Assembly: GCA_029782215.1 (NCBI GenBank)
Contig: JAKOVD010000022.1
Coordinates: forward strand, 5,165-69,164
Length of the DNA: 64,000 bases
Direction of reading: 5' to 3'
Source: Chloroflexota bacterium
Lineage (GTDB): Bacteria; Chloroflexota; Anaerolineae; J102
In this document: positions 1-64,000 of the stretch, one piece after another
Layout of the letters: each line of letters opens with the position of its first letter
How positions within the stretch are numbered: position 1 is the first letter of the stretch
Translations under genes and position numbers: made by a program
The notes under the pieces: model-generated
The model's database searches: none
What the model was told of the DNA's origin: nothing
The model's input: the letters and a program-made list of their open reading frames with translations, nothing else

Positions 1-2
1 GG

Positions 3-188
3 GTTGCGGCCATCAGCCTGCACACTGCGGCTCAGGAGGCGCTTGCGCATGGGTATCCGCTGGGTGCACGGGTGGCGCAGGTGGGGTTGATCGATGTGCT
101 GTACACGTGCATGGCCCTCAAGCGCCATGCCGAGGTGGAACGCAGCCAGGAACGAATTGCTGCAGCTTTGCAGCGACGCCAGAGCTGA
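3..188 (+). CDS. 3' end of an RpiR/MurR-like (SIS domain) regulator gene, 5'-truncated by the window edge
   Basis: Frame 3 is open from the window edge to TGA 186-188. It reads ...GARVAQVGLIDVLYTCMALKRHAEVERSQERIAAALQRRQS, which resembles SIS-domain regulator C-termini. Only 61 aa are visible. Confidence 0.4.
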   Translation, partial: VAAISLHTAAQEALAHGYPLGARVAQVGLIDVLYTCMALKRHAEVERSQERIAAALQRRQS

Positions 189-229
189 ACCGGGATCGAA
201 GCACCGGCAGCCCATCGCGAGGATGAACC

Positions 230-700
230 ATGATCGGTCAATGGATGAAGCAACAGGTGATTTCCGTCCGCCCCACCACCACGGCGCCGGAAGCAGCACG
301 CCTGGTGGTAGACAAACACGTCGGCACCCTGCCGGTGGTCGATGAGCAGGGCACCCTGGTGGGGGTAGTGCGGGTGCGAGACCTGCTCGACGTGTTCATG
401 CCCGATTTCGTCCACCTGCTGGAGAACATCGACTTCGTGCACGACTTCGGCGCCATGGAGAACCGGACGCGACGTCCGCTGGCGGAAGCGGCAGGACTGA
501 CCATGGCCGACCTGATGCAGCCGCCGGTGGCGGTGGCGGAATCCAGCGGCCTGCTGCGCGCCCTGGCGACGATGAACAAACACGGCATCCGTGACCTGCC
601 CGTGGTCGACAAGGCCGGCGTTCTGGTGGGCATCGCCTCGCTCGTGGACATCGCCGCCGCCTTCCTGGCCAAGTGGCTGGACGAGGAGCCCATCCTGTGA
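230..700 (+). CDS. CBS domain pair protein
   Basis: 156-aa ORF with two CBS motifs (VGTLPVVDEQGTLVGVVRVRDLL and HGIRDLPVVDKAGVLVGIASLVDI). GAGGA lies upstream of the ATG. Its stop overlaps the next gene's GTG (GTGA). Confidence 0.85.
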   Translation: MIGQWMKQQVISVRPTTTAPEAARLVVDKHVGTLPVVDEQGTLVGVVRVRDLLDVFMPDFVHLLENIDFVHDFGAMENRTRRPLAEAAGLTMADLMQPPVAVAESSGLLRALATMNKHGIRDLPVVDKAGVLVGIASLVDIAAAFLAKWLDEEPIL

Positions 701-1992
701 TCGCCGGCCAGGTCGTCTCCGTCCTCATCTTCCTGGTGACGCTTTTCGCCATCCTCTCCGAACGCGTCCACCGCACCATCATCGCCATGGTGGGCGCGGC
801 CGTGATGCTGGTGGTCGGCATGCTGATGGGGTTCTACTCCCAGGCGCAGGCGCTGGCCGCCATCGACTTCAACACCCTCGGCCTCCTGTTGGGCATGATG
901 ATCCTGGTCCGGCTGCTGGAGCAGACCGGCTTTTTCGCCTACATTGCCATCCTCACCGGCAAGCGGTCGGGGGGCAGCCCGTGGCGGCTCCTGCTGATCC
1001 TGGGCGGGGCGACAGTCCTGCTGTCGATGGTTTTGGACAACGTCACCACGGTGGTCCTGATCGTGCCCATGGTCATCCTCATCGCCGAGATCCTGGGGCT
1101 GACGCCGCTGCCCCTGCTGATGGCGGTGGCGCTGCTCTCCAACATCGGCGGCGTGGCCACGCTGGTGGGTGATCCGCCGAACGTCCTCATCGGCTCGGCG
1201 GCGGGCCTGAGCTTCGCCTCGTTTTTGACGCACCTCGGTCCCATCATCATCGTGGCCCTGGTCGTGGCGCTGGCCATCCTGCGGCTGGTGTTCAGGCGGG
1301 AGCTGGCCGAGCGGCCGCGCCATCTGGCCGCGCTGGCCCACCTGGACGAGAAGGAAGCGCTCAGGGACCGGGACAACATGGTCAAGACGCTGGCAGTGCT
1401 GGTTGTGGTCGTCCTGGGCTTCTTTCTGCACGGCACCCTGCACCTGCAGCCGGCCACCATCGCCCTGGCGGGAGCGGCGGCAGCGCTGCTGTGGGTGCGG
1501 CCGGACGTCGACGACACCCTGCGTCACGTGGAATGGGGTGTGCTGCTGTTCTTTGCGGCGCTGTTCGTGATGACAGGCGGGCTGCAGGCTGCAGGTGTGC
1601 TGGCGCGGGTGGCGCAGGCGGTGGCAGGACTCGCGCAGGCCAATCCCCTGTGGGCGAGCCTGGTTCTCCTCTGGGCGGCCGCCCTGCTGTCGGCGCTGGT
1701 GGACAACATCCCCTTCACCATCGCCATGATCCCGGTGCTCCAGGGCCTGGGCGGCTTCGGCATTGCCGTCTGGCCCTTCTGGTGGGCGCTGGCGCTGGGC
1801 GCGGGCCTGGGCGGCAACGGCACGACGATCGGCGCCACCGCCAACGTCATCACTGTCAACCTGAGCGTCAAGACCCACCGGCCGATCACCACCGGCATCT
1901 GGCTGCGATCGGGGCTGCCGGTCATGCTGGCCACCTGCCTGGCAGCCAGCATCCTCTTTGCCCTGCTCTTCGGTTGGATGAGCACGCCATGA
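697..1992 (+). CDS. ArsB/NhaD (CitMHS/SLC13-like) family permease
   Basis: Polytopic membrane ORF. ILSERVHRTIIAMVGA, NVTTVVLIVP, GGVATLVGDPPNVLI and GGNGTTIGATANV are typical of ArsB/NhaD-type anion permeases. I chose the GTG at 697 (GTGA overlap with the CBS gene); the track ORF starts at 673. Confidence 0.8.
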   Translation: MIAGQVVSVLIFLVTLFAILSERVHRTIIAMVGAAVMLVVGMLMGFYSQAQALAAIDFNTLGLLLGMMILVRLLEQTGFFAYIAILTGKRSGGSPWRLLLILGGATVLLSMVLDNVTTVVLIVPMVILIAEILGLTPLPLLMAVALLSNIGGVATLVGDPPNVLIGSAAGLSFASFLTHLGPIIIVALVVALAILRLVFRRELAERPRHLAALAHLDEKEALRDRDNMVKTLAVLVVVVLGFFLHGTLHLQPATIALAGAAAALLWVRPDVDDTLRHVEWGVLLFFAALFVMTGGLQAAGVLARVAQAVAGLAQANPLWASLVLLWAAALLSALVDNIPFTIAMIPVLQGLGGFGIAVWPFWWALALGAGLGGNGTTIGATANVITVNLSVKTHRPITTGIWLRSGLPVMLATCLAASILFALLFGWMSTP

Positions 1993-3995
1993 ACGTGAAT
2001 GACCTGAGCGCTCAAGTCAGGCGCCGGCTCTCGCGCCTGCAGCCCTCCGGCGCCATCGTCCTGGGCGCGGTGGCGGTGATCACCGGCATGGCGACCGGGG
2101 CCGGGGTGTGGCTGTTCAAGCAGATGATCCTATGGGCCAGTGCCCTGTTCTTTGGCCGGCTCGGCGGCGCCCTGGCGCCACTGGGGGGATGGACGGTCGC
2201 CCTACTGCCCGCCTTGGGCGGTCTGGTCGTCGGGCTCCTGTGGCACCGCTTCGTGGGCGAAGAACGCTACCACGGCGTGGCCGGGATCATGGAGACGGTG
2301 GCGCTGATGGGCGGCCGGCTGGAGTACCACTTGGCCCCGGTCAAGACCGTCGCTGCCGCTCTCTCCATCGGCTCTGGCGCCTCCGTGGGTCCCGAAGACC
2401 CCTCGGTGCAGATCGGCGCCAACCTGGGCTCCTTTGCCGGCCAGAAACTGCGCTTCTCCGATGACTGGACCCGAGCGCTGGTGGCGTCGGGGGTGGCCGC
2501 CGGCATCGCTGCCGCCTTCAACGCCCCGATCGCCGGCGTCTTCTTCGCCCTGGAGATCGTGCTGGGCGAGATCAGCGGCGGCGCCCTGGGGGCCATCGTC
2601 CTGGCGGCGGTGGCGGCAGCCGTATTCACGCAGCGCGTCGCCGGGCCGGAACCCGCCTTCCACGTGCCCGCCTACGCCTTCCAGTCCGTGGCCGAGCTGC
2701 CGCTGTACATCCTGTTGGGGCTGCTGGCGGGTGGGGTGGCCACCCTGTACGTCAGCGCCCTCGATACGGCCAAGAGCTCTTTCCGGCGCTGGCAGGTCCC
2801 AAGCTGGCTGAAACCGGCCGCCGCCGGCCTGGCAGTGGGCATCGTCGGCATCTGGCTGCCGCAGATCTTCGGCGTCGGCTATGCCACCATCGACCAGATC
2901 TTCAACGGCGCGGAGATGGCAGTGCCGCTGCTGCTGGCGCTCCTGGCCGCCAAGCTGGTCATGACGGCAGTCAGCATTGGCGGCGGGTTCCCTGGGGGCG
3001 TCTTTGCGCCTTCCCTCTTCCTCGGCGCCACCCTGGGCGCTGCCTTCGGCGAGATCGCCAAGCTCCTATTTCCCACCCTGGCGATCGCCCCGCCCGCCTA
3101 TGCGATGGTGGGCATGGCGGCGGTGCTGGCGGCCTCGGTGCACGCGCCCCTGACCGCCATCCTGCTGCTGTTCGAGATGACCCAGGACTACCGCATCATC
3201 CTGCCCCTGATGTTTGCGGTGGTCGTCGGCCTGCTCCTGGAACAGCGGCTGCGCCGGGACTCGGTGTACACGCTGGCGCTCTCGCGCAAAGGCCTGCGGC
3301 TGCAGCGCGGCCGCGACATCGAGGTCCTGGAGGGCATCACGGTGGGCGAGGTGATGGAGACCGGGATGGCGACCCTGGCCGAAGGCGACACGCTGGCGGC
3401 GGCCACCGATATCCTGACCCAGACCCGCCATCACGGGCTGCCGGTGCTCAGCGCTGGCGGCGACCTGGCGGGCATTCTCACCGTCCAGGACCTGGAGATG
3501 TCGCCGGTGCGGCGTCCCCAGGCGACCACGGTGGGTGAGGTTTGCTCCCGCGACCTGCTGGTGGCCTATCCCGACGAAAGTATCGGCACGGCGCTGCGGC
3601 GGATGAGCGTGCGCGACGTCGGGCGGCTGCCGGTGGTGGCGCCCGACAACCCGCGGCGCCTGCTCGGCGTTCTGCGCCGCGTCGACCTGGTGCGGGCCTA
3701 TGACCTGGCCCTGACACGGCGGGCGCAGAACCGCCACCAGATCCAGACGGCCCGGCTCGACGTCTCCACAGGCGAGCTGAGCGTGGTTGAGATCAGGATC
3801 GAAAAGGGCGCCGTCTGTGACGGTGCGCTTGTGAGCAAGGTCGCATGGCCGCGTGACTCGGTCATCGCCAGCGTGCGCCGGCGGAACAAGCTACTCATCC
3901 CCCACGGCGACACCCGCCTGCGGGCCGGCGACGCCCTGGTCGTCGTGGCCGAAGGGGAGGCGCTGGCGGCGGTGCGGCGCCTGTGCGAGAGATAG
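1989..3995 (+). CDS. ClC-type chloride channel/antiporter with C-terminal CBS pair and TrkA_C (RCK_C) domain
   Basis: ClC motifs GSGASVGPEDP, NAPIAGVFFALE and GGFPGGVFAPSLFLG, followed by two CBS repeats and a TrkA_C-like tail (VVEIRIEKGAVCDG...LRAGDALVVVAEG). The ATG at 1989 overlaps the upstream stop (ATGA). The track ORF's extra N-terminus (1491-1988) overlaps the ArsB-like gene in another frame. Confidence 0.9.
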   Translation: MNVNDLSAQVRRRLSRLQPSGAIVLGAVAVITGMATGAGVWLFKQMILWASALFFGRLGGALAPLGGWTVALLPALGGLVVGLLWHRFVGEERYHGVAGIMETVALMGGRLEYHLAPVKTVAAALSIGSGASVGPEDPSVQIGANLGSFAGQKLRFSDDWTRALVASGVAAGIAAAFNAPIAGVFFALEIVLGEISGGALGAIVLAAVAAAVFTQRVAGPEPAFHVPAYAFQSVAELPLYILLGLLAGGVATLYVSALDTAKSSFRRWQVPSWLKPAAAGLAVGIVGIWLPQIFGVGYATIDQIFNGAEMAVPLLLALLAAKLVMTAVSIGGGFPGGVFAPSLFLGATLGAAFGEIAKLLFPTLAIAPPAYAMVGMAAVLAASVHAPLTAILLLFEMTQDYRIILPLMFAVVVGLLLEQRLRRDSVYTLALSRKGLRLQRGRDIEVLEGITVGEVMETGMATLAEGDTLAAATDILTQTRHHGLPVLSAGGDLAGILTVQDLEMSPVRRPQATTVGEVCSRDLLVAYPDESIGTALRRMSVRDVGRLPVVAPDNPRRLLGVLRRVDLVRAYDLALTRRAQNRHQIQTARLDVSTGELSVVEIRIEKGAVCDGALVSKVAWPRDSVIASVRRRNKLLIPHGDTRLRAGDALVVVAEGEALAAVRRLCER

Positions 3996-3997
3996 CG

Positions 3998-4018
3998 CTC
4001 AGGTGCGGCGCACCTGAG
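3998..4018. terminator. Hairpin between convergent ClC and mazF genes
   Basis: ctcaggtgc-ggc-gcacctgag: perfect 9-bp stem with a 3-nt loop, exactly filling the gap between the two stop codons. There is no U-run. Confidence 0.35.
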
Positions 4019-4363
4019 TCACAGTCCCAGCACCCTTCGCAATCCCGCTTCGACCTTCACCAGCTCCTGCCTGGCGATCTCGCCCGCTTTTTCGGTCAGG
4101 AACTCCTTATCCACCGTGATCAGTTGCGTGACGTTGGCGACAGAATCACGCGGCAGACCTGTGAGCGCAGCCGGAAGCAGCACGCTGCCGGGAGCTTCGG
4201 CCAGACGAAGGTTCGTCGTTAGCACTACGGCAACGACGGTGCCCAGGCGGCTCCGGTTGTAGGCATCAGTCTGGATGATGAGAACGGGGCGACGATAGCC
4301 CGGCATGGAGCCCGCCGGGTCTGGCAGCGTCGCCCACCAGATACTGCCGCGCTCGATCACCAC
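4019..4363 (-). CDS. mazF: Type II toxin, MazF/PemK family mRNA interferase
   Basis: 114 aa. RGSIWWATLPDPAGSMPGYRRPVLIIQTD...VVAVVLTTNL...LPRDSVANVTQLITVDK is the classic PemK/MazF pattern. It overlaps the upstream antitoxin gene by 7 nt. Confidence 0.9.
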   Translation of the reverse strand: MVIERGSIWWATLPDPAGSMPGYRRPVLIIQTDAYNRSRLGTVVAVVLTTNLRLAEAPGSVLLPAALTGLPRDSVANVTQLITVDKEFLTEKAGEIARQELVKVEAGLRRVLGL

Positions 4364-4593
4364 GTTTCCTGGGGAAGCGACAGGCCCTGAAGCTGCATCA
4401 ATACGTCATCGAGGCCCGGTGATGCCTCAGCGTAGATGGCATCCAGCCTCGCCGTGATCTCCTCATCGCTCTGTTCGGCCACATACTCGCTGAGAGCACG
4501 CGCATAGAGCTCACTGCGCGAAATACCCAGGCGGTGAGCAAGCTCTTCCGCAGCCTCAAAGAGGGCATTGGGGAGGGAAATCGCTGTCTTCAT
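4357..4593 (-). CDS. Type II antitoxin, ribbon-helix-helix (CopG/MazE-like)
   Basis: 78 aa, MKTAISLPNALFEAAEELAHRLGISRSELYARALSEYV..., an RHH beta-strand plus two helices, located immediately 5' of mazF. The track ORF's long N-terminal extension to 5382 runs antisense to the ABC ATPase gene and is rejected. Confidence 0.8.
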   Translation of the reverse strand: MKTAISLPNALFEAAEELAHRLGISRSELYARALSEYVAEQSDEEITARLDAIYAEASPGLDDVLMQLQGLSLPQETW

Positions 4594-4600
4594 ACCGTCG

Positions 4601-4619
4601 AGTATAACGCTTGTTATAC
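4601..4619 (-). promoter_or_regulatory. Candidate mazE promoter -10 (TATACT) overlapping a 7-4-7 palindrome (candidate TA operator)
   Basis: The plus strand reads GTATAAC-gctt-GTTATAC at 4602-4619. On the minus strand, TATACT (4601-4606) lies 7 nt before the mazE ATG (4591-4593). Confidence 0.45.
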
Positions 4620-4761
4620 CGGCCGTCAATGGTGCCAGGTGCGTCGCATCTGGTCTATTGTCGCCGAGCATACCATCTGCACGATCGAGGGATGCTATCA
4701 TCAGGATGCTGGCCTGCGTTCCGGCGCCTTGCCCGGGACCCTGACTCCAGGAGAGAGCCCC

Positions 4762-5685
4762 ATGACTCCGGCGATCGAAACGGAGAACCTTGGCAAGCGC
4801 TACGGACGCGTACAAGCAGTCGAACAGCTCAATCTCCGGGTCGACGAGGGCGAGATCTACGCCTTTCTCGGCCTGAATGGCGCCGGCAAGACAACGACGA
4901 TCCGCATGCTGCTTGGTTTGGTCAAGCCGGCAAGCGGCGGCGCCTGGGTGCTCGGCGCCAGGGTCCGCCAGGGCAGCACAGAGCCGTGGGCTGCGGTCGG
5001 CTATCTTGTCGAGATACCACGCGGCTACCCGGAGCTGACGGTGCGCGAGAGCCTGGAGGTGGCGCGGCGTCTGCATCCAGGGACACCGCGCCAGGCCGTC
5101 AGCTTGTGGATCGAACGCCTGGGCCTGGCGCCTTACGCCGATCGCCGCACCGGCGCCCTGTCCCAGGGCAACGCGCAGCGACTGGGCTTGGCCAAGGCGC
5201 TCTTGCACGAACCCAGGCTGCTCCTGCTCGACGAACCCGCCAATGGCCTCGACCCCGCCGGGATCGTCGAGATACGTTCCCTGCTGCTGGAGCTGACCCG
5301 CACAAAGGGCGTCACGGTTTTTATGTCGAGCCATATCCTGGCCGAAGTTGCGCGCTTGGCCCAGCGCATTGGAATCATCCATGAAGGCCGCATGCTGCAG
5401 GAACTGGACGCGGACGAGCTGGAACGCAACCGCAGGCGGCGTCTGCTGGTGCGGGCGCGGGACACCGAAGCAGCGCTCGCCGTGTTGGCGGCGGCGGGAT
5501 ACGCCGCTGACTGGCTGCCGGACGGGACGCTGGCACTGTCCCAGCCGTCTGTGCTCGCCGCGCCCGAGACGATTGCCAGCATGCTGGTAGGGTCTGGGGT
5601 GGCTCTGACCCAGCTCGTGGTCGAGGAGGAAGAGCTGGAGCAGTACTTCCTCAGGCTGGTCGCCCCCACAGGCGGTGTCGCATGA
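4762..5685 (+). CDS. ABC transporter ATP-binding protein (ABC-2 exporter type)
   Basis: Walker A GLNGAGKTTT, signature LSQGNAQRL, Walker B LLLLDEPANGLD, H-loop SSHIL. AGGAGAGAG RBS precedes the ATG at 4762. Confidence 0.9.
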   Translation: MTPAIETENLGKRYGRVQAVEQLNLRVDEGEIYAFLGLNGAGKTTTIRMLLGLVKPASGGAWVLGARVRQGSTEPWAAVGYLVEIPRGYPELTVRESLEVARRLHPGTPRQAVSLWIERLGLAPYADRRTGALSQGNAQRLGLAKALLHEPRLLLLDEPANGLDPAGIVEIRSLLLELTRTKGVTVFMSSHILAEVARLAQRIGIIHEGRMLQELDADELERNRRRRLLVRARDTEAALAVLAAAGYAADWLPDGTLALSQPSVLAAPETIASMLVGSGVALTQLVVEEEELEQYFLRLVAPTGGVA

Positions 5686-6458
5686 CCTCTCTCGCGGACA
5701 TGATTTGGATCGAGCTGCAGAAGGCCTGGCGCTCGCGTGTGCCCCTGTTCACAGGCATCGGCTCGCTTGCCATGCCCCTGGGCATCGGCTTCCTGATCTT
5801 CGTTGCCAGGAACCCCGGCGTCTCACAGAAGCTGGGCCTGGTGAACGCCAAGGCCAACCTGATCGCCTATGCGACGACGGACTGGCAGACCTACCTTGGA
5901 CTGATGGGACAGATGCTGGCGGCCGGGGGATTTCTCCTCTTCTGCCTCATTGTGAGCTGGGTGTTTGGCCGCGAGTTCGTGGACGGCACGGTAAAAGACC
6001 TGTTGGCCGTGCCGGTGCCCCGCGCAAGCATCCTCCTGGGCAAGTTCATCGTCGCTGCCGCCTGGTCGGCGGCAGCGGCGGCGCTGATTTTCGTGACCGG
6101 TCTGGTCCTTGGCGTCCTGATCGGGCTGCCGCAGGGCTCGCCGGCGCTGCTCCTGCAGGGCACGATGGCGGCGGCGGTGACCACCTGCCTGTTGATCCTG
6201 GTAGTCATGCCCATTGCGTTTTTCGCCAGCGCTGGCCGGGGCTATCTGCTGCCTATCGGAATGGGCATTCTGGCCCTGATCATGGCCAACGTGGTCGTCC
6301 TGGTAGGATGGGGCGAGTACTTCCCCTTTGCCCTGCCGGGGCTGTACGCGCAGGGCGAGAACTACCTGGGCCCGCTCAGCTACGCCATCGCCGTCCTCAC
6401 CGCCGCAGCGGGCATCCTTGGCACCTATGTCTGGTGGCGCTACGCCGATCAGCGGTGA
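5682..6458 (+). CDS. ABC-2 family transporter permease
   Basis: 258-aa, 6-TM protein whose start overlaps the ATPase stop (ATGA). It has the ABC-2 type layout, with a large loop after TM1. Confidence 0.75.
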   Translation: MTSLADMIWIELQKAWRSRVPLFTGIGSLAMPLGIGFLIFVARNPGVSQKLGLVNAKANLIAYATTDWQTYLGLMGQMLAAGGFLLFCLIVSWVFGREFVDGTVKDLLAVPVPRASILLGKFIVAAAWSAAAAALIFVTGLVLGVLIGLPQGSPALLLQGTMAAAVTTCLLILVVMPIAFFASAGRGYLLPIGMGILALIMANVVVLVGWGEYFPFALPGLYAQGENYLGPLSYAIAVLTAAAGILGTYVWWRYADQR

Positions 6459-6506
6459 GTCGGGGTGCGTCGCGCCTACCTTTACCCTCATGTTACCACA
6501 AAGAAA

Positions 6507-6540
6507 GTGCGCCGCACCTTGAAGGTGCGGCGCACTTTGG
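6507..6540. terminator. Bidirectional rho-independent-type terminator
   Basis: gtgcgccgcacc-ttgaa-ggtgcggcgcac: perfect 12-bp GC-rich stem, flanked by aagaaa on one side and tttgg on the other. It lies between convergent genes ending at 6458 (+) and 6557 (-). Confidence 0.7.
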
Positions 6541-6556
6541 CTCATAGCACTTTGGC

Positions 6557-6979
6557 TCAGCTCACGGGTACGGGTGATACGACACTGGCGCAGCACGGGG
6601 CGTCGCTGAAATAGGCAGGAGCCGTCTCCTGGAACAGAATGACGAAGCTGTAGATGCTGATGGCCGTGCCCACAGGGAAGTTGACCAAGTCCAGGAAGGC
6701 GACGGCCAGCGCCAGGATACGCCCCCAGGACTGCCGCCGGAGCAGGCCGATCCCGGCGGCGATGCCGGGAAGGGACAGCACGATCAGGAAGCCGCCGCCG
6801 ATGAGCCCGGTCAGGGCGAGGATGCCCAGCGCTGTCAGATCCCCGGTCAGCAGTCCCAGGCCAGAGAGAAAGACAACGGTTCCCGTTCCCACCAGCAGCA
6901 GGATGCTGCCGGTGAGGATGCGGAGCCAGGCGATGATGGTAACATGTTGCGCCAGCTGGCGCTCGTTGAGCGAACTCAT
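6557..6979 (-). CDS. Hypothetical 4-TM membrane protein
   Basis: Hydrophobic ORF (WLRILTGSILLLVGTG..., LIGGGFLIVLSLPGIAAGIGLL..., ILALAVAFLDLVNFPVGTAI...). The ATG at 6979 has GAGG 6 nt upstream; the track start (TTG 6997) is also possible. Confidence 0.6.
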   Translation of the reverse strand: MSSLNERQLAQHVTIIAWLRILTGSILLLVGTGTVVFLSGLGLLTGDLTALGILALTGLIGGGFLIVLSLPGIAAGIGLLRRQSWGRILALAVAFLDLVNFPVGTAISIYSFVILFQETAPAYFSDAPCCASVVSPVPVS

Positions 6980-7006
6980 GGTGACCTCGTCAGACAAATC
7001 TTGGGT

Positions 7007-7249
7007 TCAGAAGGGTTGGATGCTGCGAACCGCTGCGGGGCGGGGCTCGTAGCGCTGGAGACGCTGGCCAGCGCGGACGAGAATGCGACCCAAGCCGCAC
7101 AGGCTCGTGCAGACCTGGCGCCTCAGCCAGCCCTGGCGCTCCTCGCTGGGGCATGCCCGCAAGAGACGCAGCGCTTCGGCTTCCTTCAGGTAGCTCTCGG
7201 CCTTGAGGTTGGCCAGACGATGGGTGGTTTCGAGGCTGGTGGGATACAT
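7007..7249 (-). CDS. Hypothetical small protein (80 aa)
   Basis: Packed between the receiver gene (ends 7265) and the membrane protein gene. GGAGG lies 8 nt before the ATG at 7249. I recognise no family. Confidence 0.4.
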   Translation of the reverse strand: MYPTSLETTHRLANLKAESYLKEAEALRLLRACPSEERQGWLRRQVCTSLCGLGRILVRAGQRLQRYEPRPAAVRSIQPF

Positions 7250-7264
7250 CGGATGGACCTCCAA

Positions 7265-7729
7265 TCAGGAAAACAGTGCCCCGGTGGCAGGGCGTGGCTG
7301 GCAAGAAGGGGATAGATGGGAAGTTTGGCCAGGGCTGTTCGCTGGGGCGCCTGCGCCTGCGAGCCCGGCAGTGAGATCATCCTGGCGTTTGCGGAGCAGG
7401 ACCAGCAGGTGGTCGGGAGGCACGCCCTTGCTTACAAAGGCATCGACGCCAGCGTCAAGCGCCTCCATTTCGACCTCCGGCAGCCCGCTGAGGGCAATGA
7501 GCCAGGAGTGCGGGCAGAAAGCCCGCAGTTGGGCAATCGTGGCGACGTGGTCAAGGCCCGGCAGCTCCCAATCAAGCAGGACGACATCGGGGCAGATGGC
7601 TGTGGCCAGCGCCAGCATCTCGGCGGCGTTGGCCGCTTCGCCGAGCACCCGGAAGCCGGTCTGCCGTTCCAGGAGCACGCGGAGGGCGAATCGCACCTTG
7701 GGTTGGTCGTCTGCCAGCAGGAAGAGCAT
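7265..7729 (-). CDS. Single-domain response regulator (receiver only) with a low-complexity tail
   Basis: Acidic pocket LLADDQ, phospho-acceptor VVLLDWELPG, LIALSG, and conserved Lys in FVSKG. No output domain. Confidence 0.8.
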   Translation of the reverse strand: MLFLLADDQPKVRFALRVLLERQTGFRVLGEAANAAEMLALATAICPDVVLLDWELPGLDHVATIAQLRAFCPHSWLIALSGLPEVEMEALDAGVDAFVSKGVPPDHLLVLLRKRQDDLTAGLAGAGAPANSPGQTSHLSPSCQPRPATGALFS

Positions 7730-7875
7730 GGTTCACATCCTTGATCGCCGGGGAAGTAACCTTCCCTCTCATCTACCATTCTAGAAAACAAAGCCCCCAG
7801 GCACATCGTGTACCTGGGGGATAGAGGTATTAGCCAGGTGGCTAATACGCGGCTATCTGAGGACAAAAAGACCCT

Positions 7876-8523
7876 TCAAGTCACCGGCACAAGTTTGTGG
7901 CGCAGGGCGATGCTGATGGCCTCAGCGCGGTTGGCCGCACCCAGCTTCGAGAGCACATGGCTGACATGCGCCTTGACCGTCGCCCGGGTGATGACCAGGC
8001 GATCGGCGATCTGCGGGTTGCTCAGCCCTTCCACCATGAGGGCAAGCACCTCCCGCTCGCGTGGGGTGAGATCGGAACCCAGCGCCGGCTCTGTGACCTG
8101 GGCTTGCACCAGGACGCGCAGGGCCTCGGGGGCCAATGTCGCCTGACCGGCGTGAGCGGCGCGGATGGCGGCAGCCAGGTCGTCTACCGATACGTTCTTG
8201 AGCAGGTAGCTGATGGCGCCGGCTTGCAGCGCCTCCCACACCAGGTCTGGGTCCTCGAAGCTGGTCAAGGCGACCACCTGGACGGAAGGCTGGCGCTGCC
8301 TGATGATGCGCGTGGCTTCAGCCCCGCTCATGCGCGGCATCACCAGGTCCATCAGGATCACATCGGGGTGAAGCAGCTCCGACTGGACAACGGCCTCGGC
8401 GCCGTCGCGCGCTTCGCCGGCCAGCTCCAGGTCGGGTTTGACGTGCAGAAAGGCGGCCAGGCCGCGACGCACCATGTCGTGTTCGTCGACGATCAGCACG
8501 CGGATGCGGTCATTGCTCGTCAT
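7876..8523 (-). CDS. NarL/FixJ-family response regulator (REC + LuxR-type HTH)
   Basis: RVLIVDEHDMVRRGL, VILMDLVMPRMSG, ALTSF, then the LuxR HTH LTPREREVLALMVEGLSNPQIADRLVITRATVKAHVSHVLSKLG. Start at MTSNDR; it overlaps the kinase gene's stop by 14 nt. Confidence 0.9.
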   Translation of the reverse strand: MTSNDRIRVLIVDEHDMVRRGLAAFLHVKPDLELAGEARDGAEAVVQSELLHPDVILMDLVMPRMSGAEATRIIRQRQPSVQVVALTSFEDPDLVWEALQAGAISYLLKNVSVDDLAAAIRAAHAGQATLAPEALRVLVQAQVTEPALGSDLTPREREVLALMVEGLSNPQIADRLVITRATVKAHVSHVLSKLGAANRAEAISIALRHKLVPVT

Positions 8524-11500
8524 GAGGCACCCTTCCTTGGGCGGTGGCGCCAGGTTGGACAGCGTCGGCTTGTACGTCGGGAGCCGCGCCCACCAGCGCC
8601 GCAAAGGCTGTCCCGGGCCAGACGGCGCGGACCTGGGCGCCGGCGCCGGGCCTGCTGGCGATCTCGAGGCGGGCGCCAACAGCGGCGGCTCGTTCGGCCA
8701 GAATGTGCAGGCCCAGATGATCCGGCGGCGTCTGGGCGGGGTCGAAGCCGATGCCATTATCGGACACAACCAGTTCCACGGCGTGAACGGCCCCAGAGCC
8801 GGTTGCCGTCTCACGGCAGCGCAGACTGACCTGGATGAGTGTGGCATGGGCATGCTTGACCACGTTGTGAAGCGCTTCCTGGGCGATGCGATAGAAGGCG
8901 ATGCGCACCTGCTCGTCCGGTTCGCAGGCGCCCTCAATGCTGACCGCGACCGGAATGCCGGTGCGGCCGGACGCTGCCTCGGCCAACTGCCTGATCAGGT
9001 CGGCCAGGTGGGCCTGCGCCAGCACGACCGGACGCAGCTCAAGCAGCAAGGTGCGCATCTCAGCCAGGGCGCCGCGATTGAGCTGCTGCAGCTCGCGGAG
9101 CAGGGCACGCCCTTCCGTACGATCCGTCTCCCACGTCTCGGGCAGGACTTCCGCCAGGAGGGCAGCCGAGAACAGGGTCTGTGTGACGGCATCATGCAGA
9201 TCGCGGGCCAGACGAGCGCGCTCCTCCAACGCCGCAGCCTGCTGGGCCTGTTCGTAGAGCTGTGCGTTTTCGATGGCTGCTCCCACCTGCAGGGCCAGGG
9301 TCTGCAGCACGGCCAGGTCGGTGGCATCAAAGGCGTTCACCCGGTCGCTCTGGATATCGAGCACGCCGACCACCTGGCCTTTGACAATGATGGGGGTCAC
9401 GACCTCCGACAGCGTGCGGCTGCCTTCCATCCAGACGTACTGAGGGTCCAGGCGGACATCCGGGACCAGCCGCTGCTCGCCGGTGACCACGACCCAGCCG
9501 GAGATGCCTTCGGTTCCCGCCCCGCTCCTGCCGACCCTGAGGCGCGCGGGCTGAAACCGGAAGACGTGCTCCCGCCACAACGCCCCCGCCCCGACACGAT
9601 AGACGACCTCGTCCCCTTCCACCAGGCCAATGCCGACATGGTAGTAGCCAAAGGTTTGCTGCACCACCGTCACAACCTGCTGGAGCAGCTCGTCCACATC
9701 CATAAAGGTGCTGATGCGTTGCCCTATCTCGACCAGCACCTGGAACTGCTCGGCCCGGCGATGCTCGGCCCCAAAGTAGCGGGCGTTCTGGATGGCCAGG
9801 GCTGAGCGCTGCGCCAGGGCGGCGAAGAGGCGCTGCTCATCTTCGTCGAAGCGATGGGGCCGGGTATAGCCAACCAGGAACAAGCCATCGGCCTGGCCGT
9901 CCAGGGCAATGGGGAGCACGATGGCGGCCGCGATGCCTTCCGCCCGCAGCAGGTCCATCAGCGGCGAGACCTCAGCGTCTTCGCCGGCGTTCAGGTCGAG
10001 GATCTCCGGCGTGCCGGCAGACATCGCCAGGCCGATCACGCCCGCGCCAGGGTCGAAAGTCTGCTGCGCCAGCGCCCCGGCGCTGAAACCCTGGGCCGCG
10101 GTTGGCGCCAGGCGTTGGTGGGCGTCGTCCCAGGTCAACACCAGGCTTCTGTCGGCCTGCCAGACATCGACGGCGATCTGCACCAGGGTCTGCAACACCT
10201 GCGCGGTCTGCAGACGACTGTAGAGCTGGGCGTCGGCCCGATAGAGGCCCTCCAGTTCCTGGCGCCGTTCCTCGATCTCACGCGTGCGCGCCGCCACCTC
10301 GGCCTGCAAGGCGCGATTGTGCGTTTTGATGCTGCGCACTCGCAGCCTGTAACCGGCAAAGGCGGCCACGCCCAGGATGGCCAGCACCAGGCCGCGGAAC
10401 CACCACGTCGCCCAGAAGGGCGGCACGACCGTGACTTTCAGGCTGGCTCCCTTCTCGTTCCAGACGCCATCGCTGTTGGCGGCCTTGACGCGCAGCGTGT
10501 ACCTGCCGCCAGGCAGGTTGGTATAGCTGCCGAACCGGCGGGACCCGGCTTGGATCCAGTCACGGTCGAAGCCTTCGAGCAGATAGGCGTACTGGTTGCG
10601 CTCGGGACGCGTGTAGCTCAACGCTGCAAATTCAAACTCGAAGCCGGTCTGGGGCCAGGGGACGACGAGTTCGGCTGCATCTTCGACGGCCACGCCCAGG
10701 TCCGGCGTCGCGCCCGCGCGCGTCAGACTTGTGAGGACGACAGGGGGGACAAAGCTGCTTTCCGGCAGGCTGCCTGGATCGAAGACATTGAAGCCGTTGA
10801 CGCCGCCAAAGAGCAGTTCGCCGCCTATCCCTTCAACATAGGCGCCGGAGTTGAACTCGTTGCTCTGCAGGCCGTCGCCGGCGTCGTAGCTGCGGAACTG
10901 CTTCGTTTCCGGGTCAAAGTGCGCCAGGCCGTTGTTGGTGCTCAACCACAAATGCCCCTGGGCGTCCTCCAGAATGCCATAGATGCTGTTGTTGGGCAGG
11001 CCGTCGGCGACGGTGAAGTGCGTGAAGAGACCCGTCCTCCGATCCAGCAGGTTGAGTCCTCCCCCCATCGTGCCCAGCCAGAGGCGGCCGGCGCCATCCT
11101 CAATGACGGTCATGACCGTGTCATGACTGAGGCTGGCAGGGTCGCCGGAATCGTGCTGATAATGCGCAATAGCACCGGAAGCGGTATCGAGAGCGACCAG
11201 CCCCCCGGTCGTGCCGGCCCAGAGCGTCCCGGCGCGGTCCAGATAGAGATCCCAGATTTGGCCGAGATCGGGTGGTATCCCGCCGCCAGAGCGCTCGTAG
11301 CGCACGAAGTCCCCTGTGGCAGGATCAAAGTGCAGCAGCCCCTGGCCGCTCATGCCCAGCCACAACCCGCCTTCCGGGCTGGCGAGCAGCGTCCTGACCG
11401 GACCTGGCGAATCGTTGGACTCGGTGCTAGGGTGGAAGTGCGCGAAGCGGCCGCTGGCACGGTCCAGCCGGTCAAGTGACTGATCGGTGCCGGCCCACAG

Positions 11501-13117
11501 GTTGCCGCCGCCGTCCTCCCACAAGGCGCGGACCGTTCCGGGACTGATGCTGGAAGCATCGGCGGGATCATGGCGGAACCGCTTGAGCTCGCCGGTCGCC
11601 CGATCCAGACTGTTGAGTCCGGCCAGGGTGCCAATCCAGATCACGCCCTGTCTGTCCTCCAGGAGGCTGAAGACGATGTTGTTCTGCGCCCGGTCAGGCG
11701 CCTGGGGATCGAGCAGGTAATGCGGAAACTTGAGGTGCCCGAGATCAAGGCGGTCGACGCCATGCCCAAAGGTGCCGAACCAAAGGCAACCTGAACGGTC
11801 CTCGTAAACGGCGATGGGCTGGTTGTCGCCGAGACTGCCGGGGTCGTACGGCAGATTGCGGTAGCGTACGAAACCTGCCGTCTCATCGTTCCAGCGGGCC
11901 AGGCCGTCCCAAGTGCCTATCCAGATGTTTCCCCCCGCGTCCTCGTACACAAACGTGGTGCGGTCGTGGTTCAGGCTTTGATCGTCCTGCGGAACGTGCC
12001 GGAAATGGGCGAAAACGCCGCGGGCGGGATCGAGCCTGTCGAGGCGGCCGTCCCCGTGACGAACCCACAGCATGCCCTGCCGGTCGGCCATGAGCTGTGC
12101 AATCGCATCCACCTTGTCAAGGGTGGTGGGGTCCGCAGGGTCATGGACATAGCGCGTGGCACGACCATCGGCCCGGTTGAACAGGTTCAGGCCCGTGCCG
12201 TCGGTCGCCACCCAGAAGCGGCCAGCGCCATCCTCCTGGATAGCCGTCACCCGACCGGACGCCAGCGTCGAGGGGTCGGCGTCGTCGTGCCGGAAATGGG
12301 AAAAACGATCGGTCCCACCGTCCAGGCGGTCCAGCCCTGCGTCCGTTCCGATCCATAGGTCGCCCGCAGTATCCTCGTAGAGATCGTTCACGCGATCGGA
12401 ACTGAGGCTGCCGGGGTCCGCCGGATCGTGGCGGTAGGCGACGAAACGATCGCCGGCCGGATCGTAGCGGTAGAGTCCGCTCAGCCGCCTTCCCACCCAT
12501 AAGCTGCCGCCGCGGTCCACAAGCAGATCCGACACCGCGTCCCCCGCGGCGACTCCTACGCCGCCTTGCGGGCGCCGGTAGTGGATGAAGCGGTCGGCTG
12601 CACGGTCGTACCTGTCAAGGCCTCCGGTGGCGGTGACGATCCAGAGCCAACCCTGGCCGTCCTCGGACACTGCCCGGATCCCGCCAGCGTCCAGACTGCC
12701 CGGATCGTCCGGATCGTGGCGAAAGACTCGGAACTGGTAGCCGTCATAGCGATTCAGACCGTCATCGGTCCCAAACCACATGAAACCTTTGGCGTCCTGG
12801 TGGATGGCATAGACCGAGCTCTGCGAAAGTCCCTGCTCAATAGAAAGGTGCTCGAACGGCGTGACCGGACCCGCCCCACTGCGCGAACCAGGCAATCGCA
12901 CCTCATGCTGGACAGCGGCAGCAGGCGCTGCTTCTCCGACGGCTGAGGTGCTCGCGGGTGCGGGCGTCGCCGCTCGGCCAGGGTCAATCCCCGTGCAGGC
13001 GCTCAGGACCACGGTCAGGAGCAGAATCGTCAGGATGACGCCTCTTCCCAACCGTCCGGAACGCCGTGAGCGACCCCCTGCGCCTCCACCGGCGCAGGGC
13101 CGGTTGTAAGCGCTCAT
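8510..13117 (-). CDS. Very large sensor histidine kinase: signal/lipobox, two-component-regulator propeller repeats, Y_Y_Y-like region, TM, two GAF domains, HisKA_3, HATPase_c
   Basis: 1535 aa. N-terminus LLLTVVLSAC. More than 15 repeats of the ...G.LW(I/V)GT..GL.R.D... type. TM segment WWFRGLVLAILGVAAFAGY. Two GAF-like blocks. H-box ARDLHDAVTQTLFSA (HisKA_3). ATPase motif VVSDNGIGFD. Confidence 0.9.
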   Translation of the reverse strand: MSAYNRPCAGGGAGGRSRRSGRLGRGVILTILLLTVVLSACTGIDPGRAATPAPASTSAVGEAAPAAAVQHEVRLPGSRSGAGPVTPFEHLSIEQGLSQSSVYAIHQDAKGFMWFGTDDGLNRYDGYQFRVFRHDPDDPGSLDAGGIRAVSEDGQGWLWIVTATGGLDRYDRAADRFIHYRRPQGGVGVAAGDAVSDLLVDRGGSLWVGRRLSGLYRYDPAGDRFVAYRHDPADPGSLSSDRVNDLYEDTAGDLWIGTDAGLDRLDGGTDRFSHFRHDDADPSTLASGRVTAIQEDGAGRFWVATDGTGLNLFNRADGRATRYVHDPADPTTLDKVDAIAQLMADRQGMLWVRHGDGRLDRLDPARGVFAHFRHVPQDDQSLNHDRTTFVYEDAGGNIWIGTWDGLARWNDETAGFVRYRNLPYDPGSLGDNQPIAVYEDRSGCLWFGTFGHGVDRLDLGHLKFPHYLLDPQAPDRAQNNIVFSLLEDRQGVIWIGTLAGLNSLDRATGELKRFRHDPADASSISPGTVRALWEDGGGNLWAGTDQSLDRLDRASGRFAHFHPSTESNDSPGPVRTLLASPEGGLWLGMSGQGLLHFDPATGDFVRYERSGGGIPPDLGQIWDLYLDRAGTLWAGTTGGLVALDTASGAIAHYQHDSGDPASLSHDTVMTVIEDGAGRLWLGTMGGGLNLLDRRTGLFTHFTVADGLPNNSIYGILEDAQGHLWLSTNNGLAHFDPETKQFRSYDAGDGLQSNEFNSGAYVEGIGGELLFGGVNGFNVFDPGSLPESSFVPPVVLTSLTRAGATPDLGVAVEDAAELVVPWPQTGFEFEFAALSYTRPERNQYAYLLEGFDRDWIQAGSRRFGSYTNLPGGRYTLRVKAANSDGVWNEKGASLKVTVVPPFWATWWFRGLVLAILGVAAFAGYRLRVRSIKTHNRALQAEVAARTREIEERRQELEGLYRADAQLYSRLQTAQVLQTLVQIAVDVWQADRSLVLTWDDAHQRLAPTAAQGFSAGALAQQTFDPGAGVIGLAMSAGTPEILDLNAGEDAEVSPLMDLLRAEGIAAAIVLPIALDGQADGLFLVGYTRPHRFDEDEQRLFAALAQRSALAIQNARYFGAEHRRAEQFQVLVEIGQRISTFMDVDELLQQVVTVVQQTFGYYHVGIGLVEGDEVVYRVGAGALWREHVFRFQPARLRVGRSGAGTEGISGWVVVTGEQRLVPDVRLDPQYVWMEGSRTLSEVVTPIIVKGQVVGVLDIQSDRVNAFDATDLAVLQTLALQVGAAIENAQLYEQAQQAAALEERARLARDLHDAVTQTLFSAALLAEVLPETWETDRTEGRALLRELQQLNRGALAEMRTLLLELRPVVLAQAHLADLIRQLAEAASGRTGIPVAVSIEGACEPDEQVRIAFYRIAQEALHNVVKHAHATLIQVSLRCRETATGSGAVHAVELVVSDNGIGFDPAQTPPDHLGLHILAERAAAVGARLEIASRPGAGAQVRAVWPGTAFAALVGAAPDVQADAVQPGATAQGRVPHDEQ

Positions 13118-13123
13118 ACCTTA

Positions 13124-13129
13124 AGTATA
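13124..13129 (-). promoter_or_regulatory. Candidate -10 box (TATACT) 6 nt upstream of the kinase ATG (leaderless-type arrangement)
   Basis: The minus strand reads ctgcTATACTtaaggtATGagc. No properly spaced Shine-Dalgarno. Confidence 0.35.
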
Positions 13130-13308
13130 GCAGAAAATGGGCGTCCTGTCATTGCTGAAGATCTTTTGCTGCGCAAAGAAAGCGGCGGCTGGCCCGCGGG
13201 GTTCGCAGTCCGGCGGTTCTCCTCCGCGACCCACATCTGCTATACTTCCTCTCCCGCAGGTTCCAACCCTGCCCCGGCCTGCGCGGCCGGGTAGACGAGT
13301 CCACCGAG

Positions 13309-15378
13309 GTGAATCTTATGACAACCTGGACGCCGGATCACGTGTCCGCGACTCTTGAGCGCGTGCTGGGCGCCGTGCGCCAGCCCGCCCGCTATACCGG
13401 CGGCGAGTGGAACAGCATCGCCAAAGACTGGGGGATGGTGCGCAGCCGGGTGGCGCTGGCCTTCCCCGACACCTACGAGCTGGGAATGAGCAACCTGGGG
13501 CTGGCGATCCTCTACGACGGCCTGAACAAACGGCCGGACGTGCTGGCCGAGCGCGTCTATGCGCCCTGGCTGGACATGCAGGCGCTGATGCGGGCGGAGG
13601 GCCTGCCCCTTTTCAGCCTGGAGACGCGGCATCCCCTGGTCGACTTCGATGTGGTCGGCTTCACCCTGCCCTATGAGCAGCTCTACACCAACGTGCTGAC
13701 CATGCTCGACCTGGCGGGGCTGCCCATCCACAGCGCCGAGCGCCGGCCGGAGCACCCGCTGGTGCTGGCAGGGGGTTCGGCCATGATCAACCCGGAGCCG
13801 ATGTGGCCCTTCCTGGACGCCTGCTTCCTGGGCGAGGGCGAAGAGGCGATCCACGAGATCGTCGACTGCCAGGCGCAGTGGCGGGACGAGGGCCGGCCCG
13901 GCGGCCGGGTGGAGCTGCTGCGCCGCCTGGCCCGGATCGACGGCGTCTACATCCCCTCCTTCTACGCCTCCACCTATCTGCCCGGCGGCGCCCTGGCTGC
14001 TACGGCACCGCGATCCGAGTTTGCGGACGTGGCGCCCGCCACCGTCACCAAGCGCATCGTCACCGTCCTGCCGCCGCCAGTCACCGACTTCATCGTTCCT
14101 TATGTCGACATCGTCCACAACCGCGCCGCCATCGAGATCCAGCGCGGGTGCACGCGCGGCTGCCGCTTCTGCCAGGCGGGCATGATCTTCCGCCCGGTGC
14201 GCGAGCGGCCAGTGGCCGAGGTGCTTGCCGCGGTCGATCGGCTGATGGCCAGCACCGGCTTCGAGGAGATCTCCTTTCTCTCCCTCTCCTCCTCGGACTA
14301 CAGCTACATCCAGGAGCTGGTGGACGGGGTGACAGAGCGCTACGGCGACAAGAAGCTGTCCATCGGCTTGCCCTCGCTGCGCATCGAGTCCTTCAGCGTC
14401 GACCTGATGGCCAAGCTGGAGAAGGGGCGGCGGCGTTCGGGCTTCACCTTCGCGCCGGAGGCGGCCACCGACCGTCTGCGCGACGTGATCAACAAGCCCA
14501 TCGCCACCGACCTGATGCTGCAGACGGCGCACGAAGTGTACAGCCGCGGCTGGACGACGATCAAGATGTACTTCATGATCGGCCACCCCACCCAGACGCT
14601 CGACGACGTGGAGGCCATCGCCAGCCTGGCGCACGATGTGCTCCACATCGGCCGCAAGTACATCGGCCACAAGGCCAAGGTGAACATCGGCGTTTCGACC
14701 CTGGTGCCCAAGCCGCAGACGCCCTTGCAGTGGGTGCCGATGGAGGACGAGGAGACGATCCTCAGCCATCAGGAGCACCTGCGCAACCGCCTGCGCGCTC
14801 ACGGCATGCACGTCAACCTGAACAAACCCCGCGAGTCGCTGATGGAGGCCTTCCTAAGCCGCGGCGACCGCAGGCTGGCGCCGGTGATCGAGCGGGCCTG
14901 GCGCCTGGGAGCGCAGTTCGACGCCTGGGGCGACCTGTTCCAATGGGAGGCCTGGGTGCAGGCCTTCGCCGAGAGCGGGCTGGACATGGACTGGTACGCC
15001 CGCCGCGAGCGGCCGCTGGAGGAGACGCTGCCCTGGGACCATCTCAGCGTGGGCGTGACCAGGGAGTACCTGGCCGACGAGTACCGTCACAGCCTGCAGG
15101 GCGCGGTCGTGGACGACTGCCGCGAGCACTGCTTCTCCTGCGGCATTATCACGCAGTTCAAGGACCAGCGCCGCGAGGCTCAGAATCTGCTGGGCGGCGA
15201 TGGCTCCTGGGGCTGCCCCAGCTTTGGCCGCGGCGCCGAGCGCCAGCCCGTCTCCCGCCTGCCGATGCCCCTCTATTTCGACGAGCACATGAGCCCCGGC
15301 CTCGTGGGCCAGTTCGACCACCGCGTGCCCCAGCGGCGCGGGCTACACAGCCTGCCGGATTCAACTCAACCCGATTGA
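13309..15378 (+). CDS. B12-binding-domain radical SAM protein (TIGR03960-like)
   Basis: N-terminal ARYTGGEWNS...FPDTYELGMSNLGL, radical SAM cluster motif GCTRGCRFCQAG. 689 aa. GAGGTGAA RBS. Confidence 0.85.
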   Translation: MNLMTTWTPDHVSATLERVLGAVRQPARYTGGEWNSIAKDWGMVRSRVALAFPDTYELGMSNLGLAILYDGLNKRPDVLAERVYAPWLDMQALMRAEGLPLFSLETRHPLVDFDVVGFTLPYEQLYTNVLTMLDLAGLPIHSAERRPEHPLVLAGGSAMINPEPMWPFLDACFLGEGEEAIHEIVDCQAQWRDEGRPGGRVELLRRLARIDGVYIPSFYASTYLPGGALAATAPRSEFADVAPATVTKRIVTVLPPPVTDFIVPYVDIVHNRAAIEIQRGCTRGCRFCQAGMIFRPVRERPVAEVLAAVDRLMASTGFEEISFLSLSSSDYSYIQELVDGVTERYGDKKLSIGLPSLRIESFSVDLMAKLEKGRRRSGFTFAPEAATDRLRDVINKPIATDLMLQTAHEVYSRGWTTIKMYFMIGHPTQTLDDVEAIASLAHDVLHIGRKYIGHKAKVNIGVSTLVPKPQTPLQWVPMEDEETILSHQEHLRNRLRAHGMHVNLNKPRESLMEAFLSRGDRRLAPVIERAWRLGAQFDAWGDLFQWEAWVQAFAESGLDMDWYARRERPLEETLPWDHLSVGVTREYLADEYRHSLQGAVVDDCREHCFSCGIITQFKDQRREAQNLLGGDGSWGCPSFGRGAERQPVSRLPMPLYFDEHMSPGLVGQFDHRVPQRRGLHSLPDSTQPD

Positions 15379-15382
15379 CGGG

Positions 15383-16027
15383 TCAGGGTCCGATGTAGAG
15401 GCCCTGCGCCAGTACGAGCACGATGAATACAGGGATAAAGACGATGACACCGCCAGCAAGAGTTGTTGCCAGGGAACGCCAGATCGAGAAGCGATGGACC
15501 TCGGCGAGGCATAGGATGAGGACCGCAATCGTCCAAAGGCCTGCAACAGACATGGCGATGCCGACTATCGTGAGAAGAATCGACGCCGCCGTGCCTAACG
15601 CAGGTGCGCTCTGAGCTATCTGCGGGGCAAGACCGAGAAGAAGAAGTGCGGGCACGATCAGAAGTGACCCAAAGAGCTCGGGAATCGTCGACCAAGCCAT
15701 CGCTGCCCGGACTTCGTCGTAATCGGCCCGGCCGCCAAACCAGCCTCCTATCCACCACAGGAGTGCGCCGACAAGATAGAGCGAAACGACGCCGATGACA
15801 GGCGCGGCTATCAGCGCCACCAGCCACCCCAATCGCAGGATAAGCCTACCTGAACCACCGTTCAGAACCTGAGAGAAGAGCCGACCCAGACCGGACAGTG
15901 CCGCAAGAAGGATGACAAAACGTCCCGGATCGGAATCCACGATGGCGCGAATTGTCCTTCGCGGCCGAAACCAGATCCCCAACAAGGGGGGCAGTGTTGT
16001 GTTGCCGACTTCGCCGTCAACTGTCAT
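15383..16027 (-). CDS. Yip1-domain membrane protein
   Basis: WFRPRRTIRAIVD followed by 5 TM segments. GGAAGGAAGGA lies upstream of the ATG at 16027; the track N-terminal extension is not needed. Confidence 0.65.
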   Translation of the reverse strand: MTVDGEVGNTTLPPLLGIWFRPRRTIRAIVDSDPGRFVILLAALSGLGRLFSQVLNGGSGRLILRLGWLVALIAAPVIGVVSLYLVGALLWWIGGWFGGRADYDEVRAAMAWSTIPELFGSLLIVPALLLLGLAPQIAQSAPALGTAASILLTIVGIAMSVAGLWTIAVLILCLAEVHRFSIWRSLATTLAGGVIVFIPVFIVLVLAQGLYIGP

Positions 16028-16188
16028 GTTGTCCTTCCTTCCCGAAGAGCCTTGTCCGAGGCAAGAAATGGTCGCCGGGCGATGGCGAGCGCTCGCGGCC
16101 AAAGGATACAACAATGCACACCAACACCAAAACCATGCTCCCACTGCAATAGTCACCCGATTCCAAGCCATGCAAGGCTTCCCACACG

Positions 16189-16500
16189 TTATGAATCACC
16201 ACTCTCGCCATGCAGTTCGCTGATGATCTCCTCAGCAGTCTGACTCTTCAGTTTTCCGGCTCGGAATGCCGCCAGTGAGTCGCGCGCGTCTTGAGCTATC
16301 TCCCACTTCTGCAAGTCGAGCTGGCGCTTCCGAAGAACCTCCAGCGCCGTTTCCTGATGTTCAGGAGGCAGCACTTCCGCCACCGCGATTGTCTCAAGCC
16401 ACGCCAGCACCATGTCCCAGTCTTCGATGCTGACCACAGCGAAGCGCTTTCCTTGGATGGTGACAAATTGGACAGACTGCAAGGCTTCAAGTGGTTTCAT
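16189..16500 (-). CDS. Hypothetical protein, antitoxin-like (Phd/YefM-like N-terminus); no partner toxin seen
   Basis: 103 aa. FVTIQGKRFAVVSIEDWDMVLAWLE and the C-terminal ...AAFRAGKLKSQTAEEIISEL resemble type II antitoxins. It lies 10 nt downstream of the TMEM175-like gene. Confidence 0.45.
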   Translation of the reverse strand: MKPLEALQSVQFVTIQGKRFAVVSIEDWDMVLAWLETIAVAEVLPPEHQETALEVLRKRQLDLQKWEIAQDARDSLAAFRAGKLKSQTAEEIISELHGESGDS

Positions 16501-16510
16501 GGATCGTGCG

Positions 16511-17155
16511 CTAGCGCAGCAGCAGGATGGCGGGAGCGATCAGAATCCAGGAAAATTTGGCCAGGTCGGCGTCGAACAGGGCGACGAGGATGGAGAGCAG
16601 GAAGACCGTGGGCAGGACAAGGGTGCGCCTGGTCTCCAGCCGCCGCTGCTCCGGGTCCAGGTGCGGGGCGATAAGCCGATCGCCGCGCGAGACGTAGCGC
16701 CAGAGGACCGCCAGCATCAGGCCTGAGACCGCCATGCTGGCGGCATAGAGGATCGTGGCCGTCTTGCCGCTGTTCTCGCTGATCACCGCCGTGGGAAAGG
16801 GCAGGAAGGCGATGCTCATGAGGAGGAGCAGGTTGATCCAGAGCAGCCGCCGGTCGTAGCGGTCGATGAGGCGGAACTTGCGGTGATGGCCGACCCAGAA
16901 GGAACCGATGACGAGGAAGCTGATGATGAAGCTCAGGTACTTCTGCCACATCGCCAGCAGCTCACGCAGAAGCGCGGCGTCGGACAACTGGCCGTAGCCC
17001 GCGGGCAGACGGATCTCCAGCGCCAGCAGCGTGATGGCAATGGCAAACACAGCATCGCTGAAGAAGATCAGCCGCTCCAATCCCGTTGCATCGCGGTAGA
17101 TGGGGGGCTGGCCGTCCTGGGCAGGGGCGACCGGTTTGGTGGTCTCTTCCGTCAT
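16511..17155 (-). CDS. TMEM175-family (DUF1211) potassium channel
   Basis: Hallmark RLIFFSDAVFAIAITLLALEI motif in TM1, 6 TM segments, 214 aa. Confidence 0.8.
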   Translation of the reverse strand: MTEETTKPVAPAQDGQPPIYRDATGLERLIFFSDAVFAIAITLLALEIRLPAGYGQLSDAALLRELLAMWQKYLSFIISFLVIGSFWVGHHRKFRLIDRYDRRLLWINLLLLMSIAFLPFPTAVISENSGKTATILYAASMAVSGLMLAVLWRYVSRGDRLIAPHLDPEQRRLETRRTLVLPTVFLLSILVALFDADLAKFSWILIAPAILLLR

Positions 17156-17171
17156 GGCGTTCGTTCCTTGC

Positions 17172-17534
17172 TCAAGAGTCCTCTGCGCTCAGGTGCAGGC
17201 TGTGCAGGAAGCGGTGGGCGATCGGCGCCAGCACGATGCCGAACGTGGCCAGAAAGACCACCCCGGCGAACAGGGCGTAGGCGGAGGCGAAGAGCTTGCC
17301 GGGGATGGTGCGCAGCACGTCTACCGGCCCCATGCCGCCCAGGATCATGGAGGCGTTGACCAGAGCGTCGATCCACGGCAGCTCCCCTGCGTAGTGGTAG
17401 CCGAGGATGCCGATGCCCAGGGCGAAGGTCAGGATCGCCAGCGCCACCAGCGCATGCCCGATCAGGCGCAGCACGAACTGGGGCCGCGGCAGCAGGGGCT
17501 GCGAATGCTGCTCGTAGCGGGTGGTGAATTTCAT
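17172..17534 (-). CDS. Small 2-TM pore-loop protein, K+-channel-like with a degenerate selectivity filter
   Basis: 120 aa: TM1 (ALVALAILTFALGIGILGY), a pore-helix-like segment (LPWIDALVNASMILGGMGPVD), then TM2 (GKLFASAYALFAGVVFLATFGIVL). This is the KcsA-type layout with GGMGPV where T(V/I)GYGD is expected. Confidence 0.55.
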   Translation of the reverse strand: MKFTTRYEQHSQPLLPRPQFVLRLIGHALVALAILTFALGIGILGYHYAGELPWIDALVNASMILGGMGPVDVLRTIPGKLFASAYALFAGVVFLATFGIVLAPIAHRFLHSLHLSAEDS

Positions 17535-18220
17535 GGGCGATCAATGCCCAGGTAGGGAACAACCTGCGCCAGAGTGCTGCCCACTGAAGTGCGCTCATCC
17601 CGGCGGAAGATGCGAATACCGGTCGCCTGGCACTGCTCATGAATGAGGCGCGACATCAGGGCGTCGAAGCTCAGAAACCGGCGCCACGCTGCTGCGGGGT
17701 CAGGCAGCCGCCCAATCATCTCCTTCATGAACTGCCGATCAGGATCTTCCTCCCAGGCGCCGGCACTGAGAGACAGCGCTGCCTCCAGGCACGCGATCTG
17801 GCCCGGCGGCGCCGCCTGCACCAGCAGATCGGGATCTGTAACCCAACCGTCAACCAGGAGCGCCTGGTCGGGCGGGGTTCCGGCCAGATCGCCGGCCAGC
17901 AGGTCCAGGAACTCGGCGGTCGCGGCCTGATTGAAGGCAATGAAGTCGCCTTCCGGCAGCCCCAACATCCAGGCAAAAGAATCAGGCGCCGTGAACCAGG
18001 CGGAAATGGCAGGATGACGGTGCTGGGTGCAACGTTGGGGATAGTCGGTGAAGACGTGTTCATCCATATCATAGACGGGAATGCCATGCTTGGCGCCGAT
18101 TTCCCGGCATACGGTCGACTTTCCGGCCCCCGACCCACCGATGATCCAGTAGACCTTGGCGCGGCCCGCCAACACGCTTTGCACCCCGGCAAGGAGCCGA
18201 TGATCGACGGAGACCGTCAT
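17531..18220 (-). CDS. P-loop NTPase (AAA/nucleoside kinase-like)
   Basis: Walker A IIGGSGAGKSTV near the N-terminus. The ATG at 18220 overlaps the DUF1684-like gene's stop, and its own stop overlaps the next start (ATGA). Confidence 0.65.
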   Translation of the reverse strand: MTVSVDHRLLAGVQSVLAGRAKVYWIIGGSGAGKSTVCREIGAKHGIPVYDMDEHVFTDYPQRCTQHRHPAISAWFTAPDSFAWMLGLPEGDFIAFNQAATAEFLDLLAGDLAGTPPDQALLVDGWVTDPDLLVQAAPPGQIACLEAALSLSAGAWEEDPDRQFMKEMIGRLPDPAAAWRRFLSFDALMSRLIHEQCQATGIRIFRRDERTSVGSTLAQVVPYLGIDRP

Positions 18221-18855
18221 TGCGCCTCCGGGACCTTCTCCCCGGCCTCGACGGCAAAGGGGAGCGTGTTTTCTGGCGGCGCCAGGGGACACACCCAGCG
18301 GTCGTTGTAGGCGCAGGAGGGGTTATAGGCGTAATTGAAATCCAGGACCATATCGTGTTCGCCGGCTCCCAGGTCGGCGCCCTTGATCGTGTCGTAAAGA
18401 TAGCGTCCCCCGCCGTAAGTCGACCGTCCCGAGGTGGCATCCCGGAAGGGCAGGAACAGCCCGCCGCCGTAGCCCTGGATCCAGTACAGGCTCAACTCGC
18501 CTTTCATCCCTCGCACCTCAAAACGCACCCGCGCCACCCTTGTATAGCGCAACAGGCCATCGGCCGGAAGGTCCACCGTGAAGGTCTCAGGCGCCACCTC
18601 CCTCTCACAGATGCCTGTCGTTCGCCACGCCGGGTCATAGGCGAAATGGGACAGACCCGCGAACACCTCCCGCTGTTCCGCGGCCAGCGGGCTCTGCGGG
18701 TGCGTTGCGAACAGGATGTCGCGGGCCGAGCGAAAGGTTTCGCAAGCCCTCGGCTGCCCGGCAGGCGGCGCCCGGCGGACGGCCTGGTACAGCTCCGCCA
18801 TACTGCGCCGCCAGTGCGCCAGGGTGAACGGGTTGTCAGGCAGGATCGGAGCCAT
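18217..18855 (-). CDS. DUF1684-like protein
   Basis: ...WRR...LF..HPQSPL..., LYWIQGYGGGLFLPFRDATSG..TYGGGRYL and AYNPSCAYNDRWVCPLAP are characteristic of DUF1684. Confidence 0.7.
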   Translation of the reverse strand: MAPILPDNPFTLAHWRRSMAELYQAVRRAPPAGQPRACETFRSARDILFATHPQSPLAAEQREVFAGLSHFAYDPAWRTTGICEREVAPETFTVDLPADGLLRYTRVARVRFEVRGMKGELSLYWIQGYGGGLFLPFRDATSGRSTYGGGRYLYDTIKGADLGAGEHDMVLDFNYAYNPSCAYNDRWVCPLAPPENTLPFAVEAGEKVPEAQ

Positions 18856-19005
18856 GAGGTGGGTTGGCAAGTGCGGCAATGCTCGGTGTGCCTGCGACGC
18901 CGACAGCGTACAACCGGGCAGCGCCCCAGGCAAATCCCCTGGGAACGCCGAGCTCCAGCGCGGCCCTGGTAGTATCCTGTCTTGAACTCAGGCCATTGCG
19001 CTGGC

Positions 19006-19392
19006 CTAACCTCGTTCGCGGGTATAGAAGAACGTGAAGGCCACGGCAAAGGCGCCCAGGATGATGGCGTTCACCCAGCCGAAGGTAGGCAAACCGGCAA
19101 AGAGCAAGGCCCAGAGCATGACGAGGGTACCAAGGGTTGCCCAGGCGATCTCCGTCTGCACCACGATCCTGACCCTCTCCCAGAGCACGGCCCGGTACGC
19201 CCACCAGGAGCTGGCGCCAAAGGCTAGGATGGCGGCGCCGAGCAGGCGATAGACGGGCGGCTCCTGGATCGGCCAGTTGACCAGGTTCCCCCAGGGAGCC
19301 GGAATCAGCAGGTAGATCAGCCCGATCACGAGGGCGACGATAAAGTGGAGCAGGAACGTGAGTCTGAGTCCGGAGGACATCTGCTTGTCCAT
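19006..19392 (-). CDS. Hypothetical 4-TM membrane protein
   Basis: 128-aa hydrophobic ORF with a GGAG RBS. Confidence 0.6.
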   Translation of the reverse strand: MDKQMSSGLRLTFLLHFIVALVIGLIYLLIPAPWGNLVNWPIQEPPVYRLLGAAILAFGASSWWAYRAVLWERVRIVVQTEIAWATLGTLVMLWALLFAGLPTFGWVNAIILGAFAVAFTFFYTRERG

Positions 19393-19440
19393 GGCGACAA
19401 CTCCTTATGTAAGGTCAGACAGGTGAGGGTTTGCGATTCG

Positions 19441-21990
19441 TTATTGGCTGTGCAGCAGCAGAGGCAGCGCCAGCCGGTAGGATGGTGGCGTCGCCGTGGC
19501 GGTCGGGGTCACGGTGGCAGTTGGGGTTGCCGTGGGCGACGCCGTGGCGGTTGGGGTCGGGGTTTGCGTGGGCGTCAACGTAGCGCTGGGGGTCACGGTC
19601 GGTGTGGGCGTGGGGGGCGGCGGCAGCCAGCGCTGGCCATAGATGTCCCAACTGTTCTGGCGGAAGTCCTGCCAGGCGATCAGCACTTCTCCGTTGGCGG
19701 TGTTCACCGCCAGCGCCGCGTTCGTCTGGAACTCCGGCGCCGTGCTCACAGCAAAGCCGTCGCCGAGTGGCACGCCCGCGCCGGAAACCTGCCGGCCGTA
19801 GACATCCCAATCCGTCGTGTCGTGGTACTCGTGCCAGACGACTGTGAACTCACCGGCGTGACTGTTGTAGACCACTTCCGGCATCGTCTCACTGTTGCGC
19901 GTGGTGCTGATGGCAAACGCGTCTCCCTTCGGGTTGCCTGCACTATCCAGCAACCGCCCCTGAATGTCTGCATGCTCCTCCCTCACCAACAGATAGAGTT
20001 GGCCTGCCTCATTGTAGGCAAGGGAAAAGTAAGGCGTGCCGGCGGCCTCCGCCACGAAGAACTCCGGGCCGAGGACAGCGCCAGCGCCGCTGATGCGCCG
20101 CCCCCGCAGCTCATTGGTCTGCTCGGCCCAGACGACCAGGCTCTCCTCCTGCTGGGGGCTATAGGCCACGCGGGGTGAACCCTGAAAACCAGGGCCGGAA
20201 AGTGTCAACAGCGGTCCGGAAAGCGTACCGTTTCCTGCAATGCGTTGGCCGCGTACATCCCACAGGCGATCGCTCATCGACCCTGTCCATGCCACCAGGT
20301 ATTCACCGGTATTCCGGTTCCACAGCACGGCGGGCGAGTCCGCGCTGCTGTCTGCACCCATTTGGCTCGACACCCACACAGTGCCACCCACAAGCTGGCC
20401 TGACGCACCGACACGTTGTCCGTAAACATAGGTACGCGACACGCCGCTCCAGAGGCGTTGTTCAACCCAGACCACGAAAAACTCACTGCGTTGGGCGTTG
20501 TGAGCCACCGCCGGCATCAGGTGTACTTGACCTGCGGTGCTAATGGTGATCTCCTGACCCAGCAGCTGGCCTTGGGCTGACACCAGGCGGCCACGGATCT
20601 CGTAATCCTGTCCAGAGCGAAAGTCGGACCACGCCACCAGATACTCGCTGTTCTGCTCGTCGTAGGCGAGTGTGGAATTTTCCTGCCCTTTGCGCGCAGC
20701 GCAGACCAGAATAGACGTGCCTACCAGGGTGCGGTCGCTGCGCACGCGTTGGGCCATGATGTCGACGCTGGGGCCAAGCGCCGTGTCTGCCCATACCGCC
20801 AGGTACTCATCGCTGCCACTACGATGGGTCAGCGCAGGAGCCCACCGTCCGCCGAGAACCCTGCGCAGGTCGAAGGAACCTGTGATGGCGCCCGCACCCG
20901 TCAAAGTCGTTGCGCGCAGGTGGTTCCCCGCGGTTCCCACTATGCGATCGGCTTCATAGGCGACCAGGAACTGATCGGCGTTGTCGCTGGCGGAAATCGC
21001 GGGGTCCCCATCATCAATGCTACCTGCAAACAGAACCAGATTGGGGCCCTGCGCTTGTCCGGTGTTGGCCAGCACCTGGCCGTAGACATCCCCGTTTGGG
21101 CCACCACGTTTGTCCGACCACACGACCACATAGTGATTGCTTGCCTTGCCGTAGGCAACGCGGGGCTGCAGTTGATCCCCCACCGCCGCACACACTGTCA
21201 CCAAGTCGCCGGCAGGGGTGAGATCAACGCCCAGTGCCTGCGCCATGATGTCCCATTCCGAGCCGTTGTGTCTTTCCGACCAGACTGCCAGGAAGCGGTC
21301 GGCCTTGCTGTCATAGGCAATATCGGGCAGATCGCCTTGAGCATCGGAGGGGATCAGACGCATGGGCGTAGTCAGAGGACTGCCGGTCGTGTCATAGGCT
21401 CGTGCGTAGACGGCCAATACCCCACCGGTTTCCTCCCTCCAGACGATGACGCAGCGACCTCCTCCACAGGCCAGGCGGGGAAGCTCTGCATCACCAGTGC
21501 TCGCGTCCACAACAGTCTCGTCGCCAACCGGCGTAGTCACCGAAGAGAGACGGCGCACCCGAATATGGTAGCCCGTTCCAGAACGGCCGTCCTGCCAGAC
21601 GACCCAGTATTGATCACTTTGGGCATCGTAGGCGAGACTCGGATACAACTGGTGCTGCCCGGCTTCGGTGACGACGATGACAGCGGGAGAAACGACGCCA
21701 GAGGTCGATACCTCGCGCGCATAAATGTTGTACCCTGTGGCTGCCATCATCCCTTGCCAGGCCACCAGGTACTGCCCACGCTGAGGATTGTAGGCAACAC
21801 TGGGTTCACCGAGCGACGCGGCACGCGACACCACGTCAGGATGATCAGCGATCGGGAAGTTGTCACCGATGAGGTCCTGGGGTCCGACCGGCGAACGGGC
21901 GGCGGACGGCGCCGCCGGGGACGCCAGCACTGCCGCCACGACGAACAAGCTGCTTGCCAAAAGCAGCGGCACTATCCACTTGCGGTGCAT
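19441..21990 (-). CDS. Secreted repeat protein: signal peptide, 14 repeats of ~55 aa (propeller-like), PT-rich linker, short hydrophobic C-terminal tail
   Basis: AAGGAGG RBS before the ATG at 21990. Signal peptide MHRKWIVPLLLASSLFVVAAVLASPAAPSAA. 14 units share the core (V/L)AY(N/D)....(E/Q)(Y/F)LV(A/V)W.D.R.G..(W/Y)D(I/V).(G/A)(Q/R)(R/L)(V/I)...G...G. The sequence ends LPPPPTPTPTVTPSATLTPTQTPTPTATASPTATPTATVTPTATATPPSYRLALPLLLHSQ. Confidence 0.8.
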   Translation of the reverse strand: MHRKWIVPLLLASSLFVVAAVLASPAAPSAARSPVGPQDLIGDNFPIADHPDVVSRAASLGEPSVAYNPQRGQYLVAWQGMMAATGYNIYAREVSTSGVVSPAVIVVTEAGQHQLYPSLAYDAQSDQYWVVWQDGRSGTGYHIRVRRLSSVTTPVGDETVVDASTGDAELPRLACGGGRCVIVWREETGGVLAVYARAYDTTGSPLTTPMRLIPSDAQGDLPDIAYDSKADRFLAVWSERHNGSEWDIMAQALGVDLTPAGDLVTVCAAVGDQLQPRVAYGKASNHYVVVWSDKRGGPNGDVYGQVLANTGQAQGPNLVLFAGSIDDGDPAISASDNADQFLVAYEADRIVGTAGNHLRATTLTGAGAITGSFDLRRVLGGRWAPALTHRSGSDEYLAVWADTALGPSVDIMAQRVRSDRTLVGTSILVCAARKGQENSTLAYDEQNSEYLVAWSDFRSGQDYEIRGRLVSAQGQLLGQEITISTAGQVHLMPAVAHNAQRSEFFVVWVEQRLWSGVSRTYVYGQRVGASGQLVGGTVWVSSQMGADSSADSPAVLWNRNTGEYLVAWTGSMSDRLWDVRGQRIAGNGTLSGPLLTLSGPGFQGSPRVAYSPQQEESLVVWAEQTNELRGRRISGAGAVLGPEFFVAEAAGTPYFSLAYNEAGQLYLLVREEHADIQGRLLDSAGNPKGDAFAISTTRNSETMPEVVYNSHAGEFTVVWHEYHDTTDWDVYGRQVSGAGVPLGDGFAVSTAPEFQTNAALAVNTANGEVLIAWQDFRQNSWDIYGQRWLPPPPTPTPTVTPSATLTPTQTPTPTATASPTATPTATVTPTATATPPSYRLALPLLLHSQ
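19627..21873 (-). repeat. Coding tandem repeats (14 units of ~165 nt, diverged) within the secreted protein gene
   Basis: Repeat cores read from the translation: YLVAWQG, YWVVWQD, CVIVWRE, FLAVWSE, YVVVWSD, FLVAYEA, YLAVWAD, YLVAWSD, FFVVWVE, YLVAWTG, SLVVWAE, LYLLVRE, FTVVWHE, VLIAWQD. Confidence 0.75.
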
Positions 21991-22139
21991 GAAGCACCTC
22001 CTTGCGGTGATCAGAAGGAATCGCCGCCTGCGCGAACACAAGGAGATAAGTCGACTTGTGCAACTCTGCACTTGCTATTGTAATCGTTTTTACATCCGTC
22101 TTCTGTGAGGGTGCATCCAGCGCCGCAAGCGGCCTCCTT

Positions 22140-22166
22140 TTGAGCTGGCGTCGATCACGCTACAAT
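22140..22166 (+). promoter_or_regulatory. Candidate sigma70-type promoter for the cyclase gene
   Basis: TTGAGC-15 nt-TACAAT, about 70 nt upstream of the ATG at 22237. Confidence 0.3.
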
Positions 22167-22236
22167 GGGGGCGCCAGCAGTGGCGCGGTTTGGGCGCGGC
22201 GACTCTGAAGACCGTCACCCGACCACGGAGGGTCCA

Positions 22237-25200
22237 ATGGCAGACCTGCCTTCCGGCACAGTGACCTTTCTCTTCACCGATATCGAGGGCAGCACTCGGC
22301 TGTACCAGCAATACCCGGCTGCCACGACCACGGCCCTGAGACGCCATCAGGCCCTCCTTGAGGGCGTGATCGCAGGACAGCGCGGTTGGGTCTTCCAGGT
22401 GATCGGCGACGCCCTCTGCGCGGCCTTCGCCGACGCGGGGCAGGCGCTGGCAGCGGCCTTGGCCGGGCAGCGCGCGCTCCTGGCCGAACCGTGGGGTGAG
22501 ATCGGAGCACTGCGGGTGCGGATGGGCCTGCACACAGGCCCGGCCGAAGTGCGCGGCGACGACTATGTTTCCAGCCTGACCCTGGTGCGCGTACAGCGGG
22601 TCATGTCGGCAGGGCACGGCGGCCAGATCCTGCTCTCCAGCACGGCGGCGACCGGCGTGCTGGACCGGCTTCCCCCCGGCGTGACGCTGCGCAACCTGGG
22701 AGGGCAGCGGCTGAGGGGCCTCACGCAGCCGGAGCAGATCTACCAGGTGGTGGCGCCCGGCCTGGCCGTGGACTTCCCGCCCCTGCGGGGCGTCGCACCC
22801 CCGGCCGGCGATGACGGAGACAGCCCCCTCCTGGACTTCCTGGTGCGCGATCAACTCGTTGGCCGCGCCCATGAGGTGGGGCAACTACAGCGGCACTGGG
22901 ACCACGCCCTCCAGGCCCACGGCCACCTGCTCGTGATGTCGGGTGAGCCGGGAATCGGCAAGACACGGCTGGCCCTGGAGCTGATCAGCCAGGCACAGCA
23001 AGCCGGAGCCGTGGTGATGCGAGGTGGCTGCTACGAGTTCGAGGCCACCACACCCTATCTTCCCTTTGTCGAGGCCATCAGGGATTGGGTGCACGCGCAG
23101 CCCGAGGAGGCGCTGCGCCGGGCCCTGGCAGCGACGGCGCCCGAGTTGGCTCGCCTGGCGCCTGAGATCGAGACCAGGCTGGGTCCTCTGCCGCTCAGCC
23201 CTGTGCTGCCGCCCAACGAAGAACGCCTGCGGCTGTTCGATTATGTGGCCCGATTCCTGCACGACCTCGCTTCCCCGGCGGGGCTGCTCTTCTTCCTCGA
23301 TGACCTGCATTGGGCCGATCAGGGCTCCCTGAGTCTGCTGAGCTACCTGCTGCGGCGGCTGCGCGACAATAGGGTGCTCTTCCTGGCCGCCTACCGCGAG
23401 GTAGAGCTCGACCGCAGCCACCCGCTGGCCGCCGTACTGGTGGACTGGAACCGCGAGCGGCTGGCAACCCGCCTGACGCTGGGGCGCCTGAGCGAGCTGG
23501 ACACAGCGCAGCAACTGGCAGGGCTCCTCGGCCGCGCCCAGGTCAGCGACGAGTTCAATGCCGTCATCTTCCGCGAGACGGAGGGAAACCCCTTCTTTGT
23601 GGAGGAAGTGGTCAAGGCGCTGATCGAGCAGGGGGCGATCTACCGGGAGCAGGGTGAGTGGAAACGCAAAGGCATCGGCGAGCTGGCCGTCCCCCAGAGC
23701 ATCAAGGAAGCGATCGGACGCCGTCTCAACCGGCTCAGTCATGCCGCCGGCGACGTCCTGGCTGCGGCGGCGGCGTTGGGCAAGCAGTTTGAGTTCGCCG
23801 AGTTGGCGGCTGCCAGCCCGGAGCGGGAAGATGCGCTGCTGGACGCGCTGGATGAGGCGGCGGCGGCGCAGTTGATCGCGCCCGGCAATGGCGACAGTTT
23901 CCGTTTCACGCACGACAAGATCCGCGAGGTGTTGGTCGAGGAGATGAATCCGATCCGGCGCCGCCGGCTGCACCGCCGCATCGGCGAGGGCCTGGAACGG
24001 CTGTATGCGAGCCATGCCGGCGGGCAGGCGCAGGTGCTGGCCTATCACTTCAGCCAGGGCGGCGACTTGCAGCGGACGCTCACCTACTCGCTGGAGGCGG
24101 CAGCTAATGCGGAAAAGGTGTATGCCCACGACGAGGCGCTGACTTTTTTCCGGCAGGCACGCGAGGCCGCCGACGAGCTGGGTCTGGAGGAGGAAGTTGC
24201 GGCCATTGACGGCCGGATCGGCGACGCCTACATTGTCCAGGGCGAGACAAACAAGGCAGTGGCGGCGCTCACGTCGGCGCTGGCCGGAACCCTGGCGCCC
24301 TCAAGGCGGGCGGCCATCAAGGTCAAGATCGGCCTGACCTACTGCCATGTGGGAGACCAGCGCGGGCTGCCCTTCGTCGAGGAGGCGCTGGCGGAGCTCG
24401 ACCCTGCCACGCAGGTGAACGAGGTGGCACGCGCCAAGGCGGCAATCGGGCGTTACCACCACTTTCGGGCCGAGCACCGGCTGGCGCTCACCCACCTGGA
24501 CGCCGCCTACCGTCTGGCCGAGACGGCTGGCTCTCCATCCACCCTGATGAACATCTACTCGTACCTCGCCGGCGCTCACCAGCACCTGGCGGAATACGAG
24601 GAGAGTGACCGTTGGGCGCAGGCCAGCATCGCCCTGGGCGAACGCCACAGCTACCCCGTCGCTGTGGCCGTAGGCCACGAGTTCATGGCAGAGAACGCCA
24701 TGCAGCGCGGGCTCCTGGCAGAGCAGCTTTATCACGCCGGGCTTGACCAGGAGATCGGCGAACGGATCGGGGCGCAGGATCGCGTGGCCTGGTCGAGCTA
24801 TGTGCGTGCCAATGCCCTGTGGAGCCAGGGTCGCCTGACAGACGCGCTGGCAGTCGTCCGTGATGGGCTGCAACTGGCCGAACGCATCGGCGAGAAGCGC
24901 CTCGCCACCTGGCTGGACCCCTTCCAGGCCATGATTCTGGCTGACCTCGACGACGACGCCGCCGCCGAGGAATGCGCCCGCTCCGGTCTGGCACGCGCCG
25001 AAGCGCTGGGACAGGTGACGCTGCACGCGTGGGCGCTCAATGCCTGGGCCTACGCCCTGCAGCGGCGCCGGGCATGGGAGGAAGCCTTGCAGCGCCAGAA
25101 AGAAGCGATGGCGCTGTGGCGAACAAGCGATAGCCTGGTGGCCGTGAGCAGCAGCCATGCCTACGTGGCCGAGTCTTATGTCGAGCTTGGTCACAGCAAC

Positions 25201-25542
25201 GAGGCCATGCGGCTCCTCGATGAACTCCGGTGGCTGGCGGAACGCGCCCATTCGCCCGGTCCCCTGGCCATCGGCAGGCGCGTGGGGGCCAGGGCCCTGG
25301 ACGCTGCCGGTCGCGGGGAGGAGGCGCTGGGCGCTTTTGCGCAGGCCATCGCCGACCTGGACCGCCTTGGCTTCCGCCTGCAGTTTGGCCGGGCATTGGT
25401 GCAGCGGGCGGCTCTGTGGCGCCAACGCGGCGATGTCGATCAGGCGCGACATGATGCTGCGCGGGCCAGGGACCTCTTCAGCGAATACGGCGCCGCCCGC
25501 GACCATGCCGGGGCTGAGGCCCTGCTGGCGGACTGGCGCTGA
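22237..25542 (+). CDS. Class III adenylate/guanylate cyclase domain fused to an AAA/STAND-type ATPase and TPR repeats
   Basis: Cyclase core VTFLFTDIEGSTRL...VIGDALCAAF...RVRMGLHTG. P-loop MSGEPGIGKTRL with Walker B LLFFLDDLHWAD. The C-terminal ~500 aa are helical TPR-like repeats. There is no HTH. GGAGGG RBS. Confidence 0.85.
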   Translation: MADLPSGTVTFLFTDIEGSTRLYQQYPAATTTALRRHQALLEGVIAGQRGWVFQVIGDALCAAFADAGQALAAALAGQRALLAEPWGEIGALRVRMGLHTGPAEVRGDDYVSSLTLVRVQRVMSAGHGGQILLSSTAATGVLDRLPPGVTLRNLGGQRLRGLTQPEQIYQVVAPGLAVDFPPLRGVAPPAGDDGDSPLLDFLVRDQLVGRAHEVGQLQRHWDHALQAHGHLLVMSGEPGIGKTRLALELISQAQQAGAVVMRGGCYEFEATTPYLPFVEAIRDWVHAQPEEALRRALAATAPELARLAPEIETRLGPLPLSPVLPPNEERLRLFDYVARFLHDLASPAGLLFFLDDLHWADQGSLSLLSYLLRRLRDNRVLFLAAYREVELDRSHPLAAVLVDWNRERLATRLTLGRLSELDTAQQLAGLLGRAQVSDEFNAVIFRETEGNPFFVEEVVKALIEQGAIYREQGEWKRKGIGELAVPQSIKEAIGRRLNRLSHAAGDVLAAAAALGKQFEFAELAAASPEREDALLDALDEAAAAQLIAPGNGDSFRFTHDKIREVLVEEMNPIRRRRLHRRIGEGLERLYASHAGGQAQVLAYHFSQGGDLQRTLTYSLEAAANAEKVYAHDEALTFFRQAREAADELGLEEEVAAIDGRIGDAYIVQGETNKAVAALTSALAGTLAPSRRAAIKVKIGLTYCHVGDQRGLPFVEEALAELDPATQVNEVARAKAAIGRYHHFRAEHRLALTHLDAAYRLAETAGSPSTLMNIYSYLAGAHQHLAEYEESDRWAQASIALGERHSYPVAVAVGHEFMAENAMQRGLLAEQLYHAGLDQEIGERIGAQDRVAWSSYVRANALWSQGRLTDALAVVRDGLQLAERIGEKRLATWLDPFQAMILADLDDDAAAEECARSGLARAEALGQVTLHAWALNAWAYALQRRRAWEEALQRQKEAMALWRTSDSLVAVSSSHAYVAESYVELGHSNEAMRLLDELRWLAERAHSPGPLAIGRRVGARALDAAGRGEEALGAFAQAIADLDRLGFRLQFGRALVQRAALWRQRGDVDQARHDAARARDLFSEYGAARDHAGAEALLADWR

Positions 25543-25593
25543 ACGTCAGGAACTGCCCAGCCGCTGCCCGCAACAGCAGCCAGATGCTTACCC

Positions 25594-26895
25594 TCAAATG
25601 CCTGCGAGGTCCGATGCAGGAACGGACTCGACGTCCAGCCATGCCGATATCTGGTCAGCGATGTAGCCGGCGTCCTCCTCGATGCCGCAGATAATGCCCG
25701 ACTTGCGCTTGTGCAACCAGGGAAAGCCCAGGAAGTACAGGCCGGGCACCGGTGAGACGCCGCGCTCATGGAGGGGCTGGCCCTCGGCATCCAAGACCGG
25801 CAGGTGTAACCAGTGAAAGTTGCCGGTGAAACCGGTTGACCAGATCACCGTGCTGACGCCCGCTTCCTTGAGATCCAGTTGGCGCAGCGATGAGACGCAG
25901 GTCGCGTAGGGGTCAGGAAAATCGGCCGGGTCATGTTCGGGAGGCGGGGCGGCAGCACCAGTTCTGGCAATGTAGGCGTCAAGGTCGTCCTTGATTTGCT
26001 GCGAAGCTTCATCGGCGAAGCGCACGTGCGCAGCAGCGTCATCGCCGATCATCAGCAAATAGTCCTTCACATCCACCAGGCGGCCGAGAATGACGGCGCC
26101 GGCATGGCTCAACTGCTGCAAGCTGACAGTGTGGCCGAAGCGGCCCACTCCCGATATCTGTGGCTGGGGGAGGCGAGTCATGGCCGGGTCCTTCAGATCT
26201 GCCACAGTCTGATCCCAAAACCCGGACGTGAGCAGCCATTCCACAATGTCCCGGCCGCGATAGCGCCGCGGCGCACGACCGACCTTGCCAGTACATAAGT
26301 ACACCCTGCGCCCCGCCTCCAACAGATCCTCGGCAATCTGGCAGCCTGACTGGCCGCTGCCAACTATGACCACGGCTCCGGGCGGCAGCGCTGCCGCGCT
26401 GCGATATCCGGAGGTGTGCATCTGCATCAGGTCGCCGGGAATCCGGGTGTGCACCGGGGGCAGCTTTGGCGATTGCTGGCTGCCCGAGGCCACCACGACG
26501 GCGCGGGCAAACAGAGATGAAGCTGCCTGCTCGCCGCTGCGCAATCTGACCACAAAGTTCCTGCCATCGTCGCTGCGCTCAATGGCAAGCGCCGTGACGC
26601 CGGTGACGACAGGCAGCGAGAAGCGCTCGACATAGCGCCGCAGGTAGGCAACGAACTCGTCTCTTGTCCAGAAACCATCAGGATCGGGACCTTCATAGGG
26701 CAGGCCCGGCAGCGTACTGAGAACGTTGGGGGTATTGAGCTTGAAGGAGTCCCAGCGCTGAGACAGCCAACTCTCACCAACACGCCCTCGTTCCAGGACG
26801 ATGTGCCTGCGACCCGCCCGCTGCAAGTAGTAGCTGACGCCGAGGCCCGCCTGACCGGCGCCCACCACGACCACATCAAAGCCTGACTGTATCAT
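25594..26895 (-). CDS. FAD/NAD(P)-binding flavin-dependent monooxygenase-like oxidoreductase
   Basis: GxGxxG VVVVGAGQAGLG at the N-terminus and a second dinucleotide motif VIVGSGQSGCQIAEDL. GGAGG RBS before the ATG at 26895. Confidence 0.75.
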   Translation of the reverse strand: MIQSGFDVVVVGAGQAGLGVSYYLQRAGRRHIVLERGRVGESWLSQRWDSFKLNTPNVLSTLPGLPYEGPDPDGFWTRDEFVAYLRRYVERFSLPVVTGVTALAIERSDDGRNFVVRLRSGEQAASSLFARAVVVASGSQQSPKLPPVHTRIPGDLMQMHTSGYRSAAALPPGAVVIVGSGQSGCQIAEDLLEAGRRVYLCTGKVGRAPRRYRGRDIVEWLLTSGFWDQTVADLKDPAMTRLPQPQISGVGRFGHTVSLQQLSHAGAVILGRLVDVKDYLLMIGDDAAAHVRFADEASQQIKDDLDAYIARTGAAAPPPEHDPADFPDPYATCVSSLRQLDLKEAGVSTVIWSTGFTGNFHWLHLPVLDAEGQPLHERGVSPVPGLYFLGFPWLHKRKSGIICGIEEDAGYIADQISAWLDVESVPASDLAGI

Positions 26896-27120
26896 CGGAT
26901 AACCTCCGCATGGGCTTAGCCACCCATTCTGGGCTACAATGGCATCGTCGCCTGCTTCATGGGCAATCTGGAAGCTATCGAGACCGCCCCGCACAGGCGT
27001 GCAAACGCGACACAATTGTCACACTAGCACAACCGTTGGCGCCCTGCAAGAACTGCCTTGGGGGCAGCTGCAAGCACTACCTGCCTGCCATTCCGAATCG
27101 GCTATTCGCCTCCCCTTCTC

Positions 27121-27789
27121 ATGTCCACCCCACCGCCACCCGTCCAACGCCTGCGCCTGCGCTACGCCAAGACCGGCGATGCCCGCTGGGTCGGCCATCT
27201 TGACGAGGCCCGCTTTTGGGAGCGCGCCTTCCGCCGCGTCGAGCTGCCGCTGGCTTACTCGCACGGCTTCAACCCGCAGCCCAAAATGCAGTTCGCCGCC
27301 GCGCTGCCGGTGGGGGTCGCAGGCATCAACGAGCTGCTGGACGTGTGGCTGCTGGAGAGCGACGATCCTGCTGTCTGGGCGGAGCGCATCAGGGGCAGCC
27401 TGCCTGCGGGCTGGATGCTGCACGAGGCCGTCGAGGCGCCGATGGAACTGCCCGCCATGCAGAGCAGTCTGCGCCTGGCCGTGTACGAGGTGCGCTGGGG
27501 CCCAGAGCTCGGCGTGGAGACGCTGCGGGAGCGCGTGGACTGGCTGCTGGCGCAGACGGCGCTGGTGCGCCCCCACCACAAGGAACCAGACCGCACCTAT
27601 GACCTGCGCCCGCTGATCGCCTCCCTCGCCGTGATGCCCGGCGAGACGCCCGCCATGGAGGCGATGATGCACAGCAGCCCGGAGCGCAGCGGCCGCATCA
27701 CGGAAGTGGTGGCGGCCCTGGGCCTGGGGGGCATCCCCCACGAAATCACGCGTACGACGCTGGTGCTAGAAGACGAGACGCAAGGATAG
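27121..27789 (+). CDS. Radical SAM-linked protein (DUF2344 / TIGR03936-like)
   Basis: LRLRYAKTGDARWVGHLDEARFWERAFRRVELPLAYSHGFNPQPKMQFAAALPVG is the signature N-terminus of this family, which is usually adjacent or fused to TIGR03960 proteins. Confidence 0.8.
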   Translation: MSTPPPPVQRLRLRYAKTGDARWVGHLDEARFWERAFRRVELPLAYSHGFNPQPKMQFAAALPVGVAGINELLDVWLLESDDPAVWAERIRGSLPAGWMLHEAVEAPMELPAMQSSLRLAVYEVRWGPELGVETLRERVDWLLAQTALVRPHHKEPDRTYDLRPLIASLAVMPGETPAMEAMMHSSPERSGRITEVVAALGLGGIPHEITRTTLVLEDETQG

Positions 27790-27793
27790 GCCC

Positions 27794-28573
27794 ATGAGCT
27801 CAGACCCCGGCACCTTCCATGTGCGGTCACGCACCAGCACCGTGCGCGATTACCACTACGACGATGAACGTCCCGGCAAACCCCTGTACCTGATCGTGCC
27901 GGGGGCGATGATCGCGCTCACGTCGCTGGTACTGATTATCTACATCCTCTACGCCGTGATCGTCAGAGGACCGGAACTGGGCCTGCAGCCGGGCCAGGGT
28001 TACCCGCTTGTCCTGCTGCTGGCCTTCGTCTACATCGGCGGCGTCTTCCTCTTCAGCTACGGCTATGAGCTGTACGACGTACGGAAAGCCCTGCGCCTGA
28101 CGGCGATCATCGTCTTCACCACCTTCATGAGCGTCGTGATCATCGCCGTCGTCTTCCTGCTCATCGCGGGGCTGAGCGATTCGCACGGCAGCAGCTCGCA
28201 TTCGTCCGGCAGCTCCTCGTCCCGTGGCAGCGGGCAGGGCAAAGGGGCCGCCTGGCTGGCCGCGGTCTTCGGACGTGCGCGCAGTTCTTCATCAAGCTCC
28301 CACGCCAGCAGCGGCCACTCCACGTCCTCGGGTGGCTGGGACATCGACATCAACCTGCCCACGCGCACCGTGGAGAAGGAAGTCGTGAAGGAAGTCAAGG
28401 TGCCCGTGGCGCCCGTCGCCATCTCCTGCCCGAGCTGCGGCCGCTCCTATATTCCCTTTGCCACGCAGTTCGCCTGCCCCAACTGCGGTACGCCCACACC
28501 GCCCGATCTGGTCGAGGTCAGCCGCGCCGGCGCAGGCGACAAGGACTCACCGCCGGGCGATAACCCTTCCTGA
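27794..28573 (+). CDS. Hypothetical membrane protein with a Ser-rich spacer and C-terminal zinc ribbon
   Basis: 3 TM segments, then SDSHGSSSHSSGSSSSRGSG...SSSSSSHASSGHSTSSG, then CPSCGRSY...CPNCG. It starts 4 nt after the DUF2344-like gene. Confidence 0.6.
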   Translation: MSSDPGTFHVRSRTSTVRDYHYDDERPGKPLYLIVPGAMIALTSLVLIIYILYAVIVRGPELGLQPGQGYPLVLLLAFVYIGGVFLFSYGYELYDVRKALRLTAIIVFTTFMSVVIIAVVFLLIAGLSDSHGSSSHSSGSSSSRGSGQGKGAAWLAAVFGRARSSSSSSHASSGHSTSSGGWDIDINLPTRTVEKEVVKEVKVPVAPVAISCPSCGRSYIPFATQFACPNCGTPTPPDLVEVSRAGAGDKDSPPGDNPS

Positions 28574-28598
28574 AGCCAGTCGGGGCGATCGGCGCCTG

Positions 28599-29864
28599 CT
28601 AGAGGGTGCGGGCGTAGGCCCGATCCAGCACCTGCACAGTGTGCAGCAGAGGGAGGGGATGTCCCAGGGCGACAAGGTGCGCCTGGATCTGGGTGAGGCA
28701 GCCGATGTTGCCCGTCGCCAGCATCTCGGCGCCCGTCGCCAACACGCTGCGCGCCTTGCGCTCGCCCAACTGGGTCGCCATTCCCGGGTGTTCCAGGTTG
28801 TAGGTCCCCGCCGAGCCACAGCAGAGATCACCGTCCGGAATCTCGACCAGGGTCAGGCCGGGGATACTGGACAGCAGGCGCCGGGGCGCCTCGCGCACCC
28901 CCTGGGCATGGGCCAGGTGACAGGCGTCGTGGTAGGCAACCTTCATCGGCCGCGCCACCTCGGGCAGCGGCGCCACGAGCCCGATTTCGTCGAGGAAGGC
29001 GCTCACGTCCTTGGTCCGACCGGCCAGAGCCGCGGCAGCATCCTCCTGCTCGGCGCCCCTGAACAAGAGGGGGTACTCCTTCATGCCCGATCCACAGCCG
29101 GCGGCGTTCGTAATAACAGCATCCACATCCGTTGGGAAAGCCTCCATGTTGGCGCGGGCCAGGCCCTGCGCCCGCCGGGCGTCACCCGTGTGCATGGCAA
29201 GGGCGCCGCAGCATCCCTGGGCAAGAGGGATGACGACCTCGACGCCGTTGGCCGCCAGCACGCGCAGCGTCGCCCAGTTGATCTCGGGCGCCAGCACCTG
29301 CTGCACACAGCCAACCAGTAGCGCCACCCGCGCCCGCCGCGTGCCCTCGGCGGGGAAGTGAGTGGGCAGGGGTCGGGTCTTGGGCAGCTTGCCCGGGACC
29401 AGGTCCACCATGGCCCGGAAATCGCCCGGCAGCACGCCCAGCAGAGGGCGCGCCAGGCGGCCCGTCCTGGCCGCCAGCCGGAAGCGACCGGGATAAGGCA
29501 CCGTTTGCTGGATGGTAAAACGCACCAGCCGTTCGGAGAGAGGACGCCGGCGCCGTTCCTCGGCCCGGGCGCGGAAAGGCATCAGCAGCTCACCGTAGGG
29601 CACACCCGAAGGACACGCCGGGATGCAGGCCAGACAGCCCAGACAGAGATCGACATAAGGAAGCGCTTCTTTGAGGGGTAGATTGCCCTCAAGGACATCC
29701 TTCATCAGCACGATGCGGCCGCGCGGGGAATCCATTTCTTCACCCAGGACCCGATAGGTGGGACAGGCGGCCAAACAGAAGCCACAGTGAACGCAGGCCT
29801 CGACGGCGTGGGCCATGGCTGCGCCCTGGGGTCCAAGCTCTGCGACAGGAATCTGATGCTGCAT
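28599..29864 (-). CDS. glcF: Glycolate oxidase iron-sulfur subunit
   Basis: Two ferredoxin-type motifs ([14 protein letters not shown] and [15 protein letters not shown]) plus two CCG-type Cys-rich repeats (...GCCG...). Confidence 0.85.
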
Positions 29865-29879
29865 GGACCTCTCTGCCTC

Positions 29880-30965
29880 CTATGCCAACCGGTTCATGGG
29901 ATCGAGCGCGGTCTTAACCCGCTGGTAGAAGACGGCCCCCGTGGCCGCGCCCAACAGCGGCTCGGCTGACGCGCCGTGGAACTGCATGCCTGCAAGCCCC
30001 AGCGCCTTGAGCTCGGCGTCGATGGTTTCCCCGGAGGATGGCCACACCACCCAGGCCACGTTGCCGCCCACGCTGTAGCGCCTGTGCGCAGCCACCGGCA
30101 GGCGAGCCTCCAGCGCGAGAATGCGGTCGGGCGTCAACGGCACCTTGAGCAGGGGCAGCCCCACAGGCGCCCATGCCATCTCCCGCTGGCGCCGCCAGTA
30201 AGCCGCCTCTTCCTCACCGTCCAGGGTGCGAAAACCCACCGCCTCGCGGCCCAGGAACTCGCGCATACGGTCCAGCCGCTGGGGAAGCACATCGGCAGGG
30301 CCGCCGATGCGAAGCCAGAGCGCCGACGTCACGGCCTCTCCCACCTCGAGATCGAGCGCCTCCAGATCGAACTGGGAAGCGGTCAGCCAGCCAAGGGCCT
30401 TGAGCGCGGCGCCGAGATCGGCGAACACAGCCTGGAGACTGGCAAAGGCGGGAGGCGCCGGAAAAACCTTGAAGGAACACTCCACCAGAATGCCCAGACG
30501 TCCGAGGCTGCCAACCATGAGTTTCGGAAAGTCAAAGCCGGCGGCGTTCTTGACCACCTTGCCGCCGCCCCGTACCAAGTTGCCTTGTCCATCCACAAAT
30601 CGGACGCCGATGACGAAATCGCGGACGCCGCCGTAGTGATAGCGGCCGGGACCGGCGGTGTTGGCGGCGATCACGCCTCCCAGTGTCGCCCCCCGTTCCA
30701 CCCACAAGGGATCGAAGGGCATGACCTGGCCATGCGCTGCCAGCATCCGTTCCACCTCGGCCACGGGCGTCGCCGCCAGCGCCGTGAACACAAACTCGCC
30801 CGGCTCATACTCGCGCACCCCGGTCAGGGCGGACAGGTCGAGCGCCGTGACGCCTTCGGGCGCCGCCGACAGGCAGGGCTTGCTGCCGCCTCCGCGCGGT
30901 CGCAGCCGCTCGTGCTCACGAACAGCCTCCTGTACTTCGGCTGGGGTCTGTGGCTGCACGCTCAT
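29880..30965 (-). CDS. glcE: Glycolate oxidase FAD-binding subunit
   Basis: FAD-binding PCMH-type domain protein (RPRGGGSK, ...NVAGYD-like KNAAGFDFPKL) located between the glcD and glcF homologues. Confidence 0.8.
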   Translation of the reverse strand: MSVQPQTPAEVQEAVREHERLRPRGGGSKPCLSAAPEGVTALDLSALTGVREYEPGEFVFTALAATPVAEVERMLAAHGQVMPFDPLWVERGATLGGVIAANTAGPGRYHYGGVRDFVIGVRFVDGQGNLVRGGGKVVKNAAGFDFPKLMVGSLGRLGILVECSFKVFPAPPAFASLQAVFADLGAALKALGWLTASQFDLEALDLEVGEAVTSALWLRIGGPADVLPQRLDRMREFLGREAVGFRTLDGEEEAAYWRRQREMAWAPVGLPLLKVPLTPDRILALEARLPVAAHRRYSVGGNVAWVVWPSSGETIDAELKALGLAGMQFHGASAEPLLGAATGAVFYQRVKTALDPMNRLA

Positions 30966-30994
30966 AGACGCCTCCTGTTCACAGCGAACCTTGC

Positions 30995-32446
30995 CTACGC
31001 CCTGCTGATCACGCCGGCGCGTTCCAGGGGATGGGGCTCATAGGTCTTGGCTCCGCCGGCGCCGGGGTCGCCGGGGAACATCTTGCCACGGTTGGCGATC
31101 TCCTTCGGGTCGATGCGCTGCCGCAGGGTCCACATGGCTTCCATATCGTCTTCGTTGAACATCTGCGGTAGAAAGGCCCGCTTCTCCATGCCAACGCCGT
31201 GTTCGCCCGTGATGGATCCCCCCATGGTGATGCACATGGCGGTGATCTCACCGGCAGCGCCCTCGGCCCGCTCGAATTCACCGGGCTTGCGGCCATCATA
31301 GAGGATAAGGGGGTGAAGGTTGCCGTCGCCGGCATGGAAGACGTTGGCGATGCGCACGTCGTACTTCCGGGACAGGCGTTGGATCTCGGCCAGCGCCTCG
31401 CCCAAGCGGCTGCGCGGAACGACGCCATCCTGGACGATGTAGTCGGGACTGAGCCTCCCCACGGCCGAAAAGGCGCCCTTGCGTCCCTTCCAGATACGCA
31501 TGCGCTCGGCATCGTTCTGGGCCACCCGGACCTCATAGGCGCCCGACTTGCCGATTACCTCCAGCAGCCGGGTGAACTCGGCCTCGACCTGCACCGTCTC
31601 ACCTTCCAGCTCGACGATCAAGAGGGCTGCGGCCTCCCGCGGGTAGCCGGCATTCACCGAAGCTTCGGCGGCCTGAATGGCCAGATGGTCCATGATCTCA
31701 ATGGCGCCGGGCAGCAACCCCGAAGCCACGACAGCGGCCACGGCATTGCCGGCGGTCTCCAGGCTGTCATAGGCGGCCAGCACCGTACGGTAGCGCTCGG
31801 GGCGGGGCACCAGGCGCAGCGTGATCTCCAGCGCCACCCCGAACAGCCCTTCACAGCCTACAAAAAGCCCCGTCAAATCAGGCCCCACCGCTTCCAGGCT
31901 TTCCCTGCCCAGGGTCACCACCTCGCCGTCCGGCAGCACGGCCTTCAATCCCAGCACATGGTTACTGGTCATGCCGTACTTCAGACAGTGGGCGCCGCCG
32001 GAATTGAAGGCGACATTGCCGCCAATGGTGCAGACCAACTGACTCGATGGGTCCGGCGCATAGTAGAGGCCGTAGGGAGCCGCCGCCTGGGATACCGCCA
32101 GGTTAACCGCTCCCGGTTCCACGACCGCCAGCCGCTGCTGCGGGTCCAGGCGCAGAATGCGATTCAGCCGGTTGAGAGCGATGACCAGCCCGCCTTCGAC
32201 CGGAAGCGAACCGCCCGACAGGCTGGTGCCGCTGCCACGGGCCACAAAGGGAATCCCGTACTGGTAGCAAAGCTTGACGGCGGCGATCACCTCTTCCTGC
32301 GTTTCCGGCAGGATGACCGCCAATGGATGGGCGCGGTAGGCGGTCAGCGCATCCGATTCATAGGATGCGAGCTGGGCCGGGCGTTCCAGCAGGCGGTCAG
32401 CCGGCACCAGGCGGGCTAACTCAGAAATGAACTCGGAACGTGCCAT
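30995..32446 (-). CDS. glcD: Glycolate oxidase subunit GlcD (FAD-linked oxidase)
   Basis: 483 aa. [22 protein letters not shown]-equivalent region, and C-terminal FAD-oxidase_C ([20 protein letters not shown]). Confidence 0.9.
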
Positions 32447-32507
32447 GCGCTACCTCCGGTTGCAGTCTGGGCGCCATCGGTCGGGACCATCACGACGCAC
32501 CATGACG

Positions 32508-34079
32508 TCAATCAAGTGCGGGATAGGCCAGATAGGTCAGAAACTCAATGAAATGGTCGCTCAGGACCAACTCGTCTACGAGCGCCGCGGCGTCGCCGAG
32601 ACGGCCGGATAGCTCGCCGCCCAGCTTCGCCAACTCCTCATCCCGCAGCCGCTGGTAGAGGCTGGCATCCACCGGCCGGCCGTCGGCAAGGGCGGTGCCC
32701 GTGTGACGCCACTGCCAGATCTGCGACCGGGAAATCTCCGCCGTCGCCGTATCCTCCATCAGGTTGTAGATGGCGGCGGCGCCATTGCCCAGGAGCCAGG
32801 CATTCAAGTACTGCAAGGCGACGCTGATGTTGTTCCGCAAGCCGGCCTCGGTGATGGCGCCGCCCTCCACACGGAACTCCAGGAGCTGCGCTGCCGTGAC
32901 CTGCACATCTTCGCGCAGCCGCTCCTTCTGGTGGTCACGCTCGCCCAGGCGTCCCTCGAAGATCGCCCAGGCCGTGGGGACCAGATCAGGGTGCGCCACC
33001 CAGGTGCCGTCAAAGCCATCACCTGCCTCCCGTTCTTTGTCTGCCCGCACGGCCGCCAGCGCCCGTTCGTTGACCTCGGGGTCTCTACGGCTGGGAATGT
33101 AGGCCGCCATGCCGCCCACGGCATGGGCCCCACGACGATGGCAGGTCTTGACGAGAAGCTGGCAGTAGGCGCGCATGAAGGGCACCGACATGGTCACCTG
33201 CGCCCGATCGGGAAGGATGAAATCGGCCCGGGTGCGGAACTTCTTGATGCAGCTAAACATGTAATCCCAGCGGCCGGCATTCAGTCCCGAGGCATGGTCG
33301 CGCAGCTCGTAGAGGATTTCGTCCATCTCAAAGGCGGCCAGGATGGTTTCGATCAGGACGGTGGCGCGGATCGTGCCACGCGCCATGCCCAAGCCATCCT
33401 GCGCGGCGTTGAAGACGTCGTTCCACAGCCTGGCTTCGAGATGGCTTTCGAGCTTGGGCAAGTAGAAGTAGGGGCCAGAACCCCGCCGGAGCAGCTCGTG
33501 GCCGTTGTGGTACAAGTAGAGGCCGAAGTCGAACAAACTGGCCGAAATCGGCTCACCGTCCACCAGAACATGCCTCTCGGTCAGATGCCAGCCACGCGGG
33601 CGCACCAGCAGGACCGCAGGATGGTCGATCAGCCGGTAGACCCTGCCGTCCGGGTTGGTGAACTCGATGCGACGCCGCACGGCATCGCTGAGATTGGCCT
33701 GCCCCAGAACCACATTGTCCCACGTGGGCGAAAGGGCATCCTCAAAATCAGCCATGAACACACTGGCGCCTGAGTTGAGCGCGTTGATCATCATCTTGCG
33801 CTCGACCGGGCCGGTGATCTCCACCCACCGCTTTTGCAGGTCCGCGGGCGTCGCCGCCACCTGCCAGTCGCCGCTGCGCACGCCAACGGTATCAGAACGA
33901 AAATCGGGGAGCTCGCCGGCGTCAAAGGCAGCCTGGCGCCGTGCACGATCTTCCAGTAGAGACAGCCGCCGCTCATTGAACCGGCGGTGCAGACCGGCCA
34001 CAAACGCCAACGCTTCCGGGATGAGAACCTCTGCGTAGTCGGCCGGAACCGGACCGATCACTTGCACACCAGGGACCAT
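32508..34079 (-). CDS. aceB: Malate synthase A
   Basis: [52 protein letters not shown] and WVAHPDLV are malate synthase A motifs. GGAGGAG RBS before the ATG at 34079. Confidence 0.9.
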
Positions 34080-34173
34080 GCGTCTTGACTCCTCCGTCTG
34101 GGTGGGGTGGTTGATTGAGATGGTAATTGTGCGTTGGATGTGCGATGAAGACAAGCCGATGGGTGAGCTTCGT

Positions 34174-35433
34174 TCAACCGAACAGGCTGGGGAACCAGGA
34201 ACTCAGCACCAGGATGACCGTCAGGCCGATCAGCACCACGGTCACCACGGCCATCACCGCGTTGAAGATGCGGCCATTGGTGAACCGGCCCATCAGGCGC
34301 CGGTCATTGACCAAGCGCAGCATGACCAGGAGAATGACAGGCAGGAGGACACCGTTGAGGGTCTGGCTGGCCAGCATGGTCCGGATCAGGGATTCAATTG
34401 GCGCAAGGATGATGGCAGCGCCCACGACGATCAACGCGGTATAGATGCCGAAGAACACCGGCGCTTCGCGCATGCTGCGGCTCACGCCCATCTCCCAGCC
34501 GAACGCCTCGCAAACGACATAGGCCGTTGACAGCGGCAGGATGGCCGCCGAAAACACCGAAGCATTGAGCAGGCCGATGGCAAAGAGCACGTAGGCATAG
34601 CGTCCGGCCAGCGGCTCCAGGGCCATGGCGGCATCCTGCGCCGATTCGATCCGGATGCCGTGGGTGAAGAGCGTCGAAGCACAGGCGATCATGATGAAGC
34701 AGGCGACCACTACGGCGAAAAGGGAACCGATGATGACATCGATACGCTCATAGGCGATATCGACGATCTTGAGTCCCTTGTCCACGATCGAGGCCTGCTG
34801 GTAGAACTGCATCCAGGGGGCAATCGTGGTACCGATGATGGTGACCGCAAGCACCAGGTACTGCGTATTCCACTGGAAGGAAGGGCTAACGAAGGAATGG
34901 GCCACTTGCTGCCAATCGGGATGCGCCAGCACGCCGGAAACAATGTAGGTCAGGAAGATGGCGCTGGCGACCAGGAAGATGCGCTCTACGCGGGCGTAAC
35001 TTCCCTTGACCATGAGAAACCAGACAAGTACGGCGGCAACCGGCACCGAAAGGTATTTGCTGACGCCAAAGAGCTCCATGCTCGCCGCCACACCGGCAAA
35101 TTCACTCACGGTGTTGGCGAGGTTGGCGATGAGCATGATGCCGATGATCAGGGCCGTCCACCGCACGCCCAGGCTCTCACGGATGAGATCGGCAAGCCCT
35201 TTGCCTGTGACGATGCCCAAGCGGGCGCTCATCTCCTGCACAAGGATCAGAGCCAGCGCCACGAGCGGCATGATCCAGAGCATGCTGTAGCCGAAATGCG
35301 CTCCGGCCACCGAATAGGTGGTGATGCCGCCGGCATCATTGTCCACATTGGCGGTGATGATGCCTGGCCCCACAACGGCCAGGAGCAGGGCGATGCGTAG
35401 GCGCAGAGGCCTGGTGCGTTGTTGCAGTCTCAT
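34174..35433 (-). CDS. Nramp-related magnesium transporter (NRMT-type SLC11 family member)
   Basis: Nramp fold ([20 protein letters not shown] in TM1; [16 protein letters not shown] in TM6). The canonical DPGN is DAGG and the canonical A-x-x-M-P-H is T-T-I-A-P-W, i.e. the N-to-G, A-to-T and M-to-A changes described for Mg2+-transporting NRMTs. Confidence 0.75.
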
Positions 35434-35457
35434 AGGATGGGCAGGACTGAAGAAGGA

Positions 35458-36705
35458 TCAGTGATAGAGTCGCGGCAGCTTCTTCTTCCAGGCCGTGGGA
35501 ATGATCTTGTCCAGGGCGTCGTCAGCCGTGACAATGCCGTGGAGACGGCGCTCGTCATCGACAACCGGCACCGCCACCAGGTTGTACTTCGAGACCGCCT
35601 GCGCGGCATCGTCCTGGCTGTCCGTCAGACTGACGGTCACGATACGGCGGTGCATGAACTGGGTGACCAGCGTGTCCGGTTCGGCCAGCACCAACTCACG
35701 CAGGGAGAAGACCCCCAAGAGCTTGTCAGTCTCATCCGTGACATAGATGTAGTAGATGGTCTCTGCGTCACGGGCCGTCTGGCGCAGGAACTCGATCGCC
35801 TGCTCGGCGGTGGTATCGGGACCGACGGCGACGAACTCCGTGTTCATGATGCCGCCCGCGCTGTCCTCCGGGTAGGCCAGCAGCTTGCGCACGTCATCGG
35901 CCTCGTCCTTCTCCATCAGGTTGAGGATGTCGGCGCTGCGCTCTTCGGGCAGCTCGGCCAAAAGGTCGGCGGCAGCATCCGGTGACATGGCCTCCAAGAC
36001 GTCGGCGACGCGCTCGTCGGACATGCTTTCCACCAGGCTGGCCTGGAAGTCAGGCTCGACTTCCTCCAGGGTTTCCGCCACGGTCTCCACGTCCAGGGAC
36101 TCCAGGAACTTGCCGCCCTCAGCGCGGGTCAGGTCGCTGATGATCTCCGCCAGGTCCGCCGGGTGCAGCTCGTTGACGATGTTCCCCGGCACACGCAGCC
36201 GGATGGGCTGTTCACCGGGCAGAAGCTCGACCTCATGCCAGGAGATCGTTGCCGCGGGCGCCCGCCGGCCCACTTGCTTGGCCATACCGCGCAGGCCCAA
36301 GCGCCGCATCAGGCCCGCAGCACTGACATCCACATTGGCGACGTAGAAATGGCTGTTGACGCGCAGCAGCTCCAGGTCGTTGACGCGCACCACACGCACG
36401 CCGTTGGTATCGATGATCTGCTTGTCAAGCACATCGCGCACCAGGAACAGATCGCTGTCCGCAGCCTGGTAGGGCTCGATATCGGCCCACCGCTTTGTCA
36501 ACGGAACGGCAGGCGCCACCAGCACCGCCACATCTGGAAAGGGGACCAGAGTGACACCGCCGCGGGAACGCTTGACGGCGATGGCAACCAGCACGGGGTG
36601 CGGAAGCTCGACATGCATCGCAGCGACCAGGTCCTCTAAGCGACCGACGCGGTTGCCGTCCACATCGGCCACCGCCCTACCAAGCAACTCACTGACGTAA
36701 GCCAT
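35458..36705 (-). CDS. Soluble PRC-barrel + MgtE N-domain + CBS-pair protein (MgtE cytosolic sensor without the membrane pore)
   Basis: Two PRC-barrel-like segments (LLGRAVADVDGNRVGRLEDLV; VLDKQIIDTNGVRVVRVNDLEL). MgtE_N segment (LHPADLAEIISDL...VADVLEAMSPDAAADLLAELPEERSADILNLM). CBS pair (AGGIMNTEFVAV...; VAVPVVDDERRLHGIVTADDALD). The protein ends where the MgtE TM domain would begin. Confidence 0.8.
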   Translation of the reverse strand: MAYVSELLGRAVADVDGNRVGRLEDLVAAMHVELPHPVLVAIAVKRSRGGVTLVPFPDVAVLVAPAVPLTKRWADIEPYQAADSDLFLVRDVLDKQIIDTNGVRVVRVNDLELLRVNSHFYVANVDVSAAGLMRRLGLRGMAKQVGRRAPAATISWHEVELLPGEQPIRLRVPGNIVNELHPADLAEIISDLTRAEGGKFLESLDVETVAETLEEVEPDFQASLVESMSDERVADVLEAMSPDAAADLLAELPEERSADILNLMEKDEADDVRKLLAYPEDSAGGIMNTEFVAVGPDTTAEQAIEFLRQTARDAETIYYIYVTDETDKLLGVFSLRELVLAEPDTLVTQFMHRRIVTVSLTDSQDDAAQAVSKYNLVAVPVVDDERRLHGIVTADDALDKIIPTAWKKKLPRLYH

Positions 36706-36893
36706 AGGTCCCCCTTTGGCGTCCGCGTACGCCCGGATGGAGGCAAGGAATGCACAGGCAAATCCATCTGGGCCGCATCACGCCGGCTCAGTTTGCTGCC
36801 TTGCGGTGGTGAATTGGAAAGCCCTGGACATCCATACAAAGAAGCGGCACGCAAACCCGCGCTGGCTACATGCGGTGGCCCAAGGACCTTCCC

Positions 36894-36899
36894 ATTATA
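36894..36899 (-). promoter_or_regulatory. Candidate -10 box (perfect TATAAT) about 190 nt upstream of the MgtE_N/CBS gene
   Basis: The minus strand reads gtgaaTATAATggg in an AT-richer intergenic region. The -35 is weak. Confidence 0.35.
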
Positions 36900-36992
36900 T
36901 TCACGTTCGGTAGTATTGACGAGTTGGGAGCACGGGGCCTGTTAGCAGCTCAAGTCATCCGCTGCGGCGTGAGGTCAATTCTTTCAAGGGAC

Positions 36993-37021
36993 TTGACCCG
37001 CATCGAAATTAGGAATAAGAT
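36993..37021 (+). promoter_or_regulatory. Candidate sigma70-type promoter for the sugar ABC operon
   Basis: TTGACC-17 nt-TAAGAT, about 140 nt upstream of the SBP ATG (37161). Confidence 0.4.
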
Positions 37022-37160
37022 TCGTGTTATGTGCGCGGTGAAAGCGCACCTTGGTCAATAGTCTGTGTCTGCACAAGGAGGCAAACCTATACTTTAGCCC
37101 CTACGTTCAGTAGCATCACGCTTGCTGTCCAACACTCAACTTCCCAGGAGAAGAAACACC

Positions 37161-38336
37161 ATGTCTCGCAAGTTGTCGTTTTCTCTGCTGTTCGTTTCGC
37201 TGATCGTCGTCGTGCTTGCCCTGGCGGCTTGCGGCGGCGCAGCGACGCCAGCAGCCCAGCAGCCGGCCGCCACCAAGGCGCCTGAAGCTGCTGCCACTAC
37301 TGCCCCCGCTGCCACCGGCGGCCCCCAGATCGGCATCGTGCTCCCGACCAAGGACGAGCCCCGCTGGATCCAGGACGAAGCCCGCTTCAAGGAACTGCTC
37401 GGCACCGCCGGCGTCCCCGTTGAGATTCTCTTCAGCCAGGGTTCCTCGGCCACTGAGAAGTCCAACGTCGAATCGCTGCTGACCAAGGGCGTCAAGGTCA
37501 TCATCCTCACGCCCCAGGACGGCGCTGCTGCTGCCGCCGCCGCCGAAGAGGCCCAGAAGGCCGGCGCCAAGGTCATTTCCTACGACCGCCTGATCCTCAA
37601 CACGCCCGCCGTCGACTACTACGTCACCTTCGACAGCAACGCCGTGGGCCGGGCCCAGGGCCAGTACCTGATCGACAAGGCCCAGGGCACAGGCAACCCC
37701 CTGTACCTCTACGCCGGCGCCGCCTCTGACAACAACGCCTTCCTCTTCTTCGAAGGCGCCTGGGACGTGCTCCAGCCCAAGATCGCCGATGGCACCTTCG
37801 TCATCAAGAACTCCGCCGAAGCCACTGCCCTCAAGGACAAGCCCAAGCTGACCCGTGACGAAATGGCCAAGATCATCGGCCAGGTCACCACGAACTGGGA
37901 CTTCAACACCGCCAAGAACCTTGCCGAGGCCAACCTGACCGTCGCCAAGCCCGAGGATAAGGGCAATGTCTTCATCCTCGCCCCCAACGACGGCACCGCC
38001 CGTGCCATCGCCGATGCCTTCGCCGCCGACAAGGACGTGAAGAGCTACGTCGTCACCGGCCAGGACGCCGAAAAGGCCTCCGTCCAGTACATCATCGACG
38101 GCAAGCAGTCGATGACCGTCCTCAAGGACACCCGCACCCTGTCCAAGGACGCCATCGCCGCCGCCCTGGCGTTCCTCAAGGGCCAGACCCCTGAGAAGAC
38201 CACCACCTACAACAACCAGAAGATCGACGTGCCGGCCAAGCCGTCCGAGGTCATCACGGTTGACAAGGCCAACGTCAAGCAGGCGATCGTCGACTCCGGT
38301 TACTGGCCTGCCGATGCCTTCACCGGCCTGCAGTAA
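37161..38336 (+). CDS. Sugar ABC transporter substrate-binding lipoprotein (ChvE/multiple-monosaccharide type, class I PBP fold)
   Basis: Lipoprotein signal MSRKLSFSLLFVSLIVVVLALAACGG, an Ala/Pro/Thr tether, then IGIVLPTKDEPRWIQD...VISYDRLI...YYVTFDS...TGQDAEKASVQYI. AGGAGAAG RBS. Confidence 0.9.
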   Translation: MSRKLSFSLLFVSLIVVVLALAACGGAATPAAQQPAATKAPEAAATTAPAATGGPQIGIVLPTKDEPRWIQDEARFKELLGTAGVPVEILFSQGSSATEKSNVESLLTKGVKVIILTPQDGAAAAAAAEEAQKAGAKVISYDRLILNTPAVDYYVTFDSNAVGRAQGQYLIDKAQGTGNPLYLYAGAASDNNAFLFFEGAWDVLQPKIADGTFVIKNSAEATALKDKPKLTRDEMAKIIGQVTTNWDFNTAKNLAEANLTVAKPEDKGNVFILAPNDGTARAIADAFAADKDVKSYVVTGQDAEKASVQYIIDGKQSMTVLKDTRTLSKDAIAAALAFLKGQTPEKTTTYNNQKIDVPAKPSEVITVDKANVKQAIVDSGYWPADAFTGLQ

Positions 38337-38357
38337 GCGATAACCGTTCGTTCGCAC

Positions 38358-38393
38358 AGGAAAGGCGACGACCCGGGGGCCGTCGCCTTTCCT
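38358..38393 (+). promoter_or_regulatory. Intercistronic stem-loop between the SBP and ATPase genes
   Basis: aggaaaggcgacg-acccgggggc-cgtcgcctttcct: perfect 13-bp stem with no U-run. Hairpins at this position in ABC operons typically stabilise or partially terminate the SBP message. Confidence 0.5.
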
Positions 38394-38429
38394 CTACTCC
38401 CCGGATAATCTTGGCTCGCAGGAGGTGTA

Positions 38430-40982
38430 ATGGCTACTCCCATCCTGGAAATGAGGAACATCACCAAGACGTTCCCTGGGGTCAAGGCGCTGGACAACGT
38501 GACCTTCAGCGTTGCCCAAGGTGAGATCCACTGCCTGGTCGGTGAGAATGGGGCGGGGAAGTCCACCCTGATGAAGGTGTTGAGCGGGGTGTGGCCTTAT
38601 GGAAGTTACACAGGGGATATCCTGTTTAGCGGCGAGGTCCAGAAGTTCAACGGCATTGCCGACAGTGAGAGAGTCGGCATCGCCATTATCTACCAGGAGC
38701 TAGCGCTTTTTCCTGAACTCAGCGTTTACGAGAACATCTTCCTCGGACACGAGGTCAGAAAGGGCGCTTTGGTCGACTGGAATGAGACGATCAAGCAAGC
38801 AGGCGTGATGCTGAAAAAGGTCAGGCTCGACGTCAATCCGGCGGCGAAGATCAAGGATCTGGGCGTTGGCAAGCAGCAGTTGGTGGAGATCGCCAAGGCC
38901 TTGAGCAAAGACGTCAAGCTCCTGATCCTGGACGAGCCGACAGCGGCCTTGAACGAGAATGACAGCGAGAACCTGCTGAATCTTCTGCGCGAGCTGAAGG
39001 AACACGGCGTGACCTGCATCATGATCTCGCACAAGCTAAGAGAGGTCATCTCCATCGCCGACACGGTCACCGTCCTGCGCGATGGGCAGACGGTCATCAC
39101 CCTGGATGCGCACAAGGGCGAAGTGTCCGAACAGGTCTTGATCAAGCACATGGTTGGTCGCGAGATCAACAACATCTATCCGTCCCGGCAGCGCAACCCG
39201 TTCAGGACTGCGGCTGCCGCCGTGGAAGCCGCCAAGGCGGCGGGCGTCAAGGTCATCTCTTACGACCGGATGATCACCGACACCAAGGCGATCGACTACT
39301 ATGTGACCTTCGACAGCCTCGCCGTCGGCGCGCAGCAGGCGCAGTACCTGGTAGACCATGCTACGGGCAAGGGCAACCCTCTCTATCTGTATGCCGGCGC
39401 CCCGACCGACAACAACGCCTTCTTCTTCTTCCAGGGCGCCTGGGGGGTCTTGCAGCCCAAGATCGCCGATGGCACTTTTGTGATCAAGAATTCAAGCCAG
39501 GCCGTCGGCCTCCAGGCGAACGCTACCCTGACGCGCGACCAGATCAGCGCGATCTTCGGCCAGATCGCCACCAACTGGGATCGCAACACCGCCAGGAACC
39601 TGGCACAGTTCAACGTGACCTCCGCCACCGCGGCCGACAAGGGCAATGTCTTCGTTCTCGCGCCCAACGACAACACCGCACGTGCCATTGGCGATGTCTT
39701 CGCTGCCGACAAGGACGTCAAGAGCTTCCTGATCACCGGCCAGGACGCCGAGGAAGCGTCCGTCCAGTACATCCTGGACGGCAAGCAGTCCATGACTGTC
39801 TTCAAGGACGTGCGCGTCCTGGTGCAGGCCGCAACAGATGCCGCGGTCACCCTGCTGAAGGGGCAGGCTCCTGCCACCAACGGGAGCTACGACAACGGTG
39901 CGGTAGCTGTCCCCGCGCTCCAGGCCCCGGTCGTGTCAGTGGACAAGGCAAATGTTCGGGCCCTTCTGGTGGACTCAGGCTATCACAAGGCCAGCGACGG
40001 CGCTGGTGCGAGCACGCCGGCATCCTCAGGCCATCCGGCCGTCGGGATCGTGCTTCCGACCACAGAGGAGCCGCGCTGGATTCAGGATCAGGCTCGCTTC
40101 CAGAAGGCGTTCAAGGCCGCCGGCTACGACGCCGAGATCCTCTTCAGCCAGGGCGATGCCGCCAGGGAGAAAGCGAACGTCGAAGCGCTGGTTGCCAAGG
40201 GTGTCAAGGTCCTGCTCATCTGCCCGCAGGGTGGTGGAGAAGTCGTCCTTGAAGTCAAAAACTGGAGCGCCTACAACCCCGCCCTGGGCAGGCAAATCCT
40301 CCAGGACGTGAATATTAACGTCAAGAAGGGTGAGATCGTGGGCTTTGCGGGTCTGATGGGGTCGGGGAGGACGGAGCTCGCTCTCAGCTTATTCGGCAAT
40401 CCCACCAGCTTCCATGTCAAGGGTGATCTTTTCATCAACGGCAAGAAGCACACCTTCAAGAAGCCCGAAGATGCCATCGACGCCGGTCTGGCCTATGTCA
40501 CCGAGGACAGGAAGGCCAAGGGGCTGATTCTGATCCAGGATGTCAAGCGGAACATCACCCTGGCCAACCTCTACGAGATCGCCAGCCGCGGTGTGGTGGA
40601 CAACAACGCCGAGGTCAGGGTCGCCACTGAGTATCGCAGCAGTCTCAACATCAAGACTCCCAGCGTCGAGCAAAAGGTCGGGAATCTGAGCGGCGGCAAC
40701 CAGCAGAAGGTTTCGTTGGGCAAGTGGTTGTTCGTCAAGCCCAACGTGCTCATCCTGGATGAACCGACGCGCGGAATCGATGTCGGGGCGAAGTATGAGA
40801 TCTACACGCTCATGAACCGGTTGGTGGAGCAGGGCATGAGCATCATCATGATCTCGTCCGAATTGCCCGAAGTCCTTGGGATGAGCGATCGAGTCTACGT
40901 TGTTGCTTCCGGCAGGATCACCGGCGAGCTGCCGATCGAGGAAGCAACCCAAGAGAAGATCATGCAGCTGGCAACCAGCTAA
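38430..40982 (+). CDS. Sugar ABC transporter ATP-binding protein (tandem NBD, GguA/XylG/MglA type) with a ~344-aa circularly permuted SBP-fold domain inserted between NBD1 and NBD2
   Basis: Uninterrupted 850-aa ORF. NBD1 (aa 1-258): GENGAGKST, LLILDEPTAAL. NBD2 (aa ~603-850): GLMGSGRTE, LSGGNQQK, LILDEPTRGIDV. Residues 259-602 are not ATPase-like and are paralogous to the upstream SBP. Confidence 0.85.
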   Translation: MATPILEMRNITKTFPGVKALDNVTFSVAQGEIHCLVGENGAGKSTLMKVLSGVWPYGSYTGDILFSGEVQKFNGIADSERVGIAIIYQELALFPELSVYENIFLGHEVRKGALVDWNETIKQAGVMLKKVRLDVNPAAKIKDLGVGKQQLVEIAKALSKDVKLLILDEPTAALNENDSENLLNLLRELKEHGVTCIMISHKLREVISIADTVTVLRDGQTVITLDAHKGEVSEQVLIKHMVGREINNIYPSRQRNPFRTAAAAVEAAKAAGVKVISYDRMITDTKAIDYYVTFDSLAVGAQQAQYLVDHATGKGNPLYLYAGAPTDNNAFFFFQGAWGVLQPKIADGTFVIKNSSQAVGLQANATLTRDQISAIFGQIATNWDRNTARNLAQFNVTSATAADKGNVFVLAPNDNTARAIGDVFAADKDVKSFLITGQDAEEASVQYILDGKQSMTVFKDVRVLVQAATDAAVTLLKGQAPATNGSYDNGAVAVPALQAPVVSVDKANVRALLVDSGYHKASDGAGASTPASSGHPAVGIVLPTTEEPRWIQDQARFQKAFKAAGYDAEILFSQGDAAREKANVEALVAKGVKVLLICPQGGGEVVLEVKNWSAYNPALGRQILQDVNINVKKGEIVGFAGLMGSGRTELALSLFGNPTSFHVKGDLFINGKKHTFKKPEDAIDAGLAYVTEDRKAKGLILIQDVKRNITLANLYEIASRGVVDNNAEVRVATEYRSSLNIKTPSVEQKVGNLSGGNQQKVSLGKWLFVKPNVLILDEPTRGIDVGAKYEIYTLMNRLVEQGMSIIMISSELPEVLGMSDRVYVVASGRITGELPIEEATQEKIMQLATS
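39204..40235 (+). other. Embedded circularly permuted periplasmic-binding-protein (SBP) domain inside the ABC ATPase ORF
   Basis: aa 259-519 (nt 39204-39986) align with the SBP from AAAAAEEAQKAGAKVISYDR to its C-terminal VDSGYW. aa 520-537 form a Ser/Gly/Ala/Pro linker. aa 538-602 (nt 40041-40235) align with the mature SBP N-terminus IGIVLPTKDEPRW...KGVKVIILTPQDG. No signal peptide, no internal stop, in frame at both junctions. Confidence 0.8.
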
Positions 40983-40993
40983 GGAGACGCACC

Positions 40994-42205
40994 ATGTCAG
41001 CCGTCCAAGAGAGTATACCTACCAAGTCTTTTGTCCAGGACCTGAGCACAGTCCTCCGTAAGAACGTCCGCGAATACGGCATGTATATCGCCCTGTTTGT
41101 GATCATGGCGATATTCGCCGTCCTGACGAAGGGCCTGTTCCTGTCGCCGCGCAACATCAGCAACCTGATCAACCAGACGGGCTACATTGCAATCCTGGCC
41201 GTCGGTATGACGCTGGTCATCGTTATTCGCCACATCGACCTGTCGGTGGGCTTCCTGGCAGGCTTCCTCGGCGCGATTGCGGCCATTCTCATGGTGCAGT
41301 ACTTGCTGCCGGTCATTGCCGTCCTGCCGATCGTCTTGGCGCTCGGCATCGGAGCAGGACTGATCACGGCTTTTCTGATCGCCTACTTCGGCATCCCGGC
41401 CTTTGTGGCCACCCTCGCCGGGTGGCTGATCTATCATGGCCTGTTGCTGCAGGCCACCATGAGCACGGGCACGATCATCATTCCCAACAAGACTTTCAAC
41501 GCCATCGGCAACGGCTTCATCCCCGACATCCCCGGCTTTGGGTTTGTCCCCGGTCACGCCCTGACACTACTGCTCGGGATCATCGCCATCGTCCTGTTCG
41601 TGATCAGCCAGATCAACGACCGCAGGAAGAAAATGAGTTATGGCTTTGAGGTGCTTCCGAACGAGATCTTCGTTCTCAAGCTGGTCTTCATCTCGGCCAT
41701 CGTCGGCTTGGTCTGCTGGGTGCTGGCGGCGTACAACGGCATCTCGTGGACCGCCGCCATCGTCTTGCTGGTGGTCGGCGTCTACCACTTCATCACGACA
41801 CGAACCGTCCTTGGCCGGCACATTTACGCCGTCGGTGGCAATCCTGAAGCCGCCGAACTCAGCGGCATCAGCGTGAAAAGGATCACCTATGTCGTGTTTG
41901 GCTCCATGGGCTTCCTTGCCGCTCTATCCGGTATCCTGTTCGCCTCACGCCTGCAGTCTGCCACGACGACGGCCGGGAATCTGTTCGAATTGGATGCCAT
42001 CGCCGCGGCCTACGTCGGCGGTGTGTCGGCGGCCGGCGGCGTCGGCACCATCATCGGGTCGCTGATCGGCGCCCTGGTGATGGGCTCCCTGGTAAGCGGC
42101 ATGAACTTGATGGGCGTCGATATTTCGGTCCAGTACATCGCCCGAGGTCTGGTGCTGGTGATTGCCGTCATCTTCGATGCCGCCACCCGGCGCCGGGGTG
42201 GATGA
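40994..42205 (+). CDS. Sugar ABC transporter permease (GguB/XylH-type, ~10 TM)
   Basis: 403 aa. ...GLFLSPRNISNLINQTGYIAILAVGMTLVIVIRHIDLSVG... and ...GRHIYAVGGNPEAAELSGI... are typical of monosaccharide (CUT2) permeases. Confidence 0.9.
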   Translation: MSAVQESIPTKSFVQDLSTVLRKNVREYGMYIALFVIMAIFAVLTKGLFLSPRNISNLINQTGYIAILAVGMTLVIVIRHIDLSVGFLAGFLGAIAAILMVQYLLPVIAVLPIVLALGIGAGLITAFLIAYFGIPAFVATLAGWLIYHGLLLQATMSTGTIIIPNKTFNAIGNGFIPDIPGFGFVPGHALTLLLGIIAIVLFVISQINDRRKKMSYGFEVLPNEIFVLKLVFISAIVGLVCWVLAAYNGISWTAAIVLLVVGVYHFITTRTVLGRHIYAVGGNPEAAELSGISVKRITYVVFGSMGFLAALSGILFASRLQSATTTAGNLFELDAIAAAYVGGVSAAGGVGTIIGSLIGALVMGSLVSGMNLMGVDISVQYIARGLVLVIAVIFDAATRRRGG

Positions 42206-42241
42206 GACACCGACTCACTAGTCATCCCCTTCCCATGCTCG

Positions 42242-42281
42242 GAGCCGGTCTGCGAACCTCGCAGGCCGGCTCTGTTTTTTT
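42242..42281 (+). terminator. Rho-independent terminator of the sugar ABC operon
   Basis: gagccggtctgcga-acc-tcgcaggccggctc (14-bp stem with one G-U pair) followed by tgttttttt. Confidence 0.8.
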
Positions 42282-42342
42282 CACAGGCCTGCGAGGTTGC
42301 CGGCGCTGTGGTCGAGCCTCAGGTGCGAACGATGCCGGCGTT

Positions 42343-43401
42343 CTAGCCTGGAACGCCGCAGTAGGTCCGCAGTTGGGCCACTTGCTCGGGACTGCCGATC
42401 ACGACAATGGCGGTCTGCGCCGTCAAAAGCTCATCCGGTCCTGGATTGAATACGACAGTGCCATCCGGTTTCTCCAGGGCAATGGGAACCATGCCCGTCT
42501 GCTCAAAGACGGCGGCTTCGCCCAGGGTCTTGCCGGCGATGGAGCAGAAGCTGCCGACAGTCACCTGTTCCACCCGGGTGGAGGTCTGCTGCCGCAGCAT
42601 CCTATCCAGGAATGTCACCACCTGGGGCCTGATCATCTCACTGGCCATGCGCATGGCGCCGATAAACATCGGGTTCACTACATAGTCGGCGCCCGCACGT
42701 TGGAACTTCGACACGAGACTGTTGTCACGGCACTCGGCCACGATCTTGATCTCAGGGTTGTCATAGCGCGCCAACACGGTGATGAGCATGTTCTTGCCAT
42801 CGTCGCCCATGGCCGCGAAGACGCCCTGGGCGCGCTGAAGTCCCGCCCGCTGCAGCACCCCTTCATCGGTAGGATCGCCGCGCAACACCGACACGGTACT
42901 GAGATGTTCAGTTACTTCTTGAACAGCTTCAGGATCGGTGGTCACCAGCACGGAAGGACGCTCGGTGGTGTGCAGCTCACGCAGAATGTGAATGCTGCTC
43001 TCACTAGAGCCGCACACGATGTAGTGATGTTGGAGTTCGTCGATGCGTTGTTCCATCAGGCGCTCCCGAATGAGACGAGCCGGGTTTCGTTCCACGAAAT
43101 AGGCCGTCACGGTGGCGGTAGCATAGAGCATCACACCGTAGCCAGCCCACATCAGAACCAGCGTGTAGGCGCGGCCGGCGCGATCCAGATCCAGGATCTC
43201 ACCGTAGCCGATCGTGGTCAGAGTGATGCTGGTCATGTAGAAGGCGTTGATCCAGGACCACGCCCCACGTCCAAGGACGTAGTACCCCACCGTACCCGCC
43301 AGCAAGACAACCAGAACCGCCAACGCCGGGTACTTTAGGCGGCGGATCAACTCGCCGCCAAATTCAATGACCAGCGACTTGCGCGGAGAGAGAGGTCCCA
43401 T
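42343..43401 (-). CDS. Potassium channel with RCK/TrkA-N and TrkA-C domains (MthK-like)
   Basis: 2-TM pore with canonical filter TLTTIGYGE, followed by a Rossmann-type RCK domain (HHYIVCGSSESS...) and a TrkA_C-like end. Confidence 0.85.
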   Translation of the reverse strand: MGPLSPRKSLVIEFGGELIRRLKYPALAVLVVLLAGTVGYYVLGRGAWSWINAFYMTSITLTTIGYGEILDLDRAGRAYTLVLMWAGYGVMLYATATVTAYFVERNPARLIRERLMEQRIDELQHHYIVCGSSESSIHILRELHTTERPSVLVTTDPEAVQEVTEHLSTVSVLRGDPTDEGVLQRAGLQRAQGVFAAMGDDGKNMLITVLARYDNPEIKIVAECRDNSLVSKFQRAGADYVVNPMFIGAMRMASEMIRPQVVTFLDRMLRQQTSTRVEQVTVGSFCSIAGKTLGEAAVFEQTGMVPIALEKPDGTVVFNPGPDELLTAQTAIVVIGSPEQVAQLRTYCGVPG

Positions 43402-43454
43402 GGAGCGTGATGGGGAAAGCGGTGAACGAATCGTCTTCCATCGTGGAAGACGAT

Positions 43455-44303
43455 CTACAGATGGAGGGTCAGTCCCTCAAAGGCGGCGGTGCAGCGAATG
43501 GACGATCCTTGCTGCCGCAGCCAGGAACGAGCCTCGGTCTGGATCGCATCCAGCTCATCGTCACTGCGATCGGGGTCGTGGTGGAACAAGACCAAATGCT
43601 TGACGTCCGCCGCCACGGCCAACTGCAGGGCCTGGTAGAGGACGCTGTGTCCCCAGCCATGCTTGGCCGGCATGTCGGGCGGCAAGTACTGGGCATCGTG
43701 GATGAGCACGTCGGCGCCCCGGCAAAACTCCAGGTAGGCCTCAAACGGTGTCACCAGCGCATCTGCGGGCGGCACAAGCTCGTTATCGGTCAGATAGACA
43801 ATGGTCCGTCCTTCATTGCACACGCGATAGCCAAAGCCGCCGCCGGGATGATTCAGAGGGATGAGGTCGGTATGCAAGCCGATGGCGGTGAGCACCGGCC
43901 GCGGATCATCAAAGATCACCTGGCGATCGGACAACAACGTGTCGAATTCAACGGGGAACCGCGTGCCGTCCATCTGCTCGATCAGGGCGCGCGTGATGGT
44001 CTCACCCAGGGTGGGCAAAAGACAATGGACACGCCGGCGCTGATACAGTGGCTGGAAAGCGGGAAATCCCTGGATATGGTCCCAATGATTGTGCGTGACC
44101 ACCACGTAGATCTCACTCGGAGTCGCCGCCAGCGTCTTGCCGAGATTGCGAATCCCTGTGCCCGCATCCATGACCAACGTGATGTCACTGCCAAGGTGAA
44201 CACTGACGCAGGCGGTGTTGCCGCCATAGCGAAGGGTTGTAGAGCCAGGGGTGGGAAATGTGCCGCGCACACCCCAGAACCGGACGGTCAAAGGTCGGTG
44301 CAT
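43455..44303 (-). CDS. MBL-fold metallo-hydrolase
   Basis: RFWGVRGTFPTPG...YGGNTACV..., HxHxDH variant THNHWDHIQG, and later HD/H motifs. Start at MHRPL with GGAAGG upstream. Confidence 0.75.
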   Translation of the reverse strand: MHRPLTVRFWGVRGTFPTPGSTTLRYGGNTACVSVHLGSDITLVMDAGTGIRNLGKTLAATPSEIYVVVTHNHWDHIQGFPAFQPLYQRRRVHCLLPTLGETITRALIEQMDGTRFPVEFDTLLSDRQVIFDDPRPVLTAIGLHTDLIPLNHPGGGFGYRVCNEGRTIVYLTDNELVPPADALVTPFEAYLEFCRGADVLIHDAQYLPPDMPAKHGWGHSVLYQALQLAVAADVKHLVLFHHDPDRSDDELDAIQTEARSWLRQQGSSIRCTAAFEGLTLHL

Positions 44304-44561
44304 CGTTTGCCTTCCAGGAAAAGGACGTTCAGCAGACAATCTGGGCCAGTTACACGTTAACCTGGGCTGAATAATACCGATAAACGGACTATTCGCAAAA
44401 GGCGTTCGCGCTGGCAGGGTTGGGAGCGACTGGTGAGCCATACTCCGGTAAGCCAGCGCCGATTTGCCGAAGGCATCCGTCCTGGCAGGGTTAGGACCGG
44501 GACACGCTCCATGCTAGACTGCCTTTGACCGTCAAAACGCATCATGTCTCGGAGGGATGTC

Positions 44562-45554
44562 ATGAACACCGTGCGCTGGGGGTTGCTTTCGACCGCCAAT
44601 ATCAACCGCAGGGTCATTCCTGCCATCCGCAGCTCGGAACGCGGGCGGCTGGTGGCGGTGGCCAGCCGCAGCCAGGAGGCCGCCGCTACCTATGCGGCAA
44701 GGTGGGAAATCCCCCTGGCCTTCGGGAGCTACGAAGCATTATTGGCCTCCGATGCCGTCGACGCAATCTACATCAGCGTTCCCAATCACCTGCATGCAGC
44801 CTGGACGGTGGCGGCGCTGGAACAAGGGAAGCACGTTCTCTGCGAGAAGCCCTTCGCGCTCACCCTGGCCGACGTGGATGTGATGACCGCTGCTGCGGCC
44901 AGGACCGGGCGCGTGCTGGCAGAGGCGTTCATGTACCGTCACCATCCCCAGATGAAGCTCGCCGGCGACTGGGTGCGGTCGGGCAGGCTCGGCCAGATCA
45001 CGTTGGTGCGGGCGATCTTCAATTTCAATCTGACCAACCGTCCCAACATCCGGCTCGATCCCGCGACCGGCGGGGGAAGTCTGTGGGACGTGGGGGTTTA
45101 CCCTGTGAGCTTCGCCCAGGCGATAGTGGGTGAACCGCCGCAGCACGTTGACGGCATCCAAAGGCTGGGGCCCACGGGCGTCGACGAAGACTTTGCCGGC
45201 CAGCTTGCCTATGCGGGCGGGGCTATCGCCCAGGTCGCCTGCTCGTTCCGCACACCCTTCTATACGTTCGCCGAGATCATCGGCAGCGAAGGCCGCCTGA
45301 CCTTCAACCGGCCCTTTGTCGCCGGCCGAGACGGCGCTGCACGCGAGATGGTCTTTCATCCCGACGAAGGCGCGCCGCAGCCCATCGCCTTTCCGGACAC
45401 CGACCCCTACCTGGGCGAGATCGAAGACATGCACGACGCCATCCTGGAGGGCCGCCCCACCTTCATTCGCCTTGCGGAAACCCGCAATCATGTGGCCACC
45501 GTCCTGGCGCTGTATCGTTCGGCGCTGGCGCCTGCGAACGGTCCCGTGTTCTAG
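44562..45554 (+). CDS. Gfo/Idh/MocA family oxidoreductase
   Basis: VRWGLLSTANINRRVIPAI...AIYISVPNHLHAAWTVAALEQGKHVLCEKP (Rossmann fold plus the EKP motif). GGAGGG lies 5 nt before the ATG at 44562. Confidence 0.85.
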   Translation: MNTVRWGLLSTANINRRVIPAIRSSERGRLVAVASRSQEAAATYAARWEIPLAFGSYEALLASDAVDAIYISVPNHLHAAWTVAALEQGKHVLCEKPFALTLADVDVMTAAAARTGRVLAEAFMYRHHPQMKLAGDWVRSGRLGQITLVRAIFNFNLTNRPNIRLDPATGGGSLWDVGVYPVSFAQAIVGEPPQHVDGIQRLGPTGVDEDFAGQLAYAGGAIAQVACSFRTPFYTFAEIIGSEGRLTFNRPFVAGRDGAAREMVFHPDEGAPQPIAFPDTDPYLGEIEDMHDAILEGRPTFIRLAETRNHVATVLALYRSALAPANGPVF

Positions 45555-45569
45555 CGCCTGGTCACCCCA

Positions 45570-46232
45570 ATGTCCGTCAAAGACAACGCAACGCCCATGG
45601 AAAAACGTATGATCGATATCAGCCGCACGCTCGCGCCGGGCATGGCCGTCTGGCCGGGAGACAGCCCCTTCGGGATTGAAACCATCGTGGCCATCAGGGA
45701 TGGCGCCTCGGTCAACCTGACCACCCTGACCCTGAGCGCGCATACCGGCACCCACGTCGACGCGCCCTATCACTTTGACGACCGTGGCCGCACCCTGGAC
45801 GTCGTCGACCTGGCGCCCTTCTGGGGACCGGCGCAGGTGGTCACGGTAACCAAAGAGAGCGGCCCCCTGGAACCCGGAGATTTCGCCCACATCGATCTCC
45901 GGCAAGCGCCTCGGCTCCTGGTGCGTTCTCGGGCCAGCACGCAAGACCCGACCCGCTTCCCTGAGGAATTCGTGTATCCCAGCCCCGAACTTGCGAACTT
46001 TTTGGGCGCGCAAGGCGTCCTATTGTACGGCGCCGATGCTCCTTCGATGGACCATGCCAGCAGCGCCACTCTGCCCGGACACCACGCCCTGCTGGCCGCA
46101 GGCATCGCCATCCTTGAAGGTCTCGATCTGACCCAGGCGCCTGACGGGATCTACGAGCTGGCAGCCCTGCCGCTCAAGATCGCTGGCGGCGATGGCAGCC
46201 CTGTACGGGCTGTCCTCCGCCCCTGGCCTTGA
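45570..46232 (+). CDS. Cyclase-family protein / arylformamidase (kynurenine formamidase-like)
   Basis: HTGTHVDAPYHF motif (HxGTHxDxPxH) and DLTQAPDGIYELAALPLKI. The true start may be an internal Met (MEKRMIDIS, 45597 or 45609). Confidence 0.75.
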   Translation: MSVKDNATPMEKRMIDISRTLAPGMAVWPGDSPFGIETIVAIRDGASVNLTTLTLSAHTGTHVDAPYHFDDRGRTLDVVDLAPFWGPAQVVTVTKESGPLEPGDFAHIDLRQAPRLLVRSRASTQDPTRFPEEFVYPSPELANFLGAQGVLLYGADAPSMDHASSATLPGHHALLAAGIAILEGLDLTQAPDGIYELAALPLKIAGGDGSPVRAVLRPWP

Positions 46233-46271
46233 GGCCGGCGCCGGGACTTCCCTTTCTGAGCCGCTTCTTCC

Positions 46272-47654
46272 ATGTCGAATCCCCAGGCGCCGGTCACGGC
46301 GGCGCCCAGCTCCCCCTCCTCGCATCGCTGGTTCTACAGCTTTGTCCCGCACAAGATCGGCGCCGGCAGCAGCGTCAGCCTGCCGCCGCTCTTCATCACC
46401 GAGGTGCTGGGCGGCAGCGTGGCAGCGGTCGGCGTGGCCACTTCGCTCACTTCTGTGGCAGCCGTGCCTGCCGCCATTCTGTGGGGATGGCTCAGCGACC
46501 GCTTCGGCTCGCGCCGGCTCTACCTGGCCCTGGGGTTCCTGGGCTTTGGGGTGCCCACCCTGCTGATGGCGTTTTCGCAGAACGTCGCCAACTTCCTCCT
46601 GCTCACTGCCCTGGTCGGGGCGCTCAGCATCGCCAACACGCCTGTGAGCAGCACCCTGATCATGGACACCACGCCGCGTGACCGCTGGCACGATGCCTTC
46701 GGGCGCTTCAATGCGGTGGGGGGATGGGGCCTGGTCGGCGGCCGCCTGTTGGGCCTGGCCTGGATTGCCTATCTCACGACCGCGTGGGGCAACGACGGGG
46801 CGCAGCGCTCCCTATGGCTCATCAGTGGTGGTCTCAGCATCCTGGCCGCTGGCATTGTCTATCTGCTCACGCCACGCCCTGGCAGGGTCAAGCCCAGGCG
46901 TCCTCTGCGCCTGCTGATCTTTCTCAGCCTGGGGCGTGCGGCCGCAGCGACCACAACCGGCCTCCGGCTTGCGGCGGGGGGCATGGGCCGTCTGTTCCGC
47001 GAGCGGCCCCAGCTTCAGGCTGTTCCCGGCCAGGTGCGCCAGCGCAGCGCCGCCCTGGCCGCCGAACCGCTGATCATTTACTACTTTGCCACGGGCGCCC
47101 TGTTCACTGCCTCGGTGCTGGCCTATACGCCTTTCGCCGTCTGGCAGCGCCAGCAATTGGGAAGCAGCACCAGCAGCGTGTTCCTGATGGGCCTGGTCAA
47201 CAGCCTGGCAGCGGCCTTGGCCTACCGCTGGGCGGGCGCTGCCGCCAACCGCACAAGCGGAGTGTTGGTGCAGACCGCCGCCGTGACCCTGCGCGCACTC
47301 GTGTTTGCCGGTTTTGCCGTTCTGTCTGTGGTCGAGCTCCACACCATCGTGGCCAACAGCCTCCTGGCCGTTCTCCAGTTCGTCAGCGGCATCAGTTGGG
47401 CTGGCATCGCAGTCGCCGGCTCGACGACGCTGGCGCATCTGTCGCCGCGAGGCAGCCAGGGCGCCGCCATTGGCACCTACAACGCCTTCCTGAGCCTGGG
47501 CACCATTGCCGGGGCCTTCGCCAGCGGTTATCTTGTGCAGGGCACCAGCTTTGCCGTCGTGTTTGCCGCCGGCGCCCTGGGCATGGCGCTGACCGCGCTT
47601 CTCCTCCTCCGGGTGCGGCGGACGGCGACACGACGCAACCTGGGCTACGCCTGA
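46272..47654 (+). CDS. MFS transporter
   Basis: 460 aa, ~12 TM segments, MFS motif A-like GWLSDRFGSRR after TM2. Confidence 0.8.
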   Translation: MSNPQAPVTAAPSSPSSHRWFYSFVPHKIGAGSSVSLPPLFITEVLGGSVAAVGVATSLTSVAAVPAAILWGWLSDRFGSRRLYLALGFLGFGVPTLLMAFSQNVANFLLLTALVGALSIANTPVSSTLIMDTTPRDRWHDAFGRFNAVGGWGLVGGRLLGLAWIAYLTTAWGNDGAQRSLWLISGGLSILAAGIVYLLTPRPGRVKPRRPLRLLIFLSLGRAAAATTTGLRLAAGGMGRLFRERPQLQAVPGQVRQRSAALAAEPLIIYYFATGALFTASVLAYTPFAVWQRQQLGSSTSSVFLMGLVNSLAAALAYRWAGAAANRTSGVLVQTAAVTLRALVFAGFAVLSVVELHTIVANSLLAVLQFVSGISWAGIAVAGSTTLAHLSPRGSQGAAIGTYNAFLSLGTIAGAFASGYLVQGTSFAVVFAAGALGMALTALLLLRVRRTATRRNLGYA

Positions 47655-47747
47655 AAAGAATGCCGTTCTGTCGCCACCAGGAGGCAGGCCCGCCCCTCTC
47701 TTCCGTGGGAACCCGCCTCCTGGCACCAGATGCGACGCTCCAGCCGC

Positions 47748-48152
47748 CTAACCCATGGCAACGCCAAGCTGCTGGAGCAGGGCAGGTATCTCAAAGTAGA
47801 TGCGACCGCGCTTGATGAGGTCATTCTCCAGGTCGTAGACCACGCACAGAGGCACGTTCACCTCTTTGCCGGTGGCAGGGACGCCCGCAAACTCGCCGGT
47901 ATGCTTGCCAACAAAATCGAACTCCATCGCGCCGTTGCTGTCGCCAAAGATCGCCAGGCGAGGATTGGCAACGGCATCGAAGGCGATGTGATAGAAGTAA
48001 TACAGCAGCCCCTGAACGGCTTCGCGTCCTCGAGACTCCTGGCCGGTCGCCATGACGGTGAAAACAACATCTTCAGAGAGCATGCTGAGATCAGTGTGCG
48101 CAGAATCTGCATAGCGCTGCAGGGTTTGGCGTGTTGATTCGACAGACATCAT
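47748..48152 (-). CDS. SnoaL-like / NTF2-fold ester cyclase family protein
   Basis: 134 aa. ...FTVMATGQESRGREAV...MEFDFVGKHTGEFAGVPATGKEVNVPLCVVYDLEND.I.RGRIYFE is typical of the SnoaL fold. AAGGAG RBS. Confidence 0.65.
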   Translation of the reverse strand: MMSVESTRQTLQRYADSAHTDLSMLSEDVVFTVMATGQESRGREAVQGLLYYFYHIAFDAVANPRLAIFGDSNGAMEFDFVGKHTGEFAGVPATGKEVNVPLCVVYDLENDLIKRGRIYFEIPALLQQLGVAMG

Positions 48153-48295
48153 CCGGTCTCCTTCATCCAAGAGTGTGTGTGGGTGTTTAGGTGTGGGGGT
48201 GTTCCGGACATGGGGACCTGCGTCAGTGGTCTTCGCTGGAAAGGCGCCTCCTCGCACGGCCGGACCGCGCGCCAGGGCCTGGTGGGCTGGCAGGA

Positions 48296-49507
48296 CTACT
48301 TCTGCACCAGGTAGGGGGTGTCGTGCAGCCGTTCGGCCCCCGCCGCCGTGACCAGATAACCGTCCTCGACTCGCAGCCCGCCCCAGGGGGCGTTGAACAT
48401 GGGAATGTCAACCGAGATGACCATGTTCTCCTGGATGATGGCCGGACTGCTGGGGCCGAAGATGGGCGGCTCGAACTCGATGACGCCGACGCTGTGCACG
48501 CCTGAGTAGAGGAAGTACTGGCCCAGACCGGCGGCGCCGACCACCTGCCGGCCGGCGGCCTCGACCTGGCGGCCTTCGACGCCCGGACGGAGAACTCCAT
48601 AGCAGGTCTGCTGCGCCGTGATGGCTACGTCCAGCGCCCGCCGCGTCTCGGCGCCCGGGTCACCGACCAGAACGGCGCGGCCGATGGCCGCATGATAACC
48701 TTCGTAGCGGGGAGCGATGGTGAGCAGGACCAGGTCATCGCCGGCGATGGGACGGAAGGTGGAACGGGCCAGGATCGGCCGCGCATTCGGGCCGGATGCC
48801 ACGATGGTGTCGATGCCGGTGCCCTCGGCGCCGGCCTTGCGCATGGCAGCCTCGATCGCGGCGGCGACGGCGCGCTCGCTGACGCCGGCCCGGATGGCGT
48901 CCACGGCAGCCTGAAAACCCGCCTCTGCGATCCCGTAGGCGTAACGAATGACCTCGATCTCGGCCGGCGACTTCTGCGCCCGCAGGTTGCACAGTGCATT
49001 CTCCACATCCACCCACGCGGCCTGCGGCAGCGCCGCCTGCAGCGCTTGCCACAGACCCGCGCCGATCAGGCCCCATCCCCCCAGGCCCACCCGTTGGATA
49101 GCAGCAGGATCGATCCCCAGGTCCGCCAGGATGGCCGTCAGCGGCTGGATGGTGGCGTAGGGATAGTCTTCATCGGGATGGGTGAACTCGCGCAGGACGC
49201 GCACGTCGTCGATCCGGCCGGCCAGGAGCGCATACTGGTCGCTCTCAGGCCCCACCAGCATCACCGGGTCCCCCTCCCCGGGCATCAGGATGCAGACGGG
49301 CTCGAAATGGACCGGGAAGTTGGCCAGCCAGCGGGCATGGGCGGGGCCAAACGTGGCGCGATCGTCGGCGTAGGCCAGCAGCAGGTCCAGATCATGATCG
49401 GCCATGAGGGCCTGGACCCGGCGCCAGCGCTCAGGATACTCCGAAACGGGAATCGTCGGCTTGGTTGCTGATGACAACATATCCGGGTTCCTCAAAGGCA
49501 GGCCCAT
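48296..49507 (-). CDS. M24 family metallopeptidase (Xaa-Pro aminopeptidase/creatinase-like)
   Basis: Creatinase_N-like N-terminal half, then a pita-bread fold (KSPAEIEVIRYAYGIAEAG..., YEGYHAAIGRAV, GVHSVGV, MVISVDIP). Confidence 0.8.
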   Translation of the reverse strand: MGLPLRNPDMLSSATKPTIPVSEYPERWRRVQALMADHDLDLLLAYADDRATFGPAHARWLANFPVHFEPVCILMPGEGDPVMLVGPESDQYALLAGRIDDVRVLREFTHPDEDYPYATIQPLTAILADLGIDPAAIQRVGLGGWGLIGAGLWQALQAALPQAAWVDVENALCNLRAQKSPAEIEVIRYAYGIAEAGFQAAVDAIRAGVSERAVAAAIEAAMRKAGAEGTGIDTIVASGPNARPILARSTFRPIAGDDLVLLTIAPRYEGYHAAIGRAVLVGDPGAETRRALDVAITAQQTCYGVLRPGVEGRQVEAAGRQVVGAAGLGQYFLYSGVHSVGVIEFEPPIFGPSSPAIIQENMVISVDIPMFNAPWGGLRVEDGYLVTAAGAERLHDTPYLVQK

Positions 49508-49570
49508 TCACGGGACAGAGCGCCCCGAGCGACTTGCCACGATTGATGCTCTTTGGGTGCCTCCGATCCT

Positions 49571-50155
49571 CTAGCCCCGCCGGCGCTTGATTTCGGCGCT
49601 CATCTGGCTATGGGCATCGCGGATGCCCTGCGGTGTGGCGGCGAAGTTGAAGGCATCCTTGGCATCGATAGAAAGGGCGGCAGCCGTTGTGATTGCATCC
49701 TGGTTTGCGGCCTGGAAGATGAATTCCCAACTGTACTTCTCCCGCTGGTGCCTGATCATGGAGGCAATGCGCTCGCGGGTGTAGTCATGGCTCGCATTCT
49801 CCAGGCCGTCCGTCATGATGGTGACGATAACCTTGCCCGGTCGCTCCGGCTCAGGAGTCGCCGCCAGACGCGCACCCAGATCATCGATCGTCCGTCCCAT
49901 GGCGTCCAGCAGGGCGGTGGTGCCGCGCGGAATATAGGTCTTGTTGTCCAGCGGCCGGATCAGACGGATATCGACGCTCTGGTGGACGACTTGGTACTCA
50001 TGGTCAAAGAGGATCAACGTCCAGCTTGCCTGACCGGGATGGCTTTGCTGGTCTGCCAGGAAGCTGTTGTAACCACCGATTGCATCAGAGGCAAGGCTCT
50101 GCATGGACCCTGAACGGTCCATGATGTAGGCGATCTCCGTCAAATCTGTCTTCAT
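49571..50155 (-). CDS. Stand-alone von Willebrand factor type A domain protein
   Basis: MIDAS motif YIMDRSGSM, ...GTTALLDAMG..., IVTIMTDGLEN. GAGGAG RBS before the ATG at 50155. Confidence 0.8.
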   Translation of the reverse strand: MKTDLTEIAYIMDRSGSMQSLASDAIGGYNSFLADQQSHPGQASWTLILFDHEYQVVHQSVDIRLIRPLDNKTYIPRGTTALLDAMGRTIDDLGARLAATPEPERPGKVIVTIMTDGLENASHDYTRERIASMIRHQREKYSWEFIFQAANQDAITTAAALSIDAKDAFNFAATPQGIRDAHSQMSAEIKRRRG

Positions 50156-50396
50156 TGTCCTATACTCCTCAAGGGTCGCGAGAAAGGTCGAACCCAGAAC
50201 TCTGTGCGCGAGCTTCACATCTGGCTTCCCTGGCGGGGCGCGAAGCCGTCATCTCAGCTTGTTCGCTGCTTGTGCCGATGACGGGATCATTGTCGCGCTT
50301 TGCGCCCAAAACGCAAGTGCTGCCTGCAGCTCGCCAGGTGGCGCCATTTCCTGCTGTGCGCCTCCCGGCCTCTCGCCTGCCATCCCCCCCACATGC

Positions 50397-50402
50397 TATA
50401 AT
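50397..50402 (+). promoter_or_regulatory. Candidate -10 box (perfect TATAAT) 7 nt upstream of the first BMC-P gene's ATG (leaderless-type arrangement)
   Basis: gcTATAATcctccgcATGcaa. Confidence 0.4.
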
Positions 50403-50409
50403 CCTCCGC

Positions 50410-50682
50410 ATGCAACTTGCCCGCGTCATTGGCACGCTCGTCGCCACCCAGAAATACACCGGACTCGAAGGCGTTAAGCTGCTGGTCGTGCAGCCCCTGG
50501 ACCGCCAGCAGCGGCCCACAGGGAAACCCCAGGTGGCGGCAGACGCCACGGCGCAGGCAGGACCCGGCGAGCTCGTCTACACCATCGCCAGCCGCGAGGC
50601 GGCGCTGGCTTTGCAGGAGACGTTCGTACCGGTGGACCTGGCTATTGTCGGCATCGTCGACGACGTCCTGGTGGAGGGCTAG
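50410..50682 (+). CDS. Bacterial microcompartment vertex protein (EutN/CcmL, BMC-P)
   Basis: 90 aa. MQLARVIGTLVATQKYTGLEGVKLLVVQPLD...VDLAIVGIVDDV is the characteristic EutN/CcmL pattern. Confidence 0.85.
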   Translation: MQLARVIGTLVATQKYTGLEGVKLLVVQPLDRQQRPTGKPQVAADATAQAGPGELVYTIASREAALALQETFVPVDLAIVGIVDDVLVEG

Positions 50683-50686
50683 CCGC

Positions 50687-50962
50687 ATGTACATCGGGCG
50701 GGTTACCGGCAACGTCGTTGCCACCGTCAAGCATCCCTTCTTCCAGGGTCATAAGCTGCTGCTCGTGGCCCGCGAGAGCCTGGAAGGCGAGGTCGGGGCG
50801 GCCTATGACATTGCCCTGGATCTGGTGCAGGCGGGCGTTGGCGATCGGGTGCTGGTGCTGGACGAAGGCAGCAGCGCCCGGCAACTACTGAACGCAGAAC
50901 CGGCAGGCCCCATCCGGGCGGTCGTGGTCGGCATTGTCGATGACGTGGAGTTGGCGGAATGA
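50687..50962 (+). CDS. Bacterial microcompartment vertex protein (EutN/CcmL, BMC-P), second paralogue
   Basis: 91 aa. MYIGRVTGNVVATVKHPFFQGHKLLLV...GDRVLVLDEGSSAR...IRAVVVGIVDDV. GGAGGG RBS. Confidence 0.85.
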   Translation: MYIGRVTGNVVATVKHPFFQGHKLLLVARESLEGEVGAAYDIALDLVQAGVGDRVLVLDEGSSARQLLNAEPAGPIRAVVVGIVDDVELAE

Positions 50963-51741
50963 GTCTGATCAGACACAGCGGTGAATCGGGCGGCGGCGAA
51001 CAGCGCCGCAAGACCGAGCAGGAATGGCGGCAGGAGATCATCCACGTCTGCAAGCTGATGTGGCAGAAGGACTACGTCGCCGCCAGCGATGGCAACGTCA
51101 GCGTCCGCCTGGGCGGTGACCGCTACCTGGTCACCCCGAGCGGCTTTTCCAAGGGCTTCCTGGAGCCCGACCAGTTGCTGGTCATCGACGGCGACGCCGA
51201 GCCGCTCGGCCCGCGCTACGGCGCAGCCCGCCACCTGCGCGTGTCGAGCGAGATCCTGTTGCACCTCGAAGCCTACAAACGGCGGCCTGACGTTCTCAGC
51301 GTCCTGCACGCCCATCCCCCCACGGCCATCGCACTCTCGATCGCCGGGATTTCGCTCGCCCGCTGTGTGTTACCCGAGGTGATGATGAGCTTCGGGCTGA
51401 TACCGACTACGGCCTACGCCACCCCGGCCTCGGCCGAAGGCGCCAAGGTGATTGCAGGGCTGATCGAGTCCTACGATGCCCTCATCCTGCGGCGGCACGG
51501 CAGCGTCACGGTGGGCAAGAGCGCCTGGGATGCCTACCTGAAGCTGGAGCGGCTGGAACACGCCGCCATGATCACCCGCACCATCGTGCAGTTGGGGGGC
51601 GAGACACCCCTGCCGTCTGAAGAGGCGCTGAAGCTGGCTGAGTGGCGGGCGGAACGCGGGCTGCTGGTGGGGACGCAGCCTGAGGACCTGTGCCGGGCCT
51701 GCGGGGTGTGTCACATTCCCGGCGCCAACCGCCCGCGCTAG
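50959..51741 (+). CDS. Class II aldolase/adducin family protein (fuculose/rhamnulose-phosphate aldolase-like) with N- and C-terminal extensions
   Basis: SDGNVSVRL, zinc ligands VLHAHPP and RRHGSVTVG. Its start overlaps the BMC-P stop (ATGA). About 45 extra C-terminal residues include SEEALKLAEWRAERGLL and CRACGVCH. Confidence 0.8.
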   Translation: MSLIRHSGESGGGEQRRKTEQEWRQEIIHVCKLMWQKDYVAASDGNVSVRLGGDRYLVTPSGFSKGFLEPDQLLVIDGDAEPLGPRYGAARHLRVSSEILLHLEAYKRRPDVLSVLHAHPPTAIALSIAGISLARCVLPEVMMSFGLIPTTAYATPASAEGAKVIAGLIESYDALILRRHGSVTVGKSAWDAYLKLERLEHAAMITRTIVQLGGETPLPSEEALKLAEWRAERGLLVGTQPEDLCRACGVCHIPGANRPR

Positions 51742-51766
51742 ACAACCCGGTCCGGCGGGCAAGCCG

Positions 51767-53293
51767 TCACGACTTTGTCGCGCCGTTGTTGCAGCACAAG
51801 GTCCAGGCGCGGCCGCGGCGGGCCAGAAGCGCCACAGCTTCGTCAGGACCGGAGGAACCCGGCTCATAGAAAGCCAGGGGCGGGCCGTCGCCGCTGGCCC
51901 AGGCATGATGGATGGCGTCGATAATGCGCCAGGAGGATTCGATCTCGTCGGCGCGGGCGAAGAGCGAGGCATCGCCCAGCAGGGCATCCAGCAGCAGGCG
52001 CTCGTACGCTTCGGGCAGGCCCTGCTCGCCAAAGGTGCTGGCAAAGGCGTAGTCCATGTCCACGCCCCGGGCGCGCATTCCGGCGCCGGGCACCTTGGCC
52101 TGAAAGCCCAGATGGAATCCTTCGTCGGGCTGCAAACAAAAAGAGAGTGTGTTGGTGATGTTGGTGGAGCGGTCATCCGTGCGGAAGAGCATATGCGGCA
52201 CTTCCTTGAACTGGATGACGAGCTCCGTCACCTTGTCTCCAAGCGCCTTGCCGGAACGCAAATAGAAGGGCACCCCCTGCCAGCGCCAGTTGTCGACGAA
52301 GACCTCCAGCGCCGCATAGGTCGGGGTCGTCGAATCGGCAGCAACTCCCTCCTCCTGGCGATAGGTGGGACCATCGCCTTTGCGTGAGCGGTATTGGGCT
52401 CGCACGCTGCGGATGGCCATTTCCGAGGGTGTGGGCACCCGCACCGCTCGCAGCACCTTGACCTTCTCATCGCGCAGCAGCGTTGCATCCCAACTGGTGG
52501 GCGGCTCCATAGCCGTGAGCGTCAGCAACTGCATGATATGGTTCTGGAACATGTCGCGCATCACGCCGGCCTGGTCGTAGTAACCGCCGCGCCGCCCGAC
52601 ACCCACATCCTCGAGCACGGAGATCTGCACGTGATCGATGTAGTAGCGATTCCACAGCGGCTCAAAAATGGCGTTGGCAAACCGGAAGACCATGATGTTC
52701 TGCACGGTCTCCTTGCCCAGGTAGTGGTCGATGCGGTAGATCTGCTCCTCATCAAAGACATAGTGGAGCTTGCCGTTCAGGTCGTGGGCGCTGGCCAGGT
52801 CACGGCCAAAAGGTTTCTCGACCACAATGCGCGTGTAGCCATTGCCGGTCTTGCACATGCTGGCAGCACCGAGCTGCTGCACGATGGGCGCGTACACCTC
52901 AGGAGGCGTTGCCAGGTAGTACAGGCGATTGGCAGGCAAGCCGTTGTCGGCTTCGAGTTGGGCCAGGTAACCGGCCAGGTCCTGATAGTCTTCGAGACGG
53001 TCGTATTGGAGGTGCTTGTAGTGCAGCTTCGACGCGAAGCCGTCCCAAGCTGGACCGTCCTGGACCTGCCCCCGTCCGAAGCTCTGCACGCCCTCCCGCA
53101 TATGCTGGCGAAACGTGTCGTCGTCCATCGGTGTGCGGGCCACGCCGACGATGAGGTAACGTTCGGGCAGCAGCCCAGAGCCGGCAAGCGTATGCAGCGC
53201 CGGGATCAGCTTGCGCTGGGTCAAGTCGCCAGAAGCGCCAAAGATGACGATGGTGACCGGCGGCGGGATGCGGATGCGAGAGAGATCAGGCAT
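51767..53293 (-). CDS. zwf: Glucose-6-phosphate dehydrogenase
   Basis: IFGASGDLTQRKLIPAL, RIDHYLGKETVQNI, and a length of 508 aa. Confidence 0.95.
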   Translation of the reverse strand: MPDLSRIRIPPPVTIVIFGASGDLTQRKLIPALHTLAGSGLLPERYLIVGVARTPMDDDTFRQHMREGVQSFGRGQVQDGPAWDGFASKLHYKHLQYDRLEDYQDLAGYLAQLEADNGLPANRLYYLATPPEVYAPIVQQLGAASMCKTGNGYTRIVVEKPFGRDLASAHDLNGKLHYVFDEEQIYRIDHYLGKETVQNIMVFRFANAIFEPLWNRYYIDHVQISVLEDVGVGRRGGYYDQAGVMRDMFQNHIMQLLTLTAMEPPTSWDATLLRDEKVKVLRAVRVPTPSEMAIRSVRAQYRSRKGDGPTYRQEEGVAADSTTPTYAALEVFVDNWRWQGVPFYLRSGKALGDKVTELVIQFKEVPHMLFRTDDRSTNITNTLSFCLQPDEGFHLGFQAKVPGAGMRARGVDMDYAFASTFGEQGLPEAYERLLLDALLGDASLFARADEIESSWRIIDAIHHAWASGDGPPLAFYEPGSSGPDEAVALLARRGRAWTLCCNNGATKS

Positions 53294-53403
53294 GGCGGAT
53301 GAAAAGCTGCAAGAGAAAGACGGATGGCCGCATCAGGGGCGGTGCGGCGGCGCCTGGGCCAGGCGCCGGCTGCCGGAGCCCTCGTCGAGCGGTTCAATGC
53401 CGT

Positions 53404-54144
53404 TCATGGCAGACCCGCTGCCTCGGCGACAGCCGTGTCCAGGAGCCAGAAGAGGCGCCCGTTGCTGAGGTCGACGCGGCCTGCGGGCAGGAGCGGCTGC
53501 TGTGGGTCGGGCCAAAAGACCTGGCTGAGGGTGGGGCCCTTGTCTGCCCCAGCCACCAGGAACAGGCAGTAGGCAGAGCGGTTCAGCACCGGCAGCGTCA
53601 GGGTCAGGCGGCGATGGGGTGCGACAGGCGCTTCGCCGACGGCGGCGAGCTTGTGCGTCTCCTCGGCGGCAGGCGTGCCAGGGAAGAGAGAGGCCGTGTG
53701 ACCATCAGCCCCCATGCCCAACAGGATAAGGTCAAAGCGGGGCTTGCCGGTGGGGCTGAGACGAAAGACCTGGCGCATCTCCGCCTCGTAGGCGGCGGCA
53801 GCCACCGCCGGGTCCTCAGCCTCGCCGCGCATCCGATGCACGTGAACGACGGACAGATGGCCGAGCAGCAGGGTGTAGGCGACCGCATAGTTGCTGTCTG
53901 GATGGTCGGGGGGCACACACCGTTCATCGGCCCACCAGACGTGTACGTGCGACCAGGGCACCTGCGCCTGCCATTCTGCGGTTGCCAACAAGCGGAACAG
54001 GGCGCGCGGGGTGGAGCCGCCGGAAAGCGCGATGTGGGCCACCCCCCGGCGCTCGACGGCCTGCTGCGTGACCGTCGCCAGCACCTCAGCAGCAACCGCA
54101 GGCAGCCGTTCCAGAGCGAACACATCGTAGACAGGCCCAATCAT
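53404..54144 (-). CDS. pgl: 6-phosphogluconolactonase
   Basis: IALSGGSTP, WWADERCVPPDHPDSNY, LILLGMGADGHTASLFPG. Located upstream of zwf on the same strand. Confidence 0.9.
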   Translation of the reverse strand: MIGPVYDVFALERLPAVAAEVLATVTQQAVERRGVAHIALSGGSTPRALFRLLATAEWQAQVPWSHVHVWWADERCVPPDHPDSNYAVAYTLLLGHLSVVHVHRMRGEAEDPAVAAAAYEAEMRQVFRLSPTGKPRFDLILLGMGADGHTASLFPGTPAAEETHKLAAVGEAPVAPHRRLTLTLPVLNRSAYCLFLVAGADKGPTLSQVFWPDPQQPLLPAGRVDLSNGRLFWLLDTAVAEAAGLP

Positions 54145-54250
54145 GGGCAGCAGTGTAGCAGCAACGATCGGCGCCGTCAAAGCGTTCGCAGGGCATCCAG
54201 GAAAGCACAAAAGGGCCCTCGCGCGCTGGCGAAAGACCCTTTTGTGTCCG

Positions 54251-54326
54251 TGGCGCCCCCAACGGGCTTCGAACCCGTGTCTTCAGCTTGAAAGGCTGAC
54301 ATCCTAGTCCACTAGACGATAGGGGC
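54251..54326 (-). tRNA. tRNA-Glu (anticodon UUC), CCA encoded
   Basis: Reverse complement: GCCCCTATCGTCTAGTGGACTAGGATGTCAGCCTTTCAAGCTGAAGACACGGGTTCGAAGCCCGTTGGGGGCGCCA. It folds with a 7-bp acceptor stem, D arm TCGTCTAGTGGAC, anticodon loop CTTTCAA, and T arm ACGGGTTCGAAGCCCGT. Confidence 0.9.
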
Positions 54327-54404
54327 ACGCACCAAAACAGAATGTCAGCGTGAGTGCGATTGTAGCAGAGGGTAGCGTCCCTAGTCAAAGCGAAGCCGTG
54401 TCGC

Positions 54405-54410
54405 TATACT
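54405..54410 (+). promoter_or_regulatory. Candidate -10 box (TATACT) 6 nt upstream of the yihY-like ATG (leaderless-type arrangement)
   Basis: gtcgcTATACTccggggATGcgt. Confidence 0.35.
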
Positions 54411-54416
54411 CCGGGG

Positions 54417-55346
54417 ATGCGTAAGTTCATCCATTTCGCCCGCTGTATGTACCAGAATCTGATCGACGACGAGATTGCCCAGCGGGCATCGGCGCTGGCC
54501 TTTTACGCCATGTTCTCAATCTTTCCCCTGCTGCTTCTCAGCGTGAACGCGATCAGCTACCTGCTCAAGGACCCCGTCCTGGTCCAGCAGATCACCGACT
54601 CCTTTGCCACCCTCTTTCCAAGCGGAAACGTCCTTTTTGGCCAGGTGCTGCAGGAGGCGCTCAAGGCCCAGGGAGCAAGTAACTTGATCGGTCTGCTAAG
54701 CCTGCTTTGGGGCGCGTCCAGCTTCTTCAACGGGCTCCAGGGCACCGTCAACCGGATCTTCACCACCCAGGATTCGCGCCCCAGTTGGCTGGGACGCGGT
54801 CTGGGGATGGTCATGGCCGTGGTGGTGGCCGCCCTCCTGTTTGCCGTGCTGCTGATCACGACCGCCGGCCGCCTGGTGATCAGTTATCTGCCCGCCGCGG
54901 CCGCGGGGTCTGGAATTCTGGAAACGATCGGCAACCGCGGCGGCATCGTCGTGGTTGCTGCCTTCACCTTCGCGCTCCTGTACCACTATATCCCCAGCCG
55001 CCGTCCGCGCCTGCGCCCGACCCTGTTCGGCGCCGCAACGGCAACCATCGGCTGGCTGGTAGCGTCTTATGCCCTGCTCTGGTACGTCGCCAGCGGCCTG
55101 GCCCGTTACAACCGCATCTATGGTTCCATTGCCGCCGTCATCATCTTCCTGCTCTGGCTCTACGTCTCCAACTTCATCCTGCTGTTGGGCGCCGAGGTGA
55201 CGGCCTACCTGTCGCGCACCAAAGACCCCAACCCCGTCCCGCTACCGGCGGCGCTCCAGCGCTTCCTGGAAGCGCGCTTGGGACCCCTGGAAGAAGAACG
55301 TCTCCAGGAGAACCCGGCCCTCGGCTCCACTAGTCCAGGTCCTTGA
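54417..55346 (+). CDS. YihY/BrkB family membrane protein
   Basis: ASALAFYAMFSIFPLLLL, SLLWGASSFF and the C-terminal YGS.AAVIIFLLWLYVSNFILLLGAEV are characteristic. Confidence 0.85.
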   Translation: MRKFIHFARCMYQNLIDDEIAQRASALAFYAMFSIFPLLLLSVNAISYLLKDPVLVQQITDSFATLFPSGNVLFGQVLQEALKAQGASNLIGLLSLLWGASSFFNGLQGTVNRIFTTQDSRPSWLGRGLGMVMAVVVAALLFAVLLITTAGRLVISYLPAAAAGSGILETIGNRGGIVVVAAFTFALLYHYIPSRRPRLRPTLFGAATATIGWLVASYALLWYVASGLARYNRIYGSIAAVIIFLLWLYVSNFILLLGAEVTAYLSRTKDPNPVPLPAALQRFLEARLGPLEEERLQENPALGSTSPGP

Positions 55347-55542
55347 GCTCGACCGGATCCTCCTGGGGATGGCAGACTCCACAGTAGAGAGCATCAGCCA
55401 CCACCAAAGCCTTGTACTGCCCCTGATGGTTTTGGTAGATGTCGATCACGGAGGGCATCAGCTTCACGTGTTCTCGACAAATCGCCCGTCCGCAAAACTG
55501 ACAGGCGCCATGGGCAGGACGGTCACAATGCCAGCAATTCAT
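55330..55542 (-). CDS. Small Cys-rich zinc-finger protein (DUF2180-like)
   Basis: MNCWHCDRPAHGACQFCGRAICREHVK...YCGVCHP. The track ORF starts 11 codons earlier (55575). Confidence 0.5.
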   Translation of the reverse strand: MNCWHCDRPAHGACQFCGRAICREHVKLMPSVIDIYQNHQGQYKALVVADALYCGVCHPQEDPVELKDLD

Positions 55543-55643
55543 ACACAACCTCAGGTGCTCGAGAATAGACTCCAAGCACCATTCTAGGGCACGCCGGCGC
55601 TGAGCGACAATCGCAGTGACCCTCTGCGGCCTGCATCCCGACG

Positions 55644-57437
55644 CTAGGCAGGAGCCGGCGCCGCCAGTCTTCTCTGGCTCTCCAGACGTCTGCTTGTCTC
55701 GAGCTCGAGGGTCTTGGCCGCATAGAGATCATGGGCGACGAGGGCTGCGAAGTCGCGGCCATGCATAGTAAGCGCCGTGGTGTTCACCAACGCCCGCACC
55801 GAAGCCGTGCGCGGGATATTCATGAGCAGGGCGATCTCACCTACGTAAGCACCGGCATCCAGTTGATTCACAACCTGGTCCGCACCGTCTCTGGTCACAA
55901 TGACCTCGACGCGGCCGGATGCAATGATATTCAGGGAGTCCCCTATCTCCCCCTGCCGCATCAGGTAGGATCCAGCCTCATAGCTCGTGGTCTGGAGGGA
56001 AGCAGCGATTTGCTGAAGCATCTTCCCATCCAGTTCGGAGAAGACCGGAATCGACCGCAGCAAGCCAGTCACCCGGATCGAGTGGATGATCCTCTCACCC
56101 AACTGGAAGCGATCCTTCACCAGAACGGCAAAGTCGACCCGGCTGAGCACGAGAACCTCGGTGGGAATGAGCGCTCTGCAGGTCGCATTGCGCCGGGCGT
56201 CATTGAGCAGGGCAGCTTCACCCACATAGCGCCCCCTTCCCAACTGCCCCAGGACCCGCACGTCACCGCTTTCCTCCTGGACGCTTACTTCGACCGTACC
56301 GCTGCGAATGACATACATCTCATTGCCCTTGTCCCCTTGCCGGATCAGCTTTTCGCCGGGAGCCACATGCTTCAGGGTCATGCGCGAGGCGAGAAGCTCG
56401 GTCTCTTCATCACTCATATCACCGAAGATCGGCATCTGGCGAAGCAGCGCGGCGTTCGCCGTGCGCGCACTGCGGAACTGCACACCCAGCGAACGTGCCT
56501 GATCCACGTGGCCGAAGAGGTAGGCCGAGGCCAGCTCCCTCTCCTCCCACAGCAAAGCGTCGTACGAACGACTCAGGGCGCGAAGGCACGCAGCTTCACC
56601 GATGTCCTGGACGATAAGTGCGAGGAACAGGGACAGAGCCGCGCCCAGCCTGCGTCCCCGTTCGGGCAAAGCAATCCCCGACGGCAGCGACGACTCCATC
56701 CGGTCGGCGACGATTGTCGTCATCCAGTCCGTCGTCTCGGCATAGATGTTGAAGCGTTCAACCAGCCGTCGCCAGCGATGGTCTCCCATCATGGCCCGAT
56801 GTTGGACGGCCAAGCCATCAAACGTCCATGCGCAGGCATCGGTCAGCAGTGTCTCATCGTTGAGAGTTTGCTCAGAGACGTTGCGCTCAGGTCGATAGAG
56901 CACCCGGCTGCGAGCGACACGCTGGAGGGTCATGCTCGCGGCAAAGAGAAGGGAGGCGAGGCAGAAGAACGTTACGCTGCTCGCTCCCGGCGCCAGAAGA
57001 ACCGCAGCCACCACCAGGAGGATCCAGGTAGAGGCAAAGTCTGTTCGCCAAGCCGAAGCGACGGTGAGCAGAAGCAGCGCACATGCCAACAGCGGGGCCG
57101 CTCTATTGGCAAGATCCAACCAGCTCATGGGCGTCGCCAGCAGCCCTCTGCTGCCCACCCCACCCACGGCCAAAATGGCGGCGAGAATGCCACATACCAG
57201 GACAAAACACTGAAGTCGGGAAAGCCCTGAGATGGCTTCAGCCCGCAAGAGGAAGAGAGCCGCCAGCAAGAGCGCCAGACGTCCACCCAATGTCGCCAGA
57301 CCCAGCAGCATGGGAGCCGGCGCTGCCATGACGCCCCCCCCATCGCATCGCCATAGCCAACAGAACTGCCAGGATCGAGAAGGCGGCAAACAGGGCCAGA
57401 AGGCCGAACGCCTTGTCGTGCAGTGCTCCTTTGGCAT
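55644..57437 (-). CDS. Multi-TM membrane protein with two C-terminal cyclic-nucleotide-binding domains (probably the 3' part of a frameshifted longer gene)
   Basis: Two cNMP-binding modules (FGDMSDEE...GEKLIRQGDKGNEMYVIRSG...GEAALL...RNATCRA and FSELDGKM...GSYLMRQGEIGDSLNIIASG...GEIALL..PRTASVRA). The first plausible Met is at 57329. It overlaps the upstream ORF by 92-200 nt. Confidence 0.75.
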   Translation of the reverse strand: MPKEHCTTRRSAFWPCLPPSRSWQFCWLWRCDGGGVMAAPAPMLLGLATLGGRLALLLAALFLLRAEAISGLSRLQCFVLVCGILAAILAVGGVGSRGLLATPMSWLDLANRAAPLLACALLLLTVASAWRTDFASTWILLVVAAVLLAPGASSVTFFCLASLLFAASMTLQRVARSRVLYRPERNVSEQTLNDETLLTDACAWTFDGLAVQHRAMMGDHRWRRLVERFNIYAETTDWMTTIVADRMESSLPSGIALPERGRRLGAALSLFLALIVQDIGEAACLRALSRSYDALLWEERELASAYLFGHVDQARSLGVQFRSARTANAALLRQMPIFGDMSDEETELLASRMTLKHVAPGEKLIRQGDKGNEMYVIRSGTVEVSVQEESGDVRVLGQLGRGRYVGEAALLNDARRNATCRALIPTEVLVLSRVDFAVLVKDRFQLGERIIHSIRVTGLLRSIPVFSELDGKMLQQIAASLQTTSYEAGSYLMRQGEIGDSLNIIASGRVEVIVTRDGADQVVNQLDAGAYVGEIALLMNIPRTASVRALVNTTALTMHGRDFAALVAHDLYAAKTLELETSRRLESQRRLAAPAPA

Positions 57438-58053
57438 ACAAGTCGTTCTGCCATGCCCAGAGACCTCCCAACGCTACCGCCACCGCGGCAAGGCCCAGGG
57501 CCGCATCTGGCGCCAGCACGAGCCCTGGAGTGAACGCCAGGAGCACGCTGGCCCCCACCATCATCGCCGTGACCCGCCACATGCCTGCGAAGGCGCCCTT
57601 CTGCCTCAGCCAGCGGAACAGCCGTAGACCATACGGCCGCGCCATCGAGACCAGGGCGTAGGCTGCAAGCGCTGCCACCGCCAACCCAGCCACGACGATG
57701 ACTACTCTCGTAATGACTCCTCCTCCCGACCACATCGCCATCAACGAACCGCTTACTTGCCTCTGCCAGTATCGAACGCTGAGCACGATGGCGACCAGCG
57801 CCCACGAGACAGACAGCACGCCAAAGCCCGCGTAAAGCCGCTCATCCCGGGTGAGTCCCCGCCAAAAACGTGCCGAGAAGAACATCTGAACCGGGTGGCC
57901 TGAGTCGTTGCTGGCTTGCCGGAGCCTGGCCCACAGCCCCGTGCGTATGAACCCAATGGACCTGCTGCGCAACATGGGTATCTCCAGCCAGTCCATCAGC
58001 AGGAAGTAGCCATCAAGCGTCATCTGCCATATGGCCAAACCTGCGTATGCCAT
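57238..58053 (-). CDS. Multi-TM membrane protein fragment with an S2P/M50-like LDGY...NLR segment (probably the 5' part of the same gene)
   Basis: It starts MAYAGLAIWQMTLDGYFLLMDWLEIPMLRSRS, which is like the last conserved block of M50 proteases, but no HExxH is present. It has 5-6 TM segments. The frame decays into a Gly/Ser/Ala tail after the G8 tract at 57334-57341. Confidence 0.55.
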   Translation of the reverse strand: MAYAGLAIWQMTLDGYFLLMDWLEIPMLRSRSIGFIRTGLWARLRQASNDSGHPVQMFFSARFWRGLTRDERLYAGFGVLSVSWALVAIVLSVRYWQRQVSGSLMAMWSGGGVITRVVIVVAGLAVAALAAYALVSMARPYGLRLFRWLRQKGAFAGMWRVTAMMVGASVLLAFTPGLVLAPDAALGLAAVAVALGGLWAWQNDLYAKGALHDKAFGLLALFAAFSILAVLLAMAMRWGGRHGSAGSHAAGSGDIGWTSGALAGGSLPLAG

Positions 58054-58080
58054 TTGGCTATTTCATTGCCCACTGTATGG

Positions 58081-58563
58081 CTAATCCGCTCCAAACAGCT
58101 TTGCGTTCGTCGCTGCGAGCAGCTCCGCCGTGGTCAGCTTCATCATCGTCCGGTCATCCCCGCCGCCGCCGTAGATGACATCCCAGGCCAGGACGGCACG
58201 GTCGAGCAGCACCGGCACGGGGGTGCGGTGGCCAAAGGGCGGCACACCGCCGGCAGGATAGCCGGTGATGGCAATCACTTCTTCTGCCTTCATCAGTTTG
58301 ACCTGGCGCTTCCCTACCGCGAACAAGTCGGCCAGGGGGCGCACAGGCACCGGCGCTGTCCCATTGGTGATGACGGCATAGGGCTGGCCGGCGATATCAA
58401 ACAACAAGGTCTTGATGATCTGTTCGGTTGACACACCCAGGGCGGCGGCCGCCGCAGAAACGGTGGGCGTCTCGCCAATACCTGTGATCAGTTCCGCGGG
58501 CACACGGTGTGCATCAAGATAGACGGCCAGGTCAGCAGGAGTGAGCATCGTCACGGCATCCAT
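58081..58563 (-). CDS. YbaK/EbsC-family aminoacyl-tRNA deacylase
   Basis: KTLLF......AVI..G...V....LA..., ITGYPAGGVPPFGH and VIYGGGGD are typical of the YbaK/ProX editing domain. Confidence 0.8.
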   Translation of the reverse strand: MDAVTMLTPADLAVYLDAHRVPAELITGIGETPTVSAAAAALGVSTEQIIKTLLFDIAGQPYAVITNGTAPVPVRPLADLFAVGKRQVKLMKAEEVIAITGYPAGGVPPFGHRTPVPVLLDRAVLAWDVIYGGGGDDRTMMKLTTAELLAATNAKLFGAD

Positions 58564-58594
58564 CCTCGGGTTCGCTTGAGTAAGCCAGGGGACA

Positions 58595-59440
58595 TCAACG
58601 ACTTGCGTCTTCAGCTTCCGGGAGCAGACCCCGAACGCCAGCGGCCAGGCGGGCAGCGGCAGAGGGATCCGTCCAGACCAGACTGCGAATCTGAACAGCG
58701 GCCGCGCCCAGCCTCAAGCATAGGCCGACATCGTCCAGGTCGTGGATGCCGCCAACCGCCACCAACGGCACGCCCAGATCAAGGGCTGCGACGCGCTGCA
58801 GCGCCCTTAGGGTGAAAGGAAGGGCGACGGGTCCGGCCAGCGCCCCTTCGAGCAGGACCCCATCCTCGGCGGGATAGACCACGGGTGGTGGCGTCCCCAC
58901 CACCAGGGCGTCGGCGCCTGCCACCACACAGGTCGCGGCCAGATAGGCCGCCCTGGTAGCCGGAAGCCGCACCAGGATCGGCAAGGTCGTGGCGTGGCGT
59001 ACGGCGGAGATCGCAGCACTGGCTTCTCCGGGATTCACGTCCTCGGACAAGGGCAGCTCAACGCCCGCCACGCCCCAGTCCTCCTCTTCCAGGCGGCCTG
59101 CCATCCATGCCCTGTCGCCGGGCTCGCCCCCGATGAGAGAGAGCAGAACCGGGACGCCCAGGCGCCACCAGGTGCTACTCTGGCGGCTGACGACGCCGCG
59201 GAATCCGGGATTGTGGTCGCCTGTCGCCAGCAGAAAGCCAGCGGGCAGCTCTGCCAGGCGCGGCTGCCCGGCGCCCTTGCGTGGGCGCATCGAGACGGGG
59301 GCCGTGACAACGGCGCCGAAGTCGCTGGGCTGCAGCCCTGGAGGCCAGGCATCACCGTAGCCGGCGGCGCCACTGCCGGCGATCAGCGGTGACTCAAGAT
59401 GCAGCCCACGTTTGTTCGCCGGCGCCAGCTCGATGCTCAT
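58595..59440 (-). CDS. Dihydroorotate dehydrogenase-like TIM-barrel protein (class 1B catalytic subunit-like, divergent)
   Basis: LESPLIAGSGAAGYG, GVAGVELPLS, VLVRLP and VAVGGIHDLDDVGLCLRLGAAAVQI. The ATG at 59440 overlaps the pyrK-like stop (ATGA). Confidence 0.7.
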   Translation of the reverse strand: MSIELAPANKRGLHLESPLIAGSGAAGYGDAWPPGLQPSDFGAVVTAPVSMRPRKGAGQPRLAELPAGFLLATGDHNPGFRGVVSRQSSTWWRLGVPVLLSLIGGEPGDRAWMAGRLEEEDWGVAGVELPLSEDVNPGEASAAISAVRHATTLPILVRLPATRAAYLAATCVVAGADALVVGTPPPVVYPAEDGVLLEGALAGPVALPFTLRALQRVAALDLGVPLVAVGGIHDLDDVGLCLRLGAAAVQIRSLVWTDPSAAARLAAGVRGLLPEAEDASR

Positions 59441-60207
59441 AACTGGAGTTCGAGCAGGTCGAACACCGGCCCGCGCAGGCAGACACGTCGCCGGCCGCCA
59501 GCGACGTCCGCGGCGCAGGCCAGGCAGGCGCCGACCCCACATAAGAAGCGGGCAGGGTAGAGAACCTGGGCAAACCCCCTTCCGGCGGAAGGCCGTCCCT
59601 CGCGGATGGCGCCAGCCAGTTGCCGGTAGAAGCCCAGCGTGCCTGCTGCCGCCACGGCATCCGCCCAACCCAGCAGCTCGGCCAGTTGGGCTGCCAGGCG
59701 CCCCCTGGCGCCGCGGCTCCCGTCCATCGTGGTGACATTGTACTCGACGGTGAGAGGAAGGCGCTGGGCCGGAACGGCGTAGCGGGCGGATGGCGCTTCC
59801 GCCGCCAGGGTGACGGCCATGCCGGCGGCGTCCGCCTGGGCCACCAACGGCAGCAGCGTCCAGGCCAGATCCCCTTCACCCAGGCAGAGCAGTCGTTTGC
59901 CGCCGGGGGGCAGCCGGAAACCCACGCCCACAGGCCCCAGGCAGTCCAACTCGGCGCCCAGCGGCACCAGCCGCAGCCACGCATGCCCGCGATCGCCGCT
60001 GGCGGGCAGCCTCACCGTCCACGAGTCCGGGAGAAGCGCTACCGGATACAGCGCCCGCCGCAAATAGGGATCGAGGCCCCAGCCCATGCGCACCAGCACC
60101 GGTTGTCCGGGCTGCAACTGCGCCGCCAGTGCCGGGGCATGGAGCCGCAGTTCCTGGCTGGCGCCAGACACCGTGCGGTCCAGCAATTGGGCACTGACCT
60201 GCAGCAT
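59437..60207 (-). CDS. PyrK-like electron-transfer subunit (FNR-like fold with C-terminal 2Fe-2S Cys cluster)
   Basis: RRALYPVA (the RR.S-like FAD motif is degenerate), GEGDLAWTLLPL, and C-terminal CGVGACLACAADV...RVCLRGPVF. Confidence 0.65.
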   Translation of the reverse strand: MLQVSAQLLDRTVSGASQELRLHAPALAAQLQPGQPVLVRMGWGLDPYLRRALYPVALLPDSWTVRLPASGDRGHAWLRLVPLGAELDCLGPVGVGFRLPPGGKRLLCLGEGDLAWTLLPLVAQADAAGMAVTLAAEAPSARYAVPAQRLPLTVEYNVTTMDGSRGARGRLAAQLAELLGWADAVAAAGTLGFYRQLAGAIREGRPSAGRGFAQVLYPARFLCGVGACLACAADVAGGRRRVCLRGPVFDLLELQL

Positions 60208-60218
60208 CCTTGTGTCAA

Positions 60219-60962
60219 TCAGCCGTTGCGGGCGACTTCAGTCAATTCGTCCGGGGAGAGAATGACCACCCTGCCACGCGCACTCAAGACCAAGCCCTGT
60301 TTGCGAAAGCGGCTCATGATCCGGATCGCCGTCTCCACCGTCGTTCCGGTCATCTCGGCAATATCCTGGCGTGTCAGAGGAATGTCGATGACGATGGCGC
60401 CGGGCCGGCTGTCATAAGGCCGGCCCGCCAACTCAGAGAGGCGGAGCAGGGTGCGGGCAATACGCTGCTCGACCCGATCGACCGCCAGGCTGCGCACCAT
60501 TTCTGTGGTCATGCGCAGCCGCCGGCTCAACTCGGTGATCACGGCCATCGCCACCCGCGGGTAGCGCTCCAGCATGTCATAGAAGTCACGACGGGCAATC
60601 GTGACCACAGCGACATCTTCCAGGGTCTGGGCTGTGGTGGAGTAGGGACGGGTATCGAGCACCGCCATCTCGCCGATAAGCTGTCCCGGCCCCAAGACCT
60701 CCAGGACGACGTCACGACCGTTGTCGGTGTGGCGAACAAGCTTGACGCGGCCCATCCAGATGACGTAAAGCGCATCAGGAGGATCGCCCTGGAAGAAAAT
60801 ATAGGCGTCTTTGGGGAAACAATGCCCGTGCAACAAAGGCGCGATCGCTGCCCATTCCTCTTCCGCCAACCCTCGGAAGAGAGGAACAGTGCGCGCAACT
60901 TGCACCATGTTCCATTGCAGCTTGTCCAGGCGTGGCCCGGCGCGGCTCGTGGTGTCGACCAT
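60219..60962 (-). CDS. Crp/Fnr family transcriptional regulator
   Basis: cNMP-binding domain (LFRGL...IFFQGDPPDALYVIWMGRVKL...GEMAVLD..PYSTTAQ) plus the HTH LTRQDIAEMTGTTVETAIRIMSRFRKQG. The start is uncertain (60962 or Met at 60908). Confidence 0.85.
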   Translation of the reverse strand: MVDTTSRAGPRLDKLQWNMVQVARTVPLFRGLAEEEWAAIAPLLHGHCFPKDAYIFFQGDPPDALYVIWMGRVKLVRHTDNGRDVVLEVLGPGQLIGEMAVLDTRPYSTTAQTLEDVAVVTIARRDFYDMLERYPRVAMAVITELSRRLRMTTEMVRSLAVDRVEQRIARTLLRLSELAGRPYDSRPGAIVIDIPLTRQDIAEMTGTTVETAIRIMSRFRKQGLVLSARGRVVILSPDELTEVARNG

Positions 60963-61126
60963 ACCAGATGTCTGCTTTCAGTGGCCCGGCTGCCGTGTGG
61001 TTTGCAGCAGAACCATGTTCATTCTAGCACAAGAAGTGAGAGGCGAGAAACGAGACACGAGAAGCACAGGTGGACCACAAGGTAGCGCCGCAGCCCGACC
61101 CTGCGGTCCGGTCCGGACGCGACGAG

Positions 61127-61148
61127 GCCGGGATCTTGCGATCCCGGC
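61127..61148 (-). terminator. Hairpin downstream of the nucleotidase gene
   Basis: gccgggatc-ttgc-gatcccggc: perfect 9-bp stem, about 55 nt past the stop at 61204. No clear U-run. Confidence 0.35.
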
Positions 61149-61203
61149 CCCGGTCCTGCAGTGAGCGGGAACCCAGCGGACGCCGCGGCTCCCTTGGTTC
61201 AGG

Positions 61204-64000
61204 CTATTCGGGCCTGTAGGAGACGATCAGCTTGGCGGGCTGGCCATTCCAGGTCTCCAGGCTGTCCACGATCACACGGCCCCACGGACCGCCCGAAGCG
61301 ATGGCCAGACTGGCGGAGCTGTCCGCCGCCTGTGCGCCCGCGGCATCCCAGGCTGCCACCTGCGACGCCACGTCGATCAGCACATGGCCGGCGGCGTTGG
61401 GCACCGGCAGCGCCGTGCCGGGATTGTAGGTCAACGGTGCGTTGGCGTAGGTGACCGTTGCCGGGTTGAACGCGTTGACGTTGGATGCAACCAGGGTCTT
61501 GCCAAACTGGCCTGACTGACCGGTGAAGTTCACGTCCAACTGGGCGTTGACGATCTCCAGACCCTGGGGCAGTTGGCTGCGGTCAAAGGTGAGGAGGATG
61601 TTGTCCAGGCCCGAGGTGCGGCCGATCAGGGCAGCATAGCTGTTGTAGTTGGCGTGCACGTCTCCGCCGTTGACCCAGGTGTCGGCCACGAGCGGCAGCG
61701 TCACGGTGACCGGCTCCAGCGGACCGGTCTTGAACTGCAAGCGGCCCTCGATCTTGGGCTCAACCGGTCCCGACTGCGCCTTGAGATAGTCGATCACGGC
61801 ATCGCGGACGTAGTACTGGGTGTCGCGATCGATCTGGTTCAGCGGCCACAGGGTGACGCCGTTGTCGTTGAAGTTACACGAGCCAGCCGCCAGGTAGTTG
61901 ACGGTCGATACCGTGTAGTACTTGTTGGCGTCCTTGAAGTCCACCGCCTGGCCGTTGACGACCAGGGACAGCACGTTCTTGCCATTCGGCAGATCCGGGT
62001 ACGTGTCGTGGTAGGTGATCTGCGCGCCCGCACTGGTGTCGATCATGCAGGTGGTGTAGTAGGAGTAGCCTCCACGACCCGGTACGTACTTGTAGTAGTA
62101 GTAGTTGCGGTACGCTCGCTCAAGGAGTGTCTTGAGCTGCGGCCCGTTCAGCTTTAGCACCACAAGCGAGTTCTCGTAGGGCACGAGGGTGAACATATCC
62201 TGCACCGTGAGGGTGGTCGGATTCTCTGCCGTTGCCGATGCCGCCACCTTGGAGTTGGTCGTGGCGCCGGAGAGATGGAAGTCCACCGCAATGCTGTTCT
62301 TCGCCAGCTCGAACACCGAGGCGTCGGCCTGCAGGTTGGCGGCGTTAGTCTCCTGGGTGAAGGCAGTGAGGGCATCGATGGGCACCTTGGTCGATCCGAT
62401 CACCGTCTGCGTGTAGACGTTCAGGGCAGCGATGTAGGGGTCAACGATGGCCTTGATGCGGGGGTCTTCGGGTGTGTTCTTGTAGTCGACGGCGATCGCG
62501 GTGCCCGCTCGCGCCACCACCTCATAGCCACCTTCCGCCTTCGGCAGCAGGCCCAGGGCCACCACGCCCAGGTAGTTGTTGTAGCGGTAGGCCTGGTTGA
62601 TGAGCACGGGCTGATTCTCAGGGTTGCTCACCACGGCCGGCAGGTACAGGTACGGCGCCTGGCCCTTGGTGGGGTCCGTATGGCTGTGCCCGCCGATGAT
62701 GGCATCGATGCCAGTGGTCTGGGCAGCCAGGTTGGTGTCGACCTTGTCATCCACTTCCACGCTCGCCGGGTTCGAGGTGAAGCCGATGTGCGTCAGGGCA
62801 ACGACGACATCATTCTCACTCTTGAGCTCGGGGGCCATGGCGGCAGCCGTGGCAATGGGGTCGGTGAAGGTCAGACCCAGGATATTGCTCGGCAGCTCAT
62901 AGTTCGGCACGCGGTGGTTGCCGATGCCCAGGATGGCCACCTTGATGTCGCCGTTGTCTCCGCCCGGCAGCGTGATGGTGGTGTCGGGCAGCACGGGCAC
63001 CTGGGCGATGCCGTAGCGGCCGTCGTCCTGGAGGTTGGCCGACAGCACCGGCGCGTGGGACTGCTTGAGCACCGTCGTGTAGACCTGGTTGCCGAAGTTG
63101 TACTCGTGGTTGCCCAGCGTCCAGGCGGTGTAGGTCATGGCATTCATGACCGCCATCATCGGATGGGTCTGCAGCTCCGGCGGCAGAGGCGTGCCATCAG
63201 CAGCAAAGCCCTGGGGCGCCGTCTTGTACCAGTACATCATGGGGTCGCCCTGAATCTGGTCACCGGCCTGCAGCAGCAGCGTCCGCGTGGGGTTCTTTGC
63301 CCGCCACTGGTTGATCAGCGTCGCGAGCTGGGTATAGCCGACATACTTGCCCTTGAAGAGGTTGCCGTGCGAATCGTTGTGGTGCAGGACCGTCACGGGG
63401 ATGACAGGACCGCTCGTGTCATTGCCGACACGGGTGATGCGGCCATCCAGGGCGCCGTTGTAAGGAGAGGTGACAGGATAGGTCTTGGCCACCCAGCGCT
63501 CGACGTTGTCCAGCATGTCGCCCCAGTACGAAGTGTTCTTGATGTACTTGAAGGGGGCGTAGCCATCCTGACCGGCAGGCGCCAGGAATTCATTGGTGGC
63601 GATACGGTAGGTCTTGTTGAGCTGCAGCGGCTCCCAAACGCCGGAAGTGCGGTTCTTGACCTCGATGTTGTACGCGCCCCAGGCCCACCACTGTCCCGGA
63701 GGCGCGTCACCGTAGCGGTAGAACGAGTAGCGAATACCAGAAACCTGCAGAGCGCCCTTGAACAGGGTTGCGCTCTGGTTCAGCAGCTCCTCGATCTGGG
63801 CGCCGGTCATGTCGCCGACGATGGTGACGTTGCCAAAGGGCAGGACGCTGTAGAGCACGCCATGGGTCAGCGTGTAGGGATTCATGCCACCCGTCTGGAT
63901 GTCGGCGCGCAGGCCGCCGGCATTATTGAACACCATGTCAACGTCATTGGCTGTGGTGTTGTCCGTATTCAGGTCGCTGTAGATCGCATCGTTGACAAAG
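61204..64000 (-). CDS. Large secreted tandem 5'-nucleotidase/metallophosphatase protein with a C-terminal DNRLRE-like domain; 5' end beyond the window
   Basis: The frame stays open to the window edge (...FVNDAIYSDLNTDNTTANDVDMVFNNAGGLRADI). Visible in order: a 5'-nucleotidase C-domain; a full second metallophosphatase (LHHNDSHGN, GDQIQGD, GNHEYNFG) with its 5'-nucleotidase C-domain; and ~190 aa (ADTWVNGGDVHANYNSY...LLTFD...) resembling DNRLRE-type carbohydrate-binding modules. Confidence 0.8.
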   Translation of the reverse strand, partial: FVNDAIYSDLNTDNTTANDVDMVFNNAGGLRADIQTGGMNPYTLTHGVLYSVLPFGNVTIVGDMTGAQIEELLNQSATLFKGALQVSGIRYSFYRYGDAPPGQWWAWGAYNIEVKNRTSGVWEPLQLNKTYRIATNEFLAPAGQDGYAPFKYIKNTSYWGDMLDNVERWVAKTYPVTSPYNGALDGRITRVGNDTSGPVIPVTVLHHNDSHGNLFKGKYVGYTQLATLINQWRAKNPTRTLLLQAGDQIQGDPMMYWYKTAPQGFAADGTPLPPELQTHPMMAVMNAMTYTAWTLGNHEYNFGNQVYTTVLKQSHAPVLSANLQDDGRYGIAQVPVLPDTTITLPGGDNGDIKVAILGIGNHRVPNYELPSNILGLTFTDPIATAAAMAPELKSENDVVVALTHIGFTSNPASVEVDDKVDTNLAAQTTGIDAIIGGHSHTDPTKGQAPYLYLPAVVSNPENQPVLINQAYRYNNYLGVVALGLLPKAEGGYEVVARAGTAIAVDYKNTPEDPRIKAIVDPYIAALNVYTQTVIGSTKVPIDALTAFTQETNAANLQADASVFELAKNSIAVDFHLSGATTNSKVAASATAENPTTLTVQDMFTLVPYENSLVVLKLNGPQLKTLLERAYRNYYYYKYVPGRGGYSYYTTCMIDTSAGAQITYHDTYPDLPNGKNVLSLVVNGQAVDFKDANKYYTVSTVNYLAAGSCNFNDNGVTLWPLNQIDRDTQYYVRDAVIDYLKAQSGPVEPKIEGRLQFKTGPLEPVTVTLPLVADTWVNGGDVHANYNSYAALIGRTSGLDNILLTFDRSQLPQGLEIVNAQLDVNFTGQSGQFGKTLVASNVNAFNPATVTYANAPLTYNPGTALPVPNAAGHVLIDVASQVAAWDAAGAQAADSSASLAIASGGPWGRVIVDSLETWNGQPAKLIVSYRPE

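Follow-up and report, generated by a model that had tools for sequence, protein, structure and literature searches.

Why should the gene for an Nramp-type metal transporter lie directly behind a gene for the magnesium-sensing half of an MgtE channel that has lost its pore? The question arises from a minus-strand locus in a 64,000-nucleotide stretch of Chloroflexota DNA (the window), in which a first-pass annotation had described a magnesium-type Nramp transporter (NRMT) and, 24 nt upstream, a soluble MgtE-like sensor suggested to act on it in trans. Both open reading frames, their separation and the coordinates of the two metal-site motifs were confirmed (Table 1). We consider it almost certain that the two proteins are what they appear to be, an NRMT and a pore-less PRC-MgtE_N-CBS protein (the partner).

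Table 1. Features of the transporter-partner locus in the window
Feature	Position	Strand	Evidence
NRMT-type SLC11/Nramp transporter gene, 419 aa	34174..35433	-	ORF; Pfam Nramp; EleNRMT match
TM6 motif G201-T-T-I-A-P-W207 (GTTIAPW), aa 201-207; canonical Nramp G-A-T-V-M-P-H	34813..34833	-	Identical to EleNRMT G223-W229
TM1 metal-site motif D33-A-G-G36 (DAGG), aa 33-36; canonical Nramp DPGN	35326..35337	-	Aligned to EleNRMT D55/G58
24-nt spacer between partner and transporter genes	35434..35457	-	ORF positions
Soluble pore-less MgtE-type protein gene, 415 aa; PRC-PRC-MgtE_N-CBS-CBS-basic tail	35458..36705	-	ORF; Pfam; structure matches
Conserved basic C-terminal tail IPTAWKKKLPRLYH, where MgtE has the acidic plug helix	35461..35502	-	Conservation in homologues
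CBS pair, about aa 285-401	35503..35853	-	Pfam; 2yvy/2yvx match
MgtE_N domain, aa 180-281	35863..36168	-	Pfam; 2yvy/2yvx match
Second PRC barrel, about aa 86-170, with inserted helical hairpin; holds invariant stretch RDVLDKQIIDTNGVRVVRVNDLEL	36196..36450	-	hhalign; Foldseek; conservation
First PRC barrel, about aa 1-80	36466..36705	-	Pfam PRC; profile; AF2 pLDDT 92; Foldseek 8qzo
Promoter-like site TCGTCA-17-TATAAT, about 190 nt 5' of the first gene, weak	36894..36922	-	Sequence match

The transporter is of the NRMT type

The SLC11/Nramp (LeuT-type) fold spans the full length of the transporter, as judged by the Pfam profile PF01566 (E=1.6e-100; aa 37-387 aligned with positions 1-356 of 357). 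Among solved structures, EleNRMT of Eggerthella lenta (PDB 7qia/7qic) was the top match, aligning end to end with 7qia (aa 12-406, E=8e-121), followed by 10ky (1.6e-31) and by MntH structures at about 1e-24 or weaker. The NCBIfam MntH model and the TIGR nramp model fell far under their cut-offs, with 155 bits against 430 and 65 bits against 272, respectively. On these sequence comparisons the transporter clearly belongs to the NRMT clade, which is sister to the canonical Nramps, and not to the Mn/Fe transporters of the MntH type, in agreement with the first-pass annotation.

The metal-site substitutions on which that annotation relied are real, and both motifs are identical to those of EleNRMT. 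In TM1 the Asp (D33) is retained and the Asn is replaced by Gly (G36), giving D-x-G-G, and in TM6 the Ala has become Thr (T202) and the Met has become Ala (A205). The alignment pairs D33, G36, T202, A205, W207, E111 and Q357 with D55, G58, T224, A227, W229, E133 and Q379 of EleNRMT, and the Thr at position 224 is needed for Mg2+ (Ramanadane et al. 2022, eLife, PMC8806188). The proton-pathway histidines of helix 6b are lost; W207 stands where canonical Nramps have one of them, at the position of W229, and the second helix-6b position holds Gln212 here versus Asn234 in EleNRMT. EleNRMT transports Mg2+ and Mn2+ electrogenically and uncoupled from H+, and is active alone in liposomes; it was studied alone and no partner was discussed (PMC8806188). 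The NrmT of Clostridium acetobutylicum, also alone, rescued a Bacillus subtilis strain deficient in Mg2+ transport (Shin et al. 2014, PLoS Genet, PMC4072509). By analogy with these two proteins, the transporter in the window would likewise move Mg2+ without proton coupling. NRMTs constitute the fourth class of prokaryotic Mg2+ importers.

The partner is an MgtE cytosolic module without a pore

The C-terminal part of the partner matched MgtE_N (PF03448, aa 180-281, E=5e-29) and two CBS domains (PF00571, E=1e-20) in Pfam, and aa 172-402 matched the cytosolic-domain structures of the Thermus thermophilus MgtE channel, 2yvy and 2yvx (E=6e-41), bearing out the reading of a soluble protein with an MgtE N domain and a CBS pair. 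The two PRC-barrel-like segments that had been noticed ahead of these domains also held up. PRC (PF05239) scored 26.2 bits, above its cut-off of 21.2; the PDB structures matched by a profile of the N-terminal region were all PRC barrels; and hhalign aligned the two halves of the region with each other (probability 83%, E=9e-6). An AlphaFold2 model of aa 1-175 made with a diverse alignment of 66 sequences had a pLDDT of 92; aa 1-174 stayed under 50 when the full-length partner was modelled from 20 close homologues. With the aa 1-175 model, the best Foldseek match was to the tandem PRC barrels of CdpB1/CdpB2 (8qzo; E=1e-6, TM 0.58-0.66, both barrels aligned), followed by 8onw, 1pm3, RimM and reaction-centre H subunits; single PRC barrels rank after the tandem proteins. 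CdpB1/CdpB2 (8qzo, 8onw) are archaeal cell-division proteins in which, as in aa 1-175 of the partner, PRC barrels in tandem form a protein-protein interaction fold, but they are only 14-15% identical to the partner, have no MgtE_N or CBS domains and serve an unrelated biological role.

The MgtE membrane domain (PF01769) had no Pfam match in the partner, nor is there room for it, as the open reading frame stops 13 aa past the second CBS domain. The TIGR00400 match covered only model positions 25-252 of 450 and, at 194 bits, stayed below the cut-off of 232.75. The partner lacks a transmembrane pore and is therefore not a channel. The protein had been described as the whole sensing assembly of MgtE, and this stands for the N domain, the CBS pair and the missing pore. 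It fails at the C-terminus, where the acidic plug helix (E258 and D259 of the T. thermophilus protein, TtMgtE, at sites Mg2 and Mg3) is absent and the basic tail IPTAWKKKLPRLYH takes its place. This tail is near-invariant among the close homologues of the partner, and most lineages have basic tails; the tandem PRC N-terminus, an addition relative to TtMgtE, is near-universal among partners.

The same PRC-PRC-MgtE_N-CBS cytosolic architecture is found in PRC-MgtE channels that are full-length, at about 595-656 aa (for example L007 742-2535, P0283, P0309 and P0340), but these retain PF01769 and so gate their own pore in cis. Such channels are likely to be the evolutionary source of the pore-less partner, or its sister.

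Five of the six TtMgtE Mg2+ ligands that could be mapped in the N and CBS domains are kept in the partner of the window. In MgtE_N, E211, D243 and D247 correspond to E59 (Mg7), D91 (Mg4) and D95 (Mg6); in the CBS pair, D396 and D399 correspond to D247 (Mg4) and D250 (Mg5), and N375 occupies the position of D226. Across 63 partners, numbered by TtMgtE, Asp was found at position 95 in 62, at position 247 in 51 and at position 91 in 49, while an acidic residue was present at position 59 in 53 and at position 250 in 42. The D226 position (Mg5) is usually Asn.

The pairing is conserved across phyla

The genome survey that the first-pass annotation had called for covered 80 related NRMT loci, 76 of them informative for adjacency of the partner. 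The partner directly adjoins the NRMT in 66 of the 76 and lies within 4 kb in 68: immediately upstream on the same strand in 62, immediately downstream on the opposite strand in four, and about 1.1 kb upstream in two. Seven of the 76 loci had no partner within 4 kb. The 76 loci span Chloroflexota, Bacillota, Desulfobacterota, Acidobacteriota, Omnitrophota, Planctomycetota, Nitrospirota and a Methanocellaceae archaeon. A functional link between the partner and the NRMT is, in our judgement, highly probable.

Fusions of sensor and NRMT were found neither among the 150 best PRC-module proteins nor among 240 listed homologues. One candidate, P0180 (646 aa), was rejected, as Nramp is its sole Pfam match and a separate sensor was called on the contig of the same length. 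The named nearest homologues of the proteins in the window are from Anaerolineae/Chloroflexota.

Operon layout and the M-box

The spacer between the two genes holds no terminator-like site, from which we infer their co-transcription. An Rfam search of positions 33500-38500 gave no riboswitch at E<=1, the sole match being a chance miRNA, and the M-box (RF00380) was missing from the window in Rfam at E<=1 and with an M-box profile in nhmmer. The region 5' of the sensor gene showed no conserved leader when compared by blastn with the 80 related loci, where only an identical copy matched, and the 190-nt leader folded no better than shuffled sequences (z=0.5).

In at least 11 of the 80 related loci, an M-box precedes the operon or the transporter. 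Ten complete copies scored 107-151 bits, and one cut by the contig end (L050) scored 58 bits. Two of the loci bearing an M-box, L013 and L011, encode transporters 72% and 70% identical to that of the window. The association, seen in the sequences of these relatives, points to Mg2+ as the ion to which the NRMT-partner pair is tied. The Acidobacterium capsulatum pair likewise has no M-box, which is thus not obligatory.

Relation to published pairs

Both the gene pair and the idea of regulation in trans have been published, and the present locus is an ordinary further instance. Shin et al. [quoted passage not shown] Their pairs (the C. acetobutylicum Ca_c0685 operon and A. capsulatum Acp2976/Acp2977) share with the window the transporter clade and the type of upstream gene. 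The differences are that their partner is a 'small protein' with PRC barrels unmentioned, whereas that of the window has 415 aa with tandem PRC barrels and a basic tail; that the C. acetobutylicum partner is split over two genes, whereas ours is a single gene; and that the window pair, unlike theirs, comes from an uncultured Chloroflexota-like genome. Mg2+ rescue was no better when the A. capsulatum partner was co-expressed, and the transporter of that pair moved mainly Mn2+ (PMC4072509). Beyond the 2014 paper, we found no literature on NrmT with MgtE, on PRC barrels with MgtE, or on MgtE with Nramp and CBS. [quoted passage not shown] The survey thus defines the architecture of the partner and the MgtE Mg2+ sites that it has retained or lost.

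A proposed mechanism and its alternatives

We propose that the two genes form an operon in which the NRMT would import hydrated Mg2+, along with Mn2+, driven by the membrane potential and without proton coupling, as its homology to EleNRMT suggests. The partner amounts to the Mg2+-sensing cytoplasmic portion of a PRC-MgtE channel with the pore removed. Cytoplasmic Mg2+ would bind to the conserved acidic sites that lie between its N domain and its CBS pair, and would change its conformation as in the cytosolic domain of MgtE; the Mg2+-bound partner would then use the PRC barrels, the basic tail or both to dock on the transporter from the cytoplasmic side. Docking would stop uptake, providing negative feedback on a transporter that itself lacks a regulatory domain. 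The explanation as a whole, an NRMT with a Mg2+ sensor supplied in trans, has in our estimate an even chance of being correct. Its central step, Mg2+-dependent feedback inhibition by the partner in trans, falls slightly short of that.

Gating of the transporter by a Mg2+ sensor in trans is a plausible idea that agrees both with the M-box association and with the conservation of the Mg2+ ligands. We put forward only tentatively the more specific notion that the partner is a detachable Mg2+ gate, in which the regulatory half of a channel is re-used as a trans-acting shut-off for an SLC11/LeuT-fold transporter and the PRC barrels or basic tail serve for docking; we lean somewhat against it. In its favor, the PRC-MgtE_N-CBS module also heads MgtE channels (about 600 aa), in which the cytosolic domain gates the pore, and the NRMT is uncoupled and electrogenic. 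Against it, the partner is missing the plug-helix ligands of Mg2 and Mg3, which in MgtE link sensing with the pore. The usual Asn at the D226 position, the seven loci lacking a nearby partner, the lack of sensor-NRMT fusions among the 150 best PRC-module proteins and the missing M-box of the window also count against feedback in trans. MgtE is dimeric, whereas NRMT has been studied as a monomer. NRMTs do not need the partner for transport: C. acetobutylicum NrmT complemented alone and EleNRMT was active alone in liposomes. The sole published co-expression test read rescue at low Mg2+, an assay blind to a feedback inhibitor; since such an inhibitor is not expected to improve rescue under low Mg2+, the A. 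capsulatum result is weak evidence against a gate. If feedback in trans is true, an MgtE sensor domain would for the first time be shown to regulate a transporter other than MgtE, and Mg2+ homeostasis would gain a new regulatory principle. It would also explain why the cell is not overloaded by a Mg2+ importer that is uncoupled and driven by the membrane potential.

The conserved adjacency and the conserved acidic metal sites would also suit a partner with a positive role, as an activator, as a subunit for assembly or stability, or as a chaperone taking Mg2+ or Mn2+ from the inner vestibule of the transporter. Free cellular Mg2+ is millimolar, however, and a Mg2+ chaperone therefore seems unnecessary. 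The chaperone idea has been put forward in print (PMC4072509), but NRMT transport is robust without a partner in vivo and in liposomes, and the co-expressed partner did not improve rescue (PMC4072509), so we rate a positive factor as unlikely. A comparably small probability goes to a partner that senses another signal, either Mn2+ or adenine nucleotides or Mg-ATP at the CBS pair, and tunes the transporter to it. Such a partner would agree with the mainly Mn2+ transport of the A. capsulatum pair (PMC4072509), with the Mn2+ also carried by EleNRMT, and with the Asn that mostly replaces the Mg5 ligand D226; on the other side, co-regulation by the M-box points to Mg2+, and the best-conserved residues of the partner are the Mg4, Mg6 and Mg7 carboxylates of MgtE. 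Adenosine ligands are common at CBS pairs, and ATP modulates MgtE itself, which would also favor another signal.

It is less probable still that the partner acts elsewhere, either pairing as a heterodimer with a full-length (PRC-)MgtE, at the cytosolic domain of that channel, or using its PRC barrels to signal to some other machine, with the NRMT merely co-expressed in a Mg2+ regulon. RimM, the reaction-centre H subunit and CdpB1/B2 all use PRC barrels for protein-protein contacts, the PRC-PRC-MgtE_N-CBS module also heads full-length MgtE channels, and one locus (L007) has such a channel right beside the pair. That MgtE neighbor, however, occurs in one locus only, whereas the tight adjacency across phyla is specific to the NRMT. 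Very improbable, finally, is the absence of any functional relation, with the gene order simply inherited or the partner a decaying MgtE remnant. The published co-expression test without effect (PMC4072509) would agree with this, but intact partner frames of 407-432 aa are kept in an archaeon and in bacteria of many phyla, with near-invariant motifs and a conserved tail, and the gene order persists despite changed orientation.

Identity of the gene pair

The gene pair, from an uncultured Chloroflexota-like genome, is a new instance of a pair that was published in 2014. Both ORFs lie exactly where the first-pass annotation had placed them, on one strand and 24 nt apart, and its positions for the DAGG and GTTIAPW motifs of the transporter were also correct (table below). 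No terminator-like site was found between the two genes, and a promoter-like site (TCGTCA-17-TATAAT) is located ~190 nt 5' of the partner gene, the first of the two; co-transcription is the likely arrangement.

Features of the window and of surveyed NRMT loci (coordinates are those of the window or of the named locus)
Feature	Coordinates	Strand	Description
Partner gene	35458..36705	-	ORF, 415 aa
Transporter gene	34174..35433	-	ORF, 419 aa
DAGG motif	35326-35337		transporter aa 33-36
GTTIAPW motif	34813-34833		transporter aa 201-207
Glycolate-utilization cluster	28599-34154	-	four genes
Sugar-binding protein gene	37122-38336	+	
ABC ATPase ORF	38430-40982	+	850 aa
L007 (Ktedonobacterales MAG)	742-2535		full-length PRC-MgtE, 597 aa
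L028 (Elusimicrobia MAG)	3356-3958		tandem PRC module alone, 200 aa
L029	3536-3702		M-box directly 5' of NRMT
L033	3582-3748		M-box directly 5' of NRMT

The transporter has a full-length Nramp fold (PF01566, E=1.6e-100). Its top match among all PDB sequences was the Eggerthella lenta NRMT (EleNRMT, 7qia; E=8e-121 over aa 12-406), followed by a second match at 1.6e-31 and by MntH structures at 1e-24 or weaker, and it scored far under the cut-offs of both the NCBI MntH and the TIGR nramp models. At the level of sequence similarity, a place among the Mn2+/Fe2+ MntH proteins is thereby excluded. In the alignment with EleNRMT, the TM1 aspartate is retained (D33, EleNRMT D55), G36 (G58) stands in place of the canonical Asn and A205 (A227) in place of the canonical Met, W207 and Q212 (W229 and N234) occupy the positions of the proton-pathway histidines, and E111 (E133) and Q357 (Q379) are conserved. 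T202 corresponds to T224, whose substitution by alanine abolished Mg2+ transport in EleNRMT (PMC8806188). EleNRMT transports Mg2+ and Mn2+, not Ca2+, without proton coupling (PMC8806188), and by homology the same behavior would be expected of the transporter in the window.

Architecture and origin of the partner

Pfam assigned to the partner an MgtE_N domain at aa 180-281 (E=5e-29) and a CBS pair (E=1e-20); its PRC-barrel match was weak yet above threshold. MgtE cytosolic-domain structures matched the partner over aa 172-402 (E=6e-41). The MgtE membrane domain is absent; the protein ends 13 residues past CBS2, and the mgtE equivalog model aligned only over positions 25-252 of 450, under its cut-off. 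AlphaFold2 with 20 close homologues left the N-terminal 170 residues unmodelled, and with a diverse 66-sequence alignment it modelled aa 1-175 at pLDDT 92. The top PDB fold match of this model was the tandem PRC-barrel CdpB1/CdpB2 (8qzo, E=1e-6, TM 0.58-0.66), in an alignment that takes in both barrels, followed by the single PRC barrels 8onw, 1pm3, RimM and reaction-centre H subunits. In the PDB, a profile built on 28 diverse partner N-terminal regions matched PRC-barrel proteins only, and the two N-terminal halves align to one another (hhalign local probability 83%, E=9e-6). Together, these results establish that the two PRC-barrel-like segments proposed earlier are real.

A search with partner aa 1-170 against 1.84 billion representatives returned 1567 proteins at E<=1e-3. 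Fragments aside, the best 150 of these fall into two length classes, ~400-440 aa (pore-less) and ~593-656 aa, the longer having the same PRC-MgtE_N-CBS module followed by the MgtE membrane domain (PF01769). The pore-less partner is thus equivalent to the cytosolic half of the channels in a PRC-MgtE subfamily. At locus L007, a full-length MgtE with the Pfam membrane domain and the same tandem PRC N-terminus lies directly upstream of an NRMT gene and its pore-less partner, and about ten further PRC-MgtE proteins of roughly 600 aa were present in the representative search. No sensor-NRMT fusion (~830 aa expected) was seen among the best 150 of the 1567. A 646-aa gene call (P0180) has an Nramp Pfam match only, and a separate 415-aa partner (P0032) lies on a size-matched contig; P0180 is probably an over-extended start and not a fusion.

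Mg2+ sites retained and lost

The Mg2+ sites of Thermus thermophilus MgtE (TtMgtE; Maruyama et al. 2018) were transferred to the partner by alignment and tallied over 63 partners. The ligands E59 (Mg7; E211 in the window, acidic in 53/63), D91 (Mg4; D243, Asp in 49/63), D95 (Mg6; D247, Asp in 62/63), D247 (Mg4; D396, Asp in 51/63) and D250 (Mg5; D399, acidic in 42/63) are kept. At D226 (Mg5) the window has N375, and only 9 of the 63 have Asp, most having Asn. Unlike TtMgtE, the partner has neither the membrane domain nor a counterpart of the plug-helix ligands E258 and D259 (Mg2, Mg3), in whose place stands the short tail IPTAWKKKLPRLYH, nearly invariant among close relatives and basic in most lineages. 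The N/CBS 'clamp' of the sensor is thus retained and the part coupling it to the MgtE pore replaced, and the first-pass description of a 'whole' MgtE sensing assembly stands corrected.

Conservation of the pairing

In a scan with one genome per species, NRMT-like peptide patterns yielded a selected set of 80 NRMT loci (the best 80 of at least 590 matches) from many phyla, one archaeon among them. All ORFs were searched with HMMs built from the families of the window, and four loci without upstream DNA were set aside. An MgtE_N-CBS partner lay directly upstream on the same strand in 62 of the remaining 76 loci (three truncated at a contig end, one apparently frameshifted), directly downstream on the opposite strand in 4, and ~1.1 kb upstream in 2; one locus (L028) had a PRC-PRC ORF only, and in 7 the partner was absent within 4 kb. 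The pairing is therefore conserved in related genomes, with adjacent partners in 62 + 4 of the 76. Complete partners measured 407-432 aa, none with a membrane tail, and all but the apparently frameshifted L026 had the PRC region. Protein databases hold more than 7000 partner relatives, the top 120 all being 414-444 aa with PRC, MgtE_N and CBS; many lie on contigs equal in length to those of transporter homologues, probably the same ones. At L028 the gene before NRMT lacks MgtE_N and CBS, a weak hint that the link to the transporter may reside in the barrels by themselves.

M-box riboswitches (RF00380) precede the operon, or a partner-less NRMT, in at least 11 of the 80 loci, scoring 107-151 bits for ten complete copies and 58 bits for L050, truncated at a contig end. 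This is a lower bound since only 31 loci were run through Rfam, the others being screened with an nhmmer profile. Among the 11 loci with an M-box are L013 and L011, with transporters that share 72% and 70% identity with that of the window. Of the seven loci that lack a partner, two (L029 and L033; Peptococcaceae/Acididesulfobacillus) have an M-box; L019 and L051 have M-box and partner together, and the window has the partner alone. Riboswitch and partner thus look like layers of control that can be separated. The window contained no M-box or other Rfam match, and its leader is neither conserved nor unusually stable.

Possible role of the partner

Shin et al. (2014; PMC4072509) named NrmT and showed Mg2+ complementation. 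They also reported that most members of the NrmT group have a neighboring gene related to the cytoplasmic part of MgtE, and suggested that its product exerts feedback control on NrmT (PMC4072509). The first-pass annotation, right in its identification of the two proteins, therefore rediscovered a published observation and hypothesis. Our additions are modest: the true architecture of the partner, its relation to PRC-MgtE channels, the Mg2+ sites retained and lost, and a quantified co-occurrence. The partner goes unmentioned in the 2022 work on the EleNRMT structure (PMC8806188), and our literature search found neither later work on it nor a paper linking PRC barrels to MgtE.

We tentatively favor, with slightly less than even confidence and by analogy with MgtE, feedback in trans: the partner would bind cytoplasmic Mg2+, close as the MgtE cytosolic domain does, and in the closed form dock onto NRMT, blocking uptake. 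An importer of divalent cations that is uncoupled and runs on the membrane potential would need a brake such as CorA and MgtE possess, and NRMT itself lacks a cytosolic domain. The PRC barrel is a protein-docking fold, and the barrels and basic tail are obvious candidates for the contact.

That the partner is instead an activator or chaperone seems doubtful, and NRMTs transport without it (PMC4072509, PMC8806188). In the one pair tested, from A. capsulatum, co-expression brought no gain in Mg2+ rescue (PMC4072509); this does not bear on feedback inhibition, as an inhibitor would not raise rescue at limiting Mg2+. The A. capsulatum transporter rescued mainly Mn2+ transport (PMC4072509), and sensing of Mn2+ or nucleotides by the partner is about as doubtful as activation. 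A target other than NRMT, be it MgtE or something else, we consider unlikely, and it is highly improbable that partner and NRMT, so often adjacent, are functionally unlinked.

Neighboring genes

Directly 3' of the transporter gene and on its strand, genes for malate synthase, a GlcD-like FAD oxidase, another FAD-binding subunit and an Fe-S/CCG subunit make up the glycolate-utilization cluster. The longest malate synthase ORF begins 19 nt past the NRMT stop; in an identical Logan contig, gene callers place the next start 95 nt past the transporter. The 850-aa ORF encodes an ABC ATPase of the two-domain sugar type, its ATPase halves separated by an in-frame segment of a sugar-binding protein. 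This insert is circularly permuted relative to the binding protein encoded just upstream (aa 272-521 against aa 148-397, 65% identity; aa 490-603 against aa 38-135, 46%), and could be a genuine domain insertion, a tandem-paralogue recombination or an assembly chimera.

Follow-up and report, generated by a model that had tools for sequence, protein, structure and literature searches.

The main finding of this study is that the ATPase of a monosaccharide ABC importer in a Chloroflexota bacterium carries a circularly permuted binding-protein (PBP) domain in the connector between its two NBDs. On balance we favor the view that this insert, derived from the SBP lineage of its own importer, senses sugar in the cytoplasm and gates the ATPase accordingly. 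ABC importers are effectively irreversible and spend ATP for each substrate, so that cells need a means of shutting them off when substrate accumulates. Known means of shut-off include the C-terminal regulatory domains of MetN, ModC, MalK (with EIIAGlc), OpuA, and PotA, as well as the SBP-like domain at the C terminus of cyanobacterial NrtC/CmpC. For the CUT2 monosaccharide importers, to our knowledge, no allosteric substrate sensor has been described.

The fused ATPase and its operon

The window, i.e., the whole stretch of 64,000 nucleotides that was analyzed, contains an operon encoding a ChvE/GguAB-like monosaccharide ABC importer, all features of which lie on the + strand. Ahead of the SBP gene, a promoter-like sequence (TTGACC-17-TAAGAT, 36993..37021) matches the consensus at 9/12 positions, although this is weak evidence since consensus matching found two such sites where 1.1 were expected. 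The SBP gene encodes an extracellular ChvE/XylF-like lipoprotein with a single PBP unit (37161..38336; Peripla_BP_4, 160 bits); the mechanical ORF runs from TTG 37122, the likelier start being ATG 37161 (MSRKLSF...LAAC lipobox). This SBP matches the structures 4RXU (E 2e-159) and ChvE 3URM (2e-47), and scores 255 bits against NCBIfam ChvE, under the cut-off of 460. On its 3′ side is a putative intercistronic stem-loop with a 13-bp G+C-rich stem (38358..38393), a hairpin present in the MFE structure of a spacer whose overall z-score is only -1.5, followed by the SD AGGAGGTG at ~38419-38426. The ATPase gene comes next, then a gene for a GguB-like permease of 403 aa (40994..42205; BPD_transp_2; NCBIfam GguB 407 bits, under the 450 cut-off), and an intrinsic-terminator-like hairpin with a 16-bp stem and then T7 (42240..42284) lies at the operon end. 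The best NCBIfam family of the fused ATPase is GguA, matched in two stretches at 753.9 bits (under the 810 cut-off), with model positions 1-252 falling in NBD1; all three operon proteins score under their NCBIfam equivalog cut-offs (GguA, ChvE, and GguB). Genes stand in the order SBP-ATPase-permease both in the window and at 12/15 fused loci, as in CUT2 operons with a cluster-B SBP and a BPD_transp_2 permease; in this count, the contigs of L007, L009, and L011 end short of the upstream gene and L044 is without an adjacent SBP gene.

The architecture of the fused ATPase, its domain order, and the permutation are confirmed. As the initial annotation had claimed, ORF 38430..40982 is one uninterrupted frame of 850 aa, and the limits it gave for the insert (39204-40235, aa 259-602) proved exact. 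NBD1 (aa 1-258, 38430..39203) has a Walker A motif GENGAGKST, a signature-like LGVGKQQ, a Walker B motif LLILDEPT, and H201, and ends in a flexible tail ...MVGREINNIYPSRQRNPF, where residues 243-248 have pLDDT <50 in an AF2 model. The PBP insert, which is 344 aa long, then begins with a part (aa 259-526, 39204..40007) equivalent to the SBP from helix alpha3 to the C terminus (SBP residues ~134-402), and containing the hinge and the entire C-lobe. It continues through a Gly/Ala/Ser/Pro linker ...GASTPASSGHPA (aa 527-537, 40008..40040; residues 523-533 with pLDDT <50) into a second part (aa 538-602, 40041..40235) equivalent to beta1-alpha1-beta2-alpha2-beta3 of the SBP (residues 70-133), with modeled strands at 538-542, 568-572, and 594-597. 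This second part ends ...KVLLICPQGG and is joined straight to NBD2 (aa 603-850 plus stop, 40236..40982), which has a degenerate Walker A motif GLMGSGRTE, the signature LSGGNQQK, and the Walker B motif LILDEPTRG. Walker A, Walker B, and signature motifs are invariant in 52 homologues.

BLASTP and Pfam comparisons agree on the permuted order that the initial annotation had read by eye, with every segment of the PBP core present once. In BLASTP against the upstream SBP, ATPase residues 274-526 align without gaps to SBP 150-402 (64% identity, E 3e-102) and residues 538-600 to SBP 70-132 (62%, E 2e-23), with nucleotide identities of 77% and 74% for the two segments, close to the ~60-65% and ~75% estimated at first. 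Pfam, besides matching ABC_tran twice (E 3e-48), finds PBP homology as the initial annotation had anticipated: Peripla_BP_4 scores 133.4 bits (cut-off 35.1), with ATPase residues 261-479 equivalent to profile positions 69-257, and a weak Peripla_BP_1 match pairs residues 536-601 with profile positions 2-67. Since profile positions 69-257 come ahead of 2-67, the PBP elements stand in reversed rather than native N-to-C order. With low-complexity masking off, the insert reads as SBP core residues 68/69-334 followed by 2-66, each segment once and none duplicated, which places the cut in the beta3/alpha3 loop. When excised, the insert matches NCBIfam ChvE with E 3e-69. It is flanked by two NBDs and has no signal peptide, hydrophobic leader, or lipobox Cys, again as first described.

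The insertion has left the ATPase itself whole. Canonical GguA/XylG/RbsA-type ATPases are ~500 aa long with a short NBD connector of 5-7 residues, which is where the fused protein has its 344-aa PBP. In unfused orthologues, whose NBDs are 74-82% identical, this connector is 5-6 residues long at exactly the insert site and reads ...NIYPxRxxxxx before the site and GEVVLEVKxW after it. Judged by this sequence, the fused ATPase loses no ATPase residue. An NJ tree of the NBDs only, built to tell one insertion event from two, did not resolve the fused ATPases as a clade: 16 unfused proteins fall inside, on a stem of ~0.001.

Distribution, authenticity, and origin

The search for homologues sharing the insertion, which the initial annotation had suggested, found the same architecture in at least 120 protein clusters (90% identity), whose members are 75-100% identical and 844-870 aa long. 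The clusters come from NCBI, JGI, ENA, and Logan, and in some cases their contigs reach 2.5 Mb. The architecture and cut point are also shared by 14 further species-representative genomes (Chloroflexota: Anaerolineae/Caldilineae), and carriers include Ca. Amarolinea, which are abundant wastewater filaments. The insert is under purifying selection, with dN/dS of 0.11-0.16 (pairs with dS 0.26-0.67) versus 0.03-0.12 for the NBDs. An assembly chimera, the collapse of a repeat, or an ATPase inactivated by a recent, disruptive insertion might be suspected from the SBP gene immediately upstream, which is 74-77% identical to the insert in nucleotides, and from the window's own protein being a singleton cluster. 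However, junctions and architecture recur in these clusters, from four independent sources, and in the 14 other genomes, with contigs of 0.4-2.5 Mb among them, the dN/dS of the insert is ~0.13, the family shows no variation in its ATPase motifs, and the inserts form a single clade that shares just 62-70% identity with the neighboring SBP. Artefact and pseudogene readings, to which we give next to no credence, are thus ruled out by recurrence across sources, dN/dS, and intact motifs. The insert is an old, maintained paralogue and not an assembly chimera, in line with the view taken from the start.

The origin of the insert calls for a revision of that view. It had been described as a copy of the SBP now encoded upstream, but the inserts form their own clade with a distinct stem and are nearer to the tandem SBPs that other Anaerolineae encode (70-84% identity) than to the neighboring SBP (62-70%). 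Among related loci, 37 of the 75 SBP ORFs encode tandem SBP-SBP lipoproteins, many of them adjoining the ATPase gene. The insert can be aligned with them collinearly, over 333-342 aa that span the boundary between the tandem repeats. Its linker, first interpreted as a post-lipobox tether, does not match the tether directly but aligns instead with the junctions between the units of tandem SBPs (L017, L061, L001, and L013), the linkers being homologous. The duplication route to permutation that had been proposed gains considerable support from these genes, and from the alignments we infer that a tandem SBP-SBP gene is the precursor expected for the permutation. The domain would be a unit-length piece from the middle of such a gene, made up of the C-part of the first unit, the linker between the units, and the N-part of the second, and a piece spanning the repeat boundary in this manner is for that reason circularly permuted. 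One MAG (L044/P0270) shows a second permutation cut point at the same ATPase site, after beta1, where the widespread type is cut after beta3. Our search for further proteins of this kind found only the singleton P0270, and scanning the metagenome collection with a degenerate DNA pattern specific to the junction returned 0 hits. An AF2 model of P0270, made from a partly mis-registered alignment, has a mean pLDDT of 70.9, with 84-97 for the PBP core and only ~44-61 for the relocated beta1, which is modeled as a strand.

A putative sugar pocket and its possible role

The insert is predicted to be a folded two-lobe alpha/beta PBP, as the initial annotation had expected. The AF2 model has pLDDT ~85-98 over residues 259-602, with a pTM of only 0.63, and its top Foldseek match in the PDB is 4RXU, a Chloroflexus sugar SBP whose ligand we take to be D-glucose, a point to which we attach no evidential weight (E 4.5e-35, target-normalized TM 0.74 despite the permutation, 53% identity). 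The insert also appears to keep the sugar pocket of the extracellular SBP. When what we take to be the ten xylose contacts of XylF were mapped onto the inserts by pairwise alignment, the sequence agreed at 10/10 positions (P548, R549, W550, D279, R280, D327, N329, N413, D439, and K459), and these positions are 100% conserved in 63 inserts and ≥95% in 114 SBP units. Inserts and SBPs share the same invariant residue in 98 columns, whereas in only two columns has each group fixed a residue of its own. Constraint has been gained in the inserts at three positions only (L475, K477, and Q558). Two pocket-proximal positions that are invariant in SBPs have changed: at the cut site, G601 takes the place of D133, and the conservation of N204 drops to 49% among the inserts, so that affinity or specificity may differ from that of the SBP.

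How such a domain might act can be outlined from the model. The tandem-NBD ATPase has gained a complete type-I PBP domain within its NBD1-NBD2 connector. Permutation would bring the two ends of this domain next to each other in the beta3/alpha3 loop, a loop that in such PBPs lies on the N-lobe near the ligand cleft. With its chain ends adjacent, the domain could plug into the connector and leave NBD spacing unchanged. In the model, beta3 of the insert appears to run nearly directly into the first strand of NBD2, and NBD1 would be attached through a flexible 17-residue tail. Lying between two cytoplasmic NBDs and without a transmembrane segment, the insert should be cytoplasmic. There it would bind the imported monosaccharide, Venus-flytrap closure would alter how NBD1 and NBD2 close on ATP, and uptake would be tuned to the level of free sugar in the cell. 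Since both chain ends are in the N-lobe, hinge closure would exert no direct pull on the NBD connector, and coupling to the NBDs would presumably have to be steric. As to the sign of this regulation, trans-inhibition, which the initial annotation had proposed, is plausible and the likelier candidate, and ligand-dependent activation, as in CmpC, may be the alternative.

Three other roles for the insert deserve consideration, and the conserved cleft bears on each of them. It could be a docking platform recruiting a cytoplasmic signaling or catabolic protein, the pocket being at most secondary. The CRD of NRT, which can bind nitrate yet works mainly as a PII hub, offers a parallel, and the distinct stem of the insert clade, its greater divergence from SBPs (66-69% identity) than among SBPs themselves (74-80%), and the few insert-specific conserved positions (L475, K477, and Q558) might denote a functional shift. 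However, the invariance of all ten putative sugar contacts is hard to explain without ligand binding, three newly constrained positions are few for a new protein interface, and neither the window nor the 14 loci have a candidate partner gene linked to the operon, which makes this role unlikely, if not to be dismissed. The compact plug-in geometry, with adjacent ends and beta3 leading straight into NBD2, would also suit a ligand-independent spacer or strut that orients or stabilizes the NBD pair or the complex and keeps its pocket for fold stability only, and purifying selection by itself is no proof of ligand binding. We regard such a structural role as quite improbable, because unfused orthologues with equally similar NBDs do without it and because the most conserved residues (R, W, D, R, D, N, N, D, and K) are polar cleft residues typical of ligand contacts and not of a core. 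An intact pocket, and one copy per transporter that would be held directly below the permease, might finally fit an acceptor or buffer that stops back-leak or passes sugar to a kinase with no regulation of the ATPase. That reading seems very improbable indeed, as a stoichiometric binder is unable to buffer flux, the operon has neither a kinase gene nor a catabolic gene linked to it, and the literature searched offers no precedent.

Known systems and significance

A similar device is known only in the cyanobacterial nitrate and bicarbonate importers, in a different design. In NrtC/CmpC, an SBP paralogue on a cytoplasmic ABC ATPase is a ligand-sensing regulatory domain (PMC10945777, PMC13287603). 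The initial annotation knew of no described ABC ATPase built like the fused one, which holds for its internal position, its permutation, the class of PBP, and the sugar system, but not for the principle, which was already established by these proteins (PMC10945777, PMC13287603). We found no description of this architecture in the literature searched, whose coverage was incomplete. Common to both designs are a paralogue of the importer's own SBP fused to a cytoplasmic NBD, a two-lobe cleft, a conserved pocket, and an asymmetric NBD pair. The NrtC/CmpC CRD, however, is C-terminal on one of two separate NBD subunits, to which it is joined via a hinge helix, is described without permutation, and is ~30% identical to the anion binder NrtA, whereas the Chloroflexota insert is internal to a single chain, permuted, and a Peripla_BP_4 sugar PBP 62-84% identical to SBPs, in a CUT2-type importer. 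Among PBP families the insert matches only Peripla_BP_4 and Peripla_BP_1, with ChvE/XylF as best NCBIfam matches, its origin being independent of NrtA/CmpA. In NRT the CRD regulates transport by serving as a PII platform, and in CmpABCD it is auto-inhibitory until relieved by nitrate, i.e., ligand activates (PMC10945777, PMC13287603); the analogy therefore fixes neither the role nor the sign of regulation for the sugar importer.

Other systems share single elements of this design. With ChvE-GguA-GguB and XylFGH of the CUT2 family, the operon shares the SBP-ATPase-permease order, the usual asymmetric NBD motifs, and its best NCBIfam matches. In the trans-inhibited importers MetNI (C2 domain) and ModBC, and in MalK (controlled by EIIAGlc through its C-terminal domain), as we propose for the insert, an extra cytoplasmic domain of the NBD detects substrate or another cue and keeps the NBDs separated. 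Those domains are C-terminal, symmetric, present once per NBD, acting by dimerization, and without a PBP fold, unlike the single, internal PBP insert. GlnPQ-type importers have tandem SBD-SBD fused to the permease, and related Chloroflexota loci likewise encode two complete SBP units in one extracellular lipoprotein. GlnPQ-type SBDs are extracellular and feed the transporter, whereas here a unit-length, boundary-spanning stretch has moved into a cytoplasmic ATPase. LacI/GalR repressors use a type-I PBP fold as a cytoplasmic sugar sensor, but one that is fused to a DNA-binding domain, not permuted, and without an ATPase.

Taken as a whole, the proposal is of self-contained feedback, in which a permuted copy of the importer's own receptor, derived from a tandem SBP-SBP gene, reads internal sugar and gates ATP-driven uptake, and which may have two or more separate origins, all at one ATPase site but with different cut points; we put this combined scenario forward tentatively. 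Present-day genomes show every stage of the permutation, from the single SBP through the tandem SBP-SBP to the permuted unit inserted in another protein, which makes these loci a rare record, preserved in nature, of duplication-driven permutation together with domain insertion. Biosensor design inserts circularly permuted GFP into PBPs, and the fused ATPases are the natural converse, a permuted PBP put into another protein, marking the beta3/alpha3 loop, and perhaps the one between beta1 and alpha1 as well, as cut points at which PBPs tolerate new termini. The Chloroflexota fused ATPases provide a directly testable candidate sensor in the CUT2 family. If our reading is true, nature's first case of a circularly permuted PBP serving as an inserted domain would be found here, and the CUT2 sugar importers would have their first regulatory domain that senses substrate.

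The fused ATPase and its permuted insert

The gene at 38430..40982 (+) is a single 850-aa frame, in which Pfam recognizes two ABC_tran domains (NBD1, residues 1-258, and NBD2, residues 603-850) with Peripla_BP_4 between them (133 bits; gathering score 35). Insert residues 261-479 correspond to Peripla_BP_4 profile positions 69-257, and residues 536-601 to Peripla_BP_1 profile positions 2-67; because profile positions 69-257 precede positions 2-67, the segment order of the insert is reversed. When the fused ATPase was compared by BLASTP with the lipoprotein SBP of the upstream gene (37161..38336, +), two blocks were found: ATPase 274-526 with SBP 150-402 (64% identity, ungapped, E 3e-102; nucleotide identity 77%), and ATPase 538-600 with SBP 70-132 (62% identity, E 2e-23; nucleotide identity 74%). 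With masking off, the insert runs through SBP core residues 68/69-334 and then through core residues 2-66, with each segment represented once. The initial annotation, which had read this frame as containing a permuted PBP with every segment present once, ~60-65% identical to the upstream SBP in protein and ~75% in nucleotides, was therefore right on each of these points, including the coordinates. G+C is 0.61-0.68 in the SBP gene and insert regions (37100-38300 and 39050-40250), both with negative GC skew, and 0.54-0.58 in the adjoining NBD-coding stretches (38450-39050 and 40250-41150). Since G+C and skew are common to both regions, the insert has kept the Ala/Pro/Gly-rich compositional signature of SBP genes within the ATPase gene.

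The ATPase itself appears intact. In other Chloroflexota and some Firmicutes, unfused ATPases stand next to related SBP genes, and their NBDs share 74-82% identity with those of the window, as much as the fused proteins share among themselves. In these unfused proteins just 5-7 residues lie between the two NBD alignments, the connector reading ...HMVGREIxNIYPxRxxxxx and then GEVVLEVKxW..., where the window has ...HMVGREINNIYPSRQRNPF[344 aa]GEVVLEVKNW.... Compared with the unfused orthologues, no ATPase residue has been lost at the insertion site, and 52 fused homologues all retain the catalytic motifs unchanged.

The insert is a maintained domain that is predicted to fold. Its dN/dS is 0.11-0.16 in pairs with unsaturated dS (0.26-0.67), for which NBD1 gives 0.03-0.06 and NBD2 0.07-0.12, and 91 pairs give medians of 0.148 (insert), 0.069 (NBD1) and 0.089 (NBD2), which bears out the earlier description of a maintained paralogue. 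An AF2 model of the fused ATPase built from a 52-sequence alignment (mean pLDDT 80.5, pTM 0.63) gives the insert a pLDDT of ~85-98, with disorder only at the linker (523-533), and a type-I PBP secondary structure with alpha3 starting at residue 259, beta1 at 538-542, beta2 at 568-572 and beta3 at 594-597. The NBD1-insert join is modeled as a flexible tail (residues 242-258), and the loop CPQGG after beta3 runs directly to the first NBD2 strand. The best Foldseek match in the PDB, again pointing to a folded PBP, is the sugar SBP 4RXU from Chloroflexus aurantiacus (E 4.5e-35, target-normalized TM 0.74, 53% identity), the solved structure to which the upstream SBP is also most closely related (E 2e-159).

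The putative sugar pocket is conserved. Ten residues taken as xylose contacts of E. coli XylF (3M9W being a listed homologue), whose numbers agree with the expected residue types in 10/10 cases, were placed by pairwise alignment on insert residues P548, R549, W550, D279, R280, D327, N329, N413, D439 and K459. These ten positions never vary among the 63 inserts (100%) and reach at least 95% conservation across 114 SBP units, and 98 columns that are at least 95% invariant are identical in inserts and SBPs. Only two columns are fixed differently, D133->G601 and E247->Q371 (SBP to insert). In 95% of inserts, Gly takes the place of the SBP-invariant D133, which belongs to the PQDG loop following beta3 (residue 601, nt 40230-40232), and this change coincides exactly with the permutation cut. 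Constraint is relaxed in inserts at eight SBP-invariant positions, among them F400 of the C-terminal tail and the pocket-adjacent N204 in the middle of DNN (residue 328, nt 39411-39413), which is just 49% conserved, and three insert positions have gained constraint. Judging from these patterns, loss of D133 and relaxation of N204 might reflect affinity tuning of the cytoplasmic copy.

A Chloroflexota family and a probable second variant

Of 5.8 billion protein clusters searched, at least 120 hold fused ATPases (75-100% identical, 844-870 aa, same Pfam set) from NCBI, JGI, ENA and Logan assemblies, contigs of 0.4-2.5 Mb among them. In GTDB contigs, with one genome per species, the fused gene is found at 15 loci, from Anaerolineales, Anaerolineaceae, Caldilineaceae, Ca. 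Amarolinea aalborgensis and "Chloroflexi RBG_16_57_11", and at 14 of these the cut point is exactly that of the window. This recurrence across four sources confirms that the fusion is not an assembly artifact. Wherever the contig extends far enough upstream the order is SBP, fused ATPase, permease, with the exception of locus L044. At 50% clustering the architecture is a single representative among 1.84 billion proteins, and no other protein among the best 150 matches (50%-cluster representatives) has a PBP between NBDs; therefore, the fused ATPases are one fairly young family confined to Chloroflexota. Other unusual CUT2 ATPases in the representative library are a triple-NBD protein and a permease-ATPase fusion (P0131, 752 aa; P0145, 859 aa).

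At L044 (3302-5902; P0270, HMD89570.1, from an Anaerolineaceae MAG), a PBP occupies the same inter-NBD connector but is cut after beta1: the chain passes from ...IYPDRKHARY into EPRWMQD..., and later from SGYYQASQFTGF through a 25-aa linker to AVGIVLPMAM and then EEVILEVKNW. P0270 is a singleton in every database searched, a junction-specific metagenome scan gave zero matches, and its AF2 model is of moderate confidence only. No SBP gene adjoins this fused gene, upstream of which lie BipA and an M1 peptidase. The variant is probably real, because De Bruijn assembly is unlikely to make two in-frame junctions without shared k-mers. In a neighbor-joining (NJ) tree its insert clusters with SBPs, apart from the other inserts, and it shares 96% identity with an SBP fragment found where contig L046 of that MAG ends; it probably represents an independent, recent event.

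Tandem SBP genes and the probable origin of the permutation

Among 75 SBP ORFs from 80 related loci, 37 encode tandem SBP-SBP lipoproteins with two complete PBP units joined by an Ala/Pro/Gly linker of 10-25 residues (L001:854-3193, L003:749-3109, L005:918-3164, L013:766-2970, L017:2119-4284 and 32 other loci). The units of one gene are 84-100% identical in nucleotides, pointing to concerted evolution, recent duplication or, in the 100% cases, possibly assembler behavior. The insert is collinear with tandem SBPs for 333-342 residues spanning the repeat boundary; in the L013 ORF, for instance, residues 133-465 pair with insert residues 14-344 at 65% identity. The linkers align as well (...SGYYQASDFTGL-GGGAAPAGKL-AVGIVLPT... 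in tandem SBPs, ...SGYHKASD-GAGASTPASSGHP-AVGIVLPT... in the window). Because of this collinearity and linker alignment, the insert is inferred to derive from a one-unit stretch of a tandem gene, which supports the duplication route to permutation proposed in the initial annotation. The tandem SBP-SBP genes correspond to the postulated duplication intermediate of circular permutation, surviving in extant genomes.

When de-permuted inserts and SBP units are placed in one NJ tree, all 63 window-type inserts form a monophyletic group; these share 62-70% identity with the SBP encoded next to them vs. 70-84% with the L017 and L061 tandem SBPs. This points to a single old insertion event followed by divergence, without ongoing conversion from the neighboring SBP. 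Heterologous extracellular multi-PBP proteins also occur, in which a ChvE-like unit is joined to a different PBP, RbsB-like by sequence appearance in L046 (46-1197) and Bmp-like in P0163 and L012 (897-3204, an ORF that includes a run of N). Others are 1000-1190 aa long, with two or three units and extra C-terminal domains; multi-PBP proteins are also found among P0121, P0271-P0274 and L061:202-3765.

Operon, precedents and a possible role in uptake

The nearest NCBIfam models of the three operon genes are GguA, ChvE and GguB, all under equivalog cut-offs. The operon opens with a promoter-like site and closes with a terminator, with an intercistronic hairpin and a strong SD in between. The hairpin (38358-38393, 13 bp, G+C-rich) separates the SBP stop from the ATPase SD, although the spacer taken as a whole has a z-score of just -1.5; it is of a kind typical of intercistronic elements by which SBP mRNA is raised above that of downstream genes. 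No regulator or catabolic gene is linked to the operon in the window, and there is no LacI, ROK or GntR neighbor. The flanking genes (32508-36705 and 42343-46232) are unrelated to sugar use and encode malate synthase, an Nramp transporter, an MgtE_N+CBS protein, a TrkA-gated K+ channel, an MBL-fold hydrolase, a Gfo/Idh/MocA oxidoreductase and a cyclase-family protein.

The initial annotation knew of no ABC ATPase with this architecture. In principle there is a precedent, since the cytoplasmic ATPases NrtC and CmpC of cyanobacteria carry an SBP paralogue as a ligand-binding regulatory domain (PMC10945777, PMC13287603), while the specific design was not found in the literature searched. Unlike in NrtC/CmpC, the Chloroflexota insert is internal between tandem NBDs and naturally circularly permuted, is a type-I sugar PBP in a CUT2 sugar importer, and is of independent origin with precursors still visible; the literature searched held no match for any of these features. 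Thus, the SBP-on-ATPase principle is already known, while the insert position, permutation, PBP class and CUT2 system are new relative to the literature searched. On the sign that any regulation would have, the precedents go both ways: ModBC and MetNI are inhibited by their own substrate, whereas CmpABCD is activated when ligand binds the SBP-like C-terminal regulatory domain (PMC10945777, PMC13287603).

Lying between two NBDs and without a transmembrane segment, the insert is by topology cytoplasmic. Its chain ends are adjacent in the AF2 model, in the beta3/alpha3 loop, and it is predicted to be rigidly continuous with NBD2. That loop is on the cleft side of the N-lobe in such PBPs, which would bring the chain ends near the ligand site, and permutation may have been the geometric means by which a PBP with widely separated native termini came to fit a 5-residue connector. 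More speculatively, loss of the cut-site Asp together with N204 relaxation could lower affinity to a range useful intracellularly. We propose that the insert binds the imported monosaccharide inside the cytoplasm and that its flytrap closure would sterically alter NBD closure, which may provide feedback control of uptake.
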